DNA of 64,000 bases from Promethearchaeota archaeon (lineage in GTDB: Archaea; Asgardarchaeota; Lokiarchaeia; Sigyniarchaeales; SOKP01). A program made the translations under genes and the position numbers. The stretch is from contig JAUVNS010000007.1 of NCBI GenBank assembly GCA_030599585.1, positions 192,001 through 256,000 of the forward strand. Reading direction: 5' to 3'. How positions within the stretch are numbered: position 1 is the stretch's first letter; each line of letters begins with the position of its first letter. The notes beneath the pieces are model-generated. The model had not been told where the DNA came from. It did no database searches and worked only from the letters and a program-made list of their open reading frames with translations. Below are positions 1 to 64,000 of the stretch, piece after piece.

Positions 1-2
1 GG

Positions 3-749
3 GCGGGCTTTTTTCCAAAAGTGATTTTTGCTCCAGGTTCTATTGAAGATGCCTTTCTGCTTACACAAAGAGCGTTCAATATAACTCAAAAATATCATGT
101 TCCTGTATTTATTTTACCAGATCAATATTTAGTAGATTCCTACTATAATATTAACTCGCTAAATATAGGTGCTCTTGAAATTCATAAGAACCTAGTTAAA
201 ACGGATGCAAGCTACGAAAGGTATAAGTTCACAGATAGTGGAATTTCTCCTCGAGGTGTTCCGGGATATGGTGATGGACTCGTTGATGCTGATTCTCATA
301 CTCATACTGAAAGCGGCGAAATCACCGAAGATCCAATTCTCCGAAAAAAATCAGTCCAGAAACGGTTTAAGAAATTAGGACTTCTGAGAAAAGAAGCAAT
401 ACCCCCTGAATTCATAGGTAATGAAGACTATAAATACTTAGTTGTTAGTTGGGGTAGTAATTACTATTTAATCAAAGAAGCGTTAGAAAAACTTGATAGA
501 GACGATGTAGGATTCTTGTTCTTCAAACAGATATATCCCGTTCATAAAATTGTTTTTGATTACCTTACTAGGGCGGAAGTAAAGATAGCTATCGAACAAA
601 ATCCAACTGGTCAATTTGCCAAACTGTTAGAAAATGAAACACACATCAACATGAATCACAGGATTTTAAAACATAGTGGATACACATTTTCAGTCGAGGA
701 AATACATGAAAGATTAAAAAAAGTAATAGAGGGTGATGAAAATATCTAG
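3..749 (+). CDS. korA: 2-oxoacid:ferredoxin oxidoreductase alpha subunit, 5'-truncated by window edge
   Basis: Frame open from position 3 (AGFFPKVIFAPG); motifs PVFILPDQYL, SPRGVPG, VVSWGS, IEQNPTGQFA; overlaps the beta subunit gene. Confidence 0.9.
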   Translation, partial: AGFFPKVIFAPGSIEDAFLLTQRAFNITQKYHVPVFILPDQYLVDSYYNINSLNIGALEIHKNLVKTDASYERYKFTDSGISPRGVPGYGDGLVDADSHTHTESGEITEDPILRKKSVQKRFKKLGLLRKEAIPPEFIGNEDYKYLVVSWGSNYYLIKEALEKLDRDDVGFLFFKQIYPVHKIVFDYLTRAEVKIAIEQNPTGQFAKLLENETHINMNHRILKHSGYTFSVEEIHERLKKVIEGDENI

Positions 750-1602
750 TGAAGAATTTGATTTAGATGAGGTTGAGATATCCTGGTGTCCTGGATGCGG
801 TAATTATAGCGCTTTAAAAGTAATGAAAGAAGCTTTAACTGATTTAGGGATTAAACCGCATGAATTTGTGTTAGTTTCTGGCATAGGACAAGCTGGAAAG
901 TTTCCACATTTTATAAAGGCTCAAAGTTTTAACGGTTTACATGGTCGGTATCTATCTGCAGCGTTGGGAATAAAAGCGTCTAATCCCGAGCTCACTGTAA
1001 TTGCGGTAAGTGGCGATGGGTGCACCTTAAGTGAGGGCGGTAATCATTTTTTGCATACGATCAGATACAATCCTGATATTGTAAATGTATTGCACAATAA
1101 TCAAGTTTATGGTTTGACGAAAGGCCAAGCATCACCGACGAGTCAATTAGGATTTAAAACAAAAATTCAAGTATTTGGAGTTATAAACGAGCCCTTTAAC
1201 GCACTGGCAGTTGCAATTTCTCTTAACGCATCCTTCGTAGCAAGAGCTTTTGTTGGTGACTTAGATAAAACAAAAGAATTACTAAAAAAAGCAATTAATC
1301 ATAAAGGATATGCCCTAATCGATTTATTATGCCCTTGTGTTACTTTTAATCGGGTAAATACGTATCAATGGTATAAAGAACATAGTTACTACATTGATGA
1401 TGCTCATGATCCTTTTGACCAAATGAAAGCCATGAAAGTAGCGTTAGATACTAGTCGTTTAGCATTAGGAATTTTATACAAGAATCCAAATAGGCGACCT
1501 TACAGCGAAAATGTTCGTATTTATAACGAAGATAAACGACCTTTACATCAAAGGGACCTAGATAAAGAGAAATTCAGCCAATTACTTGAAAGCCTTAGAT
1601 AA
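733..1602 (+). CDS. korB: 2-oxoacid:ferredoxin oxidoreductase beta subunit (TPP-binding)
   Basis: WCPGCGN, SGIGQ, LHGR, GDG...NN TPP motif, YGLTKGQASPT, CPCVTFN. Confidence 0.92.
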   Translation: MMKISSEEFDLDEVEISWCPGCGNYSALKVMKEALTDLGIKPHEFVLVSGIGQAGKFPHFIKAQSFNGLHGRYLSAALGIKASNPELTVIAVSGDGCTLSEGGNHFLHTIRYNPDIVNVLHNNQVYGLTKGQASPTSQLGFKTKIQVFGVINEPFNALAVAISLNASFVARAFVGDLDKTKELLKKAINHKGYALIDLLCPCVTFNRVNTYQWYKEHSYYIDDAHDPFDQMKAMKVALDTSRLALGILYKNPNRRPYSENVRIYNEDKRPLHQRDLDKEKFSQLLESLR

Positions 1603-1729
1603 GCGTATAAATTTAAGTTTTAAATTCTAATTTTATATTTATTTCATATTTAGATACCAAATTCTAAGCGTATTTTTTTATAGATTATTAGTAAAATCTT
1701 TTTATTCAATATAAGAATATTACATTTTA

Positions 1730-3442
1730 ATGAGAGTCGAAGAATTTGATGTAGTTGTAATAGGCGCCGGTTTAAGTGGCTTGAGAGCGGGTTTAGAGCT
1801 ATCGAAAAAATGGAACACTGCAGTTATTAGCAAAGTCTATCCTGTCCGGAGCCATTCAGGAGCAGCTCAGGGTGGAATAAACGCTGCTTTGGGTAATTTA
1901 GAAGAAAGCAAAAACGACACGCCAAAAGGACATGCGTTTGACACAGTAAAAGGTTCAGATTATCTTGCTGATCAAGATGTAGTTATGTTTATGTGTAAAG
2001 AAGCACCTAAGATTGTAGTTGAGTTCGAAAGCATGGGGGCACCATTTTCGAGATTAGAATCTGGTCTTATTGCTCAGCGTCCCTTTGGTGGAGCTGGTTT
2101 TCCTCGAACTTGTTATGCGGGGGATCGTACAGGACACGCCTTACTCCACACTTTAAATGAACAGAGCGTTCGAAGTGGCGTAGAGTTTTTCAACGAATAT
2201 TTTTTAATAGACTTAATTGTTGTCAACGAAAAAATCACAGGAGTAATTACATTAGATATAACCAAAGGAGAACTCGTAATTTTCCGAGCTTCGTACGTTA
2301 TATTAGCAACAGGAGGATTTGGAAGGATTTTTAAACATTCTACAAATGCCTTAATTAACACGGGAGATGGTGTAGGTGCTGCGTTTCGAGCGGGAGTTCC
2401 CATGCAAGATGTTGAATTCGTACAATTTCACCCAACCACGCTATATGGTACAAACATATTAATAACTGAAGGTGCGCGTGGAGAAGGTGGTTATTTATTC
2501 AACACAAAAGGAGAACGTTTTATGAATAAGACCGCTCCAAAAGCAATGGAACTTGCTCCACGAGATATTGTCGCAAGAGCTAACGATATAGAAGTCCTTG
2601 AGGGGAGAGGTTTTGAAAACGCTTACGTTCATTTGGACCTTACTCATCTAGGCGCTGACCGAATAAAAGAAAGGTTACCGGGAATAAGAGATATCTCTAT
2701 TTTCTTTGCTGGAGTAGATCCCATTGAAGAACCAATACCCGTGCAACCTGGACAACATTACTCAATGGGTGGGATCGGGACAAAATATAAGGGTATATAT
2801 GGAGAAACAGATCTCCCAGGATTATATACAATTGGCGAGTGTTCTTGTCTTTCTGTTCATGGTGCTAATCGTTTAGGGGGAAATTCTTTGTTAGAAACGG
2901 CTGTATTTGGTCGTTATCTTGGAAGAAAGCTATTAGAAATTGGCTTGCCTAAAAAAGTATCCTTAAGCGATGTGAAAAGTGCTGAAGATAAAGCTATTGA
3001 TGATGTTGAAAATCTTTTGAAAAGCTGGGATAACAATAAAGGTAAAAAACCAATAGAGATCAAGGATATGATGGGCGAGACTATGAACAAGAATGTTGGA
3101 GTTTTTAGAACTCACGATGATCTGAAAAAAGCGAACGAAATACTTGTTGGGTTACAAAAAGATTTTTTGGATGTCCAAGTTTCCACCGAAGATCGAAAAT
3201 TTAATTATGGATTACTTCGAAATCTAGAACTCAGATGTCTTTTAGATATTGCAGAGGCTACTGCGTATGCTGCTTTATGGAGGAAAGAAAGCAGAGGTGG
3301 ACACTATCGTTGGGATTACGACTCTCGTGATGACGATAATTTTCTTAACCATTCGATGATATATCGGGTAAAAGATGGCTTAGATTTGAAAACTAAACCT
3401 GTTATAGTAGGAATTTTTGAAGTAAAAGAGAGGAAATACTAA
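1730..3442 (+). CDS. sdhA: Succinate dehydrogenase/fumarate reductase flavoprotein subunit
   Basis: GAGLSG FAD loop, RSHSGAAQGG (covalent FAD His), QFHPT, LITEGARGEGG, ELAPRD, HGANRLGGNSL, ESRGGH. Confidence 0.95.
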   Translation: MRVEEFDVVVIGAGLSGLRAGLELSKKWNTAVISKVYPVRSHSGAAQGGINAALGNLEESKNDTPKGHAFDTVKGSDYLADQDVVMFMCKEAPKIVVEFESMGAPFSRLESGLIAQRPFGGAGFPRTCYAGDRTGHALLHTLNEQSVRSGVEFFNEYFLIDLIVVNEKITGVITLDITKGELVIFRASYVILATGGFGRIFKHSTNALINTGDGVGAAFRAGVPMQDVEFVQFHPTTLYGTNILITEGARGEGGYLFNTKGERFMNKTAPKAMELAPRDIVARANDIEVLEGRGFENAYVHLDLTHLGADRIKERLPGIRDISIFFAGVDPIEEPIPVQPGQHYSMGGIGTKYKGIYGETDLPGLYTIGECSCLSVHGANRLGGNSLLETAVFGRYLGRKLLEIGLPKKVSLSDVKSAEDKAIDDVENLLKSWDNNKGKKPIEIKDMMGETMNKNVGVFRTHDDLKKANEILVGLQKDFLDVQVSTEDRKFNYGLLRNLELRCLLDIAEATAYAALWRKESRGGHYRWDYDSRDDDNFLNHSMIYRVKDGLDLKTKPVIVGIFEVKERKY

Positions 3443-3459
3443 AAAGAGTGTGATTAAAA

Positions 3460-4218
3460 ATGAGCGAGAAACAAAAATTTTTGGTGTATCGAAATTTAGG
3501 AAATGGATCCGTTCGATACGAAAGATATGAAATACCCCTTTCAAAAGGTATGAGTATATTAGATGCTCTTTTTTACATTCAAGATTACTACGACTCTACC
3601 TTCGCTTTTCGCTATGCGTGTAGAGGGGCAATTTGTGGTAGTTGCGGAATGACCATTGATAAAGTTCCTATGTTGGCTTGTAGAACTCAAGTGACAACCG
3701 TTAAAACTTCTAAAAAACCTATTAATCTACCAGAAGTAGTTTTTGGAGATACATCAGATTGGGATCAAGAAAACGAGATTTTAATCGAACCATTACCAAA
3801 TATGAACGTTATAAAAGATTTAGTAGTAGATATGGAACCATTCTGGAAATTTTATCGCGAGATTGAGCCTTACTTCACTAATGAATGGAACGAGACTGCC
3901 CCGGAATCTTCACAATCCCCAAACGATATGAAAACAATAGAAAGGTTAGTCTATTGTATATTGTGTGGAATATGTTGGATGTGCCCTGTAAACGCAAAAA
4001 ATCCTAAATATCTAGGTCCAGCTCAGTTAGCGAAATCAGATAGATTTATCCGAGATTCTAGAGTTGACAGCGAGAAACAGGATAAAATTCTTTCACGAGT
4101 TTTACAAGATGATGCTGTTCCCGCTTGTGAAAAATTCTTCGTATGTAATCGCGTATGTCCTAAAGGAGTTATGCCTGGTACTGCAATAAAGGACATTCGA
4201 GACAATTGGATGAGTTAA
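3460..4218 (+). CDS. sdhB: Succinate dehydrogenase/fumarate reductase iron-sulfur subunit
   Basis: CRGAICGSC..LAC 2Fe-2S motif, IEPL..VIKDLVVD, CILCGICWMCP, CEKFFVCNRVCP. Confidence 0.93.
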   Translation: MSEKQKFLVYRNLGNGSVRYERYEIPLSKGMSILDALFYIQDYYDSTFAFRYACRGAICGSCGMTIDKVPMLACRTQVTTVKTSKKPINLPEVVFGDTSDWDQENEILIEPLPNMNVIKDLVVDMEPFWKFYREIEPYFTNEWNETAPESSQSPNDMKTIERLVYCILCGICWMCPVNAKNPKYLGPAQLAKSDRFIRDSRVDSEKQDKILSRVLQDDAVPACEKFFVCNRVCPKGVMPGTAIKDIRDNWMS

Positions 4219-4390
4219 AAATAAGCTTCATTTCCATTATTTAATTTTTAAAACTGAAAACATTAATGTGGATGTAATAGAAGATATCTATAAACAATTT
4301 AAAGAGCAAATGTTTATATATTAGACTTTGCCTATAATTATTTATAATCATATCTAAAGCGAAATTTAATTTTATACAGGAAGATTTGTA

Positions 4391-5215
4391 ATGAATAAAA
4401 GTCAGAATTTTATGAATTGGAATAATCCCGGAATAGCATTGATCACAGGGGCTTCTAGTGGGATTGGAGCTTCATATGCTCGATTATTATCAGCCCAAGG
4501 TTTTGAAACAATTCTAGTTGCAAGAAGAAAAGAACGGTTGGAAGACCTAGCTCGAGAACTTGAGCATAACACGTCTAATAAAGCAGCAGTAGTAGTTGCT
4601 GATCTATCTAAATTAGAGGATATTAATTCTGTAACTGAGAAAATTAAGGGGTTAAATAATATCGATGTATTAGTTAATAACGCGGGATTTGGAACTAGAG
4701 GTTATCTTGAAAATCTACCCTTAAATGCTATTAAAGAAATGATGTTTGTACATAATATTGCCCCTGTATTTTTCAGTAGGGCTGTTTTGCCTGGTATGAT
4801 TAAGCAGAATCGTGGAGTTATTATAAATGTATCATCAATGAGAGCTTTCATGGCTAGACCTCAGGATGTTATGTACGGTTCAACTAAGAATTTTTTAAAT
4901 AGGTTTTCAGAAATACTCCAGCTTGAATTACATGATACAAAGGTAAAAATTCAAGCTGTTTGTCCGGGATATACTCGCACAGAAATCTTTAACGGAAAAT
5001 ATCTTAAGGATTTTGATGTTTCTTCAATTCCTGAGGAAATGTGGATGTCTGTAGACGAAGTAGTTGAACTCTCTTTAAACGCGTGTCAAAATAAGGAAGT
5101 CGTGTTTATTCCTGGAGATGCAAACCAAAAATTCATTGAATTGTATACAAATCCTAAATTGGGGAAAAGAACGCGAGAAAACATGACAAAAATGAAGATT
5201 ATTCCAAGAAAATAA
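4391..5215 (+). CDS. Short-chain dehydrogenase/reductase (SDR)
   Basis: TGASSGIG, LVNNAGFG, NVSS, YxxxK (YGSTK), CPG. Confidence 0.92.
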   Translation: MNKSQNFMNWNNPGIALITGASSGIGASYARLLSAQGFETILVARRKERLEDLARELEHNTSNKAAVVVADLSKLEDINSVTEKIKGLNNIDVLVNNAGFGTRGYLENLPLNAIKEMMFVHNIAPVFFSRAVLPGMIKQNRGVIINVSSMRAFMARPQDVMYGSTKNFLNRFSEILQLELHDTKVKIQAVCPGYTRTEIFNGKYLKDFDVSSIPEEMWMSVDEVVELSLNACQNKEVVFIPGDANQKFIELYTNPKLGKRTRENMTKMKIIPRK

Positions 5216-5265
5216 AGCAAATAATAGAATAAAACAAAATATAACCTTTTTTATTTTAAACCTCA

Positions 5266-7044
5266 TTATTCCACTTTTTTTGTGGAAGCAGCTGTTTTAT
5301 CAGGGTCAACGATTATTTCTACAATGGAAGGTTTGCCCGAGCGAATAGCGTTTTGCAGTGCTTGGTCCAGTTTATCTGGTGTATTAACTCTTATTCCAAA
5401 TCCTCCACATGATTCAGCAAATTGGGCAAAATTTGGGTTGGGGAATTCAACGCCAAATATGGGGTAACCATCACGTACTAATTCCTTTTTAATGTTCTTC
5501 AACACGCTATCGTTAAACACTATAGCAATAATATTTAATTTTTCTCTCACAGCAGTGGTAAAATCAGCCATTAACATACCAAAACCACCATCTCCAGCCA
5601 CACAAACTACTTGTCTATCGGGGAAGTCTAACTTTGCAGCTAAAGCTGCTGGTAAGGCGAAACCCATACTTGCCATATTAGCATTTAGGTAAGGTCTATG
5701 CCCTTCACAAAGGAATTTCTTGTAGAACCAATATGTGTGGTCTCCTACATCTACGGTTATAATCGCATCGTGATCTAAATGTCTCCTTAATGCTTGTATC
5801 ACAAAGCCTGGATTGATGGGAACAGAAAAGTCCTTCGATTCTTTTTCTAATTCTTCCATATGTCGAAGCTTCATGTCAAAGACTTGGAACAAGAAGTCTT
5901 TATTTTCTTCTTTTTCTTCGATTAATGGTACTAATTTTTCCAAAACTCGATGCCCATCTCCAACCAGTCCTACATCTACATCAAAAGTCTTTCCGATCCT
6001 TGTTGGATCCTTGTCAATTTGCACAAACTTTACTCCCGGCGATACCAGATTTGCTTGTCTAAAACCAGAACCAATAATAATAATTAAATCGCAGTCTCTG
6101 ATAGCCTTGGCAGCATATTTTGTTCCTATAGAACCTAATACACCTAAGGAATATTGATACGTTTCATAAACGACCCCTTTAGCCCGAGAAGTAGTGGCAA
6201 TTGGGGCTTTAAGTTTTCTAGATAATTCCATAAGCAATTCTCCAGAAAATCTGGAACCCCATCCTCCGAAAATTACAGGTCTATTACACCTATTAATTAA
6301 ATCCGCAGCTTTTTGAATATCTTGTTCAGCAGAAACTGATTCGCTACCAAAAATCCTCTTATCTGGGTCAATAATGGCATCGTCCAATTTATCAGCTAAT
6401 ACATCTGTAGGACAACTCAATACTGACAATCCCGGTTTTTTTAGAGCATACTTGGCTGCCATCATAGTCAATTTAATCGCTTGATTTGCTCTAGCTACGG
6501 TTTCAGCATATTCAGCGAAAGGACGAAATAAAGAGATTTGAGATATTTCTTGAAATGCCTCACTTCCAAGATATACTTCAGCTATTTGACCGACAAGTGC
6601 TAATACTGGACTTCTATCAGTAGCCGAATCCATCAATCCCGTGATTAAATTTGTTGCGCCAGGACCAGCAATAGACATACACACTCCTAATTTACCCGTT
6701 ATTTTTCCATGAGCCGAGGCCATAAAGGCTGCTGTTTCTTCATGTCGAGTCAAAATAAAATCTATTTTATCGTTTTTCCTTATAGCATTGAGAAGGGGTA
6801 GATTAGAATCACCAGGTATACCATATACATGTGTAACTCCGAACGCTACTAATTGTTCAATAATTTTTTCTGCAACATTAGTATCAATATTATCATCTCC
6901 TTTACTCACACCTTCAGCAACAAAAGCTGATTTAGGAGCACCACAAACGGGACAATTCCATGAGTCAGGTAAATCATCGAACTTTTTATCTTCATTTTTC
7001 TCATCGTAAATGTAATTACACACAGAACATCTATATTTAGCCAT
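5266..7044 (-). CDS. Rubredoxin-fused thiamine-pyrophosphate enzyme (pyruvate oxidase/acetolactate synthase family)
   Basis: N-terminal [25 protein letters not shown]; [33 protein letters not shown] 7044 follows a GGTGA RBS (the ORF track starts at 7062). Confidence 0.9.
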
Positions 7045-7262
7045 TAAATTCACCTTAGTCAATCATATAAAATTAGATATTATTAAAGTCAGATTTAATA
7101 AGAAATAAATCTAGGGTCTATAATTTTAAAATTCATCCTTTAAATTCTAAATTTTATTCCTTTTAAAAGTTAAATTAGATATGTTTAATTCGAATTAAAC
7201 TTCAATTAAGAAGATTACTTTATTAATTAAATTTATTTAGCTATAGGTGTTAATAATAAATT

Positions 7263-7568
7263 ATGGATAAATTAAGTCATACAGAAGGAACTTTATTTAA
7301 ACTTATTTACCTATTGCTAGTAGGCGTTGGTTTTTTAATAGTTTCTTTTATGTGTTTTCTTTATATTATCCCTGGGTTTTGGACTTGTGGAAGTGCTTGT
7401 GAATACTGGTGGTCTTGGCTTATCGATTTCCCCAGACAAGAGATTTGTATTTTAATGTGTGTTTCAAGAAACTCTTTATATAAACCATTCTTCTTGATCG
7501 GATTGGTAGTCGTTACATTTACTTTCTTAGTGGGATTCTACCGTTTGTATCAAAGAATTAGACGGTGA
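7263..7568 (+). CDS. Small membrane protein (2 TM), hypothetical
   Basis: Two hydrophobic helices flanking a Cys/Trp-rich loop; AGGTG upstream. Confidence 0.55.
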   Translation: MDKLSHTEGTLFKLIYLLLVGVGFLIVSFMCFLYIIPGFWTCGSACEYWWSWLIDFPRQEICILMCVSRNSLYKPFFLIGLVVVTFTFLVGFYRLYQRIRR

Positions 7569-7702
7569 TGTTAGTAAATATATTTTTCTAAATAATTAAA
7601 AGCTGTGGAATGCTAATATTTTAAATAGATTAGAGTTTTATGCAACAAAAAAATTAGATATGTAATTAAATATACTCATAATCAAAGAGTTGTGCTATAA
7701 AG

Positions 7703-9160
7703 ATGACAGATTACCAAATTAACGATAAATGGATACTCGAAAGAGTCTCCTCTCAAAGTAATAGTTTTAGTGGATGGATGACAGATCTTTTAAAAGTAGT
7801 TGAACAAATAAATCCAGAAGTTTATGAAGATCTCAAAAAGGATAAGGATTTTTCATCCCTTAAAGACTTGGATAAAAAATTAACTCACGCTCAACAACAA
7901 ATAGAAAATATGGGGCGTTTTGGGAATTATATAAATAAAATGGGGGCTAAAGTGTCTAATTGGGTAATTAAAAAAGTTGAGAAAGAATTCAAAGAATCAT
8001 TGGTAGATATCGAGCTTGATTTGGATATTGATCTCATTACTGGTAAGCGAAAAGATTTGTCATCTGCTCTTTACGATGTGTCAAAAGAGAGGGGAGTTGA
8101 TTCAAAAGGATTATTATATCTAATAAAAGCTCTCCCAGATCTTGAGGCCTTTTTGTATAGTACAAGCGTAAAAAAGTACTATCGGGACCATACTGAGCAC
8201 GCTCTTCGGGTAGCAGTCTTAGGTGATTTCCTTTTAGAGCAAGATATTGGTCAAGGATCGATAGGAGGAATTATTTCTGAATTAACAGGTATTGATAAAG
8301 CTTATCTTAAAGATAAGTTATGGTGGATTACAGGGTTAATTCACGATATCGGGTACCCGTTAGGAAAAATGACAACAGCAGTTAACTATTCTTTAGTGAA
8401 TCAATTGTTGAAGTGTTATCCGACCTTGGATTTGGAATTTATTCCATTTGAAATTTCATTATCTTGGAAAGGTAACCAAGAGGAATACTTAAAAATTTTA
8501 GAAGAAGGTCTTTCTAAGGAAGCACGCGCTCTTTTAAGAAAAGGAGTAAGCTATGATAGTAATAACACTTTACCTCAAAAGTCGTATGTCTATCTGAGAA
8601 GTGAAAAAGGCCATTCTGAATTTAATTATCGGAGCAATATTATATTAGATCACGGAATAATCTCTGCACTTTCTCTTCTAAATGGACTTGGTACTCCTGA
8701 AGAACTTAAAAAGAATGACGAATTTAAAGGATATATTTTAGCGGCAAAGGCGATAGCTTTGCACAATTTTAAAGGTCAACTAAAAGAATTTACTTTTGAT
8801 AATCATCCACTTGGCTTTTTTCTTATGTTAATTGACGAATTACAAGAGTGGGGGAGACCTGTTCCAATCCAAGTTCGGGATACATACTTCACAACTGATC
8901 TAAAAAAAGTAACGCTTATTGATGAAGTTTTATTAAATGTAGACGAATTTTCATGGTTGTTTCAATTTAAAAATCAGAAAGCCAAAGACCTTATGAAATT
9001 TGATTTTAATATGTTCTCAATTGAAAAGCAAAAAACGTTTGCAAGATTAAATCGTGGAGATAGTTTCTCTGAAACAATAATCAATCTTCAAGACATTAAG
9101 ATCGATAAAGGAACTAAAAAGGAAGGAGAAATAATAAATCAGTCAACAATTATTATCTAG
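7703..9160 (+). CDS. HD-superfamily metal-dependent phosphohydrolase-like protein
   Basis: RDHTEHALRV, LIHDIGYP, DHGIISA, AIALHN, LIDELQEWGR. Confidence 0.75.
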   Translation: MTDYQINDKWILERVSSQSNSFSGWMTDLLKVVEQINPEVYEDLKKDKDFSSLKDLDKKLTHAQQQIENMGRFGNYINKMGAKVSNWVIKKVEKEFKESLVDIELDLDIDLITGKRKDLSSALYDVSKERGVDSKGLLYLIKALPDLEAFLYSTSVKKYYRDHTEHALRVAVLGDFLLEQDIGQGSIGGIISELTGIDKAYLKDKLWWITGLIHDIGYPLGKMTTAVNYSLVNQLLKCYPTLDLEFIPFEISLSWKGNQEEYLKILEEGLSKEARALLRKGVSYDSNNTLPQKSYVYLRSEKGHSEFNYRSNIILDHGIISALSLLNGLGTPEELKKNDEFKGYILAAKAIALHNFKGQLKEFTFDNHPLGFFLMLIDELQEWGRPVPIQVRDTYFTTDLKKVTLIDEVLLNVDEFSWLFQFKNQKAKDLMKFDFNMFSIEKQKTFARLNRGDSFSETIINLQDIKIDKGTKKEGEIINQSTIII

Positions 9161-9241
9161 CAATAAAACACAATCCAATAGTTTTTTATTTAACGTGGTT
9201 TTATTTTTCTAAATATTGGATTTTATACCGTGATGTAAAAG

Positions 9242-10117
9242 ATGGCTATAAGTGATAATATTGATCTCACAATCAAATTAAAAGACGGAAGGGCGCTTGG
9301 TTATATCGATATAGGGAACAAGGATGCAAAATCGGTTGTATTTCATTTTCACGGTTTTCCTGGATCTCGCCTTGAGGCAATGCTTCTAGCTGATAGAGCT
9401 ATTAAAAAAAATATTAGGCTTATTAGTATAGATAGACCGGGAATAGGACTTTCAGATTTTAAAAAGAATCGCACGCTTTTAGATTGGCCTGATGATGTTG
9501 TTGAATTAGCCGATGCTTTAGGGATAGATAACTTTGCTGTTGAAGGGATATCAGGAGGAGGTCCATATGCTGCAGCCTGTGCTTATAAAATCCCTGAGCG
9601 ATTAACATCTTGTGGGATAATAAGTGGAGTAGCTTCAAAAGATCTAGAAATTGAAAAAAAAAATAAAATATTTTCTATCATTCGATTATTTCCTTGGTTA
9701 TTCAAGTTGGTTATGTGGTTTAAATCTCGTGGTATGAAGGATTTAGAAAAAGCAGAAAAGAACTTGAAGAAAGCTTTATTAAAATTTCCAGAGGCTGATA
9801 GAAGAGTATTGGATGATCCTCAAATTCTTTCTAAGTTTATTAAAGAAAGTGCTGAAGCATTTCGCCAAGGAAGTAAAGGAGCATATCAAGAAGGGAAAAT
9901 TTACGCAAAATCGTGGGGTTTTAACCTTGAAGATATATCTCCAAACCTTAAAGTGTATATATGGCATGGAGAGGTGGATGATGCTGTACCCGTAGCTATG
10001 GGTCGCGGGATGTGTAAGTTAATCCCTAATTGTGCAGGGGAATTTTATCCCGACGAAGGACACTATTCTACGATTTTAAACTATTACGAAGATATTATCG
10101 AAGCTTTAACTTCTTAA
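9242..10117 (+). CDS. Alpha/beta hydrolase
   Basis: HGFPGSR, DRPGIGLS, GISGGG nucleophile elbow, WHGEVD, EGH. Confidence 0.92.
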   Translation: MAISDNIDLTIKLKDGRALGYIDIGNKDAKSVVFHFHGFPGSRLEAMLLADRAIKKNIRLISIDRPGIGLSDFKKNRTLLDWPDDVVELADALGIDNFAVEGISGGGPYAAACAYKIPERLTSCGIISGVASKDLEIEKKNKIFSIIRLFPWLFKLVMWFKSRGMKDLEKAEKNLKKALLKFPEADRRVLDDPQILSKFIKESAEAFRQGSKGAYQEGKIYAKSWGFNLEDISPNLKVYIWHGEVDDAVPVAMGRGMCKLIPNCAGEFYPDEGHYSTILNYYEDIIEALTS

Positions 10118-10245
10118 ATCTCCTAATTTCTTAGTTTGTTAATTTTAGAACCTTGAAATTCATTTATTGAATATTAGTATAAACTTTTTTTATGAACCTA
10201 TTTCTAATAACCTTATAAGTAAACATTTTATGGTTGTTTTAAACT

Positions 10246-11625
10246 TTGAAATACCGAATAGAAAAAGATGTTTTAGGCGAAGTAGAAGTTCCAATTGACG
10301 TATATTGGGGAATTAATACTCAAAGAGCTGTTCAGAATTTCCAAATTAGTGGTAAGAAATTCCCTAACATATTTATCATGTCGTTAGCACAACTTAAAAA
10401 AGCGTGTCTATTAGCAAATATGGAGTTGGGGTTAATCGATAAAGAACTTGGAGCTGCGATCTTACAAGCCGTTGACGAGATCTTAAACGAAGAGAAACAC
10501 TTAGATCAATTTCCAATTGATATCTATCAAACTGGAAGCGGGACTCAAACAAACATGAACATGAACGAAGTCTTAGCTAATAGAGCCTCTCAAATCTTAG
10601 GATCTCCTATGGGCAAAAAACATCCAGTCCATCCTAATGATCACGTAAATAAAAGCCAATCTTCTAACGATGTTATCCCAAGTACGATGCATATATCAAC
10701 TGTGCAAATGATCCAAAAATTAATTCCAGTATTAAACAGTTTAAAAGATGTTCTCTCTACTAAAATTGAAGAATTCGAAGATATTATCAAAGTAGGAAGA
10801 ACTCATTTACAAGATGCTATCCCAATACCACTATCGTTAGAGTTTAAAGTGTACAAAAAACAAATTGAAATTAATATTGAGCGATTAAAACATGTAATAG
10901 ATGAATTATTATTCATCCCAATAGGTGGTACAGCTTTAGGGACAGGTTTGAATGCTCAAAAAGATTTTGACAAACTCACCGTATCCCACCTCTCAAAAAT
11001 AACTTCGCTATCCATTAAACTCAATCCAGTAAAAGCAGAAGGAATATCTTCACATAATACTATAGCTTACGCTAGCAGTAGTTTAAGACTTTTAGCATTA
11101 TCACTTTTAAAAATGGCAAACGATATACGATGGATGGGTAGTGGTCCAAGAGCGGGTCTTTCAGAATTAATTCTACCACAAAATGAACCAGGATCGTCTA
11201 TAATGCCTGGAAAAATTAACCCCACCCAATCTGAAGCTTTAATTCAAGTTTGTCTTCAAGTGATTGGAAATGATTCTGTCGTTACAAGTGGAGAAATGTA
11301 TGGAAGCATTTTGGATTTAAACATGAGTAAACCAGTTATGATCGTAAATGTTCTTGAATCCATTGACATTTTAATCGGTGGAATTAATTCTTTTACTGGC
11401 CACTGTTTAGTAGACTTAAAAGCAAACGCGGAACAAATCGATTCGAACTTAGAGCAAATGTTAATGCTTGTTACTAACCTTACACCGATAATAGGTTATG
11501 ACAAATGTTCTGAAATTGCCCAACGGGCTTATAACGAAGGTAAATCGTGTAAAGTAGTAATTAAAGAGATGGGTTTAAAAATCGATAATTTGGACGAACT
11601 TTTAGATCCTAAGAATATGGTGTAG
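10246..11625 (+). CDS. fumC: Class II fumarate hydratase
   Basis: QTGSGTQTNMNMNEV, HPNDHVNKSQSSND, GRTHLQDA, GSSIMPGKINP. Confidence 0.93.
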   Translation: MKYRIEKDVLGEVEVPIDVYWGINTQRAVQNFQISGKKFPNIFIMSLAQLKKACLLANMELGLIDKELGAAILQAVDEILNEEKHLDQFPIDIYQTGSGTQTNMNMNEVLANRASQILGSPMGKKHPVHPNDHVNKSQSSNDVIPSTMHISTVQMIQKLIPVLNSLKDVLSTKIEEFEDIIKVGRTHLQDAIPIPLSLEFKVYKKQIEINIERLKHVIDELLFIPIGGTALGTGLNAQKDFDKLTVSHLSKITSLSIKLNPVKAEGISSHNTIAYASSSLRLLALSLLKMANDIRWMGSGPRAGLSELILPQNEPGSSIMPGKINPTQSEALIQVCLQVIGNDSVVTSGEMYGSILDLNMSKPVMIVNVLESIDILIGGINSFTGHCLVDLKANAEQIDSNLEQMLMLVTNLTPIIGYDKCSEIAQRAYNEGKSCKVVIKEMGLKIDNLDELLDPKNMV

Positions 11626-11645
11626 GAGAATATAGAGGTGAAAGT

Positions 11646-12701
11646 ATGACATTAGAAGAAATGACATTAACTAAGGTTCGAGAGGAAGCTAAGAAGAAAC
11701 TCATGGGAGTCTGTGGAGTATATAAAATATGCGATGGAGATGCAATGCGAATCTGTCAAGGTCAAAGCTATGGAAGACCACTTGGATTTGGTGGAATTGG
11801 GAGCGGGGCTTCTTTTAATAACAATGTTCTAGCTTTGAAAAAATTGAAGCTAAAAATGAAAACAATCGGAGATCATTTTGAAGCAGATACTACATATGAT
11901 TTTTTTGGTAGAGAACTATCAATGCCAATAATGGGGGCGAGTATAGCAGGAATAAATAGTTTTGGTGGAGAAAAGGTAATTTCAGAGAAGGAATTCTGCC
12001 GTTCAGTGGTTCTTGGTTGTAAAGATGCGGGAACAATAGGTTGGCGGGGTGACACTTATACATATTCGCTTGATGAGTCTTATGGAATTGACGCAATTGT
12101 TGAAGCTAATGGACTTGGTGTGAAAATCGTGAAACCAAGAGAACAAAAAGTAATCATAGACTTCTTTAAAAAAGCTGAAAAAGCGGGAAGTGTAGCTGTT
12201 GGAGTAGATATTGATGGGTGTGGGTCTTATGCTATGGCTACTCACAATAAACCTGTCTTTAATAAAAATTTTGATGATCTTAAAGAATTAGTATCATCGA
12301 CGACATTACCCGTAATCATAAAAGGAATTATGAGTTTAGATGATGCTGTTGCCGCAAAAGATGCAGGGGCAGCTGCAATAGTTGTCTCTAATCATGGGGG
12401 GAGAGTTTTAGATCATACTCCTGGAACTGTAGAAGTTCTTCCTGAAATTGTTGCTGAACTTGAGGGAAAAACTCGAATAATCATAGACGGGGGATTTCGA
12501 ACTGGATACGATATTTTGAAAGCACTTGCCCTTGGTGCTGAATCTGTATTAATCGGGCGAGATATCGTTAGAGCTGCTGTTGGAGCTGGAATAGAAGGTG
12601 TTAGACTTCAAATGGAACATCTACAGAAAACTCTAGCAAAGGCGATGAAAATGACAAATTGTAAGGATTTAACAGAAGTTAATAGATTCATTCTATATTA
12701 A
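11646..12701 (+). CDS. FMN-dependent alpha-hydroxy-acid oxidase/dehydrogenase
   Basis: IIKGI, VVSNHGGRVLD, DGGFRTGYDILKALALGA, IGR. Confidence 0.92.
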   Translation: MTLEEMTLTKVREEAKKKLMGVCGVYKICDGDAMRICQGQSYGRPLGFGGIGSGASFNNNVLALKKLKLKMKTIGDHFEADTTYDFFGRELSMPIMGASIAGINSFGGEKVISEKEFCRSVVLGCKDAGTIGWRGDTYTYSLDESYGIDAIVEANGLGVKIVKPREQKVIIDFFKKAEKAGSVAVGVDIDGCGSYAMATHNKPVFNKNFDDLKELVSSTTLPVIIKGIMSLDDAVAAKDAGAAAIVVSNHGGRVLDHTPGTVEVLPEIVAELEGKTRIIIDGGFRTGYDILKALALGAESVLIGRDIVRAAVGAGIEGVRLQMEHLQKTLAKAMKMTNCKDLTEVNRFILY

Positions 12702-12727
12702 TTTTTTAATATCTCTTATTCTATCAC

Positions 12728-12805
12728 AAGCTTAAGAAATATTTATTATACCACTCTACTTTAAGGTATTAATAGGATTTAACAAGCAAATAAGGTATTT
12801 TAATC
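12728..12805 (+). repeat. Duplicated upstream/promoter region, copy 1 (citrate synthase 1)
   Basis: Shares aagcttaagaaatat, actttaaggta, taggatttaa-aagcaa-taaggta with 15566-15642 at the same spacing. Confidence 0.85.
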
Positions 12806-14053
12806 GTGAAAGAAGATAAGAGAAAAATTGGTGAAGATTATAGTGATGCTGAATCCGAGCTCAGCGAGCTAGATCACCCAAAAATACATAAAGGTTTGGT
12901 TGGACTCTATGTGGATGAGAGTTTGATTACATATATTGATGGAGAAAATGGAAAATTATACTATCGTGGTTATCCTGTTAAAGAATTATGTGAGAATTCC
13001 ACTTTTGAGGAAGTTGCTTATTTGCTTATATTTGGAAAACTTCCTAGCAATTCTGAGTTTAAAGAGTTTAAAGATTTATTAATAAAAGAAAGAAATATTC
13101 CAGATAATATCATTAGTCTTCTAAAAAGTTTTCCAAGGAACACTACAAGGATTGAACTCCTAAGAACTGCAATCTCTGCTCTTTCATTGTATGATCCAGA
13201 TGATTATGATTATACTGAACCAGCCAATATTAGGAAAGGGCTTAGAATTGTTGCCAAAATGCCAACTTTATTAGCATTTGCTCATAGGATTCAAACTAAT
13301 TTGCCTCTTGTAGAACCTTCTGAAGATCTTTCTCATTCTGCAAATTATTATTATATGATGACGGGAAAAATACCAACCACGGATTTTGAACAAGCCTTTG
13401 ATGATGTATTAATCTGTCATGCAGATCATTCTATTAATTCTTCAACATTCTCTTGTCGTGTAACCGTCTCAACACTTTCAGATATTTATAGTGGTATTAC
13501 AAGTGCTATAGGTACACTGAGAGGCCCTCTGCACGGTGGGGCAAATGAGGCGGTCATGAAATATATGGTTAATGAGATAAAAAGAAAAGAATTTGTTATT
13601 CCTTGGGCAGAGAAAAAATTTGGAAGAAAAGAAAAAATTATGGGATTTGGACATAGAGTATACAAAACTTGGGACCCAAGAGCTAAAATTTTAAGAGGTC
13701 TATCAATGGGTTTTTATAAGAAAGCTCTAAATGGGGAATTAATTGATAAAATTCCTAATAATGGACATGACATCCACGATGAGGTTGATTATATCGTAGA
13801 AATGACTGAGATTCTCAATGATTATGTAATCAAAACTAAGAATATATATCCTAATGTAGATTTATATTCCGCAGGATTATTGCATATATTAGGAATTCCT
13901 ACAGCATCTTTTACACCATTATTCGCAGCAAGTAGATCGGCAGGATGGGTTGCTCACGCCATAGAACAACTTAAAGATAACAAACTAATCAGGCCTAGGC
14001 TTCGATATATTGGTGAACTAGATAAAAAATACGCGAAAATTGAAGAGAGATAA
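12806..14053 (+). CDS. gltA: Citrate synthase (or 2-methylcitrate synthase), paralog 1
   Basis: GKLYYRGY, GPLHGGAN, MGFGHRVYK, YPNVD, GWVAH, LIRPR. Confidence 0.92.
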   Translation: MKEDKRKIGEDYSDAESELSELDHPKIHKGLVGLYVDESLITYIDGENGKLYYRGYPVKELCENSTFEEVAYLLIFGKLPSNSEFKEFKDLLIKERNIPDNIISLLKSFPRNTTRIELLRTAISALSLYDPDDYDYTEPANIRKGLRIVAKMPTLLAFAHRIQTNLPLVEPSEDLSHSANYYYMMTGKIPTTDFEQAFDDVLICHADHSINSSTFSCRVTVSTLSDIYSGITSAIGTLRGPLHGGANEAVMKYMVNEIKRKEFVIPWAEKKFGRKEKIMGFGHRVYKTWDPRAKILRGLSMGFYKKALNGELIDKIPNNGHDIHDEVDYIVEMTEILNDYVIKTKNIYPNVDLYSAGLLHILGIPTASFTPLFAASRSAGWVAHAIEQLKDNKLIRPRLRYIGELDKKYAKIEER

Positions 14054-14121
14054 GTAAATTAAATGAATATAATTGTTACCAATCTCTATCTATCAAAGGC
14101 AAGCGTATTAAGTGTAGAATT

Positions 14122-15489
14122 TTGAATCAGCCCATTACTCGATCTAAAGATGAGAAATCATCTAAAGTTATAACAAGAACCCCAGATTTTAATTCGATGA
14201 TCCGAATTACTTTTTGGAACGGGTTAGGCTTTATCTTCTTCACATTTATTAAATCTTATGTCGTAATTTATTTTTTTGGAGGTTCTGGATTTGATTTAGG
14301 AATAATTATGGCATTGCAACCCTTAGCAAGACTCTTTTCAATGCCCTTAATTGCTTATTTAACAGATCGAGCTTCAAAGAAACGATTAGTCTTGATTGGT
14401 TCCGTAGGTCGAACAATAGCTTACATATTTTACTGGTTCTCACTTGTCGTTAATGATCTTTATTTATTTGGCGCAGGAACATTAATTCAAGGATTACTTG
14501 TTGGATTTTTCTGGCCGCCTTTTTATTCCTTGATTTCAGAGAAATCATTTAAAGGTAGTAGAACTCAAGCATTAGCAACAGGAAGAGGAAAAATGATTGG
14601 ATATGGATTTGTAATTGGAGCTTTAATTAGTATTCCTATTTTTGCTTTTTTTAGCTTTATAATGCCTGAGAATATTCCATTAATCTATAGCCCACTTCTG
14701 ATATTTGCCTTTATCAATTTAATTGCGGGACATCGTTTTTATTTGAAAGTAGACGAAAATCTCACTTTTGAAAAATATATCACTTCATTAGACGGTCATA
14801 ACATTAAACTTCCGGTTTTAAACGAGAATAAAACTACTGATGTCGGGACAAAAGAAGCTCATGAGACTAAATCGAATAGGTTTTTCAATATCGGTTTTAT
14901 CACTTTAATCATTGCAATATTAGTAACTTCTATTAGTGGAACAATCTATTCACCTTTCGTTTCAGCTTACTTAATTGAAAACTTGTTAATCGGCTTTACT
15001 GAGACAATTATTCCCATTGTCGTCATGATCGTCTATTTTCCTGCCCAAGTTTTTTCACAATTACTCGTATCAAAAGTAGGGAAATTACTTGACCATATAT
15101 CTCCCACTAAAAGTATCGTAACAATCAACCTGTTTAAATCTTTATTAATATGGCTTCTTGTTTTTACATTCACACCATACGATTTCGCGATAATTCTGAT
15201 TTTCTTGTATTTGGCATTAGAATCTAACACATACTTCATCCAAGCAATAATGAGTAGAATTTCAATTAAACATAGAGGAAAGATGTTTGGCTTGAACATT
15301 TGGATTGATCAATTAGGAAGGGTAATCGGACCATTAATTGGTGGAATTTTATGGGATTCATTGTCATATAGCGCTCCATTTATAGTCTCCATTTTTATTG
15401 GATTAGGCCTTATACCGATTTTTATTATCGCAATTAAAAAATTGAACTTTCATTTAGTTGAACAAGTTGAAAGAGATAAAAAAAAATAA
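14122..15489 (+). CDS. MFS transporter
   Basis: About 12 hydrophobic helices, LTDRASKK motif A, RGKMFG, GPLIGG. Confidence 0.88.
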   Translation: MNQPITRSKDEKSSKVITRTPDFNSMIRITFWNGLGFIFFTFIKSYVVIYFFGGSGFDLGIIMALQPLARLFSMPLIAYLTDRASKKRLVLIGSVGRTIAYIFYWFSLVVNDLYLFGAGTLIQGLLVGFFWPPFYSLISEKSFKGSRTQALATGRGKMIGYGFVIGALISIPIFAFFSFIMPENIPLIYSPLLIFAFINLIAGHRFYLKVDENLTFEKYITSLDGHNIKLPVLNENKTTDVGTKEAHETKSNRFFNIGFITLIIAILVTSISGTIYSPFVSAYLIENLLIGFTETIIPIVVMIVYFPAQVFSQLLVSKVGKLLDHISPTKSIVTINLFKSLLIWLLVFTFTPYDFAIILIFLYLALESNTYFIQAIMSRISIKHRGKMFGLNIWIDQLGRVIGPLIGGILWDSLSYSAPFIVSIFIGLGLIPIFIIAIKKLNFHLVEQVERDKKK

Positions 15490-15565
15490 AATCTAAATGA
15501 GTTTCAAATTCTAGCATTGTTTATTGTATCGTTTCTCTTATTTGTTTTCAAAATTAATGATTTAA

Positions 15566-15642
15566 AAGCTTAAGAAATATATATCTTTCTTTTTTACTTT
15601 AAGGTAGTTTTAGGATTTAATAAGCAACTAAGGTAACTAATT
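15566..15642 (+). repeat. Duplicated upstream/promoter region, copy 2 (citrate synthase 2)
   Basis: Aligns with 12728-12805. Confidence 0.85.
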
Positions 15643-16890
15643 ATGAAAAAAGATACTCGTAAAATAAAAGAAGATTATATAGCAGAAGGACCTCAACTCT
15701 GCAATCTTGATAGATCAAAAACATATAAGGGATTGGTCGGAATTTATGTTGATGAAAGTTTAATTACTTTGATTGATGGGGAAAAGGGTAAGTTATATTA
15801 TAGAGGATATCCACTTAAGGATTTGGTAAACAATTCAAGTTTCGAAGAAGTCGCTTACCTCTTAATCTATGGAAATTTACCAACCGTTTCTGAACTCGAA
15901 ATATTTAAGAACGAGCTGATAAAAGAGCGCACTATCCCAGACAGCATCGTGACAATTTTAAAAAGTTATCCTCGGAATACTACTCGAATTGAATTGTTAA
16001 GGACTTCGGTTTCTGCGTTGTCTCTTTATGATGCTGACGATTATGTCTATACAGAAGAAGCAAACATTAGAAAGGGAATTAGGATAATAGCTAAAATACC
16101 AACAATTCTCGCGTTTGCTCATAGAATTCAAGAAAACCTATCATTAGTAGAACCATCAGAAGACCTTTCTCATGCTGGAAATTACTATTATATGATGACT
16201 GGAAAGAAACCAAGCAAGGATTTTGAGAGAGCTTTCGATAAAATTCTCATTTGTCACGCAGACCATTCGATAAATTCATCTACTTTCTCATGTCGAGTAA
16301 CTGTATCTACATTATCTGATATATATAGTGGAATAACAAGCGCTATTGGAACTCTTAGAGGGCCACTACATGGTGGTGCGAACGAGAGAGTAGTTAGATT
16401 AATGCTCGAAGAGATTAAAAAAAAAGAAAATGTTATTCCTTGGGTCAAAAATAAGCTGGAGAATAAAGAAAAGGTCATGGGTTTCGGTCATCGTGTCTAT
16501 AAGACGTGGGATCCACGCGCTATTATCCTCCGAGCTTTGTCTAAAGAATTTTGGGAAAAAGAAGAGAGTGGAAAGATTGATAAAATCCCTGACCAAGAAC
16601 ATGAAGCACATCGTGGAGATATTGATAATATTTTTCAGATGACTGAAATGCTCACTGATTATATTATCAAAACAAAAAATATTTACCCGAATGTAGACTT
16701 ATATTCTGCGGGATTACTTCACGTTTTAGGAATACCAACGCCATTATTCACGCCGTTATTTGCAGCGAGTAGATCCGCAGGATGGGTTGCTCACGCTCTT
16801 GAACAGCTCAAGGACAATAAATTGATTAGACCAAGACTTCGATATATTGGTGAGTTAGATAAAAAATACGTAAAAATTGAAGAAAGGTAA
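15643..16890 (+). CDS. gltA: Citrate synthase (or 2-methylcitrate synthase), paralog 2
   Basis: Same catalytic motifs (LHGGAN, GHRVYK, NVD); 415 aa like paralog 1; abuts acnA. Confidence 0.92.
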   Translation: MKKDTRKIKEDYIAEGPQLCNLDRSKTYKGLVGIYVDESLITLIDGEKGKLYYRGYPLKDLVNNSSFEEVAYLLIYGNLPTVSELEIFKNELIKERTIPDSIVTILKSYPRNTTRIELLRTSVSALSLYDADDYVYTEEANIRKGIRIIAKIPTILAFAHRIQENLSLVEPSEDLSHAGNYYYMMTGKKPSKDFERAFDKILICHADHSINSSTFSCRVTVSTLSDIYSGITSAIGTLRGPLHGGANERVVRLMLEEIKKKENVIPWVKNKLENKEKVMGFGHRVYKTWDPRAIILRALSKEFWEKEESGKIDKIPDQEHEAHRGDIDNIFQMTEMLTDYIIKTKNIYPNVDLYSAGLLHVLGIPTPLFTPLFAASRSAGWVAHALEQLKDNKLIRPRLRYIGELDKKYVKIEER

Positions 16891-19572
16891 GTGGATAACA
16901 TGAACGAAATCGAAATTCAGAAAAAATTCAGGGAAGAAATTAATAATAAAGACGGTATTGCATCAATTTACAATCTTAAAAAATTAAAAACGCTTGGTTT
17001 TGGAGATATAGATAAATTACCATATTCTTTAAGAATATTGCTTGAGAATGTTATTCGTAATTTAGATGGAGAAGTTGTAACAGAAGCAAATTTCCTTGCA
17101 CTCTCCACATGGGTGCCAAATCAAAAGGAAAAAAAAGAAATTCCATATATTCCTTCAAGAGTATTACTTCAAGACTTTACTGGCGTGCCCGCCGTTGTTG
17201 ATCTCGCAGCTTTAAGATCAGCTATAAAAAGAGCAGGAAAAGATCCTGATACAATTAATCCTCTTATCCCCGTAGATTTAGTCATTGACCATTCAATCCA
17301 AGTTGATTATTATGGGACTAACGACGCACTAAAATTGAATGAAGAGAAGGAATTTGAGCGCAACTATGAGCGATATGTATTTTTAAAATGGGCTCAAACA
17401 GTTTTTAACAACTTTCGTGTAGTTCCTACAAGTAGAGGTATATGTCATCAAGTAAATTTAGAATATCTTGCCTCTGTTGTTCAATTAAGGGAAGATAAAG
17501 GAGAGTTATATGCATTCCCCGATACATTAGTAGGTACTGATTCACATACTACAATGATTAATGGATTAGGAGTTTTGGGATGGGGTGTTGGTGGAATTGA
17601 GGCTGAAGCAGTCATTTTAGGGCAGCCATACTATATGAATATTCCCGAAGTAGTTGGTGTTAAATTAATTGGTGAACCTCAAGATGGAATTACTGCTACT
17701 GATGTAGTCCTCACTATTACTCAAATTCTTAGAGCCCACGGTGTAGTTGGTAAGTTTGTTGAATTCTATGGGCCAAGTCTTGACAAGTTAAGGCTACCAG
17801 ATCGAGCTACGATTGCAAATATGGCTCCTGAATACGGTGCTACAATGGGATTTTTTCCTGTAGATGATAAAACCATAGACTATCTTATTTTGAGTGGTCG
17901 CGAAAAAGAGCACATTGAATTTGTAAGGGAATATTTAAAAAAAGTAGGTCTGTATTATGCTCCATCTACATCAACTCCAAATTTTAGTGAAACCTTAGAA
18001 ATTAATTTAACTGAGATAGAGCCTAGTTTAGCAGGACCAAAGAGACCACAAGATAGAATTTCTCTTAAAGATATGAGAAAAGAATTTATCAATCAACTAA
18101 AAACTTCTTATACCAAATCAGACGAAGTAGACTTAATAGCTGGTATTGATTCCGGCACCCTTAAACATGGGTCAGTTGTTATAGCGGCAATCACCTCATG
18201 CACAAATACTTCCAATCCTTCAGTTATGGTTGGAGCAGGAATGATTGCGAAAGCTGCTGTCGATAAGGGTTTAAAAGTCAAAAAACATGTTAAAACCAGT
18301 TTTGCTCCCGGATCTCGAGTTGTTAGAGATTATTTAGAAAGCGCTGGATTATTACCTTATCTTGAAGAATTAGGATTTAATATTGTTGGTTATGGTTGTA
18401 CTACTTGCATTGGAAATAGTGGACCACTCTCTAGTGATATAATTAAAAAAATCGAGGATAAAAATCTCACAGTTGCTTCAGTTCTTAGCGGGAATCGCAA
18501 TTTCGAAGGCAGAATCAGTCCTTACACAAAAGCAAATTACTTAGCATCACCCCCCTTAGTAGTTGCTTACGCAATAGCAGGTACTATTGCAATTGATCTT
18601 GAAAATGAATCCTTAGGTCTAGATTCAGAGGGAAATCCCGTATTCTTAAAAGATATTTGGCCATCTCATAAAGAATGTCAACAAATTTACATGAGTAACG
18701 TCAACCCAGATCAATTTACTAAAGAATATGGAGAAATTTTTAAAGGGTGGGAATTATGGAATAATTTAAAACCTCCAACAGAGAATGTCTATAAATGGGA
18801 AGAACAATCTACTTATGTAAGAGAGCCTCCTTTTTTCATGAATTTTCCCCTAGATACTCCTCCCTTAAAGGACATAGAAAGCGCAAAAATTCTTGCAATT
18901 TTAGGTGAAAGTGTAACTACCGACCATATTTCTCCAGCAGGAGCAATACCTGAAGAAATGCCTGCAGGGCGTTATCTAATTTCAAAAGGAATCGAACCTG
19001 AAGATTTCAATTCTTTTGGCTCTAGAAGGGGCAATCACGAGGTAATGATGAGGGGAACATTTGGAAACATACGAATCAAGAATTTACTTGTCGATAAAGA
19101 AGGTGGTTGGACACTTTATCATCCTACGGGAGAAATAATGCCATTATATGATGCAGCTATGAAATACATTGCTTCTGAAACGCCATTGATAGTTATTGCT
19201 GGAAATGATTACGGAATGGGGAGTTCTCGAGATTGGGCAGCTAAAGGTACCCAACTACAAGGAGTAAAAGCAGTTATCGCTGAATCGTTCGAAAGAATTC
19301 ACAGAAGCAATCTTGTAGGAATGGGCGTTTTGCCCTTAGAATTCAAAAAAGGAGAATCTGCAACAACTTTAAAACTAAAGGGAAATGAAACAATTACTAT
19401 CTCTGGAATAAAGAATATTAAGCCTTTCTCTGATCTGACAGTGAGAGTGAAAAAAGAAAATGGAGACATTTTTACATTTGATGTAGTCGTAAGACTTGAT
19501 AGTGAGGTAGATATTGAATATTACCAAAATGGCGGAATATTACATACAGTTCTAAGGAAAATGTTAAATTAG
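16891..19572 (+). CDS. acnA: Aconitate hydratase AcnA (IRP-like); alternative start ATG 16900
   Basis: RVLLQDFTG, DLVIDHS, GTDSHT, AAITSCTNTSNP, GYGCTTCIGNSG, TTDHISP, GSSRDWAAKG. Confidence 0.96.
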   Translation: MDNMNEIEIQKKFREEINNKDGIASIYNLKKLKTLGFGDIDKLPYSLRILLENVIRNLDGEVVTEANFLALSTWVPNQKEKKEIPYIPSRVLLQDFTGVPAVVDLAALRSAIKRAGKDPDTINPLIPVDLVIDHSIQVDYYGTNDALKLNEEKEFERNYERYVFLKWAQTVFNNFRVVPTSRGICHQVNLEYLASVVQLREDKGELYAFPDTLVGTDSHTTMINGLGVLGWGVGGIEAEAVILGQPYYMNIPEVVGVKLIGEPQDGITATDVVLTITQILRAHGVVGKFVEFYGPSLDKLRLPDRATIANMAPEYGATMGFFPVDDKTIDYLILSGREKEHIEFVREYLKKVGLYYAPSTSTPNFSETLEINLTEIEPSLAGPKRPQDRISLKDMRKEFINQLKTSYTKSDEVDLIAGIDSGTLKHGSVVIAAITSCTNTSNPSVMVGAGMIAKAAVDKGLKVKKHVKTSFAPGSRVVRDYLESAGLLPYLEELGFNIVGYGCTTCIGNSGPLSSDIIKKIEDKNLTVASVLSGNRNFEGRISPYTKANYLASPPLVVAYAIAGTIAIDLENESLGLDSEGNPVFLKDIWPSHKECQQIYMSNVNPDQFTKEYGEIFKGWELWNNLKPPTENVYKWEEQSTYVREPPFFMNFPLDTPPLKDIESAKILAILGESVTTDHISPAGAIPEEMPAGRYLISKGIEPEDFNSFGSRRGNHEVMMRGTFGNIRIKNLLVDKEGGWTLYHPTGEIMPLYDAAMKYIASETPLIVIAGNDYGMGSSRDWAAKGTQLQGVKAVIAESFERIHRSNLVGMGVLPLEFKKGESATTLKLKGNETITISGIKNIKPFSDLTVRVKKENGDIFTFDVVVRLDSEVDIEYYQNGGILHTVLRKMLN

Positions 19573-20601
19573 ATCGCTTAATCTAAAATGTTGATATTCA
19601 TTTTTCTCTTGAGTAGCTGGGAAAAATTTCAAATCTATATCCTCACCTTCTTTCATTTCTACTAATGCAGTGCCATTTGTTTGGAATCTATTTCCAGTTT
19701 CTCGAAACTTTACAAACACCGAATCATCAGAAAGAACTCGAAGTAATCCTTCAGCATTCTTTTCTACATTATAAAGTAATTTAAGTCCACCTTCTAGCCT
19801 TTCCTTGGAAATAGATCCTTCCCCAATAGGAAAGTTCTTTGGACTAAAACCTTCTGAAATATAATGATTCGTATGAAAAAATCGATCCGTAATATCTGTC
19901 CTATAAGAAGCATTACCAGTAGTCTCTAGATTTACCGCAACATTTGTTTTTAAAGAACTTATGTTGTAGTTAGCTCCGCCAGAACGCGGGTTATATCTTT
20001 GGGCTGCAAAAAGTGCATCCTCAATAGTTTTCTGTTCAAGCATATTTCTTCCAAGAAAAATACGAGATATACCTACGCTTTTTGCAGGATCTGGTAATGA
20101 ATTACAACAAAAAAAGATTCCATGAGAATTAAATCCAAACGACATTCCAGGTAAGATTCCGGGATATGAATACGCGAAGAAAGAGGTCCCATTTTCTAAT
20201 TCTTCGTATAAGAAATACGCATTTTTACCCATAATTGGATGCGCATCTTCATTATGAGCAATTAAAGTATTTCTTTCAAATTTAAAAATCCCTGTTGAAC
20301 AATTATCTGCTCTTGGCATGTGTTTATAATTATGAATGAAAATATCGCGAAATTCTATTCCAGATCCTTCGGCATAACCCTTGAGCTCTTCCATGTATTG
20401 TGGAAAATATTTCTCTGAAATGTTCTTTACTTTGTTTAATCTCTCGGGATTTTTTTCGTCCCATTCTTTATTTTCTTTAAAAGCAGGTAAATTGTCTAAA
20501 GTATTCTTTATTCGATCCCTAAAGTGCTGTCCAATTTGAAATCCGATTTCGTAATTGGTTCCACTAACTCTTAAAAACGGAAGTGTATCTTGAGTATTCA
20601 T
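19564..20601 (-). CDS. C45-family (Ntn-hydrolase) acyltransferase/peptidase
   Basis: GTNYEIGFQIG, autoproteolytic Cys in DNCST, AHNED, GFNSHG, HTNHY. Confidence 0.85.
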   Translation of the reverse strand: MNTQDTLPFLRVSGTNYEIGFQIGQHFRDRIKNTLDNLPAFKENKEWDEKNPERLNKVKNISEKYFPQYMEELKGYAEGSGIEFRDIFIHNYKHMPRADNCSTGIFKFERNTLIAHNEDAHPIMGKNAYFLYEELENGTSFFAYSYPGILPGMSFGFNSHGIFFCCNSLPDPAKSVGISRIFLGRNMLEQKTIEDALFAAQRYNPRSGGANYNISSLKTNVAVNLETTGNASYRTDITDRFFHTNHYISEGFSPKNFPIGEGSISKERLEGGLKLLYNVEKNAEGLLRVLSDDSVFVKFRETGNRFQTNGTALVEMKEGEDIDLKFFPATQEKNEYQHFRLSDLI

Positions 20602-20770
20602 ATTATGAAAAAAGTAAGCTGATTTTTAATTATTATAATTATTTATCCAATTAAATAAAATATTTTTTATAAAATTATTCAAATGGATAATATAATATTT
20701 TAAGTAATATCGGGATTTAAAAAAAAAAGAATGCTTAGAACCAAAATTAAAAATTGAGTTATATTGATAA

Positions 20771-20926
20771 TCTAACATACTAAATATTAACGAAGGTTGG
20801 GGGATTGACCAATTCAAAAAGAGAAGCGTTAAGTATCTCACTCACAACATAATATATACAGTACAAGAAAATATTTATGAACCTAATATGCACATGGATG
20901 ATGTGGCGGTACAAATAAAAAAATAA
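20771..20926 (+). pseudogene. 3' remnant of a molybdopterin (DMSO-reductase family) catalytic subunit
   Basis: Start-less frame SNILNINEGWGIDQFKKRSVKYLTHNIIYTVQENIYEPNMHMDDVAVQIKK* resembles a Mo-bisPGD domain IV C-terminus; ends 14 nt before a DmsB-like gene. Confidence 0.65.
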
Positions 20927-20940
20927 GAGGATGCAGAAAT

Positions 20941-21525
20941 ATGAGCAAAAATAAACATTTCGGTATGGTAATTGATCAAGAAAGATGTATTGGATGCGAG
21001 GCGTGTAGCTTAGCTTGTCGGATTGAAAATAATTCAACGGAATTCTGGATTAAAGTTGAAACTCAAGGAGGAAAAGCAAAAAATACTCCAGCTGGCAAAT
21101 ATCAAAATCTAACTTTAAATTATCTCCCCAAATTATGCAATCATTGTTCAAATCCGCCGTGTGTTGAAGTTTGTCCCGTTGATGCGCTTCAAAAACGAGA
21201 TGATGGGCCAGTAGTATTAGATCAGAATTTATGCACAGGTTGTAAAGCTTGTATTAAAGCATGTCCATACGATGTTATTGTTTTCGATGAAAAAAGTAAT
21301 CATGCTGAAAAATGTAATTTATGCGTTCATCGAATTGATAAGGGTCTCGAACCTTTTTGCGTTATTTGTTGCGAGGGACAAGCTATGTATTTTGGTGATT
21401 TGAACGATCCAACTAGTGAAGTTTCCCAACTTCTTTTAAAGAGGATCAATTTTCAATTAAAGCCAGAAGAGCTAACGAATCCTTCGATCCATTATCTTCC
21501 ACCTAAACCAAAAAGAGAACTGTAA
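20941..21525 (+). CDS. DmsB/NrfC-like 4x[4Fe-4S] electron-transfer subunit
   Basis: CIGCEACSLAC, CNHCSNPPCVEVCP, CTGCKACIKACPY, KCNLC..PFCVICC. Confidence 0.9.
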   Translation: MSKNKHFGMVIDQERCIGCEACSLACRIENNSTEFWIKVETQGGKAKNTPAGKYQNLTLNYLPKLCNHCSNPPCVEVCPVDALQKRDDGPVVLDQNLCTGCKACIKACPYDVIVFDEKSNHAEKCNLCVHRIDKGLEPFCVICCEGQAMYFGDLNDPTSEVSQLLLKRINFQLKPEELTNPSIHYLPPKPKREL

Positions 21526-21590
21526 AAAATAATATATTAAAGAAGGAGAATGTCTTTTAAAAAAAAAAATTGAGATAAATTTTTAGTTTA

Positions 21591-22277
21591 TTATTCTCTC
21601 TTCTTGAAAAAGCGACTATAGGATGTATATTGCCACAACATATAAACAATTGTTCCTATTATCATGAGCATTCCAAGCATTGGGGCAATCTCTCCGAAGA
21701 AGATCACTGGCATGTAGAAAAAATACGAAACAAAAATGTAAATTCCAATTCTAACTAATTGTTTGTCATCAACCGCTTTTGCGTCTCGATATATTAATAT
21801 TGAAAGTGCTATTCCTTGTATCAGCCATGGTATGTTTCGGAATACTAACCATTCGTAAGGAGCTGATTGAGCTGTCCATTGATTTTGAGGAAATACAAAT
21901 ATTATCAATCCAACTATTCCGATACCAATTAATACTTTAAACAGTAAATTCTTCGGATGATTAAACTGTACCCGCCAAGCATCTGTGAAAAACATAAATA
22001 GAAAGATTAAACCAACCGCTTCTAAGAGAGATCCGATTCCTGAAATAGCATAGCTCATTTCTCCCTCTCCAGAGAAAAAAACGATTAGTCGAGCACCTAC
22101 ATGCCCTAAATCACCTATAAATAACATTATAAATGCTAATCGTATTCTTTTTGCTGTCGTGATTTCTTTCTGATTTACCTTTTTCAGGTTTTTTGACATC
22201 AGAATTACAATTGCACAGATATATATTAAATAGATAACACTGAATGTTATCTCCATTATAACTTGAGGTTCCGCCAT
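21591..22277 (-). CDS. Integral membrane protein (about 7 TM), hypothetical
   Basis: Hydrophobic helices, GDLGHVGAR and RNIP motifs; ATG 22277 follows GGTGA. Confidence 0.7.
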   Translation of the reverse strand: MAEPQVIMEITFSVIYLIYICAIVILMSKNLKKVNQKEITTAKRIRLAFIMLFIGDLGHVGARLIVFFSGEGEMSYAISGIGSLLEAVGLIFLFMFFTDAWRVQFNHPKNLLFKVLIGIGIVGLIIFVFPQNQWTAQSAPYEWLVFRNIPWLIQGIALSILIYRDAKAVDDKQLVRIGIYIFVSYFFYMPVIFFGEIAPMLGMLMIIGTIVYMLWQYTSYSRFFKKRE

Positions 22278-22430
22278 AATTGTCACCGAATTTCGTGTTC
22301 TTAAAATCTATCTAATTTTCATAAATATATACATTTCTATTCTTGAAGAAATAATCGTAATAAACGGGCAAAGGAGTTAAGGATTTCAAGCAAACTCGAA
22401 AATTGATGCTCGTAATGAAAAAAAAGAATA

Positions 22431-23015
22431 TTAAGTATTAAGTTTTTGGAGCAAGTAAGCCATGTTTTTACCTAAATTTTGAAAAGTAGCTATACCTTCT
22501 CTGTCTTCCATAATTTTTTCAGGGTTTAAAACATTTGGATTTACACCTAAATTCCAATAGCTACTACCAACTACAAACATCTGGTTAATTAGGAAAAAAT
22601 AATTTATACTTGAAAAAACATGAGTTGCTCCTGCTCTTCTGACCGATACTACAGCGGCACCAACTTTATGTTTTAACAGGCTATCGTTTACTTTACTTAC
22701 AAGACCTGCTCTTTCGATTAAAGCTTTCATTCTTGTGGTAGTATCTGCAAAATAAGTAGGTGATCCTAATATTATCCCATCAGCATTGAGCATCTTTTCT
22801 AAATACTCATTTAATTTGTCAGTTTTGACACTACATCTCTTATCTTGATTTTCAACGCATCGATAACATGAGATACATCCCTGGATTTTATCCATACCCA
22901 TCCAAACATATTCAGTCTCAATTCCGGCACTCTTCAATTCGTCCATTACCACATTTAAACATATGGCGGTATTACCCTCACTCCTTGGACTTCCATTAAA
23001 AACAACTACTTTCAT
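22431..23015 (-). CDS. Iron-sulfur flavoprotein (Isf)/NADPH-dependent FMN reductase family
   Basis: NGSPRSEGNT, compact CISCYRCVENQDKRC, GSPTYF, RRAGA. Confidence 0.9.
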   Translation of the reverse strand: MKVVVFNGSPRSEGNTAICLNVVMDELKSAGIETEYVWMGMDKIQGCISCYRCVENQDKRCSVKTDKLNEYLEKMLNADGIILGSPTYFADTTTRMKALIERAGLVSKVNDSLLKHKVGAAVVSVRRAGATHVFSSINYFFLINQMFVVGSSYWNLGVNPNVLNPEKIMEDREGIATFQNLGKNMAYLLQKLNT

Positions 23016-23167
23016 ATTTTAACATCTACTAATTAGTATTTTTTATTAACTATTGTATAATTTAATAACTTTCTTCTTCAATTTCTTAATATTGACTTCT
23101 ATTCGTCTTCATTAGCAATAACTGGAATGTCAATAATCTTAATTATTTCCAAACATAAATATTTCTT

Positions 23168-23830
23168 TTAATCTAGTATTCTGAACTCAATCTCCCGTCC
23201 TTTATTATTAAAGCATTTTATACTGTGTAAATTATACGGAGAAGCGATAATAAAATTGAATTGTTTTGTTTTAAAAACATGATTAATATCAGTAAGAGAA
23301 GGATTAGGATTTCCAGAAGGATGGGAATGAATAGATCCCTTGAGAGTTGAATCAAAGCCCAACCTACTAGGAATAAAAAGTCCAGAAGTGTTAGAGGTAA
23401 TTGCTCCTGGAGGTAATATAAATTCTATCGCAATTCCATCAATGATTCTTAGAAGTCCTAATATTTCTCTCGGATGTTGATTTTTACATAACGCAAAAAG
23501 TCCATTAAGTAATTCTTTTTTAATTTTTATTTCTTTAGAATCCAAATTATTAATGAAAGTTAATATTTCATCAATGAGATCGACAATAGAAGGAGGATTT
23601 TTTTTTTCCCATCGATTTAATAAAGGAATAATTTTATCAACTTTTCGATAAACGCGGTCATCTTTACTAATTAAATTAACAATTGGTTTTTTTGGGTAAT
23701 TTTTGAAGTTGATTTTCAAAAAAAATTTATCTCTTAAAGGAATTTTTACATGAGAAATACGAGCGTCCTCAAGAATTGCATTAGGATAAAATTCAATTAT
23801 CTTTTGATATTGATCTTCAATAATTTTCAT
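23168..23830 (-). CDS. JAB/MPN+ (JAMM) metalloprotease with an N-terminal UBC/UEV-like domain
   Basis: HPREILG...HSHPSGNPNPSLTD JAMM motif; N-terminal LKINFKNYPKKP...LNRW...SIVDLIDEI resembles an E2/UEV fold without a Cys. Confidence 0.8.
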   Translation of the reverse strand: MKIIEDQYQKIIEFYPNAILEDARISHVKIPLRDKFFLKINFKNYPKKPIVNLISKDDRVYRKVDKIIPLLNRWEKKNPPSIVDLIDEILTFINNLDSKEIKIKKELLNGLFALCKNQHPREILGLLRIIDGIAIEFILPPGAITSNTSGLFIPSRLGFDSTLKGSIHSHPSGNPNPSLTDINHVFKTKQFNFIIASPYNLHSIKCFNNKGREIEFRILD

Positions 23831-23844
23831 AACAATCCCTAAAA

Positions 23845-24606
23845 TTATTCTAATTTGCCAAGATATATTTCGGTATCGTATTCAATTCTAATAATTCCAT
23901 TCCGTTGGTGCTTGTTAAACAAATCTTCCAATTCAAGTATCATTTTTGGGAAAATAGGATTATCAACTAAAGGAATATAAGATGAAGAAAGGACTCTACC
24001 TTTAAAACTGGTAAAACTTAAATCTTGAAAATTATCAAATGTTTCTTTTTGGTAATTAAAGAAGAGATCAACATTTTTCTCATTTTTCCTTACTTCTTTA
24101 TAATCTATACCGTATTTTAAAATGAAATTTTCATAGCTACTATTAAACTCTGCTCCGGATTTTCCACGATTGTTCCAAATTAACGCTACATTTCCATTCG
24201 GTTTTAATATTCTTTTAAATTCTCTCTTAGACTCCTCTACATCGAACCAATGAAAAGCTTGTCCAGCAGTGATAAGCTCTACAGAATTCTCTTCTAATCC
24301 CGTGGACTCAGCCGAACCGTCAAGACTTGTAAAATTTGGATATCCTTGGAGGGTTTTTTCAGCTGCTTCTCTCATATCTTTATTAGGTTCAATACCATAA
24401 ACCTCGTTTCCGTTATCCAAGAATAGTTTAGCGAGAATTCCTGTACCTGAACCTATATCGGCGATTACAGCATCTTCTGCTAAATTTTTTTTCCCTTTTA
24501 GAAATTCTATAATTTTTAGTGGGTAGCTTGGTCGGTATTTGATATAGTTTTCTACTCTGGAAGAAAATCTCTTCTTCGGTTCAATAGCATATTTCCTATT
24601 GCTCAT
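23845..24606 (-). CDS. Class I SAM-dependent methyltransferase
   Basis: YIKYRPSYP, ADIGSGTG, GIEPN, AGQAFHWFD, LKPNG. Confidence 0.92.
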   Translation of the reverse strand: MSNRKYAIEPKKRFSSRVENYIKYRPSYPLKIIEFLKGKKNLAEDAVIADIGSGTGILAKLFLDNGNEVYGIEPNKDMREAAEKTLQGYPNFTSLDGSAESTGLEENSVELITAGQAFHWFDVEESKREFKRILKPNGNVALIWNNRGKSGAEFNSSYENFILKYGIDYKEVRKNEKNVDLFFNYQKETFDNFQDLSFTSFKGRVLSSSYIPLVDNPIFPKMILELEDLFNKHQRNGIIRIEYDTEIYLGKLE

Positions 24607-24725
24607 TGAATCTCGATAACACTTAATTGAATTAATTATTTTCTAAAAATCTTTAAATACCATTAGATCATAGTATTGTCTGTAAATGAATAGCTAATTT
24701 TACATTATTATTTTTGGTGTTATCC

Positions 24726-25814
24726 ATGGTTGAAAAAAAAAAAATAGAGTCAATTCCGAGTAATACACCTATTGAAAATGTTCCAGTTGATTATTACCCA
24801 CAAGGCTGTGGAAATTGGTATGAAATCGAGGAAGACATTGATGCTGGAAAAAAAATGTTTTTCAGAGATAGCAAACACGGGACTGGAGATTCAGAAAATA
24901 CGATTGTTTTTGTTCATGGCAACCCTGAGTGTTCGTACACATATAGAGGTGTTATAAAGCACTTAGTTAGCACAGCTAAAAAACCTATTAGGATTGTAGC
25001 AATGGATCACATTGGTTTTGGTTTATCTGATCAGGCTTCTTTTGAGATGGTTTGCATGGATCACGCTCAAAATTTGGGTCAATTAATACGACATTTGAAT
25101 TTACGAAATGTTACTTTTATCATCCACGATTGGGGTGGCCCAATCGGTGTTGGAGCGTTTTTAAAATTACCCGAACGCATATCAAATTTAGTGATATTAA
25201 ATAGTACTGTTTTTCCAATACCACTTACAGGATTAACATTTAAGAATTATCCCCTGAAGCGATTACCATGGAGTAAGTTACCAAAAACAATACCTAATAA
25301 TTATTGGGGAGCGTTTTCATCGTTTGCTATTTTTTATACTCTTGAAAACCCTGATGATTTATTAACAAACATGCCAACCATGCTTGCCAACGCAAAAGAG
25401 AAGGGTACGCTAATGGAAAACGAGAGCGTTAGTCAAAGGATATTTAGAGAACAATTCCAATCTAAACCGAATACATTAAGCTCAAAACGCTTAGTTCTTC
25501 AAACACCATTATGGGGTCACGGAAATATATATAAAGAACCAGCATTAGGAGAACGCGATACAACTCCCTTTTATCGCTTTATACAGGACAATATTAGTAA
25601 TCTTTGGGGTCCTGATGGCCAAAATATCGGTGTTCGGGCGGTTATTGGCAAAAAGGATCCATTAGCAAAAGAGGAAGTCTTACAGCAATGGGTTGATCAT
25701 CTTCCTCAACTTGAAGGTCACATAAAGATTTTTGAAAACAGAAACCATTTTATTGAAGAATTTGAACCGGAAGCGATTGCTAATGCCATTATCGATGTAG
25801 CAAGGTTAAAATAA
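24726..25814 (+). CDS. Alpha/beta hydrolase, haloalkane dehalogenase/OleB-like
   Basis: HGNP, DHIGFGLS, HDWGG (Asp nucleophile), HFIEE; ATG 24726 follows GGTG. Confidence 0.85.
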   Translation: MVEKKKIESIPSNTPIENVPVDYYPQGCGNWYEIEEDIDAGKKMFFRDSKHGTGDSENTIVFVHGNPECSYTYRGVIKHLVSTAKKPIRIVAMDHIGFGLSDQASFEMVCMDHAQNLGQLIRHLNLRNVTFIIHDWGGPIGVGAFLKLPERISNLVILNSTVFPIPLTGLTFKNYPLKRLPWSKLPKTIPNNYWGAFSSFAIFYTLENPDDLLTNMPTMLANAKEKGTLMENESVSQRIFREQFQSKPNTLSSKRLVLQTPLWGHGNIYKEPALGERDTTPFYRFIQDNISNLWGPDGQNIGVRAVIGKKDPLAKEEVLQQWVDHLPQLEGHIKIFENRNHFIEEFEPEAIANAIIDVARLK

Positions 25815-25844
25815 GTAAAAAAATGAAAAAAATAAATAATAAAA

Positions 25845-27764
25845 TTAACTGTGTTTTTGTTTTATAAACGGAAGTTTTCCTCCCGCTTTTAGAACATTAA
25901 TCTCTGTTACGCTTAAAGAATGAGTTAAATTAATTTCAGTACCTTTAGAGAGATTTTTTAATGCTACATTCCCTGATTCTATCGTAGTTAGATCGATTTC
26001 TAAGTTATCTCCTTGTTCAACCTTAGCATAATCATCTGTATTTGCAAATGTTAATGGTACGATACCAAAGTTTACAAGGTTAGCTAGATGGATTCGAGCA
26101 AACGATTTCACTATAACTGCTTTAAGTCCGAGATATTTTGGTGCTATAGCTGCGTGTTCTCTACTTGAACCTTGACCATAGTTTTCTCCTCCAACAATAA
26201 AACCACCATTCTTTTCTAAAGATCTCTCTGGAAAAGTTGAGTCTACCAGATTGAAGACAAATTTACTGATTTCAGGAATATTAGATCTTAAAGGCAAAAT
26301 TTTAGCCCCTGCTGGCATTATATGATCGGTAGTAATATCATCTTCGACTTTAAGAAGAAGTTCCCCTTCTAATTTGTTTGGTAAAGGATTGAATTCTGGT
26401 AAGGGCTTTATATTAGGTCCACGGACGATTTCAATAGATTCTTGACCTGCCTTTGGTGGAATGATCATATTATCGTTAACCATAAATTTTTCTGGCATTA
26501 TTATCTCTGGAAATTTGCCAAAAGATCTTGGATCAGTAATCTTGCCATGAATTGCAGATACAGCCGCAGTTTCGGGGCTTACTAGATATGCTTGAGCGCT
26601 TTTAGTTCCAGATCTTCCAAGAAAATTTCTATTAAAAGTTCTTAATGTAACGGCATCAGTTTTTGGCGCCAGTCCCATACCAATACAAGGACCGCATGCG
26701 TTTTCTAGAATTCTTGCTCCCGCTTCAATTAAATATGCCATCTCGCCAGATGTTATCATGTGATCAACAACTTGACGAGAACCAGGTGAGACGGTTAAGA
26801 CAGTATGTTCATTAACAGTTTTTCCTTTTAAGATATTAGCAGAGATTTTAAGATCTCTTAAGGTTGAGTTCGTACAACTCCCAATGCAAACTTGATCAAC
26901 TTTTAATCCTTCTATTTCCTTTACAGTTTTTATATTGCCCGGGCTATGTGGCGTGGCTACAAGAGGGACAAGTTCGCTCAGATTTATTTCTATTGTTTCG
27001 TCATAGACTGCATCTTCATCTGGTTCTAAAAGAACCCATTGATCCCCTCTTTCTTGAGATACTAAGAATTCTTTTGTAATATCGTCAGATGGAAATATCG
27101 AGGTTGTGGCTCCCGTTTCAGTTCCCATGTTGGTTATTGTACCTCGCTCAGGTACACTTAGAGTCTTAATTCCTGGGCCAGTGTATTCCAATACTTTATT
27201 AACTGCACCTTTAACACCAATTCTCCTTAAGACTTCGAGAATCACGTCTTTTGCTGCCACAAAATCAGGTAGTTTCCCGGTAAGAAGTACGTTTACAACC
27301 TTAGGCATTTTTAAATGAAAAGATTCTCCTGCCATCGCAGCTGCTACATCTAATCCACCGGCGCCTATAGCTATCATACCTACACCTCCACCAGTCGGAG
27401 TGTGGCTATCGCTCCCTAATAAAGTTTTTCCAGGGCGTGCAAAGCGTTCCAAATGCAGCTGGTGGCAAATACCATTTCCTGGGCGTGAAAAATAAAGCCC
27501 GTATTTAGCAGCAATACTTTGTAGATATCTATGATCGTCGGGATTTTTAAAATCAGTCTGTAAAGTATTGTGATCTACATAACTGACCGATAACTCAGTC
27601 TGAATGTGAGATATACCTATCGCTTCGAATTGCAAATAAGCCATAGTACCCGTAGCATCTTGGGTTAAGGTTTGGTCAATTTTTATACTAATATCTGTTC
27701 CACGTTCTGATTTACCATCAACCAAGTGCTCTTCTATTACTTTTTCAGTTAAAGTTTTCCCCAT
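25845..27764 (-). CDS. Aconitate hydratase, short (about 640 aa) bacterial/archaeal type
   Basis: DQTLTQDATGT, YVDHN, GSDSHT, IGSCTNS, ACGPCIGMG, TTDHIMP, GQGSSREHA. Confidence 0.92.
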   Translation of the reverse strand: MGKTLTEKVIEEHLVDGKSERGTDISIKIDQTLTQDATGTMAYLQFEAIGISHIQTELSVSYVDHNTLQTDFKNPDDHRYLQSIAAKYGLYFSRPGNGICHQLHLERFARPGKTLLGSDSHTPTGGGVGMIAIGAGGLDVAAAMAGESFHLKMPKVVNVLLTGKLPDFVAAKDVILEVLRRIGVKGAVNKVLEYTGPGIKTLSVPERGTITNMGTETGATTSIFPSDDITKEFLVSQERGDQWVLLEPDEDAVYDETIEINLSELVPLVATPHSPGNIKTVKEIEGLKVDQVCIGSCTNSTLRDLKISANILKGKTVNEHTVLTVSPGSRQVVDHMITSGEMAYLIEAGARILENACGPCIGMGLAPKTDAVTLRTFNRNFLGRSGTKSAQAYLVSPETAAVSAIHGKITDPRSFGKFPEIIMPEKFMVNDNMIIPPKAGQESIEIVRGPNIKPLPEFNPLPNKLEGELLLKVEDDITTDHIMPAGAKILPLRSNIPEISKFVFNLVDSTFPERSLEKNGGFIVGGENYGQGSSREHAAIAPKYLGLKAVIVKSFARIHLANLVNFGIVPLTFANTDDYAKVEQGDNLEIDLTTIESGNVALKNLSKGTEINLTHSLSVTEINVLKAGGKLPFIKQKHS

Positions 27765-28061
27765 AATAACTTTTAACCAATATCAATTTAGTTTTATTTT
27801 TTATTTTATTATTTTATTGAAAGTCTTAATTTAATCTATTTGTGAACAAAATAGATACAAGTTATCTAAAATGAAAATGTTATTAAACTTTTCCTTTGAT
27901 AAGTTAGGTGATTTGCCCACTTTTCTCCCTTTAAACAAGGAGTTTAAAAAAAAATATCGTGTTGGATGATTCTCGTACTTTCACAAACAAAATCTTTAAC
28001 TTTATTAACTAATCTAACTAATTAATTTCTAGGCAAAAGCTTCAAAAAAATAAAAAATACG

Positions 28062-28559
28062 GTGGCTATTATTAGTCAAATTGAAGACCAAGAAAAAACG
28101 GGCATTGATGTTAGAGCAAATGACTTAATAAGAGAAACTAAAGTATTAACCATAGCACGATTAGCAATAATGTTAGTAGATTTATTTGGACTTGACGAAC
28201 CATTTAAAAAAGTGGGAAAACATAGCGGTCAGGAAATCGAAATGTATTTCACCGAATTAGATGGATATATTACCTTCATTCTCGCATCCGAAAGAGAGAA
28301 TTTTGATTGTGTTGCAGAAAAAGCTAACAGTCCAATTGCGAGACTTATTATAACTGTCGAAGAAGATAAAATCTTAAACCTTATTAGTAGCATTATTCGC
28401 TCTAAAAACAACCTTTTCAGTTTAATTAAATTCTTGAAATACATAATCCCTGGTAAAGCAAAAATTAAAGGATCTTATGTAGCCGCCATTAAGTTAATTA
28501 GGTGTCTTATGATTGGAAAACATGATGTTTATAGTTACAACGGAGGATCATTTGCGTGA
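28062..28559 (+). CDS. SCP2-like domain protein, hypothetical
   Basis: C-terminal IIPGKAKIKGS resembles the SCP2 G-K-x-K-I-x-G signature; overlaps the next gene (GTGA). Confidence 0.55.
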   Translation: MAIISQIEDQEKTGIDVRANDLIRETKVLTIARLAIMLVDLFGLDEPFKKVGKHSGQEIEMYFTELDGYITFILASERENFDCVAEKANSPIARLIITVEEDKILNLISSIIRSKNNLFSLIKFLKYIIPGKAKIKGSYVAAIKLIRCLMIGKHDVYSYNGGSFA

Positions 28560-29704
28560 GCTTAAAAAACGATCATTTTCTCCAGATTTCAGACTCAATA
28601 ACTAATCCCTACATAACAGAATGGCTAGCAGAAGGTAAAAAAGTTTTAGGATACTATTGTACTTATATCCCGGATGAACTCTTATACGCGGCGAATTTAC
28701 TACCATATCGAATACGAGCAACCGGGAATACAGAAACGAATCTGGCGGATGTATATATGGTACGATTTACGTGCTCTTTTGTTCGCGCAACATTTGACAT
28801 GGCTTTAAGAGGTATCTATGATTTTTTAGACGGAATTTTAATTTGTAATTCCTGCGATCACTCTCGCCGAATGTTTGAACTTTTTGATTTAAAAATTTTT
28901 GGAAGAAAAGACTTTCCTAAACCAGCTTCCCAATTTTACTATTCTATACCTCATGTTATTACGGATGAAGGCTTTGAATGGTATTATACCGAGATACAAG
29001 AATTAAAAACTGAGTTAGAAGAAAAATATAATCTAGAAACTATAACTAAACAAGATTTAATTGAAACTATTAACATCTACAATAAGAATCGTGACCTTTT
29101 ACGGGAAATACACGAAATGAGAGTTATTGACGCCCCCAAAATTACCGGTAGTGAAGCTTTGCAAATATCAATGTCGAACAATTCAATTCCCAAAGAAGCT
29201 GCTAACCGGGAATTAGAACGAATTGTCAACTCCTTGAAAGAAAGCGAAGGCATTAAATCCAATGCTAAAAGAATCATGCTTGTTGGAAGTGAAGTTGACA
29301 GCACTGATTTTACTGGATTAATAGAAGATTCTGGGGCTCTCATTGTTTCTGATTTTTTATGCTTTGGAACTCGCAATTTTCTGGATGATGTCCACTTAGG
29401 TTTCAACCGCGATCCACTAAAAAGCATAGTAGAGCGAGTGTATTTCAGAATGTCTTGTCCTAGAATGATGGACGATCACGAACGGCGTTTAGAATTTGTG
29501 AAAACTGAAATTAAAAGAGCAAAGGTTGATGGAGTCATCTTACAAAGAATAAACAATTGCGACCTACACGGTTGCGATAATATGCTATACGTTCACGAAT
29601 TAAAGGATTTAGAGATTCCCGTATTGAATTTAGATCGCGAATTTTACCAAGCAGATACCACTAGACTTCAAACAAGAATAGAAGCCTTTTTAGAAATGAT
29701 TTAG
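28556..29704 (+). CDS. 2-hydroxyacyl-CoA dehydratase (HgdB/FldC/BcrC family) subunit
   Basis: GYYCTYIPDEL, CSFVR, NSCDHSRR, CFGTR, SCPRM, CDLHG, TRIEAFLEMI. Confidence 0.88.
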   Translation: MSLKNDHFLQISDSITNPYITEWLAEGKKVLGYYCTYIPDELLYAANLLPYRIRATGNTETNLADVYMVRFTCSFVRATFDMALRGIYDFLDGILICNSCDHSRRMFELFDLKIFGRKDFPKPASQFYYSIPHVITDEGFEWYYTEIQELKTELEEKYNLETITKQDLIETINIYNKNRDLLREIHEMRVIDAPKITGSEALQISMSNNSIPKEAANRELERIVNSLKESEGIKSNAKRIMLVGSEVDSTDFTGLIEDSGALIVSDFLCFGTRNFLDDVHLGFNRDPLKSIVERVYFRMSCPRMMDDHERRLEFVKTEIKRAKVDGVILQRINNCDLHGCDNMLYVHELKDLEIPVLNLDREFYQADTTRLQTRIEAFLEMI

Positions 29705-29745
29705 ATTAGAATAATTTTAGAATAAAATAAAATACTAAGTGTGAA

Positions 29746-31038
29746 GTGGTGAATATTACAGCTAAGAATGAAACTAGGATTGTCCCTTATCAAATGTTAT
29801 TAGACGCGATGGAGACTACCTACGAATTAGTAGAAAATATCCTTCCCGAAACAGGAATCCCTTCTTTAAGAATAGGATTGGAAGAAATGATACCTGTAGT
29901 TAGGAGAGATATTGAAAAAGCTCGAGAAGGCTTGCCTATCGTTGGATACCACTTTGCATTCCAAGCCGATTATCTTAAATGTTTTGATTGCGTACCTATA
30001 TGCATCGAAGGAGTTTCCTATTTTTTAGGAACTCTTTTAATGAATGGTGTTGAAAAATATTATGATGTAATAGGAAATTGGGGTCATCCCTTTCATACAT
30101 GTTCGGCACAAAAAGGAGCAATGGGGATGAGTTTAGAAAACTTGTATCATTTTGACGCAATGATCACTCCAACAGCACCGTGCGATTCCACATGCGCGTC
30201 TTATCCTTTTTTCAAATTTGAAAAAAAAATTCCTTTAATAATTGCCGATATGCCTTTTCTTCATGATGAAAAAAGTTACAAATATTACGGTGAGCAATTA
30301 AAGCTAAGTCTTCATAGTCTGGGGGAGGTAATTGGTCAAGAACCCGATTTTGATAAAATGAGAAAAGCTTTAGAAGTAGAGAATGAAGTGTCTAAATTAA
30401 GAATGGAATTGTTTGACTTAATAAAAGCTGTTCCAAGCCCAATTGAGAACATATTTAATCCTATTTCAGCTGCATCAACGATAATTATTTCTGGAACTCC
30501 TGAAAACATTTCGTTTTATCGTAGGATACTCGATATCGCAAAATCTAGATACAAGAACAAAGAACATCATGGAGGTGAAGAAAAAATAAGATCGATCTGG
30601 CCTTACATGCTTACTTTCTTTGATATTTCTTTATGTGAATGGTTAGACCGAAAAATGGGCATGAGTGTTTTACTCGATATCTTTAACTATAATTTATCAG
30701 ATCCCGTTGATACCAAAGCTGATTTAGATTCTCTATTTTATGAAATGGCCAGAAAGGCTATGGGATGGCCAATGATAAAACAATCAACTGAGTTCTATTA
30801 CCCCTTCTTAGACGATTGTATTAGAATGGCTAAAGATTTTAGCGCTGATTGCTTCATTTATACACAGAGTATTGCGTGCAAGCAATTTGGAGGCGTACCG
30901 CAGCTGCTAAGGGAAGCTCTCATGGACGAAGTAGGAATCCCTATGTTGGTAATTGATTTTGATGTTGGAGACGCCAGAATAACGTCGGCAAAGGCTATTA
31001 AAGACAAAATATCGATGTTTGTTCAGACTTTACTATAG
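29746..31038 (+). CDS. 2-hydroxyacyl-CoA dehydratase (HgdA/FldB/BcrB family) subunit
   Basis: HTCSAQK, TAPCDS, IACKQ, GIPMLVIDFDVGDAR. Confidence 0.85.
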   Translation: MVNITAKNETRIVPYQMLLDAMETTYELVENILPETGIPSLRIGLEEMIPVVRRDIEKAREGLPIVGYHFAFQADYLKCFDCVPICIEGVSYFLGTLLMNGVEKYYDVIGNWGHPFHTCSAQKGAMGMSLENLYHFDAMITPTAPCDSTCASYPFFKFEKKIPLIIADMPFLHDEKSYKYYGEQLKLSLHSLGEVIGQEPDFDKMRKALEVENEVSKLRMELFDLIKAVPSPIENIFNPISAASTIIISGTPENISFYRRILDIAKSRYKNKEHHGGEEKIRSIWPYMLTFFDISLCEWLDRKMGMSVLLDIFNYNLSDPVDTKADLDSLFYEMARKAMGWPMIKQSTEFYYPFLDDCIRMAKDFSADCFIYTQSIACKQFGGVPQLLREALMDEVGIPMLVIDFDVGDARITSAKAIKDKISMFVQTLL

Positions 31039-31109
31039 TTGAGAGGTTTCAATTATATTAATATTTTAAGAAGTTTTTTGTAATTTATAACGAATAAAGA
31101 GGAATTTTA

Positions 31110-32822
31110 ATGCTCTATCCACAAAGAAATAGTAATCGTCATTTTATAGACCTATCTGGATTTTGGGATTTTCTATTAGACCACGATGATAAAGGGGTTG
31201 GAGAAAATTGGACCAAGGGTTTTGATAATGGATGTCCAATAGCTGTACCTGCCAGTTGGAACGATCAATTTGCTGACGACCGAGATTTTTTAGGACCTGC
31301 CTGGTATCAAATGAAATTTACAATACCTTTGGAATGGGATAAAAAGAAAATCTTGATAAGGTTTGGTTCGGTTAATTACCTTACTAATGTATGGTTAAAT
31401 GGAGAGGTGGTAGGACATCACGAAGGAGGGCATCTACCTTTTGAGTTTGAGATATCTGATAAGATCGTGCCCGAAGATAATTTACTCGTAGTTAGAGTAG
31501 ATGGAAGATTATCAGATAATCATGTGCCACCTCGGGGGCGTCCAATGAACAATCCGCATACAAATTTTGATTTTTATCCCTTTTGCGGAATTCATCGGCC
31601 AGTGTTGCTTTACGCTATTCCCAAAGAAGGATTAAGAGACATAACTGTTAAAACATCTATAAAAGATACCACGGGAATATTAGATGTTACAATAGAAACT
31701 ATTGGTTTAGATGATGTCCATATGAATCTTTCTCTAAAAGGATTTGGTTCAGAAATAACTAATACATCGAAAAATCAGCAAAATATTCAAAAAATAACTT
31801 TAGAAGTAAAACAAGCGAAGTTTTGGGATACGGAAACCCCTAATTTATACGATCTAACAGTTGACATCGTTAAAGAAAATGCTATAATCGATTCTTATTC
31901 GCTTAAAGTAGGAATTCGGACTATAGAAGTGAAAGGAGATAAGCTGTTATTAAATGGTAAACCCATTTATCTAACAGGATTTGGACGTCACGAGGATTTT
32001 CCAATTACGGGGAGAGGGTACGTTCCAGCAGTAATAGTCAAAGACTACTCTTTGATGAATTGGATCGGAGCTAATTCCTTTCGAACATCGCATTATCCAT
32101 ATTCAGAACAAATGATGGATTTAGCAGATCGCCTAGGTTTTTTAGTCATTAACGAAATTCCTGCGGTAGGTCTTACGTTTAGTAAAGATGTAATTGATAG
32201 AGAGCTCGAATTATGCGATCAATACATTGAAGAATTGATAAAGAGAGATAAAAACCATCCAAGCGTTATAATGTGGAGCTTGGCAAATGAACCTAAAAAT
32301 AGTTTGAAATCGGGTGTATTTTTTAGAACTTTATATGATAAAGCAAAAGATTTAGATGATACTCGACCCGTAACTGTAGTAAATATGATGGGTGTAAAAG
32401 AAAAAGCTTTTGAATTCTGCGATGTATTATGTATCAATCGATATTATGGATGGTATTTGCAACCTGGAAACCTAGATGAAGCTTGCGAACTCCTTTCAAA
32501 AGAAATGGATAAATTATACGAAAAACATCGTAAACCAATCATTCTTAGTGAATTTGGAGCAGATACAATTCCTGGGTGGCATTCTCAACCGCCCGAAATG
32601 TTTAGCGAAGAATACCAGACTGAATTCATAAAAAAATATATTGAAGTCTGTCGGAGTAAATCTTACGTGGTAGGGGAGCATGTATGGAATATGTGCGACT
32701 TTAAAACGTCTCAAGGAATTACTCGAATGGGATCGATAAATTATAAAGGCGTGTTTACTCGAGATAGAAGACCTAAAATGGCAGCACATATGTTGCGTAA
32801 CGTATGGAAGAAAAAAGACTAA
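31110..32822 (+). CDS. uidA: GH2 beta-glucuronidase
   Basis: LSGFWDF, GFGRHED, ANSFRTSHYPY, WSLANEP, SEFGADT and the N-x-K motif (NYKGVFTRDRRPK). Confidence 0.92.
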   Translation: MLYPQRNSNRHFIDLSGFWDFLLDHDDKGVGENWTKGFDNGCPIAVPASWNDQFADDRDFLGPAWYQMKFTIPLEWDKKKILIRFGSVNYLTNVWLNGEVVGHHEGGHLPFEFEISDKIVPEDNLLVVRVDGRLSDNHVPPRGRPMNNPHTNFDFYPFCGIHRPVLLYAIPKEGLRDITVKTSIKDTTGILDVTIETIGLDDVHMNLSLKGFGSEITNTSKNQQNIQKITLEVKQAKFWDTETPNLYDLTVDIVKENAIIDSYSLKVGIRTIEVKGDKLLLNGKPIYLTGFGRHEDFPITGRGYVPAVIVKDYSLMNWIGANSFRTSHYPYSEQMMDLADRLGFLVINEIPAVGLTFSKDVIDRELELCDQYIEELIKRDKNHPSVIMWSLANEPKNSLKSGVFFRTLYDKAKDLDDTRPVTVVNMMGVKEKAFEFCDVLCINRYYGWYLQPGNLDEACELLSKEMDKLYEKHRKPIILSEFGADTIPGWHSQPPEMFSEEYQTEFIKKYIEVCRSKSYVVGEHVWNMCDFKTSQGITRMGSINYKGVFTRDRRPKMAAHMLRNVWKKKD

Positions 32823-32846
32823 AAATTAAAAAGTTGTGGTGGAATA

Positions 32847-33362
32847 ATGAGAAAAGATTTAAAAGGATTAACCAAAGAAGAGCTTATGGACTACATCGAA
32901 GATTTAAGTAAGAATTGGCTCGCAATCGACGGAACTTGGTTTCAAGCTGTAGAAAAAGAATTTGGATTGGAGAAAGCTATTGAACTCGATGTAGCACAAT
33001 GGAAAAGATTTACTATAATTGAAGCAAAACGAATAATGAAACGGTTCAATATTCAAAAAAATGGAGGAATTTCAGCCTTAGTTAAGTCGCTAAATTATAG
33101 AGTTTACGCCAACATAAATGTACAAGAAACAGTTGAGATTTCTGATAATCGTTGTGTTTTTCGGATGAATGATTGTCGGGTACAATCTGCAAGAAAAAGA
33201 AGAAACCTTCCGGATTTCCCTTGTAAATCGGTAGGGATTGTTGAATACGAAGATTTCGCGAAGACCATAGATCCAAGAATAAAAACTAAGTGTATATGTT
33301 GCCCTCCTGATCAACATCCAGATAACTATTATTGCGCTTGGGAATTCACGATTGAAGAATGA
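32847..33362 (+). CDS. DUF6125-like Cys-rich hypothetical protein
   Basis: WLAIDGTWF, CRVQSARKR, FPCKSVG, CICCPPD..YCAWEF. Confidence 0.75.
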   Translation: MRKDLKGLTKEELMDYIEDLSKNWLAIDGTWFQAVEKEFGLEKAIELDVAQWKRFTIIEAKRIMKRFNIQKNGGISALVKSLNYRVYANINVQETVEISDNRCVFRMNDCRVQSARKRRNLPDFPCKSVGIVEYEDFAKTIDPRIKTKCICCPPDQHPDNYYCAWEFTIEE

Positions 33363-33461
33363 TGTCCAGAAAATAAAATTAATAATGGTTGTAGCGTGAT
33401 TAAAACTAATAAAAAAATAAATAAATAATAATTATTCAAAATAACAAAAAGCTGTATAATT

Positions 33462-34490
33462 ATGTTTGACAAATCGCATTGTAAAGATTGTAAAACAGTT
33501 GCTTGCATGATGAAGTGTCAATGGATCAATTTTGAGAGCATTGACGCAGCAAGGAAAGAAGTTGATAAATTGATTAATGAGGACGAAGATTGTAGGATAT
33601 TAAAGGAATGCATGCTATGTTTTTCCTGTGATGAGTATTGTACATATAATTCGCATCCTTTTGATTTAATCAATGAGCTTCAGGAAAAGTACAATTCTCA
33701 GAATATTTTACCTGCAATTGCACAAAATGCAATCAACACGTATAAAGCAAAGGGAGAATTTGTACCGCGCCCGATTGATCATGAAAAGCCCATTTTAAAT
33801 AAGTGTGCGTTCCCCAAAATGAATGCAAAAGAAATGAAAGGGCCGATGTTTGATGATCTACAATCAGTTGGTGGTTTACATTACTTTTGTCAATTAGTAT
33901 ATCAACACACGGTCACACCTTCCATTATCAAAGAAAGGGTACCAATAATTCTTGAAAACTTCAAAAAAGCTGGTGTTAAGAAGGATACCGAAGTTATCTG
34001 TTGGCATGACGAATGCTATGGACTGTATACTTCATATTGTCAAAGGAACAACATTGAGGTGCCTTTTAAACCCGTCCATATTTTTGAATATGTATATAAT
34101 TATCTTAAGGATCACGAATCTGAAATAACGAAACTTAACATGAAAGCTGCCTATCAACGTAACTGTTCCAATCGTTATGTAACTGAAACTGATAAAATTC
34201 TTGATGACATATGTGAACTCATCGGGGTAGAACGGGTTGCTAGGAAATACGATAGGGAAAATGGTTTATGCTGCGCTGCACCCTTTGCAATGAGGGGACA
34301 TAAAAATCTAGTTCGTAAAACTCAAAATAATAACGTTCAGGATATGGTAGATCATAGTGCTGAGGTTTGCATATTCAATTGCCCTATGTGCCTGGATACA
34401 TTAAAAAGGAAAGTAACTGCTAAAGGAATGAAATGTTACTTCATTAGCGACTTAGCACGACTGGCGTTAGGGGAAAAGTTGGAATATTAA
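33462..34490 (+). CDS. (Fe-S)-binding CCG-domain oxidoreductase, paralog 1
   Basis: CKDCKTVACMMKCQW, CMLCFSCDEYC, HDECY, YQRNCS, LCCAA, CPMC. Confidence 0.85.
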   Translation: MFDKSHCKDCKTVACMMKCQWINFESIDAARKEVDKLINEDEDCRILKECMLCFSCDEYCTYNSHPFDLINELQEKYNSQNILPAIAQNAINTYKAKGEFVPRPIDHEKPILNKCAFPKMNAKEMKGPMFDDLQSVGGLHYFCQLVYQHTVTPSIIKERVPIILENFKKAGVKKDTEVICWHDECYGLYTSYCQRNNIEVPFKPVHIFEYVYNYLKDHESEITKLNMKAAYQRNCSNRYVTETDKILDDICELIGVERVARKYDRENGLCCAAPFAMRGHKNLVRKTQNNNVQDMVDHSAEVCIFNCPMCLDTLKRKVTAKGMKCYFISDLARLALGEKLEY

Positions 34491-34584
34491 ATATTCCTGT
34501 TTTTTTTTATCTCATAATAATTATTATTAGTGTAGAGAGATTCATATACACAAATCAAATCAAATCATTAAAGGGTGATAGAAA

Positions 34585-35595
34585 ATTTTCGACGAATCTA
34601 ATTGTGATAAATGTGAAAATATAGATTGTTTGACTCGTTGTCAATGGATGGAATTTAGAGATGTTGAAGAAGCACGAGTAGAAAAAACTAAAATGATCAA
34701 CGGGGAGGAATCTCGAGTCTTGTCTGACTGTGTTACTTGTTTTGCTTGCGAGGAATATTGTCCTTATGAATCTCATCCCTTCGATCTAATAACAGAATTG
34801 CAAGAGAAATATAATTCGTTAAAAATCAACCCTGGTATTATTGAGAATACGGTAAATAGATTTGCTCCTCACGATCAACTGAGATTAAAAGAAATCGACC
34901 CTAATAAACCAGTGTTAAATAAGTGCGGATTGAGAAAAATAAATGCCAAAAATATGGAAGGGCAGCTGTTTGAAAATTTACAATATGTTAGTGGTCTTGA
35001 CTTTTTTTGCAACCTAATGTATCATCACTACGGAAGAGATTCGATTATCAAAGAAAGGGCTCCGATAATACTAGCAAATATCAAGGCTCAAGGTATTAAA
35101 GAGATGATTTGTTTTCACGACGAATGCTATGGATTCTATGCTTCTTTTTGTCCCAGAAATAATATTGAGCTTCCATCTGGCTTTAAACCTGTTCACATTT
35201 ACGAATATCTCTACAACTATTTAAAAGAACATAAATCGGCTGTTAAAAAACTAGGTATGAAAATAGCCTATCAAAGATCCTGCTCAAATCGTTTTCTCCC
35301 TGAAGTTGACGAATGGGTTGATAAGATTTGCGATTTAATAGGTGTTGAGAGGGTAGAGAGGGAATACGATCGAGAAAACGCCTTATGCTGTGGTGGAATC
35401 TTTGCGACTCTTGGTAAAAAATCTTTAGGTCGCAAAACTCAAAGCGATAACGTAAACGATATGATAAAACATGATGCTGAAGCGTGCGTTTATAATTGTT
35501 CTATGTGTATGGAAAGCTTAGGCTCTAAAGTTGGGCGAAAAGGATTAAAAAATTATATTCTCAGCGATCTTTGCCGATTGGCCCTCGGAGAATAA
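34585..35595 (+). CDS. (Fe-S)-binding CCG-domain oxidoreductase, paralog 2; probable ATT start
   Basis: Homology to paralog 1 extends upstream of the ORF-track start: (I)FDESNCDKCENIDCLTRCQW vs MFDKSHCKDCKTVACMMKCQW; in-frame TAG at 34579. Confidence 0.82.
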   Translation: MFDESNCDKCENIDCLTRCQWMEFRDVEEARVEKTKMINGEESRVLSDCVTCFACEEYCPYESHPFDLITELQEKYNSLKINPGIIENTVNRFAPHDQLRLKEIDPNKPVLNKCGLRKINAKNMEGQLFENLQYVSGLDFFCNLMYHHYGRDSIIKERAPIILANIKAQGIKEMICFHDECYGFYASFCPRNNIELPSGFKPVHIYEYLYNYLKEHKSAVKKLGMKIAYQRSCSNRFLPEVDEWVDKICDLIGVERVEREYDRENALCCGGIFATLGKKSLGRKTQSDNVNDMIKHDAEACVYNCSMCMESLGSKVGRKGLKNYILSDLCRLALGE

Positions 35596-35637
35596 ATTAA
35601 GCAACAAATAGACGATAACGAACAAATTATCGTACTC

Positions 35638-36861
35638 TTATATTTTATTTTCAAGGCCTTTTATAATTATTATATATTTGTCATGGAAATGTAAAGCACT
35701 TAATTCTTTAGGAGGTACCGCGTTTTTTGGGTCTTCTAAGGGAAAGGGTTGAATAAAATGTAAACCGTGATTATTTAATGCATATGTCCATTCTTTTGTG
35801 ACCCATTTTGATTGCTTTGCCTGAAGAGTCCAAAATAATAAAAGTACATCTGATTTTGAAATCTCATCATATATTCTCGATTCCCACTCTTCACCTGGTT
35901 GCATGGACAAACAATCTACAAACACTTTTACTTCTGGACGGCTTGCTTCAACTGCTTGAACTCTCTTCATCACTTCAATTCGATCCTCACTTGAATAAGA
36001 AGCAAAAAATTTATTAATTTTACGTGTTTTTTGCGTAACATCTCTTATTTCTGTCTTTGATGCTCCAATTTCTAAAATGAATTCAATATCAATTTTAATA
36101 AATCCATCAATAAAAATTTGTACTCTGCCTAGATGAGATCCAGAGGGTGTGTTTTTCGGTACTGAAACAGGAAAAGTTCCATTCGTTATTTTACCCATCC
36201 AAGTTATAGTCTCAATCTTTTTCAATGCTTCAAGTGGAGGAGGCAATGTTAATACAATATTAAAAACTTCCCCCATTTTAGCTGTTATTGGCCCCTTTAG
36301 CCCCTTTTCCTTATACTCTCCCTCCATGCGCGCCATTTTGCTCATATCTGTTTTCTGCTCTAATATATAAGCCCAAACATATAGAATGAAGGTAGTACCG
36401 GGAGATAACGACGTTGGGGTATAAACAGAAAAATATACATCAGATAAATCTCTTCTAATATCTCCAGTTATTGTTCCATGTTGTGAGATTTTATCAACTT
36501 GCTGCTCAAAGTCTTTAATTATTCCAATGTTTCCCGAGAATGCAATTTTAATTGGCTTTAACTTCTTTACAAATTCATCAATAATTTCTATCAATACTTT
36601 ACGAGTTCTATTAACATCATCATCCTTATCTACTAATCCAATACATAAGATATTATTTTTCGATACAAAAAGAATTTTCAAATTTTGTAGTATGATTATC
36701 TCAAGTTCTTCACTTTCCTTAAAAAATATAGTAAAAAATGTTTTAAGACTAGTTAAATACGATATTGCTTCGTCATCGAATTCTATTTTTCCGTATTCTC
36801 TTTGAAATAATAAGATACCCGAATTGTTGATTAGATAGATATTGTGAAGAATTTTTAACAC
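35638..36861 (-). CDS. Longin-like domain + beta-sandwich + TIR domain protein
   Basis: N-terminal HNIYLINNSGILLFQREY (longin beta1-beta2); C-terminal FASYSSED, VFVD, PGEEW, SDVLLLFWT, SKWVTKEW (TIR with conserved Glu). Confidence 0.82.
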   Translation of the reverse strand: MLKILHNIYLINNSGILLFQREYGKIEFDDEAISYLTSLKTFFTIFFKESEELEIIILQNLKILFVSKNNILCIGLVDKDDDVNRTRKVLIEIIDEFVKKLKPIKIAFSGNIGIIKDFEQQVDKISQHGTITGDIRRDLSDVYFSVYTPTSLSPGTTFILYVWAYILEQKTDMSKMARMEGEYKEKGLKGPITAKMGEVFNIVLTLPPPLEALKKIETITWMGKITNGTFPVSVPKNTPSGSHLGRVQIFIDGFIKIDIEFILEIGASKTEIRDVTQKTRKINKFFASYSSEDRIEVMKRVQAVEASRPEVKVFVDCLSMQPGEEWESRIYDEISKSDVLLLFWTLQAKQSKWVTKEWTYALNNHGLHFIQPFPLEDPKNAVPPKELSALHFHDKYIIIIKGLENKI

Positions 36862-36940
36862 CTTTATTTGGATTAAGTTACAAACTTATTGCTAAATATA
36901 TAATTGTTTACAAAATATAGTTTTCATTCTAATTACTGAT

Positions 36941-37108
36941 TTAGAAAGATTAACCAAAAAAGAGCAAAAATTCTCCACCGCCAATATATCTTCCGTATAG
37001 AATAATGTTGGAAATGTAAACCTGTTTATAGGAGAATATGAAAAAGCCAAGCATTATTTTGATAAAGCGTTAGAGGATTATCACGCCAATGGTGATATTA
37101 TAGATTAA
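36941..37108 (+). pseudogene. TPR-repeat gene remnant
   Basis: ..ANISSV*NNVGNVNLFIGEYEKAKHYFDKALEDY..* fits the TPR consensus; internal TAG at 36998; no start codon. Confidence 0.55.
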
Positions 37109-37245
37109 AAGACAGTAAAATTGCGGTATTTTAAAATAATTACTTTTTACTTTTTATCGGTTGTAAGTAGAGCGATTTAGAATTCAATCTTAATAATTTT
37201 TAAGCTAGCGAATATATCAAAATATATAGAAAAAAGAAATAATTA

Positions 37246-37677
37246 ATGAGAAATAATATGACAGAACAAGAAATTAGGACACAAATCTCAGAAAAGGAAG
37301 ATGAGATTACGAGAGTTGAAGAGGATGCCTCTAAAAAGGAAGCTTCTGCTGAGAAAGAAATTGAAGCTGATTTTGATGACAAGATTAAAGATACCAAATC
37401 TAAACTTGAAGTAGGAGAAGTAGATTTAAAAGAAGCCACAGAAAAATCTAAAGAATGGACAAAAAAAATGAACAAATTAACTGTGGAAGTATCTTCAAAT
37501 AAAAAGAAATATGATAATTTAGTTAAGGGAAAGGCTAAAGCTTTAAATAAGAAATTGGACAATATTCTCAAAGAGAAAAAGACAAAAATAAAATCGTACG
37601 AAACAGACATTAAAGCTTTAAGAAAAAAATTGGACAAATTAGAAGCAGAGGAATTAAAAAACCAAACAGTAGAATAA
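37246..37677 (+). CDS. Coiled-coil hypothetical protein (alternative start 37258)
   Basis: E/K-rich heptad pattern. Confidence 0.7.
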   Translation: MRNNMTEQEIRTQISEKEDEITRVEEDASKKEASAEKEIEADFDDKIKDTKSKLEVGEVDLKEATEKSKEWTKKMNKLTVEVSSNKKKYDNLVKGKAKALNKKLDNILKEKKTKIKSYETDIKALRKKLDKLEAEELKNQTVE

Positions 37678-38015
37678 GTTTTCTGTTTAACCTTTTATTT
37701 TAAATCGAGAATTAACCAGTCTTCAATTATTTATAGGTAATTTTTGACCCTTTTCATTGAGGAGATCCTTAGAAAAACCCGATTGGATTTTAATTTCGTC
37801 GTATAACCAAGTTAACAGCCTCATTTTAGCATTATAAATCTCGACTTCCTCTTCAAATATTTCCATTTTACCGAATTACTCATTATTTCTTAATCTTGAA
37901 GAGCCTTGCCTCACAAAAACATATTTAACATACTATTATCTACGTATTACTAAGAAGGAGATTAAGATTTGGTTGTAATTGTGGATAAAGAAAAAGTTGA
38001 AATTAATGTTCTTTT

Positions 38016-38429
38016 CTATTTTTTCTTATAATTTGCTTCGATTTTCTCTAAATCGTAGGCCACATTTTCTATGAGACCGCCTTCGATGACCTTATCTAAT
38101 CGGTCTATTAAATCCCTTGGAAAAAGATCAATTTTCGACACGCCATTCCTAAAATCTTTAAAATTTTTTGTAACTTCATATTCACTGGTACTTCTTTTCT
38201 CGTCAAACTCATCCATCACGGCTTTCGAAAATAAATCAATAATTTCGTTCATGATTTTTTGTTCAAAATCGTCAACTTCACTGTTAGCGTCCAGGATCAT
38301 ATGGTCGTATTTTCTGTTTAAACTTTGGATTTCCTCAGCTTTTTTTGCTTCAATCTCATCAATTTTAGGTTGTAACTCCAGTTTTTTAATTTCTAACTCT
38401 TTTAGTTTCGATTCTAATTGTTCGGTCAT
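38016..38429 (-). CDS. Coiled-coil hypothetical protein
   Basis: E/K-rich; GAGG RBS upstream. Confidence 0.7.
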   Translation of the reverse strand: MTEQLESKLKELEIKKLELQPKIDEIEAKKAEEIQSLNRKYDHMILDANSEVDDFEQKIMNEIIDLFSKAVMDEFDEKRSTSEYEVTKNFKDFRNGVSKIDLFPRDLIDRLDKVIEGGLIENVAYDLEKIEANYKKK

Positions 38430-38558
38430 TATATCCTCTAAATAAAGTTGATTGATTAAAAATTTTATTACCTCCCTTAATTTGATATTTGAACAAAGAT
38501 TAAATTATTAGAACAACTTCATCATAAAATAAATTCCATATTATAGTTTTGAAACTCT

Positions 38559-39467
38559 ATGCCTAAGAAAATCAACATCCCAGAACCAGAAGAAAATCTG
38601 AAAATTATCGATGTTCATTGTCATCTACCATTCCCTAGACCTAAAAAAAACGATAGGTTACCTTCTGATGAGCAGCAATATCGAGATTTCTTGAACAATG
38701 GAGGTGTGTACTTAGTAACCAGCTCAATCAACAATAATACTCTTGAATTAATCCTAAATTTTATTAAAGGAAAGGAAAAAATTGGTTTTACGATCGGCTG
38801 GGCCCCACAAACTGTCACATACACTGCTAAATCCCAATATGATAGAGATTGGAAAATTTGGGTTGAACATGTTCATAATTATAAAGAAAAGTTTCTGGCA
38901 ATCGGAGAAATTGGATTGGATTTTCATCACGCTAAGAATCTCGAAAAGCGAGAAAAACAAGTTACGGAACTAAAGAAAATATTCGAGTTAACAAAGAAGT
39001 TTAATAAACCCTATGTTCTTCACGTTAGAAACGCTGCTGAACACGAGTTTGATCGAGACCACCCTAAACATCGATATAATAATAGGGATGGAGCAACAAA
39101 AGAAATTCTCAATATAATCAAAGAATTCAATATAAACCCTCAACAAATTATGTGGCATTGTTTCTCAGGTCCAGGTGAATATGGAATAAGTTTGCCCAAA
39201 CAAGGCTACACCTTATCTGTTCCAAGTTCAGCTTATGGGATTAACAAATGGCGAAGAGTCACAAAACAATCTCCATTATCTGCTTTAGTTACGGAAACAG
39301 ATAGCTATTATCAGCATCCTTATCTAAGAGGACCTGTAAATGTACCTTTAAATGTAAAATACTCTATAGCAGCAATTGCTCATTCTCACAATATATCTCA
39401 ACAAGAAGTAAGTAGTAAAACTGCTGAGAATGCGATAAAATTCTTCAATTTAAAATTAGATCTCTAA
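38559..39467 (+). CDS. tatD: TatD-family metal-dependent hydrolase
   Basis: IDVHCHL, AIGEIGLDF, VLHVR, WHCFSG, VTETDS. Confidence 0.9.
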   Translation: MPKKINIPEPEENLKIIDVHCHLPFPRPKKNDRLPSDEQQYRDFLNNGGVYLVTSSINNNTLELILNFIKGKEKIGFTIGWAPQTVTYTAKSQYDRDWKIWVEHVHNYKEKFLAIGEIGLDFHHAKNLEKREKQVTELKKIFELTKKFNKPYVLHVRNAAEHEFDRDHPKHRYNNRDGATKEILNIIKEFNINPQQIMWHCFSGPGEYGISLPKQGYTLSVPSSAYGINKWRRVTKQSPLSALVTETDSYYQHPYLRGPVNVPLNVKYSIAAIAHSHNISQQEVSSKTAENAIKFFNLKLDL

Positions 39468-39697
39468 TTGCTTCTAATTCAAATCTAATTACTCCATGTA
39501 AAGTGATCAGTATTAATATCGAGGATACTTATCCTCTGGATAAATTACCATTTTGGGATGGAAATCTCTCTTTATTCGAAAAGCTTAGGAAGAAAATTGC
39601 TCTCTACTATAAGATGAGCATGCTATAGATTACCTTTCTTTAGCAAAATTCTAAAAACAATAATAATTTCTTATTTTTATACTAAATTTAGAGTCAA

Positions 39698-40225
39698 GTG
39701 GATAAATTGAAGATTTTAATTACTTTTTTTTCAAATACGGGAAATACCGAAAAAGTAGCAAGTAGCATGAAAGACGGCTTAACAGACCACGATGTGGACA
39801 TGATTGCTGTTAAAGATGTTGCCCCAAAAACATTGAACTCATACGATATCGTGTTTTTAGGCTCAGGAGTTTATGCCAGTAGAATTGATAAATCAGTCTT
39901 AACTCTGGTAAAAAAAGCAGTCCCTGATCTCCCTTCGAAACTTGTGTATTTTTGTACTCATGCGAGTTTAAAGCTATATCAAGAACCATTTAAACGAATC
40001 AATAATATTGCTAAAGAACATAATTGTGAAATTATTGGCAAATTCGATTGCGTTGGTGAGAATTTAGGCATTCCTTTAGAGACTCAGTTAGGGATGTTAG
40101 AAAAATTACCGGAAGATCAAAAAGAGAAAGCGATAAAAGATATGGAGAAAATGAAAGGTCGCCCTAATGAATTGGATCTCGAAAACGCTAAGAATTTTGC
40201 TACTTCTTTGATGAAAAACCTCTAA
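39698..40225 (+). CDS. Flavodoxin-like protein
   Basis: FSNTGNTEKVA, FLGSGVY, FCTH, GRPNELDL. Confidence 0.88.
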   Translation: MDKLKILITFFSNTGNTEKVASSMKDGLTDHDVDMIAVKDVAPKTLNSYDIVFLGSGVYASRIDKSVLTLVKKAVPDLPSKLVYFCTHASLKLYQEPFKRINNIAKEHNCEIIGKFDCVGENLGIPLETQLGMLEKLPEDQKEKAIKDMEKMKGRPNELDLENAKNFATSLMKNL

Positions 40226-40401
40226 ATTCATTTTTTTTAATAAGTTTTTATGAATAATTATCTTAAAATTCTATTTAAGACGCCAAATTTGCATTAAAGT
40301 TTTTAACATCAGAGATACTTATAAAAATCAGTCTAAATTTCATTTAAATATAATCCAAAAATTTTCATTGTAAAGCAATTAAAAAAAAAAAAAAAATAAT
40401 T

Positions 40402-41505
40402 GTGAAAAAAATGAGAAATTATAAAATTGCACTCATTATTTCAGTTGCTCTAATTGTTGGTGGTGGTTTAGGATTCTTTATCTACGGTTTCGTAGCTTCA
40501 GAGAGTATCGAAAACTCGTTTAATTTTACGTACGAGCCAAGTTCTCCCGATCCGATAGAAGAACTTACTTTCAATGTTGACATTGGAAAAATTCTCTTTG
40601 CGTATAATACTACTCCAATTACATCTTATGCTAAAATCGATGTAGACATAGAAGTTGCAGGTTTGTATATGGAAGGAAAGACCTATACGGATTTCTTTCA
40701 TCCAAGTACAGAATGGTGGGATAATACGACCGGTACCTTTAATCTTCAAGCTCTACCAGATGCCTGGTACAATCCATCGCATTGGTTTAAATCGTATAAC
40801 ATTACAATAGCTGTTACTTTAAGAACAGACGTAGTATACGAGCTCACCGCCTTAACTGCTGTAGGGTCTATTGAAATGCTAGTTTCCGATGATGTCATCC
40901 TAAATGGAACCTCATTAACTTCAAGCACGGGCTCAATCAAATTAACCACATTAGGGAACAACGAATTCCAAGGAAAAGTTAGACTTGAGAGTAGCACGGG
41001 TAGCGTAGAATCTTCTGCTGCTAAAACCAATTTTACTCGCGGTTTTCAAGCATTAACATCAACGGGCTCTTTATCGTTAAACTATACAAACTGTTTAATG
41101 GGGGATAACTTAATAGGCACAGTTTCCACGGGCAGTGTGACCTTTAAGAGTTACAATATGGTATACACGAAAGATATTAGTTTAAATTTAAAAACGTCGA
41201 CAGGTAGTATCGATGCGGAACTTTATCAGCATATATCTATGGGCGCAAATGTGTCCGGTAGTTGGGAAACTTCCACAGGAAGCGTTGATGTGCTTTATAG
41301 AGATAATTTAGTTAACACCAATGTTAGATTTGTTGGTTCAATCAGTACAGGATCAATTAATTACACGCCTCACGCAACTATGGAGATCACAGAACCAGGA
41401 AACAATTTTTACTCCACTTTAAACTACGGGGATGCGATTTACAGGTATGTATTTTCACTGGACACATCAACTGGTAGTATCAATGCTAATGCTCAAAGCG
41501 CTTAA
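40402..41505 (+). CDS. Membrane-anchored DUF4097/adhesin-like beta-repeat protein
   Basis: N-terminal TM helix followed by about 9 (S/T)STGS(I/V/L) repeats. Confidence 0.75.
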   Translation: MKKMRNYKIALIISVALIVGGGLGFFIYGFVASESIENSFNFTYEPSSPDPIEELTFNVDIGKILFAYNTTPITSYAKIDVDIEVAGLYMEGKTYTDFFHPSTEWWDNTTGTFNLQALPDAWYNPSHWFKSYNITIAVTLRTDVVYELTALTAVGSIEMLVSDDVILNGTSLTSSTGSIKLTTLGNNEFQGKVRLESSTGSVESSAAKTNFTRGFQALTSTGSLSLNYTNCLMGDNLIGTVSTGSVTFKSYNMVYTKDISLNLKTSTGSIDAELYQHISMGANVSGSWETSTGSVDVLYRDNLVNTNVRFVGSISTGSINYTPHATMEITEPGNNFYSTLNYGDAIYRYVFSLDTSTGSINANAQSA

Positions 41506-41810
41506 TCGATAATTTTTTTTAAATTTAAATCTCTTTTTTATTTTTATTTTGTATATTTTTATTATTGCCTTTAGTTTGTGCTTTTCAATCGTGGTAATTT
41601 TAGGATTAATCTACTACAACATTCGTGAAAAGAAAAGATCGTAATCTTATGATTCACAACCAGATATGTGAATGATAATTCATTTCAAAATAGTAATTAG
41701 GAAATGCTTATTAATAAGAACAAACTAATTCTTATTCGTTAAATTTACAATTTTTACGAAAAAAGTTTAACTACAAGCGAGAAAATAGATTCATCTTAAA
41801 ATGTGATAAT

Positions 41811-42611
41811 ATGGCAGATATCTATATTATACGAGGTGGTTTCTTCGGGTGGGAATTTACGATTAAACTCCTCTATGTTATTTTTGGACTTATTCTTTGT
41901 ATTTATGATTGGAAGAAGAATAAAAGAAAGGATTATTTCTGGGTATTACTATTTGGGACAATGTTGTACATTGGATCTGAAATAATGTTATTTTTATTTG
42001 GAGGGCGCGTTATGCAAGAAAAATTTTTATTCGGGATAAATATCACTTCAATGCACTGGCTAACAATTCCCTTAATGGCTGTGGGAGATGTCGTAGTAGT
42101 AGCGGTTATCACTCTATTTTTCGCCGATAGATTAAGAAATCGCGAAACACGCAAAAAGTGGGGTATCATTTTCATATTATGGATAGTTTGTAGAGATGTA
42201 ATACCCTATGTAATTCTATTTGGTTTGGGTCATAGCTTTGCCACGATTTCTATTGGGGACCCTCTTATTCCATCCAGAAGAAATATGACAGAAACGGGTA
42301 CCATAATTGCCTTATCAACTCTAGTAGTGATAGGACTAATTTGGCTCTTCAGAACGGATAAGAAATCAAGAAAGCGAGGATTATATATGATTGGAGTAAC
42401 AATCATTTATATGGCTGCATGGACAATTGGAGAATGGTTCGCAGGTCAAAGATGGATCGAATTTGGACCAGAAGGTGGTCCTTGGGAACTCGCTACTCCT
42501 CTTCTACAATTTGGGATGTTGATGTATGATATCGTAATTGAAATGGGGCTTTTTACACTATGTTTTCTTGCGATTCCCTCTCTTTTAAAATTAATAAAGA
42601 AACAAGATTAA
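41811..42611 (+). CDS. Integral membrane protein, hypothetical
   Basis: About 7 hydrophobic helices. Confidence 0.75.
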   Translation: MADIYIIRGGFFGWEFTIKLLYVIFGLILCIYDWKKNKRKDYFWVLLFGTMLYIGSEIMLFLFGGRVMQEKFLFGINITSMHWLTIPLMAVGDVVVVAVITLFFADRLRNRETRKKWGIIFILWIVCRDVIPYVILFGLGHSFATISIGDPLIPSRRNMTETGTIIALSTLVVIGLIWLFRTDKKSRKRGLYMIGVTIIYMAAWTIGEWFAGQRWIEFGPEGGPWELATPLLQFGMLMYDIVIEMGLFTLCFLAIPSLLKLIKKQD

Positions 42612-42651
42612 CTTTACATAAAATTATAAAATTTTTATAGAGGAATAAAAA

Positions 42652-43890
42652 ATGAAAAAACGATTGTATTCACTTGATATTTTCCGCGGACTTGCTATTA
42701 TGATGGTAGTGATCTTTCATAGATTCATGTACGATTGGCCAGGTTCAGATTTTTTCTTTACGAATCCAGCGGGATTTCTTGAAATTCCATGGTTCACTGC
42801 GATAATGTTTTTTGCAGGAATGGGTGGCATATTTTCAATAATTAGTGGTGTAGTTACAGGGTATTCAACTCATAATAGAATAACTTCTGGGAAGGGCAAT
42901 AAAAAAATGATATTCTATGCAGGGCTTTTCTCTTTTTTATGGTTAATTGTGGTAGACTACATACGGAAATTTCTTTTCAGCACAAAGAGTTATTTTGAAG
43001 GTGATTTTTTATTTGGACTAGTAACAGGGACACTTCTTGAAGGCACCCTAGTTGTTCCACAATTAGAATTACTATATTATACCAGCACATTGGCCATAAT
43101 TGGTCTTTCTGGATTCATAGTTCCGGCATTAATGATTTTATTATCTCGAAAAGGTGGGATTGAAAAAGTTCGTCGCACTAAGTTTATTTTTGGAACTCTC
43201 GCCGCAGTTATTCTCGTTGCAACACCATTCTTATCAATTATACTCGATCCAATTGTGGTGGACTTATTTGTTAGTGGTAATTATTTATTAGGCTTCTTAC
43301 TCGCACTACTTGTTTCACCTTATTTCCCTATTTTCCCAATCGTTGCTTATGCTTTACTCGGTGGAATAATAGGAATTTCTTTAGCTAGGGACGAGAAAAA
43401 GCGTAATATTACGATTATATGGTTAGTATTTGGATTTGCTCTGTTAAGTATTGGAAATTACATCCTGTTATCGGCTCTCATTCGCTTCAGTTTTTATAAC
43501 TATAATTTCGTGAGATTTATGCAATTAGGAGTCTATATCATGATTATTATCGTTTTGCTTCGGTTGGTAGACCTTAGATCAGAAGAAAAGCAAGAGAAGA
43601 TCGCAAAAAAATTCAGCCCCGTTATAATGTTCGGAAGAGTATCTCTAACGATCTTCGTTTTTGAAGCGTTCTTAGCTACTATATTTCATGTGATTCTGAA
43701 CCTGATTATTCCCGGATGGAACACTGAGCCTCTTGTTGTACTTATATTTGGCATCTTTAACTTAGCCGTATGGTGGATAATATTACACTTTTGGCAGAAG
43801 AAAGATTTTAAAGGTTCTATCGAATGGATGGGGGGTTATATTATTAGGAAACTCTCCAGTTTCGGTAGAAAGGAAGAAGAAGATAGGTAA
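42652..43890 (+). CDS. Membrane acyltransferase-like protein (HGSNAT/DUF418-like)
   Basis: RLYSLDIFRGLAIMMVVIFH, GRVSLTIFV, KGSIEW. Confidence 0.8.
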   Translation: MKKRLYSLDIFRGLAIMMVVIFHRFMYDWPGSDFFFTNPAGFLEIPWFTAIMFFAGMGGIFSIISGVVTGYSTHNRITSGKGNKKMIFYAGLFSFLWLIVVDYIRKFLFSTKSYFEGDFLFGLVTGTLLEGTLVVPQLELLYYTSTLAIIGLSGFIVPALMILLSRKGGIEKVRRTKFIFGTLAAVILVATPFLSIILDPIVVDLFVSGNYLLGFLLALLVSPYFPIFPIVAYALLGGIIGISLARDEKKRNITIIWLVFGFALLSIGNYILLSALIRFSFYNYNFVRFMQLGVYIMIIIVLLRLVDLRSEEKQEKIAKKFSPVIMFGRVSLTIFVFEAFLATIFHVILNLIIPGWNTEPLVVLIFGIFNLAVWWIILHFWQKKDFKGSIEWMGGYIIRKLSSFGRKEEEDR

Positions 43891-43953
43891 TTCCATAAAT
43901 CAATATTTTTTTTTTACGATTTAAATTAATTTATCAATAATTGAGGAAACAAT

Positions 43954-44172
43954 ATGGTAAATGTAAAAAGATGGGAAGATGGCGATAACTGGGTAGAAGT
44001 TGATCTGGATCGCTGCGTAGGAGCATCGAATTGTGTCAGCGTTTGCCCTGCAGAGGTATATAGCCTTGTAAACGGCAAAGTTGTTGCCGAAGATATTATT
44101 GATTGTATTGAATGCCTAGCTTGCCAAGATGCATGCCCTACTAATGCAATACTAAAACATTTTGCGTGGTAA
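43954..44172 (+). CDS. Ferredoxin (probably 7Fe: 3Fe-4S + 4Fe-4S)
   Basis: CVGASNCVSVCP and CIECLACQDACP. Confidence 0.9.
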   Translation: MVNVKRWEDGDNWVEVDLDRCVGASNCVSVCPAEVYSLVNGKVVAEDIIDCIECLACQDACPTNAILKHFAW

Positions 44173-44264
44173 TGGATATTTGAACTCATTTTTTACGATT
44201 ATCTGATAAAATCTTCTCAGAAAATAACAATAATAAAAAAAAAACAAGAAAAGAAGATGTAAAT

Positions 44265-44765
44265 TTATAATTTTGTTCCGCAATACGAGCAAAATACTGC
44301 CGATTCTTTAACCTTGGCAGTTCCACAATTAGGACAATAAACTACTTTCCCTTCTGAAACTTCTCCTTGGGATTTTTTAATAATTTCTGCGTGCTTCAAC
44401 TGTCCTGTCGTGGAAGAAAATTTGCCGCGCAATGAACCGTCTCCTTTTAAATCTAATACTATAGCTTGTACGTCTCTTACGGTAATTCCCGTGTTTTGAC
44501 TAATTTTTTCGATGGTTGCTTCCGGATGTTCTTCATATTCGTATAAAACTGCGTTTCTTAACTTACTTTTATTCGCCAACGCTGCGATCTGTCCTATTAT
44601 TATTGCTGCCGCAATACCAAGCCAAACAAACCCCCACCAATTTATCCCAGAGCCAACCCAGATGGGTACAAATATGTCGTTTACTCCCAAATAAATTAAA
44701 ATACCTGCTATAATAAAAGAGCAAATGCTAACTCCTTCAGAATATTGATTTCTTTTATATTTCAT
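44265..44765 (-). CDS. 2-TM protein with winged-helix-like and zinc-ribbon domains
   Basis: Two TMs, TIEKISQNTGI..VQAIVLDL..G.LRGKF, CPNCG..FCSYCG. Confidence 0.75.
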   Translation of the reverse strand: MKYKRNQYSEGVSICSFIIAGILIYLGVNDIFVPIWVGSGINWWGFVWLGIAAAIIIGQIAALANKSKLRNAVLYEYEEHPEATIEKISQNTGITVRDVQAIVLDLKGDGSLRGKFSSTTGQLKHAEIIKKSQGEVSEGKVVYCPNCGTAKVKESAVFCSYCGTKL

Positions 44766-44994
44766 CCTTTTCTCACTCTAAATGTTGTCAATTCAAGTGT
44801 TAGGGTATATTAGAATTTCACTCAATTTAAATGTATACGCAATTATTACATCGAAACTACTTGTAAGGCTTGTTCTGAATGATTATTCCCTAAAGGTAAA
44901 AGAGAAATCTTCAGGAAATATCAAAAGAAGATATGGTATTACTTTAATTTTAGATTATTAGAGAGCTTCCCTATAGTTTTGCCTGCTATTTAAA

Positions 44995-46173
44995 TCAGTT
45001 TAAAATATTAATTTCAATCTGATCCAAAATTTCCATTAAATCCAATACTTGGAAATCGAAATTATAGTGTGCCGTAGCGTCAGCTAAATTTGTCTTACAA
45101 AAAGGACAAGTTGATGTTATAATTGTTGCTCCAGTTTCTTGTGCTTCTTCTAAGCGCTCTTTAGAAATCTCTATCGCCCAATCAGGATATCCAATTTTCA
45201 CTCCGCCCCCTGCACCACAACACCACGCAAAATTTCGATTTCTTTTCATTTCTACTAAATTTAATCCGGGTATCTGCTTGTAAATCTCTCTTGGTAACTC
45301 ATAAACCCCCATATGCCGTCCAAGATGGCACGGATCGTGGTAGGTAACGGTTTTATTATATTCCGATTTAAATTCTATCTTTTTCTCGTCTAAGAGGTTC
45401 TTCACTAATTCGAGCGAATGATAGATTTCAAATTCTAAACCGTTTCCAAACCTCTCGAAATCTTTCGATAGAGTCTTATAACATCCTGCGCATGAGGTGA
45501 TTACTTTAGTCGCACCAGTTTTTTTTATTTGATCGATGTTATATTTCATATATTCATCAACAATGCTCAATTGGCCTGTTCTAATCATAGGACTTGTACA
45601 GCAATGTTCGTCGATTAATGTAAAATCAATACCCGCTTTTTTCAAAAACCTCAGAGTAGAATCTCTTAGGCTGGTTTGCCTGTAATTTGAAGTACATCCT
45701 ATAAAATAGACCCACTCGGCTTTATCCGGTAGGTCGTACTCTTTTTTCAATTCTGCATTATCTGAATTTGGATCACCATAAGGGTTACAACTGTCCTCGC
45801 ATCGGGTAACTAAGAATTTTTGGTTTTCTGCAGGCCCAATGTTTTTTACAGCTAATTCTCTCAGTGCTTCTATCATTTCAACAATATAATCGGCGTGAGG
45901 TGCTTGGCAAGAGTCCATACACGCGCCACAAGTTGTACACGCAAAAATTGGATCTATCAAATCCTTCGTCCATTCCAAATCGCCGTTTAGAACACCTCGT
46001 ATTATTCTGATCCGACCTGATGCCCAATACGATTCGAATAGGAATTTTTCTCCACTTGGGCAAATCTTCTCGAAGTCCTTGTAGCTATACTTACAAGTAC
46101 TACACTTGATACAGCGATCAAATGCCATTTCCAAAACTTCTTTTCCAATTAAACTCTCATCAATTTCAACCAT
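44995..46173 (-). CDS. HdrD/GlpC-like Fe-S oxidoreductase with CCG domains
   Basis: CIKCSTC, CTTCGACMDSC, EHCC, CAGC, YHDPCHLGR, CCGAGGG, CPFC. Confidence 0.92.
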   Translation of the reverse strand: MVEIDESLIGKEVLEMAFDRCIKCSTCKYSYKDFEKICPSGEKFLFESYWASGRIRIIRGVLNGDLEWTKDLIDPIFACTTCGACMDSCQAPHADYIVEMIEALRELAVKNIGPAENQKFLVTRCEDSCNPYGDPNSDNAELKKEYDLPDKAEWVYFIGCTSNYRQTSLRDSTLRFLKKAGIDFTLIDEHCCTSPMIRTGQLSIVDEYMKYNIDQIKKTGATKVITSCAGCYKTLSKDFERFGNGLEFEIYHSLELVKNLLDEKKIEFKSEYNKTVTYHDPCHLGRHMGVYELPREIYKQIPGLNLVEMKRNRNFAWCCGAGGGVKIGYPDWAIEISKERLEEAQETGATIITSTCPFCKTNLADATAHYNFDFQVLDLMEILDQIEINILN

Positions 46174-47649
46174 TTATGTGTTCCACCTTCCTGGATTAAA
46201 TATATTATTAGGATCCATACAATGTTTTATCTTTTCAAAAAGACTAATCCATCCGGGATTGATTTTCTTACGCAATTTGGCAGTCAACCATGATGGAGTT
46301 TTATAAGGTATACACCCTAAGTCTATACAAACATCAGCAATTTCTTCTAATAACTTTACGATTTTGTCTTGATCAGTAAATTTTTTGAACCGAAATATAG
46401 GTCTAAATATACCATAATGACCTCCTTTCATAATCTTAAGATAATTAAATGGGGGTACCCCATGCTTATGATATAACGCATCTGTTTTCTCAATTAATTC
46501 TTCAAATTTATGAGAGGGCGCATAGGCGCCAAACCATGTCAAGCCACTGTATTCGTGGAGGGAAAGAATCTGTGATGGTAAGTTGTAAATATTGAGAGCT
46601 TTTAGACCAAAAAGCTTAGCAAACTCGCTATAATTAATTAAATGAATATTTGTTCCTCCTTTATTCAATTTTTCAACTATATCGTTAAGAATTTCTAATT
46701 TAGCATTCATTTGGTTTTCAGTTTTAGCGGACATCGGGATTACAGCAGTGTAATAAGGTTCTCCAGGATATCTTACTGGTTCTGGTATCCCAACCTCCAT
46801 TTTAGCAACTTCTACTGAAAATGCAGCAACATCGTTGACAATATCTGCTCTTCCGACTTCTCTCAAAAATGGTCCTAAATCAGTTAACCCAAAAAAGACA
46901 ACGAGCTGTGGTTTTTCAATAGGTTCTTTTGGCCACAATTGAACGGCGCATTTGGTTACCAAGCCGGTCATGCCTTGGAAATTTACAAATAATCCCATAA
47001 GGTCAGGCATCGGGTATCTACTCCACCAAGAATCATCATCTGCTTTATCATTCCCGTAGAAGCATGATCCAATTCGAGTTACAGTTCCATCAACGGTTAT
47101 AACCTCAAGACCATTTATAGAATCTGCCATTGAGCCAATTTTTGCACCCAAGTTTGTCATACCGCTTAATAAAGCGTTTCCAACTACGCCTGAGTAAGGG
47201 GGTGCGTTTGGGAAACTGTATCTTAGACTTGGGAAATTCTCATCTAAGTGTTTTTTAAGTTGACCAAAGGTAACACCGGGTTCTAAGAGTGCGTACATCA
47301 TGTTATCATCTACATGTAAAATTCTATTCATCCTTTTTCCAAAATCTACAACAATACCTCCATAATCAGGGATTGTGAGCCCTCCTACATTGTTTCCCGT
47401 GGTATATGGAACTATTGGAATCGAATATTCGTTACAAAACTTAACAAGTTCCACTAACTGCTCTTTATTTTCAGGAATAACCACAAAATCGGGCATGTGG
47501 GGTTTGTTCTCTGTCATGTCTTGAGAATACGGATACAAGTCAACATCTTTTTTAGTAACATAAGTGCCACCAAAAATCTCGATCAATTTAGAATAAACAC
47601 TATCTTTTGAAATCTTTTCAAATACATTTCTCTGTTTTGTTGCTGTCAT
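46174..47649 (-). CDS. FAD-binding oxidoreductase (GlcD/VAO-PCMH family), paralog 1
   Basis: PDFVVIP, GNNVGG, EPGVTF, GLEVITVDG, GMTGLVTK, DPNNIFNPG. Confidence 0.9.
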   Translation of the reverse strand: MTATKQRNVFEKISKDSVYSKLIEIFGGTYVTKKDVDLYPYSQDMTENKPHMPDFVVIPENKEQLVELVKFCNEYSIPIVPYTTGNNVGGLTIPDYGGIVVDFGKRMNRILHVDDNMMYALLEPGVTFGQLKKHLDENFPSLRYSFPNAPPYSGVVGNALLSGMTNLGAKIGSMADSINGLEVITVDGTVTRIGSCFYGNDKADDDSWWSRYPMPDLMGLFVNFQGMTGLVTKCAVQLWPKEPIEKPQLVVFFGLTDLGPFLREVGRADIVNDVAAFSVEVAKMEVGIPEPVRYPGEPYYTAVIPMSAKTENQMNAKLEILNDIVEKLNKGGTNIHLINYSEFAKLFGLKALNIYNLPSQILSLHEYSGLTWFGAYAPSHKFEELIEKTDALYHKHGVPPFNYLKIMKGGHYGIFRPIFRFKKFTDQDKIVKLLEEIADVCIDLGCIPYKTPSWLTAKLRKKINPGWISLFEKIKHCMDPNNIFNPGRWNT

Positions 47650-47659
47650 TAGAGTAATA

Positions 47660-48088
47660 TCACCTAGTATCCTTATTTACTTCATAATAATTCACATTTG
47701 GGTCTTGCGCGATCATCTGCATAGAGACAACAAAAATATTATAAAACCGCATTATTTTTCCGCTGTCTTCGCCTAAACCTTCAATTTCCATTTTCCCTTC
47801 TTCTATTGCAAAAAAAGGATTTAATCTATCGTTAGCGATCTCTAGCATGGTGTTGATATGGATTTTAACCTTCATGTCTGGTTCCGGATATTCTTTTCTT
47901 TCAAACCTTATATCGTTGCCGTCGAAGACTACTGTCACGGGATAGAATGGCTCGATGTGAAGCACGATTTTTGCATTCCAATCTTTCGCATGTTTTATGA
48001 ATTTCCTATCGTCCTTCCTTGAATTGAAAACATTATATAACGATAAGGATATTAAATCGTCCGGGAATTCTATATTAAGCATGTTCAT
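47660..48088 (-). CDS. SCP2 sterol-binding-domain-like protein, paralog 1
   Basis: PDMKVKI..LNPFFAIEEGKMEIEG. Confidence 0.75.
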   Translation of the reverse strand: MNMLNIEFPDDLISLSLYNVFNSRKDDRKFIKHAKDWNAKIVLHIEPFYPVTVVFDGNDIRFERKEYPEPDMKVKIHINTMLEIANDRLNPFFAIEEGKMEIEGLGEDSGKIMRFYNIFVVSMQMIAQDPNVNYYEVNKDTR

Positions 48089-48180
48089 TCTCTCTTATTT
48101 GTTTATTCAAATCAAATCAATTATTCTTTCAATTTATTAAAGAAAATAAAAATATAGTTATTTTTAGTTTATACTTGGTC

Positions 48181-49212
48181 TTATTTTAACATGGAATTAT
48201 TCCTTCTGATAACTGTTTCAGCTTGTTTCATTATTCTTTCAATAATATCATTAACATCGTCTACACTATCAATAATTCCTATTGATTGACCAAGTAGAAC
48301 AGCTCCGGTTTCAATATCTCCTTTATATACCCTGTCATAGGCACCCATATCTTTTGCTCTTTGTTCTGGAGATATAGAGTTTTCGTACGCTATCATTTCT
48401 TCTTTACTGCTAGGCGCTGGATGCGATAATGCATACTTGTTTTTGTATAAACGAATAGGACCAAAGGATCCTGTAAAAAGCCCAGTATCTTGTGGATTTC
48501 CCGGGGGAATTAATGCTTTATAATCCGCGTGAAACTCACTCTGTTTGGAAGCTATAAATCTTGAACCCATTGCTACGGCTCCTGCACCTAGTGAAAGACC
48601 AGCAGCTAAAGCTTCTCCACTAGCAAAACCCCCACAAGCAATTTTTGGTAAATCAGGGAATTTATTATTAATTTGTTGAAGCAGAACAAGAGTGCTGACT
48701 CTCTCATATGATTGGTGCCCTCCACCTTCAGTACCAGTCACCACTATTCCATCTACTCCTGCATTTATACACTTTTGAGCCAACCATACAGCTGGAGCTA
48801 CGTGAAAGTGTTTAACTTCTGAGTTCTCCCTTAATTCTACAAAACTTTTCGATTCTGCGAGAGTTTTTGAAGAACCTGCAGATGTTAACCAATATTTACA
48901 TTGATCTCGCATTCTAACGTTATTTTTTACTATCCTTGGTAATGATCTGACCATTTGTCTCACTCCAGGATTGTTCCGAGATGTAAGAATATTTAGACCG
49001 AACGGTTTATCGGTGTGTTCAATCATATATTCAATGCTTTTCTTATGTTCTTCAACAGGATTTGTGCCAACAATATTAACATTTGATAACACTCCTAATC
49101 CCCCAGCTTCACTGACAGCTAGAGCTAAATCACGGGTAAAAAAGGGACCCATTGGAGCGCTAAAAATAGGATGTTTAATCCCAAACATTTTTGTTATATT
49201 TGTTTCTATCAT
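48181..49212 (-). CDS. Nitronate monooxygenase/FabK-like enoyl reductase
   Basis: GIKHPIFSAPMG, AVSEAGGLG, TDKPFGLN, GTEGGGH, ACGGF, MGSRF, GQSIG. Confidence 0.9.
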   Translation of the reverse strand: MIETNITKMFGIKHPIFSAPMGPFFTRDLALAVSEAGGLGVLSNVNIVGTNPVEEHKKSIEYMIEHTDKPFGLNILTSRNNPGVRQMVRSLPRIVKNNVRMRDQCKYWLTSAGSSKTLAESKSFVELRENSEVKHFHVAPAVWLAQKCINAGVDGIVVTGTEGGGHQSYERVSTLVLLQQINNKFPDLPKIACGGFASGEALAAGLSLGAGAVAMGSRFIASKQSEFHADYKALIPPGNPQDTGLFTGSFGPIRLYKNKYALSHPAPSSKEEMIAYENSISPEQRAKDMGAYDRVYKGDIETGAVLLGQSIGIIDSVDDVNDIIERIMKQAETVIRRNNSMLK

Positions 49213-49273
49213 TTAATATATCACCTTTATTTGAATAAATTAACAGAATTATTAAAAATTCTTAATTAATACT

Positions 49274-50749
49274 TCATGTGTTCCATCTTCCGGGATTAAA
49301 TATGTTATTTGGATCAATGCAACTTTTAATTTTATCGAATAATTTTAGCCAGCCTGGATTTATTACTTTACGCATTTTTTCCGTCATCCAAGCAGGTGTC
49401 TTATAAGGAATACAGCCCTCAGCGATGCACAGTTCCGCAATTTCGTTTAGTAAGTTATGAATTTTTTCCTCATCTTTATATTTATTATATCTAAGGATAG
49501 GGCGAAAAATTCCGTAATGAGCATGCTTCATAATTTTCATGTAAATAAATGGGGGAACCTTGTATTTTATAAACAGATCATTCACTTTAGGTATTAAAAG
49601 TTCGAGTTTATGAGTTGGAGCATAGGATCCAAACCATGTTAACCCAGAATATTCTACTAATGATAAAATTACTGCTGGTAGATCTAAATGACATCTTACT
49701 CTTAAACTGAATAATTTTGTAAACTCATCAGCATCAACTAAAAGAATTTTTATACCTTTTTTCTTCAAATTTTCTATAGTTAACTTCAAATATTCCTCTT
49801 TAGCTCTGAGAAGGCTTTCTGTTTTACCCGAAATTGAAAAAAGGCATGCAAAATCGGGTTCTCCGGCTATTTTTACCGGTTCTGGAAGTTCTACAGCCAT
49901 TTTTACAACTTCTATGCTTACTGCTGAAATATCATCTACAATTTCAGTTCTTCCAACTTCTCTTATGACCGGTCCGATATCAGGTAAGCCAAAAACAATT
50001 CCAAGATAGGTTTTTTTAAAAGGGGGGTTTGGCCATAATTGCACGGCGCATTTGGTTACTAAGCCGGTCATTCCTTGCCAATTGATAAATAAACCCATTA
50101 AATCTGGCATTGGATACCTACTCCACCAAGAATCATCATCTGCGGTATCTTTACCATAAAAGCAAGAACCAATCCGAATAAGTTCACCATCAGCGGTTAT
50201 GACTTCCAGTCCATTGATAGAATCCCCCATAGAACCAAGTTTGCACGAGAGATTGTTCATACCACTCAAAATTACATTTCCAACCACTCCTGCGTAGGGT
50301 GGAGCGAAGGGGTAACTATATCTTAGATGTGGATAATTGTCGTCTAGGTGTTTTTTTAATTCTCCGAAAGTAACTCCTGGTTCCAGAAGAGCGTACATCA
50401 TATTATCATTGATATGGAGAATTTTGTTCATTTTCTTCCCAAAATCGACGACAATACCACCCTGTTCTGGGATTGTTAAACCACCAACATTATTCCCAGA
50501 TATGTAAGGTACAATTGGTATTGAATTTTGGTCACAAAATTTCACCAGTTCGATTAATTGACCTGAATTTTCAGGAATAACTACGAAATCAGGCATATGA
50601 GGTTCACACTCTGTCATATCGTATGAGTATGGATATAAATCGGCAGGTTTATCTGTTACATTCTTAATTCCAAATATATCCTCTAATTTTTTAAACACGG
50701 TCTCCTTACTTATTTTCTCGTACAAATTTCTTTCCTTTGTTTCAGTCAT
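49274..50749 (-). CDS. FAD-binding oxidoreductase (GlcD/VAO-PCMH family), paralog 2
   Basis: Same motifs and length (491 aa) as 46174-47649. Confidence 0.9.
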   Translation of the reverse strand: MTETKERNLYEKISKETVFKKLEDIFGIKNVTDKPADLYPYSYDMTECEPHMPDFVVIPENSGQLIELVKFCDQNSIPIVPYISGNNVGGLTIPEQGGIVVDFGKKMNKILHINDNMMYALLEPGVTFGELKKHLDDNYPHLRYSYPFAPPYAGVVGNVILSGMNNLSCKLGSMGDSINGLEVITADGELIRIGSCFYGKDTADDDSWWSRYPMPDLMGLFINWQGMTGLVTKCAVQLWPNPPFKKTYLGIVFGLPDIGPVIREVGRTEIVDDISAVSIEVVKMAVELPEPVKIAGEPDFACLFSISGKTESLLRAKEEYLKLTIENLKKKGIKILLVDADEFTKLFSLRVRCHLDLPAVILSLVEYSGLTWFGSYAPTHKLELLIPKVNDLFIKYKVPPFIYMKIMKHAHYGIFRPILRYNKYKDEEKIHNLLNEIAELCIAEGCIPYKTPAWMTEKMRKVINPGWLKLFDKIKSCIDPNNIFNPGRWNT

Positions 50750-50767
50750 ATGTTTTTTTTCACCTTC

Positions 50768-51190
50768 TTACCTGGTTTCTTTATTTATTTCGTAATAGTT
50801 GTTGTTAGGGTCTGAAGCGACCATTTGCATGCTTTTCAGAAAAATGTTCATAAATTTTAATAGAATTCTAAATTTCAGCAATCCCTTAATTCTTATTTTA
50901 CGTTGAAAAACGGCTTTTACAGGGCTTGTCCTTCCATAAGCTAAATCTAAAAGTGTTATGATGTTCATTTTAACTTTTAGATCTACTTTTTTATCGATAT
51001 CGTTTACTTTAAAGTTAATTTCGTTGCGATGAAATATAATTTCAAGTGGATAGAAATCTTCGATATCAATCAGTATCTTCTTGTTCCAATCTACAACAAG
51101 TTTTTGAAATTCGGGCTCGTCTTTCCTATAGTTTAAGATGGTGCTTATGGAAATTGAGAGCAAATCCTCCCCTTTTTGAATTGAAATCAC
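50768..51190 (-). CDS. SCP2 sterol-binding-domain-like protein, paralog 2
   Basis: VDLKVKM..GRTSPVKAVFQRKIRIKG; shares the SMQM.A.DPN.NYYE.NK.TR tail with 47660-48088. Confidence 0.75.
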   Translation of the reverse strand: MISIQKGEDLLSISISTILNYRKDEPEFQKLVVDWNKKILIDIEDFYPLEIIFHRNEINFKVNDIDKKVDLKVKMNIITLLDLAYGRTSPVKAVFQRKIRIKGLLKFRILLKFMNIFLKSMQMVASDPNNNYYEINKETR

Positions 51191-51545
51191 ATATATAACC
51201 TAAATTTTATTTTTTTGATATATAGGTGACTGTTTATTTTCAAAATTTAAATATTCTTTTTTTAATCAAAAATTTAGGAAAAAGCTTACAAAAGAATTAG
51301 GGTATGTCTATTTATCTAAATATACAAATTTCTTTCTATTGGTCGTCTTCGTGCTTATTCCAATTGTATTATTATTCTAATAAGGATTATAACATCCCCT
51401 AGTAAATTAATTTCCACTCGTCTTCATGATTAGTAACTCCTGAATCCAATAAATCTATTGATTTACGAATATAAAAATCTTCTCTGTATCGTTAGTACTA
51501 ATTTAAAAAATAATTGACTGAATTTAGATAAATATATGTTATAGC

Positions 51546-52505
51546 TCAAACCATAAGATTAAAAAGCAAAAAGTAGGAACTTAAATAGAGCATAATGAAG
51601 AAAACTCCTGCTTTTTTGTCTATTTTCTGTCTTACTGCGACGGTAATAATAACGATAATACTAACGATAAGCGTATATAACACTGTTGGAACTGCTAATT
51701 CTGCTGTGACAGCTTGGGGGAAGAAGACCTGACCGATACCAATAGATAATGTAGAATCAACAATACAGGAACCAACGATATCCCCAATGGCAATACCATG
51801 GTGACCAGCTCGGAGAGCGTGAATATCAACTACGAGTTCTGGGAGGGATGTGCCGATTGCAAGAACGAAGAAACTTATAATATATTCGTGAACTTCTATA
51901 TAAGTTGATATGAAAATTACCGATTGTACAATAGCATATGCACTAATAGTCACACCACCAAAACCGATTATAGCAATTAGAAGATGGTATCTTTTTTTCC
52001 TAGTGGGTTGCTTTATTTCTAGATGCTCTATTCTATGTTGTATACTGTCTTTATTCGTGCTGTAAATCAACCAAATATAAATAAATAGACTGAAAACCAT
52101 GAAAATTGCATTAAGGCGTGTGATATATCCTTTCTCCACAATTGAAAATATGACAATAAGGGATAATACTTCACAAGAACCCAGAATTATTATGTCTCTT
52201 CTATTTATATGAAATGCGCCGCAAACAATTGGCAAGAGTCCGAAGACCAAAGTGAGTTGGGTAAGATCTGAGCCTACAGAATCTCCTACATCAATGTCTC
52301 CGTGACCTAAAGAACAAGAGATAATCGAATTAAATATTTCAGAAATATCCGTACCTATGGATACTAAAGTTACTCCAATTATTAATGGGGATATTCCTAA
52401 AGCTGTGGCGAGTAGTGCTGAGTGTTTGACAGCATATTTACTTGAAAAGATTACTAGTGCAATGCCCCCGATAAGAATGAAAACTGCTAAGACTAAATCG
52501 ATCAT
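51546..52505 (-). CDS. Ca2+/Na+ antiporter (CaCA/YrbG family)
   Basis: Alpha repeats VSIGTDISE..GDSVGS and LAIGTSLPE..GDIVGS. Confidence 0.9.
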   Translation of the reverse strand: MIDLVLAVFILIGGIALVIFSSKYAVKHSALLATALGISPLIIGVTLVSIGTDISEIFNSIISCSLGHGDIDVGDSVGSDLTQLTLVFGLLPIVCGAFHINRRDIIILGSCEVLSLIVIFSIVEKGYITRLNAIFMVFSLFIYIWLIYSTNKDSIQHRIEHLEIKQPTRKKRYHLLIAIIGFGGVTISAYAIVQSVIFISTYIEVHEYIISFFVLAIGTSLPELVVDIHALRAGHHGIAIGDIVGSCIVDSTLSIGIGQVFFPQAVTAELAVPTVLYTLIVSIIVIITVAVRQKIDKKAGVFFIMLYLSSYFLLFNLMV

Positions 52506-52806
52506 ATTATCCTCTCTATAAATTTGTAATTAAGATGTTATTCCCTAATTTGAATCTATCTGATATTCTCGAATAAATTTTTTGACCTTACTCTATTTTG
52601 CTACTAAAGGGATTCCAATAAGCGAATTTTCCGAATAATTTTCGATCTGAATAATTATTCGAATTAGTTCTCCGATCTATTATCTCATATATCCTATTTA
52701 AATTTATTCGAAATAAAATTGGAAATTATTATAAAAGTATCAAATTAAAAAAAAATGAAATAAAACAGCTCTTAGATATCGATTAAACAGCTTTACTTAA
52801 AAATAA

Positions 52807-53979
52807 TTAGCTTACTTCAATATGAGCTTCTAAATCTTTAATCAGTTTATCAACGTAACTAAGATCTGTAATAGTTATAGAGATGGCTTCGTTAGGACAA
52901 ACGGTCTCACATCTACCACAGCCCAAACAGCTGTTCTGGTTCACTACAGCTTTGTTATCAATCATTTCCATGCCATTGAAGACGCAAACCTCGAGACATT
53001 CTTCGCAACCAACACAAAGATCCTCATCTACCTTCACAGTTATCCCATCCATCCTTTTAAACATCGTAGTTAGACCTTTTGAGGCATTTTGTACGATAGT
53101 ACCATCTATACAGCAACAAGGACAGCAAAAACACATTGATAAGAAATGTCCCGTATCTTGAACCCCAAATCCTTCAGCCTCATCCATTGCTCTTCCAAGT
53201 AATGGAATTAAACCGTCCTCAATAGCGAGTCTTACATGTTCTAAGGCTTCCTCCTTCGAAATGACATTACTCTTGAAATGGGGTGAAGGGAAATTTAACG
53301 TATCATTACCCATGTGCATACATCCTAGATCAATATTGTGATCTTTACATTTATGATATGCTCTACAACCACAGTCATGCATCTTGACAATATTACTCGC
53401 TTTATCAATAAAATGTTTAAAAACCTTGAGAGGAATGACTTGGCTTTCGTAGGTTCCAAGAGTCTTATTGATTGGTATAAATGCTCCAAAATCATCTTCT
53501 GATACTCGTTGCGTTACAAGTTTTCTAAAAATAGGTATTTTTGAAAGGACAAAAGGATGGAACTCTTTTTCTTTGTTAAATCGAGCAACAACGAACGGTT
53601 TATTTATCCTAGCATTTTTTTTACCCGTTTCTTTTTCAATCTCTTTCCATCCGATAGTTTGATTGATTTTAAAATTACCACCATAAGCCGGGCCATAATC
53701 AAATTCAAAGAGTTCTCCCTTCAAGAAAGTAATTGCTATATCGCCGTCTCTAATTACTAGCGATATATCGGGCTTATCTAACTTTTCTCCAAATTTATAG
53801 GAGACTTTATCTTGCTCGAAGATCTGATATCCTAGGATCCCACAAATCTTCCATTGAACTCTAAGAGTTCCGATAGTTTTGATGTCCTCCTGATAAAGCG
53901 TGTCATTCGGAGCGTTTTCCTCTGTTTCTTTTAGCATTTTTTTAAACAATGCTTCAATTTCCACTTTACTTTCTACCAT
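52807..53979 (-). CDS. 4Fe-4S dicluster protein with an N-terminal SCP2-like region, paralog 1
   Basis: CGCR, EEALE..GLIP, CFCCPCCC, CVGCEECLEVC, CLGCGRCETVCP; ATG 53979 follows AAGGGG. Confidence 0.85.
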   Translation of the reverse strand: MVESKVEIEALFKKMLKETEENAPNDTLYQEDIKTIGTLRVQWKICGILGYQIFEQDKVSYKFGEKLDKPDISLVIRDGDIAITFLKGELFEFDYGPAYGGNFKINQTIGWKEIEKETGKKNARINKPFVVARFNKEKEFHPFVLSKIPIFRKLVTQRVSEDDFGAFIPINKTLGTYESQVIPLKVFKHFIDKASNIVKMHDCGCRAYHKCKDHNIDLGCMHMGNDTLNFPSPHFKSNVISKEEALEHVRLAIEDGLIPLLGRAMDEAEGFGVQDTGHFLSMCFCCPCCCIDGTIVQNASKGLTTMFKRMDGITVKVDEDLCVGCEECLEVCVFNGMEMIDNKAVVNQNSCLGCGRCETVCPNEAISITITDLSYVDKLIKDLEAHIEVS

Positions 53980-54091
53980 TATAACCCCTTGCTTAATCCT
54001 AATTAATATTAACAATATGTTTCGAAGTATTAAAAATTTAATTCTTATGCAAATATCCTATTTTTATTTAATTATTGATAAAAAGCAAAAT

Positions 54092-54115
54092 CTAGTCGAG
54101 GATTATTTGTCCTTC
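54092..54115. repeat. 22/24-nt direct repeat with 55625-55648 (MFS 3'-end remnant)
   Basis: ctagtcgaggattatttgtccttc vs ctaatcgaggattatttttccttc. Confidence 0.8.
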
Positions 54116-54180
54116 TGACTTTGAATAAAGCCATCTAATTCGCTCATCATATTTTTAAATAGAATTTCTAATTCTTTCAT
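54103..54180 (-). pseudogene. 5' remnant of a third 4Fe-4S/SCP2 paralog
   Basis: MKELEILFKNMMSELDG.. after an AAGGTG RBS resembles EIEALFKKMLKE / VRELFVKMLED of the flanking paralogs. Confidence 0.5.
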
Positions 54181-54289
54181 GGCTACACCTTCATTATCTA
54201 ATTCTCATAATTTATTTTAAAAAAAAAATAAATTTCACTTCTCGGAGTCCCGCGATGAGACATGAACCCATCGACAACTTGGCATCCCC

Positions 54290-55510
54290 CTAGCTGACAT
54301 CCACATAGGACTCTATGCGAGCAATCATCCTATCCACACCATCATCCTCGATGGTGATGGTTATCGCTCCAGTGGGGCACACCCTCTCGCACCTTCCGCA
54401 GCCTCTGCAGTGATCCTTACCTTCTCTGTCGATCACTGCAACCTGGTCGATGACCTCCATCCCACCGTATATGCATACCTCGAGACATAGCTCGCATCCA
54501 TTACAGAGAGCCTCATCGACTGTGACGGACACGCCCTCCATCTTCTGATGCCACAGTCTCAGATATCTGGGTGAGTCCTTGCCAGAGCCCTCGACACAGC
54601 AACAGGGACAACAGAAGCAGATGTGCATCAGATCGCCCTGTTCAGGCAGAGCCCTATAGATGATCGTATCGGATTTGACTCTCCCCAGAGAAGGCAGGAG
54701 ACCAGCAGCAACAGCACGACGCGATCGTTCCAATGCCTCTTCTTTGGTACCGATCCTTCCAAAGGTATTCATCCTCAGGGCCCCCTTGCCCAGGGCCATG
54801 CATCCGATGGACTGGTCATAATTCTCGCAATTGGCGAGCGAGCGACACGGGCACATAGTGAAGATATAGACGTCACTTGCCTTGTTTATGAAGTATTCGA
54901 GAACTGCAAGAGGTATCGACTGGTTCTCGTACGTGCCCAAGGACTCATTGATTGGAATGCGAACGTCGTTCGAGTTCTCGGGATCTGTGGTTCGCTCCAT
55001 GATCGGTCGAAACACGGGAATTCTCACCAGGCGAGAAGACAATCTTTTTTGCTTGGGGGGGGCATTCTCTTTTGCGGTATTCAACTTAGGGGCATTACCG
55101 GGTGTAAAACCAGTTAACTTTCCAATTCTCTTTTCCTTGTAAGTCCCGTCGGGGCCCTTTATGCCAACCAAGAACTTAGTCCCCAGGAGGGCCGGCCAAT
55201 GACTGATTTCGTCGTTGAGGAACTGGTAGGCCAGATCAAGATCAGTGCACCCCAATACAAGGGTCGGGTCTTCAGCTTCTTCGTCGATCTTGAATGAATA
55301 CTCTGTCTCGTCGAATACTTGATATCCTCTGATAGGACCGAACTTCCATTGCACTATTTCGTGGAAGTCCTTCATGTCCTCTGCGTAGAACTCATACTGC
55401 ACTGCATACTTCGCGGCATCCTCTAACATCTTCACGAAAAGCTCTCTAACTTTGATATTTTTTTCCCGCATGGCTATTCCGCCATCTTCCTCTGTTTCTT
55501 TTCTACTCAT
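54290..55510 (-). CDS. 4Fe-4S dicluster protein with an N-terminal SCP2-like region, paralog 2 (high GC)
   Basis: CPCR, CFCCPCCC, CNGCELCLEVC, CRGCGRCERVCP; sampled lines are 50-60% GC. Confidence 0.87.
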   Translation of the reverse strand: MSRKETEEDGGIAMREKNIKVRELFVKMLEDAAKYAVQYEFYAEDMKDFHEIVQWKFGPIRGYQVFDETEYSFKIDEEAEDPTLVLGCTDLDLAYQFLNDEISHWPALLGTKFLVGIKGPDGTYKEKRIGKLTGFTPGNAPKLNTAKENAPPKQKRLSSRLVRIPVFRPIMERTTDPENSNDVRIPINESLGTYENQSIPLAVLEYFINKASDVYIFTMCPCRSLANCENYDQSIGCMALGKGALRMNTFGRIGTKEEALERSRRAVAAGLLPSLGRVKSDTIIYRALPEQGDLMHICFCCPCCCVEGSGKDSPRYLRLWHQKMEGVSVTVDEALCNGCELCLEVCIYGGMEVIDQVAVIDREGKDHCRGCGRCERVCPTGAITITIEDDGVDRMIARIESYVDVS

Positions 55511-55624
55511 AATTTAACCTTGCTAATTCGCATAGATATTGTTATTTTACCTTTTATAATTCAATTACCTTTATTAAAAATATTAAAATTTGAATTCTTG
55601 TATCTTTTTTTTATCTTGTATAAA

Positions 55625-55792
55625 CTAATCGAGGATTATTTTTCCTTCGGTTTTACTAATAAATAATATTGGAATCACTGATGATAGAGAAATCACCCCT
55701 CCAAAAATGAATATCTCGGGGGTTGGAATGTATCCATCAGCTATAGGGATACCGAATGTGCTTATAATAGCCGATCCAATCGAAGGTCCTAA
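55625..55792 (-). pseudogene. 3' remnant of an MFS transporter
   Basis: Start-less LGPSIGSAIISTFGIPIADGYIPTPEIFIFGGVISLSSVIPILFISKTEGKIILD*, resembling the last two TMs of an MFS protein. Confidence 0.65.
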
Positions 55793-55818
55793 AAAAAAAG
55801 AAAAAAAGTTTAAAATTA

Positions 55819-57252
55819 TTAAAATCCGAGTTCTTCCATCTTAGCTTTATTAGCTAATATCTTTTCCTGAGTTAGAGGGAAAAACTTCCAAATAATAAGA
55901 ACTCCCACGAGTAACACTAACGCTGGAATGACACCCTGGATAAGGCGGATACCTATAAGCACGGGGGTCATATTAGAAACCACGACGGCCATTTCGTCAT
56001 AAGTAGGATATCCGGGAAGGAAGCCTGAAACATCATGAACAACCGCAATAATTAACTCGTCAATAGATGCAACAAATCGAGCAAGCAATGCAGAAATCCC
56101 GAAGAGAACTCCTTTTTGATTTTTCCCCATCTTGACAATAACATCCTCGGTCACACTCGGACCGATTATAGTATATACATATGAGTTCAAACCTCCCAGG
56201 GCGAGTCCGTAAATGAATGCCATGATCATTAAATCTATAGGCCCTTGAAAGAAACTCAATGCAAATAACGTGACACATGATGCGAGACCCGCAACAATGA
56301 GAGCTTTCTTATTATTGTTTATTTTCTTGATATACCTAAGCCAAATAGGAATAGATATCAAGGTACCTAGGAGATTTAAACCTAAAATAATAAAATAGGT
56401 TAAGCTACCAGCCTGTAAAACGTAAGTCGTTAGATACCACATATTTACTACTACAAGGGTTATTTGAATTCCAAGACAAGTGCCAAAGATAAAATACACC
56501 ACATAAGTTCTCGATTTTAAAGCTTCTTTAAAGACTTTAAAAAAATTCATTCGCTTTACAGAGTCGGGTGAATAAAACCGATCAATCATTATTTTATCCT
56601 CACGGTTACCAGGGAGAGACAAAATACCAAAAAGAAGAGCTATTATGGCGACTACTCCTCCCATTAAAGAATAACTGGCTAATGCGTTACCGGGATCGAT
56701 GAATAGGGAAGGTAATAACATCCCGAGGAGTATAGCTACGATGTCGATTGGTGCATAATATTTTGTGAATCTTCGACGTTCGTATTCCGTTCGAAACTTT
56801 TCCATTTGAACTAACTTGTAATTAATATTCACAAGGGTGCCAAAGGTGTCGAGTAAAACTAATGTTAATAATAACCATAAAAAAGCAGGCAAAGGATTAG
56901 CAACAGCATCGATATTTGGGGCTGAAAAGTGAAGGTAAACAGAAAAAGCCCAAGGGATGATGCCTATGACAATCCATGGAAATCGTCTTCCCCATTTTCT
57001 CGTGAATCTCAAATTCCGATCGATTAAAAAACCAAAAATAGGGTCGTTAACTCCGTTGTATACCAGAAAGATACTCATGGCGATAAAGACTAACCACGCA
57101 TTTAATCCAATAACAGTTTCATAATAGACTAGTGTAAATCCTTGAATAGAACCTATTAATGTAGAGCAAAGGAGACCGCTAGCATTGGAAAGGAAAGTCC
57201 GTCTTGAATGTCTTGTTTCATTAGATTCAGTATAAGTAATAGTTTCATTCAT
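55819..57252 (-). CDS. MFS/GPH (MelB-like) transporter
   Basis: YNGVNDPIFGFLIDRN..KWGRRFPW; about 12 TMs; GIRLIQGVIP. Confidence 0.9.
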   Translation of the reverse strand: MNETITYTESNETRHSRRTFLSNASGLLCSTLIGSIQGFTLVYYETVIGLNAWLVFIAMSIFLVYNGVNDPIFGFLIDRNLRFTRKWGRRFPWIVIGIIPWAFSVYLHFSAPNIDAVANPLPAFLWLLLTLVLLDTFGTLVNINYKLVQMEKFRTEYERRRFTKYYAPIDIVAILLGMLLPSLFIDPGNALASYSLMGGVVAIIALLFGILSLPGNREDKIMIDRFYSPDSVKRMNFFKVFKEALKSRTYVVYFIFGTCLGIQITLVVVNMWYLTTYVLQAGSLTYFIILGLNLLGTLISIPIWLRYIKKINNNKKALIVAGLASCVTLFALSFFQGPIDLMIMAFIYGLALGGLNSYVYTIIGPSVTEDVIVKMGKNQKGVLFGISALLARFVASIDELIIAVVHDVSGFLPGYPTYDEMAVVVSNMTPVLIGIRLIQGVIPALVLLVGVLIIWKFFPLTQEKILANKAKMEELGF

Positions 57253-57472
57253 AATTGATTACATCATATTTTTTTATTAAATTTATATATCAATATGTAT
57301 TGATATTAAAACACTATTGTTTCTTATTGTATATAAATACTATTTCTCTTGGAATAAGAGAGACTTCTAAAATCTTTATACATAATAAAAATAAATCTTA
57401 AGAAACGGGTAAAACCTAAATAAAGATTAATAGCTCTTTATTATAATTATATACTGGATTATCCCAGATGAA

Positions 57473-58246
57473 GTGAACAGTCTAATGGAAAATAAAACTA
57501 CTATTAAAAAGATAAGAGACTTCTTAGAGCAAGAGCAGAATAGTGGGAAAACTTTATTTTCCTATCAATCACCCTTAAACCAGAGCAATCTGTTAACTAA
57601 TTCCAAAATCGGAATAGGTTTAAATAAGTACAATGAAATAATCCTTGAAGAGGAAATGGGTTTAGAGCTTGGTGGCATGAATAGAAAATCATTTTCAATA
57701 ATATTTCCAATTAGCGAATCTCAATTAATCGAACACGGAAAAATAACATTATTAGGAAGAGAAATGAATAAGATAGGGGAGACAAATATAGATTTTGGGA
57801 TGATGATATTAATTGGAATCAATAACGGTACGGATAAGGAAATAGATGCGTTAAGACATTTGAATTTCTTATCAAACGGTATTGAAGGGTTTTCAATTCG
57901 AACGATTCCTCGTAGATTTTGGTGTAGAATTAATACTTCAGCTCTAAAGAAAGGTTTCTCGTTCGAATTCTTAGGCGATGCGATAATTTCTCTGTATCAA
58001 CAAAAATTTAAAGGTTTAATTAAATCAATAGAAATCATTTTCATTAATTCTTATCAAGACTCTATCGAGCAATTTATTGTGCATTCCTCAGATATCTACT
58101 CTAAGCTAAAGGAAAAATGGAAAAATAAAATAGACGAATGGAGAAAAAGGATTGATTGTGATTACGATTGGGGCTGTGAAATATGCCCTTATAGGGAAGA
58201 ATGCTACAAAATCAAACAAGTGTTAGTTTCTCGCGAAGAGATTTAA
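57473..58246 (+). CDS. CODH/ACS beta-subunit-related (truncated CdhC-like) protein
   Basis: ILEEEMGLELGG, GKITLLG, IEGFSIR..RFWCRI, GFSFEFLG, C-terminal CDYDWGCEICPYREEC; adjacent to cooC. Confidence 0.6.
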   Translation: MNSLMENKTTIKKIRDFLEQEQNSGKTLFSYQSPLNQSNLLTNSKIGIGLNKYNEIILEEEMGLELGGMNRKSFSIIFPISESQLIEHGKITLLGREMNKIGETNIDFGMMILIGINNGTDKEIDALRHLNFLSNGIEGFSIRTIPRRFWCRINTSALKKGFSFEFLGDAIISLYQQKFKGLIKSIEIIFINSYQDSIEQFIVHSSDIYSKLKEKWKNKIDEWRKRIDCDYDWGCEICPYREECYKIKQVLVSREEI

Positions 58247-58277
58247 ATTACAAGAAAAGAATAGATGGAATCAGATA

Positions 58278-59048
58278 ATGGAGCTGAATAAAACCCCACT
58301 TATAATTGCTATCACCGGAAAAGGAGGAGTCGGAAAAACAATTATAACTACGCTTATTGCTAAAGCTATTTCTACATCCTATAAATTTAAATTATTGTTG
58401 ATCGACGCAGATCCAACCCATCCACACCTTAGTAAAATGGTCAAATTAGTTCCGGAGGAAAGTCTCGAAAAGATTAGAGCTGATTTAATCGATACCACAA
58501 TTAGTAAAAAGAAGGATATTCAATCAATAGCAGAGTCAATAGATTTTAAGGTATATAATGCCATAACGGAAAGTAAAGATTTTAGTTTGTTTTCAATTGG
58601 TCAACCTGAAGAACCAGGCTGTTTTTGCCCTTCCAACGCTCTCTTGCGAAAAGTTATTGAATCTATTTCAAAGGATTTTGATGTCGTATTGATTGATTGT
58701 GAGGCCGGTCTTGAGCAAATTAATCGGATGGTTATAAAATCAGTAGATTACGTAATAATTATAACCGATATTTCTCTTAGGAGCGTAGAAACGGCATATT
58801 CGATAAGTCAAAGTGCCAAAAAATTTACAAATTACCGAAAAATCAGTGTTATTATCAATAGAGTTAAAGGAGATATTGCTAAAATCACAGATAAACTTAA
58901 AGAGTATGATCTAACTACTATAGCTTCGATTCCTGAGGATGAAATTTTAACAGAATTTGATTTGGAAGGCAAACCAATAATAGACATACCAGACAAATCA
59001 ACAAGCTATCAGGTGATAAAAGATAATATTCATCGGATATTGGAATAA
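58278..59048 (+). CDS. cooC: CooC/AcsF nickel-insertion ATPase
   Basis: GKGGVGKT, IDADP, PGCFCP (CxC Ni site), DCEAGLEQINR. Confidence 0.88.
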   Translation: MELNKTPLIIAITGKGGVGKTIITTLIAKAISTSYKFKLLLIDADPTHPHLSKMVKLVPEESLEKIRADLIDTTISKKKDIQSIAESIDFKVYNAITESKDFSLFSIGQPEEPGCFCPSNALLRKVIESISKDFDVVLIDCEAGLEQINRMVIKSVDYVIIITDISLRSVETAYSISQSAKKFTNYRKISVIINRVKGDIAKITDKLKEYDLTTIASIPEDEILTEFDLEGKPIIDIPDKSTSYQVIKDNIHRILE

Positions 59049-59075
59049 TGGTAAATTCTTTTCAAATTAGTTCGA

Positions 59076-60119
59076 TTATAAGTTGACAAGGCAATATTCT
59101 ACAAATTTTAATGGTTCTAAAGCACAACCACCTGAATCCAATCCACCGAGTTGTACTAGTAATTCCTTGTCAATTTCATTTCCATGAAGCCATAAATCCT
59201 TCAAAACCATTAAAGATTCTAAACCTCTTATAACTTTAATAAAATTATTCCCTAGATCTAGGGTTTCTAAATTTTGGAGGGTTTCTAAACCTTTAATTGA
59301 CGAAATTATATTGCTAGATAAAAATAGTTTATTTAATTTAGTTAATGGATATAAACCACTAATTTCAGAGATTTTATTATCTTTCAAGTTAAGAACTTGC
59401 AAGTTTTTACATTTTTCAAGCTTTTTGATTTTTTCAATTTGGTTTGCTGTTATCCACAGCGTATTTAATTCAGTAAGGGCTTCTAAACCTTTGATTTCTT
59501 GTATTTTATTATCATTAAGATACATTTCACTTAAATTTTTTAAGTGATCAAGTCCCTGTATCTCAGAAATTTGATTTCCCGCTAAATTTAGAACTTTTAA
59601 TTTATTTAACTTATCCAATCCTTGGATTTTTGTAAGCTGATTTCCTGCTATCCACAAAACTTCTAAATTCTCCAAACTATCGAAATCTTCGATTTTTTCA
59701 ATCATATTCCAAGATAAATCTAATTTCTGAAGCGAGCTTAAAGAATCTAAACCTTTTAAATGAGTTATTTGATTAGCTCTTAAATAAAGTTCTTCTAAAT
59801 TAGATAAATGATCAAGGCCATTAATTTCGGTAATCTGATTAGACGCTAGATGCAGAACTTTTAAATTTGTTAAATCTTCCAACCCAGATATTTTGACTAA
59901 GTTATTACTTCCACAATTAAGAATTTCTAAATTTTTAAGCTCTTCTAAGCCTTGTATTTCGATAATTTCGTTGGAACTCAGCTCTAAATGTTTGATATCA
60001 CGTTTATTTAATCCCTTAATGTTAGTAATATTTTCAATTTCAAGCAGACCAAGGTCTAAAAATCCGTCTTTAACTTCGTATTTTTCGCCCTTGTATTCCA
60101 CAGTTTCCATATATAGCAC
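59076..60119 (-). CDS. SDS22-like leucine-rich repeat protein (alternative start 60110)
   Basis: About 12 tandem 22-aa LxxLxxLxLxxNxIxxIxGL repeats. Confidence 0.92.
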   Translation of the reverse strand: MLYMETVEYKGEKYEVKDGFLDLGLLEIENITNIKGLNKRDIKHLELSSNEIIEIQGLEELKNLEILNCGSNNLVKISGLEDLTNLKVLHLASNQITEINGLDHLSNLEELYLRANQITHLKGLDSLSSLQKLDLSWNMIEKIEDFDSLENLEVLWIAGNQLTKIQGLDKLNKLKVLNLAGNQISEIQGLDHLKNLSEMYLNDNKIQEIKGLEALTELNTLWITANQIEKIKKLEKCKNLQVLNLKDNKISEISGLYPLTKLNKLFLSSNIISSIKGLETLQNLETLDLGNNFIKVIRGLESLMVLKDLWLHGNEIDKELLVQLGGLDSGGCALEPLKFVEYCLVNL

Positions 60120-60300
60120 TTGATATTATAATTCGGTATTAAAATAATATGATATATCTGAGAATTATTATAAATTCTTTAAAATATATAGTTTTACCTT
60201 AAATTCCTAGCTTTTTTAAATATTAGTCAAGGCTATTATCCACCTATATCTTATAAATTGAAGCTTTAAAACGAATTGAGTGCTTTATTAAGTGATTACA

Positions 60301-60414
60301 ATGATATTTTGTCTTAATTGTAGAACAAAAGCTAGTGGCTCAAAAGAAGGCTACTATTATTGTCACATATGTGAAAAATTTACTAAGTTCTTTACACTAA
60401 GATTTAAGTGATAG
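60301..60414 (+). CDS. Zinc-finger microprotein, candidate selenoprotein with C-terminal Sec: MIFCLNCRTKASGSKEGYYYCHICEKFTKFFTLRFK-U-*
   Basis: GTGAT RBS-like motif; CxxC-x13-CxxC; TGA at 60409 then TAG at 60412; the TGA aligns to a Cys of paralog 61756-61908; SECIS-like 3' UTR. Confidence 0.72.
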
Positions 60415-60434
60415 GGAGCTTGGGTTATACTAAA

Positions 60435-60521
60435 ATGAATTACCCTTTGAAGAATGAAACAAATATAAAAAATTATAGATGTTTGTTGACAACCCCCGCT
60501 AGGGTTTTATAGGGTAACGAT
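60435..60521 (+). promoter_or_regulatory. SECIS-like element(s): two nested AUGA...GA cores
   Basis: Inner AUGAA-ACAAAUAU-[AAAAAAUUAUAG]-AUGUUUGU-UGAC (60454-60490); outer AUGAA-UUACCCU...AGGGUAA-CGAU (60435-60521); side hairpin AACCC/GGGUU. Confidence 0.68.
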
Positions 60522-61517
60522 TCAAATTTTTTTAATTAGATTTTTGTAGTCTCCAATATATAAATAGGATTCAATATTTTCGTCCATATTCCTTATCTCA
60601 TCAATTTCCAATGAAAACTCTTCAGGAGAAATCTCTTTTCTGTAGATTAATTTTCTCGCTAAATTGTAGTATTTCTCGTAAACTTCTACAGGAGCAAAAT
60701 TTTTTAATTTCGAACTAAAAGAATACAGATTCGAGTAAACTTCTTTAAAATCACCTCCTATTAGCCTCCTTTCTCCTAAAGTATTTGAGCTTACTTTTAA
60801 CGATTCCTTGACTCGATTTAAATAAAATTTCAATCGTATCTTCTGGTCATCGATTTCATTAGCTATAATTTTTTTCTTTTTTTGGTACTCTAAAAAGAAT
60901 TGTTCATCTTCAAGCTTGTCTGAGATTTGTAGGATTACCTTACATAAGGCAAATTTTTGTAACATATTTTTTTCTTTAAGAAGTGCATTCACTATAATTG
61001 TTCTCTCGTTTTCTAACTCTTTTCTTTCTTCTCTTAGTTGTTTTGAAATCTTGCCTCTCTGATCCCATATAGATTTTAATAAACCTATCTGCTTTTCAAT
61101 TAATACATTAGGATCTAATATTTTTTGATGGGAAAGTATGATGTTATTAATTTCTTTATCAAATTTTTCGAAATCTTCAGATTTGACAGCGTTAACTAAG
61201 AATAACTCTTTATAATTTAAAATGATCCTTTTTAGTTTTAAGCTTAACTTTTGAATTTCTTTTTTATCATCTTCTTCAGCAATTATTACTAAATCAATGT
61301 TGACCTCTGATATCCTAAATATTGAAGCTATTAAAGTTCCCAATCCAATTGTATTTAATTCCTCTCTACCATTATTTGCCATGCCTGAAATAAATGATCT
61401 TATTGCAGCTAAAAAAGAACCAAATAGGTCCATGTTAAAATCAATATCTACTTGGACCTCTTTCTCGTAAAGTAATTCTCCTGATTCCATATGGTAAAGA
61501 AATAAAAAGTAAAGCAT
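60522..61517 (-). CDS. Longin-like domain protein with a helical/coiled-coil C-terminus
   Basis: LFLYHMESGELLYEKE..MDLFGSFLAAIRSF..LNTIGLG..DLVIIAEEDD. Confidence 0.78.
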   Translation of the reverse strand: MLYFLFLYHMESGELLYEKEVQVDIDFNMDLFGSFLAAIRSFISGMANNGREELNTIGLGTLIASIFRISEVNIDLVIIAEEDDKKEIQKLSLKLKRIILNYKELFLVNAVKSEDFEKFDKEINNIILSHQKILDPNVLIEKQIGLLKSIWDQRGKISKQLREERKELENERTIIVNALLKEKNMLQKFALCKVILQISDKLEDEQFFLEYQKKKKIIANEIDDQKIRLKFYLNRVKESLKVSSNTLGERRLIGGDFKEVYSNLYSFSSKLKNFAPVEVYEKYYNLARKLIYRKEISPEEFSLEIDEIRNMDENIESYLYIGDYKNLIKKI

Positions 61518-61755
61518 AGGTTTATCCTCGAAAGTTAAGTAATCGTTTTTTTAAAATCTCTTAAAACTAGTCCTCTTTAATGTAAAAAATTCTTTTCTAC
61601 TAAAATATAAATTTGGTTAGATAATATGATAATATACTATCTTTTTTTAAATATTAAGAAAACAATAAATGGCTTATCTTTTGTTTAAACAAAGCTTAAC
61701 TAATTTCTATTTTATAACAAGAACATTTTATAATTCTATTCCTCATTTGAATAAT

Positions 61756-61908
61756 ATGAATGCTGTCGCTTGCAAAGAATGTGGTTATTCTTTTGAAGAT
61801 AAGGAACCTGGAAAATATTATTGCCCTAATTGCTCCAAAGAAATGAAATTCATGAAGATTGAAGCTTTTTGTGGCGCGAAACCAGGAGAACTTTACGCGA
61901 AAGAATAA
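61756..61908 (+). CDS. Zinc-finger microprotein, Cys-containing paralog of 60301-60414
   Basis: MNAVACKECGYSFEDKEPGKYYCPNCSKEMKFMKIEAFCGAKPGELYAKE; TATA-like TTTTATAA at 61726-61733, 22 nt upstream, suggests a leaderless start at 61756 rather than 61669. Confidence 0.78.
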   Translation: MNAVACKECGYSFEDKEPGKYYCPNCSKEMKFMKIEAFCGAKPGELYAKE

Positions 61909-62043
61909 TAAAATAAAAAAAAAAAATAGAGATTTTTAGGTTACTTTTTCCTTTTTTTACGCTCTACTAATACATTTATCTTAATCTTGTGAATTGTAAG
62001 TTTTAAGATCAAAATTATAAGCATAACTACTTTTTTATACTCT

Positions 62044-62751
62044 ATGACTGAAGCTTTATACATGAACGACTCCTATTTAAAGAAATGGGATGCAAAAGTT
62101 ATTTCTGTGAAAGACGATAAATTCATTGTCCTTAATAAAACCGCATTCTATCCTAAAGGAGGTGGCCAACCATGGGACGAGGGGTATATTATCAAAAATG
62201 GTGAGAAATTCAAGGTAGTATATGTAGGCAAATTTTCTGGAGAAATCAGCCACGAAGTAGAGAATCCTGGACTAAAAGAAGGAGACATAGTTTCGTGCGA
62301 AATCGATTGGGAGAGGCGATATACATATATGCGATACCATACTGCTTGTCATCTTCTTTCAAATCTGCTATATCGTAGAACGAACGCTAAAATCACGGGC
62401 AACCAGATTGAATTGGACAAAGCAAGAATGGATTTCTCTATGGAGGATTATTCACCAGAAAAGTTACAGACCTATGTTGAAGAAGCTAATGAAATTATTA
62501 ATCAAGACCTTCCAATCACTATTGAGACGATGGCTAAAGCCGCAGTTTTAGGCGAACCCGAGCTTGCAAGATTAGCAGTTGGCTTACCCAAAAATTTACA
62601 AGAATTCCGTATAGTTAAAATTGGAGACATCGATAAACAAGTTGACGGTGGAACCCATGTTAAAAATCTCAAAGAAATTGGCGAAATTCAGATGACCAAA
62701 ACTGTAAATAAGGGAAAGAAAAATAGGAGATTGTATTTCATACTCAAGTAA
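62044..62751 (+). CDS. alaX: Alanyl-tRNA editing protein AlaX-M
   Basis: TAFYPKGGGQPWDEG, IDWERRY..MRYHTACHLL, ARMDF, DGGTHV. Confidence 0.93.
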   Translation: MTEALYMNDSYLKKWDAKVISVKDDKFIVLNKTAFYPKGGGQPWDEGYIIKNGEKFKVVYVGKFSGEISHEVENPGLKEGDIVSCEIDWERRYTYMRYHTACHLLSNLLYRRTNAKITGNQIELDKARMDFSMEDYSPEKLQTYVEEANEIINQDLPITIETMAKAAVLGEPELARLAVGLPKNLQEFRIVKIGDIDKQVDGGTHVKNLKEIGEIQMTKTVNKGKKNRRLYFILK

Positions 62752-62841
62752 TTAACAAGCAAAACAGCTAATCTTTATTATTCTTTTTAAAACTCAATTT
62801 TTTACAAAAATGTTAAATACAAACTTATTTTACTTAGTCTT

Positions 62842-62857
62842 TGATCGTCTTCGATCA
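62842..62857. promoter_or_regulatory. Palindromic putative operator TGATCG-N4-CGATCA
   Basis: Perfect 6-bp inverted repeat; related TGATC-N3-GATCA at 62930-62942, upstream of the 62973 gene. Confidence 0.35.
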
Positions 62858-62972
62858 GTAATCCGATATTAAATAATGTTTTATGAATATTTATTTGAAA
62901 TTTATAAAGCTATTTGTTTGTAAATCTCTTGATCGATGATCATTTTTAAATCAAAAAAAAGGTAAAAAGAAA

Positions 62973-63500
62973 ATGAATAAAACAAAAAAAATGAGTATTT
63001 TATTTGCAACAATAGGTATCTTGGCGTTCAGTTTAATTCCCGCAGTTAGCGCAGGCGTTCCTGGTCACATGAAGGAGCGCCCGACGTACAATAATCTTGC
63101 AGCGCCTTGGTTTCCCTGGATTCCAGATGATTTGCCGTTTAGCGCTTCAGAAGACCTCTATTTTAGAATGGGCTGGTACACAAGTCCTGAAGAAATAGAA
63201 GAGGATATTGCTCCTAAACATCCATGGAAAATTAAACTCTTTATTAACGATGAGGAAATCAATTTACAAAGATTTGGTTTTATAGGTGACAAAGTAAAAG
63301 TCTCATTCTGGTATCACGTCTTTGGACCGGGATATTTTGAAGCGGGCGGAGAATACCTTTTAAGATGGGAATTCTGGGTACGACGACCTTACATGGGAGA
63401 TGGCTTAAATCATTGGAGAATTATGGTAGATCATTGGGGATTATATCTTCCTATGGGTGCTGAATGGTGTTTTGAATATTATTTAAATATTGTTGCATAA
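62973..63500 (+). CDS. Secreted hypothetical protein
   Basis: Signal peptide (KKMSILF...PAVSA); Trp/Tyr-rich, beta-strand-like mature part. Confidence 0.75.
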   Translation: MNKTKKMSILFATIGILAFSLIPAVSAGVPGHMKERPTYNNLAAPWFPWIPDDLPFSASEDLYFRMGWYTSPEEIEEDIAPKHPWKIKLFINDEEINLQRFGFIGDKVKVSFWYHVFGPGYFEAGGEYLLRWEFWVRRPYMGDGLNHWRIMVDHWGLYLPMGAEWCFEYYLNIVA

Positions 63501-63545
63501 ATATTTGATACATTAAATTAAACAACAAAATTAATTAAATATAAA

Positions 63546-63627
63546 ATATAGAAAGCGGAGGAAAAAGTTTAGATAAAATGGCTTCTCGAAAGACCACACC
63601 TAAACCAATTACCCTCCTACTCTATAT
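63546..63627 (-). ncRNA. Candidate structured RNA (long interrupted hairpin with UUCG loop)
   Basis: On the minus strand GGAGG/CCUCC, GUUUAGGU/AUCUAAAC, GUGGU/GCCAU and CU-UUCG-AG; the mismatches become G-U pairs only on this strand. Confidence 0.45.
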
Positions 63628-63855
63628 ATCTTTTTTTTCTTTTTATAATTTTGTATAAAATTCTATTATTCTCTTAGTAAAAACCTAAAGATAGCAATTA
63701 ATCTTAAAACTCAAATCAAAATTATACTGAGAATCGTGGAATTCATGAATTAAATAGTAAATATAGCATTACTTTTTTGTACGTTAAAATATAATTAAGA
63801 CTAAAGATTACATTAATAATTTAATTATAAAGACAATAACGAGCTCTATACAATT

Positions 63856-64000
63856 ATGAAAGATATCTGTAAGGATTGTGGAAAATGCTGTATTGAAACA
63901 GAGATGCTCTTATCTAGTTATGATATCGATCGTATTAAAAATGATAACCCCAAACATTTAAAAATAGCCAATTTTGCGCGAAAAACCGAAGAAGGATTTA
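63856..64000 (+). CDS. YkgJ/CxxCxxCC cysteine-cluster protein, 3'-truncated by window edge
   Basis: MKDICKDCGKCCIETEMLLSSYDIDRI. Confidence 0.8.
   Translation, partial: MKDICKDCGKCCIETEMLLSSYDIDRIKNDNPKHLKIANFARKTEEGF

Follow-up and report, generated by a model that had tools for sequence, protein, structure and literature searches.

A Lokiarchaeal zinc-ribbon gene of 37 codons, its final UGA very likely read as selenocysteine

Does the UGA codon that closes a very small reading frame in this Lokiarchaeal genome end the protein, or does it add selenocysteine (Sec) as a last residue before the UAG that comes next? The frame lies in a window of 64,000 nucleotides (C26:192001-256000), by which we mean the whole stretch of DNA that was analysed, in an assembly of 4.85 Mb with 32.6% G+C. 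The initial annotation, made from sequence alone, had proposed that this UGA encodes Sec as the final residue, and that proposal is supported by the comparisons reported here, selenium incorporation being inferred. We conclude that the 37-codon gene very likely represents an unreported selenoprotein, a tiny zinc ribbon with a terminal Sec. The insertion of selenium is deduced from comparative evidence, without any experiment.

The coding sequence occupies 60301..60411 of the forward strand. From its ATG at 60301 it encodes 36 residues, MIFCLNCRTKASGSKEGYYYCHICEKFTKFFTLRFK, in which Cys4, Cys7, Cys21 and Cys24 are arranged with CxxC-x13-CxxC spacing. Codon 37, the UGA at 60409..60411 (+), would be read as Sec, and the true stop would be the UAG at 60412..60414 (+). 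Downstream on the same strand, paralogue A (61756..61908) encodes a 50-residue zinc ribbon that terminates with TAA and has no SECIS. It aligns with the first protein without gaps, shares its CxxC-x13-CxxC spacing and carries a Cys 13 residues past the last zinc Cys, in the context ..EAFCGAKPGELY.., that is, at the Sec column. The initial annotation had described the frame, the TGA TAG ending, the spacing and the gap-free paralogue with Cys at the UGA column, and all these details were confirmed. A possible TATA box, TTATAAAT at 60251..60258 (+), about 43 nt upstream of the ATG, is kept in close relatives, and a run of seven T at 60527..60533 (+) may be an archaeal transcription terminator; both assignments are inferred, the latter from the sequence only.

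Six-frame searches of 161 genomes of the class showed that the family is confined to the window's own family of genera. Outside it, these searches returned a single match, weak and partial, inside a 646-residue ORF. The strains in culture seem to be members of a different family. Forty-six orthologues, from six genera of this one family, have the Sec form, with identities to the window's protein that fall to about 42% within the genus and lower in other genera, and 46/46 end in K-TGA-TAA/TAG. After the long ORFs of this genome TGA is the stop in 12.7% of cases and TAA in 70%, and about 8% of the TGA stops have a tandem second stop. Five more orthologues, one in genus g27 and four in g28, have the Cys form: they end in K-TGT followed directly by TAA or TAG (5/5), with the same length and ending, so that start codon and length are constant in 51 copies (46 Sec-form and 5 Cys-form). 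The finding of UAA or UAG at codon 37 as often as UGA would have refuted the reading as Sec, and this is not what is observed, as UGA is found in 46 copies, UGU in 5 and UAA or UAG in none. A SECIS element is present in 46/46 Sec-form copies, 33-55 nt from the UGA in 45 of them and about 150 nt away in one, whereas none (0/5) was found behind the Cys forms. The covariation of UGA versus Cys with the hairpin is thus perfect, and the two forms are shown by comparison to be a classical Cys/Sec orthologue pair that covaries with SECIS presence. The genomes with Cys forms still use Sec, because their next gene encodes PrxL with an in-frame UGA.

The lokiSECIS core is located at 60454..60489 (+). 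It consists of AUGA (60454-57), a 9-bp stem (60458-66 with 60479-87) enclosing a loop (60467-78), and GA (60488-89), so that its layout reads AUGA, AACAAAUAU, AAAAAAUUAUAG (the 12-nt loop), AUGUUUGUU, GA. The lokiSECIS consensus of Mariotti et al. 2016 (PMC4989117) comprises AUGA, a 9-bp stem, an 11-nt loop and GA (rarely AA), with adenines first in the loop and G last, usually as AG. Among 45 copies from our orthologues the 5' flank is AUGA in 44 and GUGA in one, and the 3' flank is GA in 42 and AA in three; the 46th copy (L058) has AUGA and GA. The stem measures 9 bp in every copy. The loop starts A-rich and ends in AG; most copies have 11 nt there, but the window and the relatives closest to it have 12.

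Scoring with covariance models gave a concordant result. Model R2 was built from six SECIS elements of this genome (two of PrxL, one of HdrA and three of HdrA-VhuD) and run with filters off over the whole 64-kb window, that is, 128 kb of strand. The hairpin passed this check as the only significant match, at 60446-60493, with 35.9 bits and an E value of about 1e-6, the next best reaching 15.4 bits. Reciprocally, model R1, built from the SECIS of the orthologues with the window's copy left out, retrieved the PrxL, HdrA and HdrA-VhuD elements in a genome search. RNAalifold predicts the SECIS stem unaided. A covariation analysis on a 44-sequence alignment, with slid controls and 500 shuffles, found 89.9% of the stem cells paired versus 29-46% in the slid controls, with 9/9 stem pairs changed on both sides and 0/500 shuffles reaching the observed covariation score. 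By its flanks, its stem and loop, its covariance-model scores and its compensatory changes, 60454-60489 is a lokiSECIS of the canonical class. Since one SECIS-model match in 128 kb falls together with a TGA-TAA/TAG ending kept in 46/46 copies, the observation lies far beyond chance. Rfam, searched up to E 10, assigned no SECIS family to the region and returned only a chance snoRNA-like match at 60440-60517.

Two AUGA sequences beginning 23 and 42 nt after the UGA had been pointed out in the initial annotation, and both are present (60435 and 60454); the conserved SECIS is the inner hairpin only. The outer AUGA...GA was considered as a second, nested SECIS and rejected, because most relatives lack its 3' GA; the outer stem itself is real. 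In unconstrained folds of the window and of most orthologues, the whole structure (60440..60517, +) is a three-way junction formed by the outer stem P1 (60440-46 with 60511-17), the SECIS hairpin and a small G+C hairpin, P3 (60491-60506). P1 is conserved with compensatory changes, and the sequences of P1 and P3 differ between clades. The window's SECIS begins about 45 nt after the UGA (its AUGA 42 nt after), and about 28 nt separate the UGA from the base of the folded structure. The same three-way layout was observed behind the canonical VhuD, PrxL and HdrA genes of this genome (G000:C26:75941-75987(-), C26:110503, C26:120346, C24:310377 and C50:64901), with the G+C hairpin starting right after GAC. 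No description of it was found in the relevant parts of the 2016 and 2024 lokiSECIS papers.

The host genome contains two SelD genes with in-frame UGA, one of them read through as ..KIYGUSCK... Its HdrA and VhuD genes have two to four Sec codons each, its PrxL genes encode UxxC or UxxU, and a SECIS follows each of these genes. Also present are a PSTK-like gene (122 bits) and, separated by 5 kb, a SepSecS-family gene (377 bits) and an EFSec-like gene, whose 231.7 bits come from the N-terminal half of the SelB model. A tRNA-Sec was not found in the assembly by Rfam RF01852, by Aragorn with introns or by a scan near the EFSec and SepSecS genes. The best RF01852 match, with 30 bits, is a tRNA-Leu and not a tRNA-Sec; an Aragorn tRNA-SeC call with a 1245-nt intron had no Rfam support and was treated as false; and the scan, over 30 kb around the EFSec and SepSecS genes, yielded only an intron-bearing class II tRNA. 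A 31-nt T-loop intron interrupts the published Loki tRNA-Sec, which standard tools miss (PMC4989117). As observations on the tRNA set itself, a class II tRNA at G000:C28:27647-27746 (L147:7647-7746) has a 20-nt intron in its anticodon loop, and Aragorn detects only 17-21 tRNAs genome-wide, which suggests that many intron-bearing tRNAs are missed. The use of Sec by this host is supported by its SelD, HdrA/VhuD, PrxL, EFSec-like, SepSecS-family and PSTK-like genes, with tRNA-Sec not found.

Further information about the protein was obtained from the orthologue alignment. M1, C4, C7, G17, C21, C24, K26, K36 and codon 37 are invariant in 29 aligned orthologues, variability is highest at third codon positions (0.36 vs 0.15-0.22) and orthologue pairs accumulate 3629 synonymous codon differences. 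We read the invariance of the four Cys, G17, K26 and K36, together with the third-position variability, as the coding signature of a real protein gene, a reading that is very likely as part of the selenoprotein interpretation as a whole. AlphaFold, run on the alignment, predicts a three-stranded sheet (strands 2-4, 17-21 and 26-32; mean pLDDT 83) with a C-terminal tail of lower confidence. That residues 1-36 fold as a zinc ribbon with four cysteines is an inference from this three-stranded model and the two CxxC knuckles, and the metal content is likewise inferred. Fold matches of the model are weak and all of them are zinc ribbons (bL33, Rpb12 and the USP finger); Foldseek against the PDB gave no match at E <= 0.001. 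Neither Pfam nor NCBIfam has a family that matches the protein, NCBIfam not even at E 10. The KCU-star model (NF033934) does not match it, nor does the NF041197 HMM, and a genome search with NF041197 also misses the locus. In a protein atlas the 36-residue form gave generic zinc-ribbon leads, all below 0.9, and among the 1.84 billion protein representatives of a library there are only about ten small relatives, none of them named and each truncated at the UGA.

Gene neighbourhood offers an indication of function. Of about 22 orthologue loci outside the window's genus, about 13, spread over at least four genera (L048-L052, L063 and L064 among them), have PrxL directly downstream of the gene on the same strand, and this set comprises all five Cys forms. 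PrxL is a selenoprotein of the AhpC/TSA thioredoxin fold (AhpC/TSA, 77.8 bits). As the gene precedes PrxL in about 13 loci, we favour a partnership of selenol/thiol exchange between the two proteins; this is inferred from gene neighbourhood only, and it could as well prove wrong as right. In the window's genus the gene is not beside PrxL, but has moved beside a leucine-rich-repeat (LRR) gene, and thus the functional link rests on the other genera. The functions suggested in the initial annotation, a redox or metal sensor or a selenium carrier, remain guesses, and the neighbourhood points more specifically to PrxL.

Within the window, the divergent LRR neighbour encodes a protein of 347 residues (59076-60119, -) and is kept in 36 loci, while a 331-residue protein without Pfam family (60522-61517, -) lies between the Sec gene and the paralogue in 14 loci. 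One or two zinc-ribbon paralogues follow the gene in this genus. At most loci of the genus paralogue A follows on the same strand after 0.3-1.4 kb, and the second type has Asp at the Sec column. The paralogues are about 30% identical to the Sec protein and have an extra conserved tail of 11 residues. Regarding the names under which related sequences are filed, the AlaX-like protein encoded on DATKTW010000040.1 (L091) is 88% identical to that of the window; this contig, deposited as 'Candidatus Nanopelagicaceae bacterium', is likely Lokiarchaeal and mis-binned. Some close relatives carry the label Hermodarchaeota or Hodarchaeota.

According to the mechanism that we propose, codon 37 would be recoded to Sec by the eukaryote-like lokiSECIS about 45 nt downstream in the 3' UTR, and translation would end at the adjacent UAG. 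The product would end in a short tail (..RFK-Sec) bearing a reactive selenol. Its likeliest job would be selenol/thiol exchange with the thioredoxin-fold selenoprotein PrxL (UxxC), an inference from gene neighbourhood only, and the zinc-ribbon protein might be the reductant or the resolving partner of PrxL. It is possible that a 36-residue product ending at the UGA coexists with the 37-residue form. As to RNA evidence for the locus, none of the listed data sets that contain the sequence is recorded as RNA. Three runs that carry an RNA-Seq label, but are flagged as probably DNA, contributed one short contig each, covering 60229-60494; one of these contigs extends a further 74 nt with a relative's sequence, and none spans the flanking genes. 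These three contigs, being probably DNA, are at most a weak hint that the gene may be expressed.

It could be objected that the UGA is a plain stop of a 36-residue zinc ribbon and that the hairpin is a SECIS-like kink-turn serving L7Ae binding, mRNA stability or termination. In favour of this view, Mariotti et al. 2016 (PMC4989117) argued that UGAs near a lokiSECIS are not decoded and act as stops, a minimum distance being needed, and the present family has its SECIS core a mere 33-55 nt from the UGA. This short distance runs against the published expectation and is a caveat to our reading, although the roughly 28 nt to the base of the structure may possibly let the SECIS stay folded with the UGA in the A site, as we infer. 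Against a plain stop, five orthologues have Cys at exactly codon 37 with a stop right after it and without the hairpin; TGA is used in 46/46 Sec-form copies though TAA makes up 70% of stops, and the second stop is always immediate; and covariance models group the element with the SECIS behind canonical selenoprotein genes. We therefore consider a plain stop very unlikely. That the region is a non-coding RNA or a spurious small ORF, its conservation coming from the RNA, can be all but excluded. The ORF is indeed very short and has no Pfam or NCBIfam match, but the four Cys, G17, K26 and K36 do not vary while third positions vary most, synonymous differences are abundant, start and length are fixed across the 51 copies, and AlphaFold gives a confident zinc-ribbon-like sheet.

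Another alternative accepts the selenoprotein and concerns its role. The Sec protein and paralogue A could back each other up according to selenium supply, as the Sec/Cys isoenzymes of Methanococcus do, and not be partners of PrxL. Paralogue A does keep Cys at the aligned column and does follow closely in most loci of the genus. However, true Cys orthologues of the same length and ending exist elsewhere, and there are no regulatory data. Because paralogue A is divergent and tailed and its sister paralogue has Asp, we regard a backup pair as unlikely, and as less likely than the PrxL partnership, which remains our preferred reading.

The recoding mechanism itself is already known. The Lokiarchaeal selenoprotein genes described so far (HdrA-VhuD, VhuU/FrhA, PrxL and SelD; PMC4989117; Huang et al. 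2024, PMC11227280) employ the same recoding system and SECIS class, with the SECIS likewise just past the stop and, in the set from this genome, the three-way junction in common. The 2024 survey (PMC11227280), which relied on homology to known selenoproteins, lists seven Asgard families and a 2026 review adds none. Our gene differs from these seven in that it encodes an unrelated protein of 37 residues, with Sec last and a UGA 33-55 nt from the SECIS. Predictions of a C-terminal Sec with a UGA-UAG double stop have so far concerned bacterial proteins only, namely SaoC (of the CC-COOH family) and KCU-star (NF033934) (Haft preprint, 10.1101/2022.07.06.499078). In these families Sec is also the last residue, aligned to a terminal Cys in homologues, the UGA directly precedes the true stop, and annotation pipelines miss the genes; however, they are bacterial, with a bacterial-type SECIS, another fold and another lineage, and no sequence relationship to our protein was found. 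The bacterial family NF041197 (CxxC_Se_CxxC; OS_HP3) is likewise small with two CxxC motifs and one Sec, but its name places Sec between the motifs and not at the C-terminus. Archaeal zinc-ribbon micro-proteins of the HVO_2753 type, bL33 and Rpb12 resemble our protein in having two CxxC about 13 residues apart and, as far as its model goes, a three-stranded sheet, yet they have no Sec and show no significant sequence or fold match. A zinc-ribbon or C-terminal-Sec archaeal selenoprotein is not mentioned in the Asgard surveys and reviews of 2016, 2024 and 2026 that were consulted, nor in our full-text searches. To our knowledge there is no smaller archaeal selenoprotein, nor an earlier archaeal one with Sec as its final residue. 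The novelty lies in the protein family, in an archaeal Sec placed at the terminus, in how closely the SECIS follows the UGA, and in how tiny the protein is.

At least two other candidates for small selenoproteins, unannotated and with a SECIS of this type, emerge from sequence comparison within this genome. One, at G000:C21:176540-176792 (L078:792-1044), would encode 67 residues with two predicted TM helices and the motif ..LA-U-GNR.., without Pfam family; a lokiSECIS lies 16 nt after its stop, and 5/5 copies, counting four homologues (three in the same genus and one in another), keep the in-frame TGA and the SECIS. The other, at G000:C34:226586-226821 (L074:1309-1544), would encode about 64 residues with one TM helix and the motif ..EETGGG-U-PSTC.., also without Pfam family; its lokiSECIS comes right after the TGA stop, and exactly one in-frame TGA is found in 24/24 genus copies with identity down to 29%. 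A SECIS-model match at G000:C40:117293-117339 (L072; 37 bits, E about 4e-4) has no obvious Sec ORF upstream and may be a further hidden selenoprotein gene or a false positive. It is tempting to propose, as a bolder and joint reading for which we see as much against as in favour, that Lokiarchaeia possess a hidden set of tiny lineage-specific selenoproteins, with at least three families here, overlooked by homology-based surveys; that the zinc ribbon is a dedicated selenol partner of PrxL; and that the eukaryote-like lokiSECIS, placed only 33-55 nt behind a UGA, suffices to have it read as the final sense codon.

In summary, our results indicate that there are lineage-specific selenoprotein families, which a search starting from the SECIS can reveal, and that annotation pipelines truncate or miss such proteins. 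At 37 residues and with a natural Cys variant, this protein lends itself readily to synthesis, to the determination of its structure and to redox assays with PrxL. The spacing of 33-55 nt bears on how far a lokiSECIS must sit from the codon it recodes, a question that matters for the origin of the eukaryotic Sec system.
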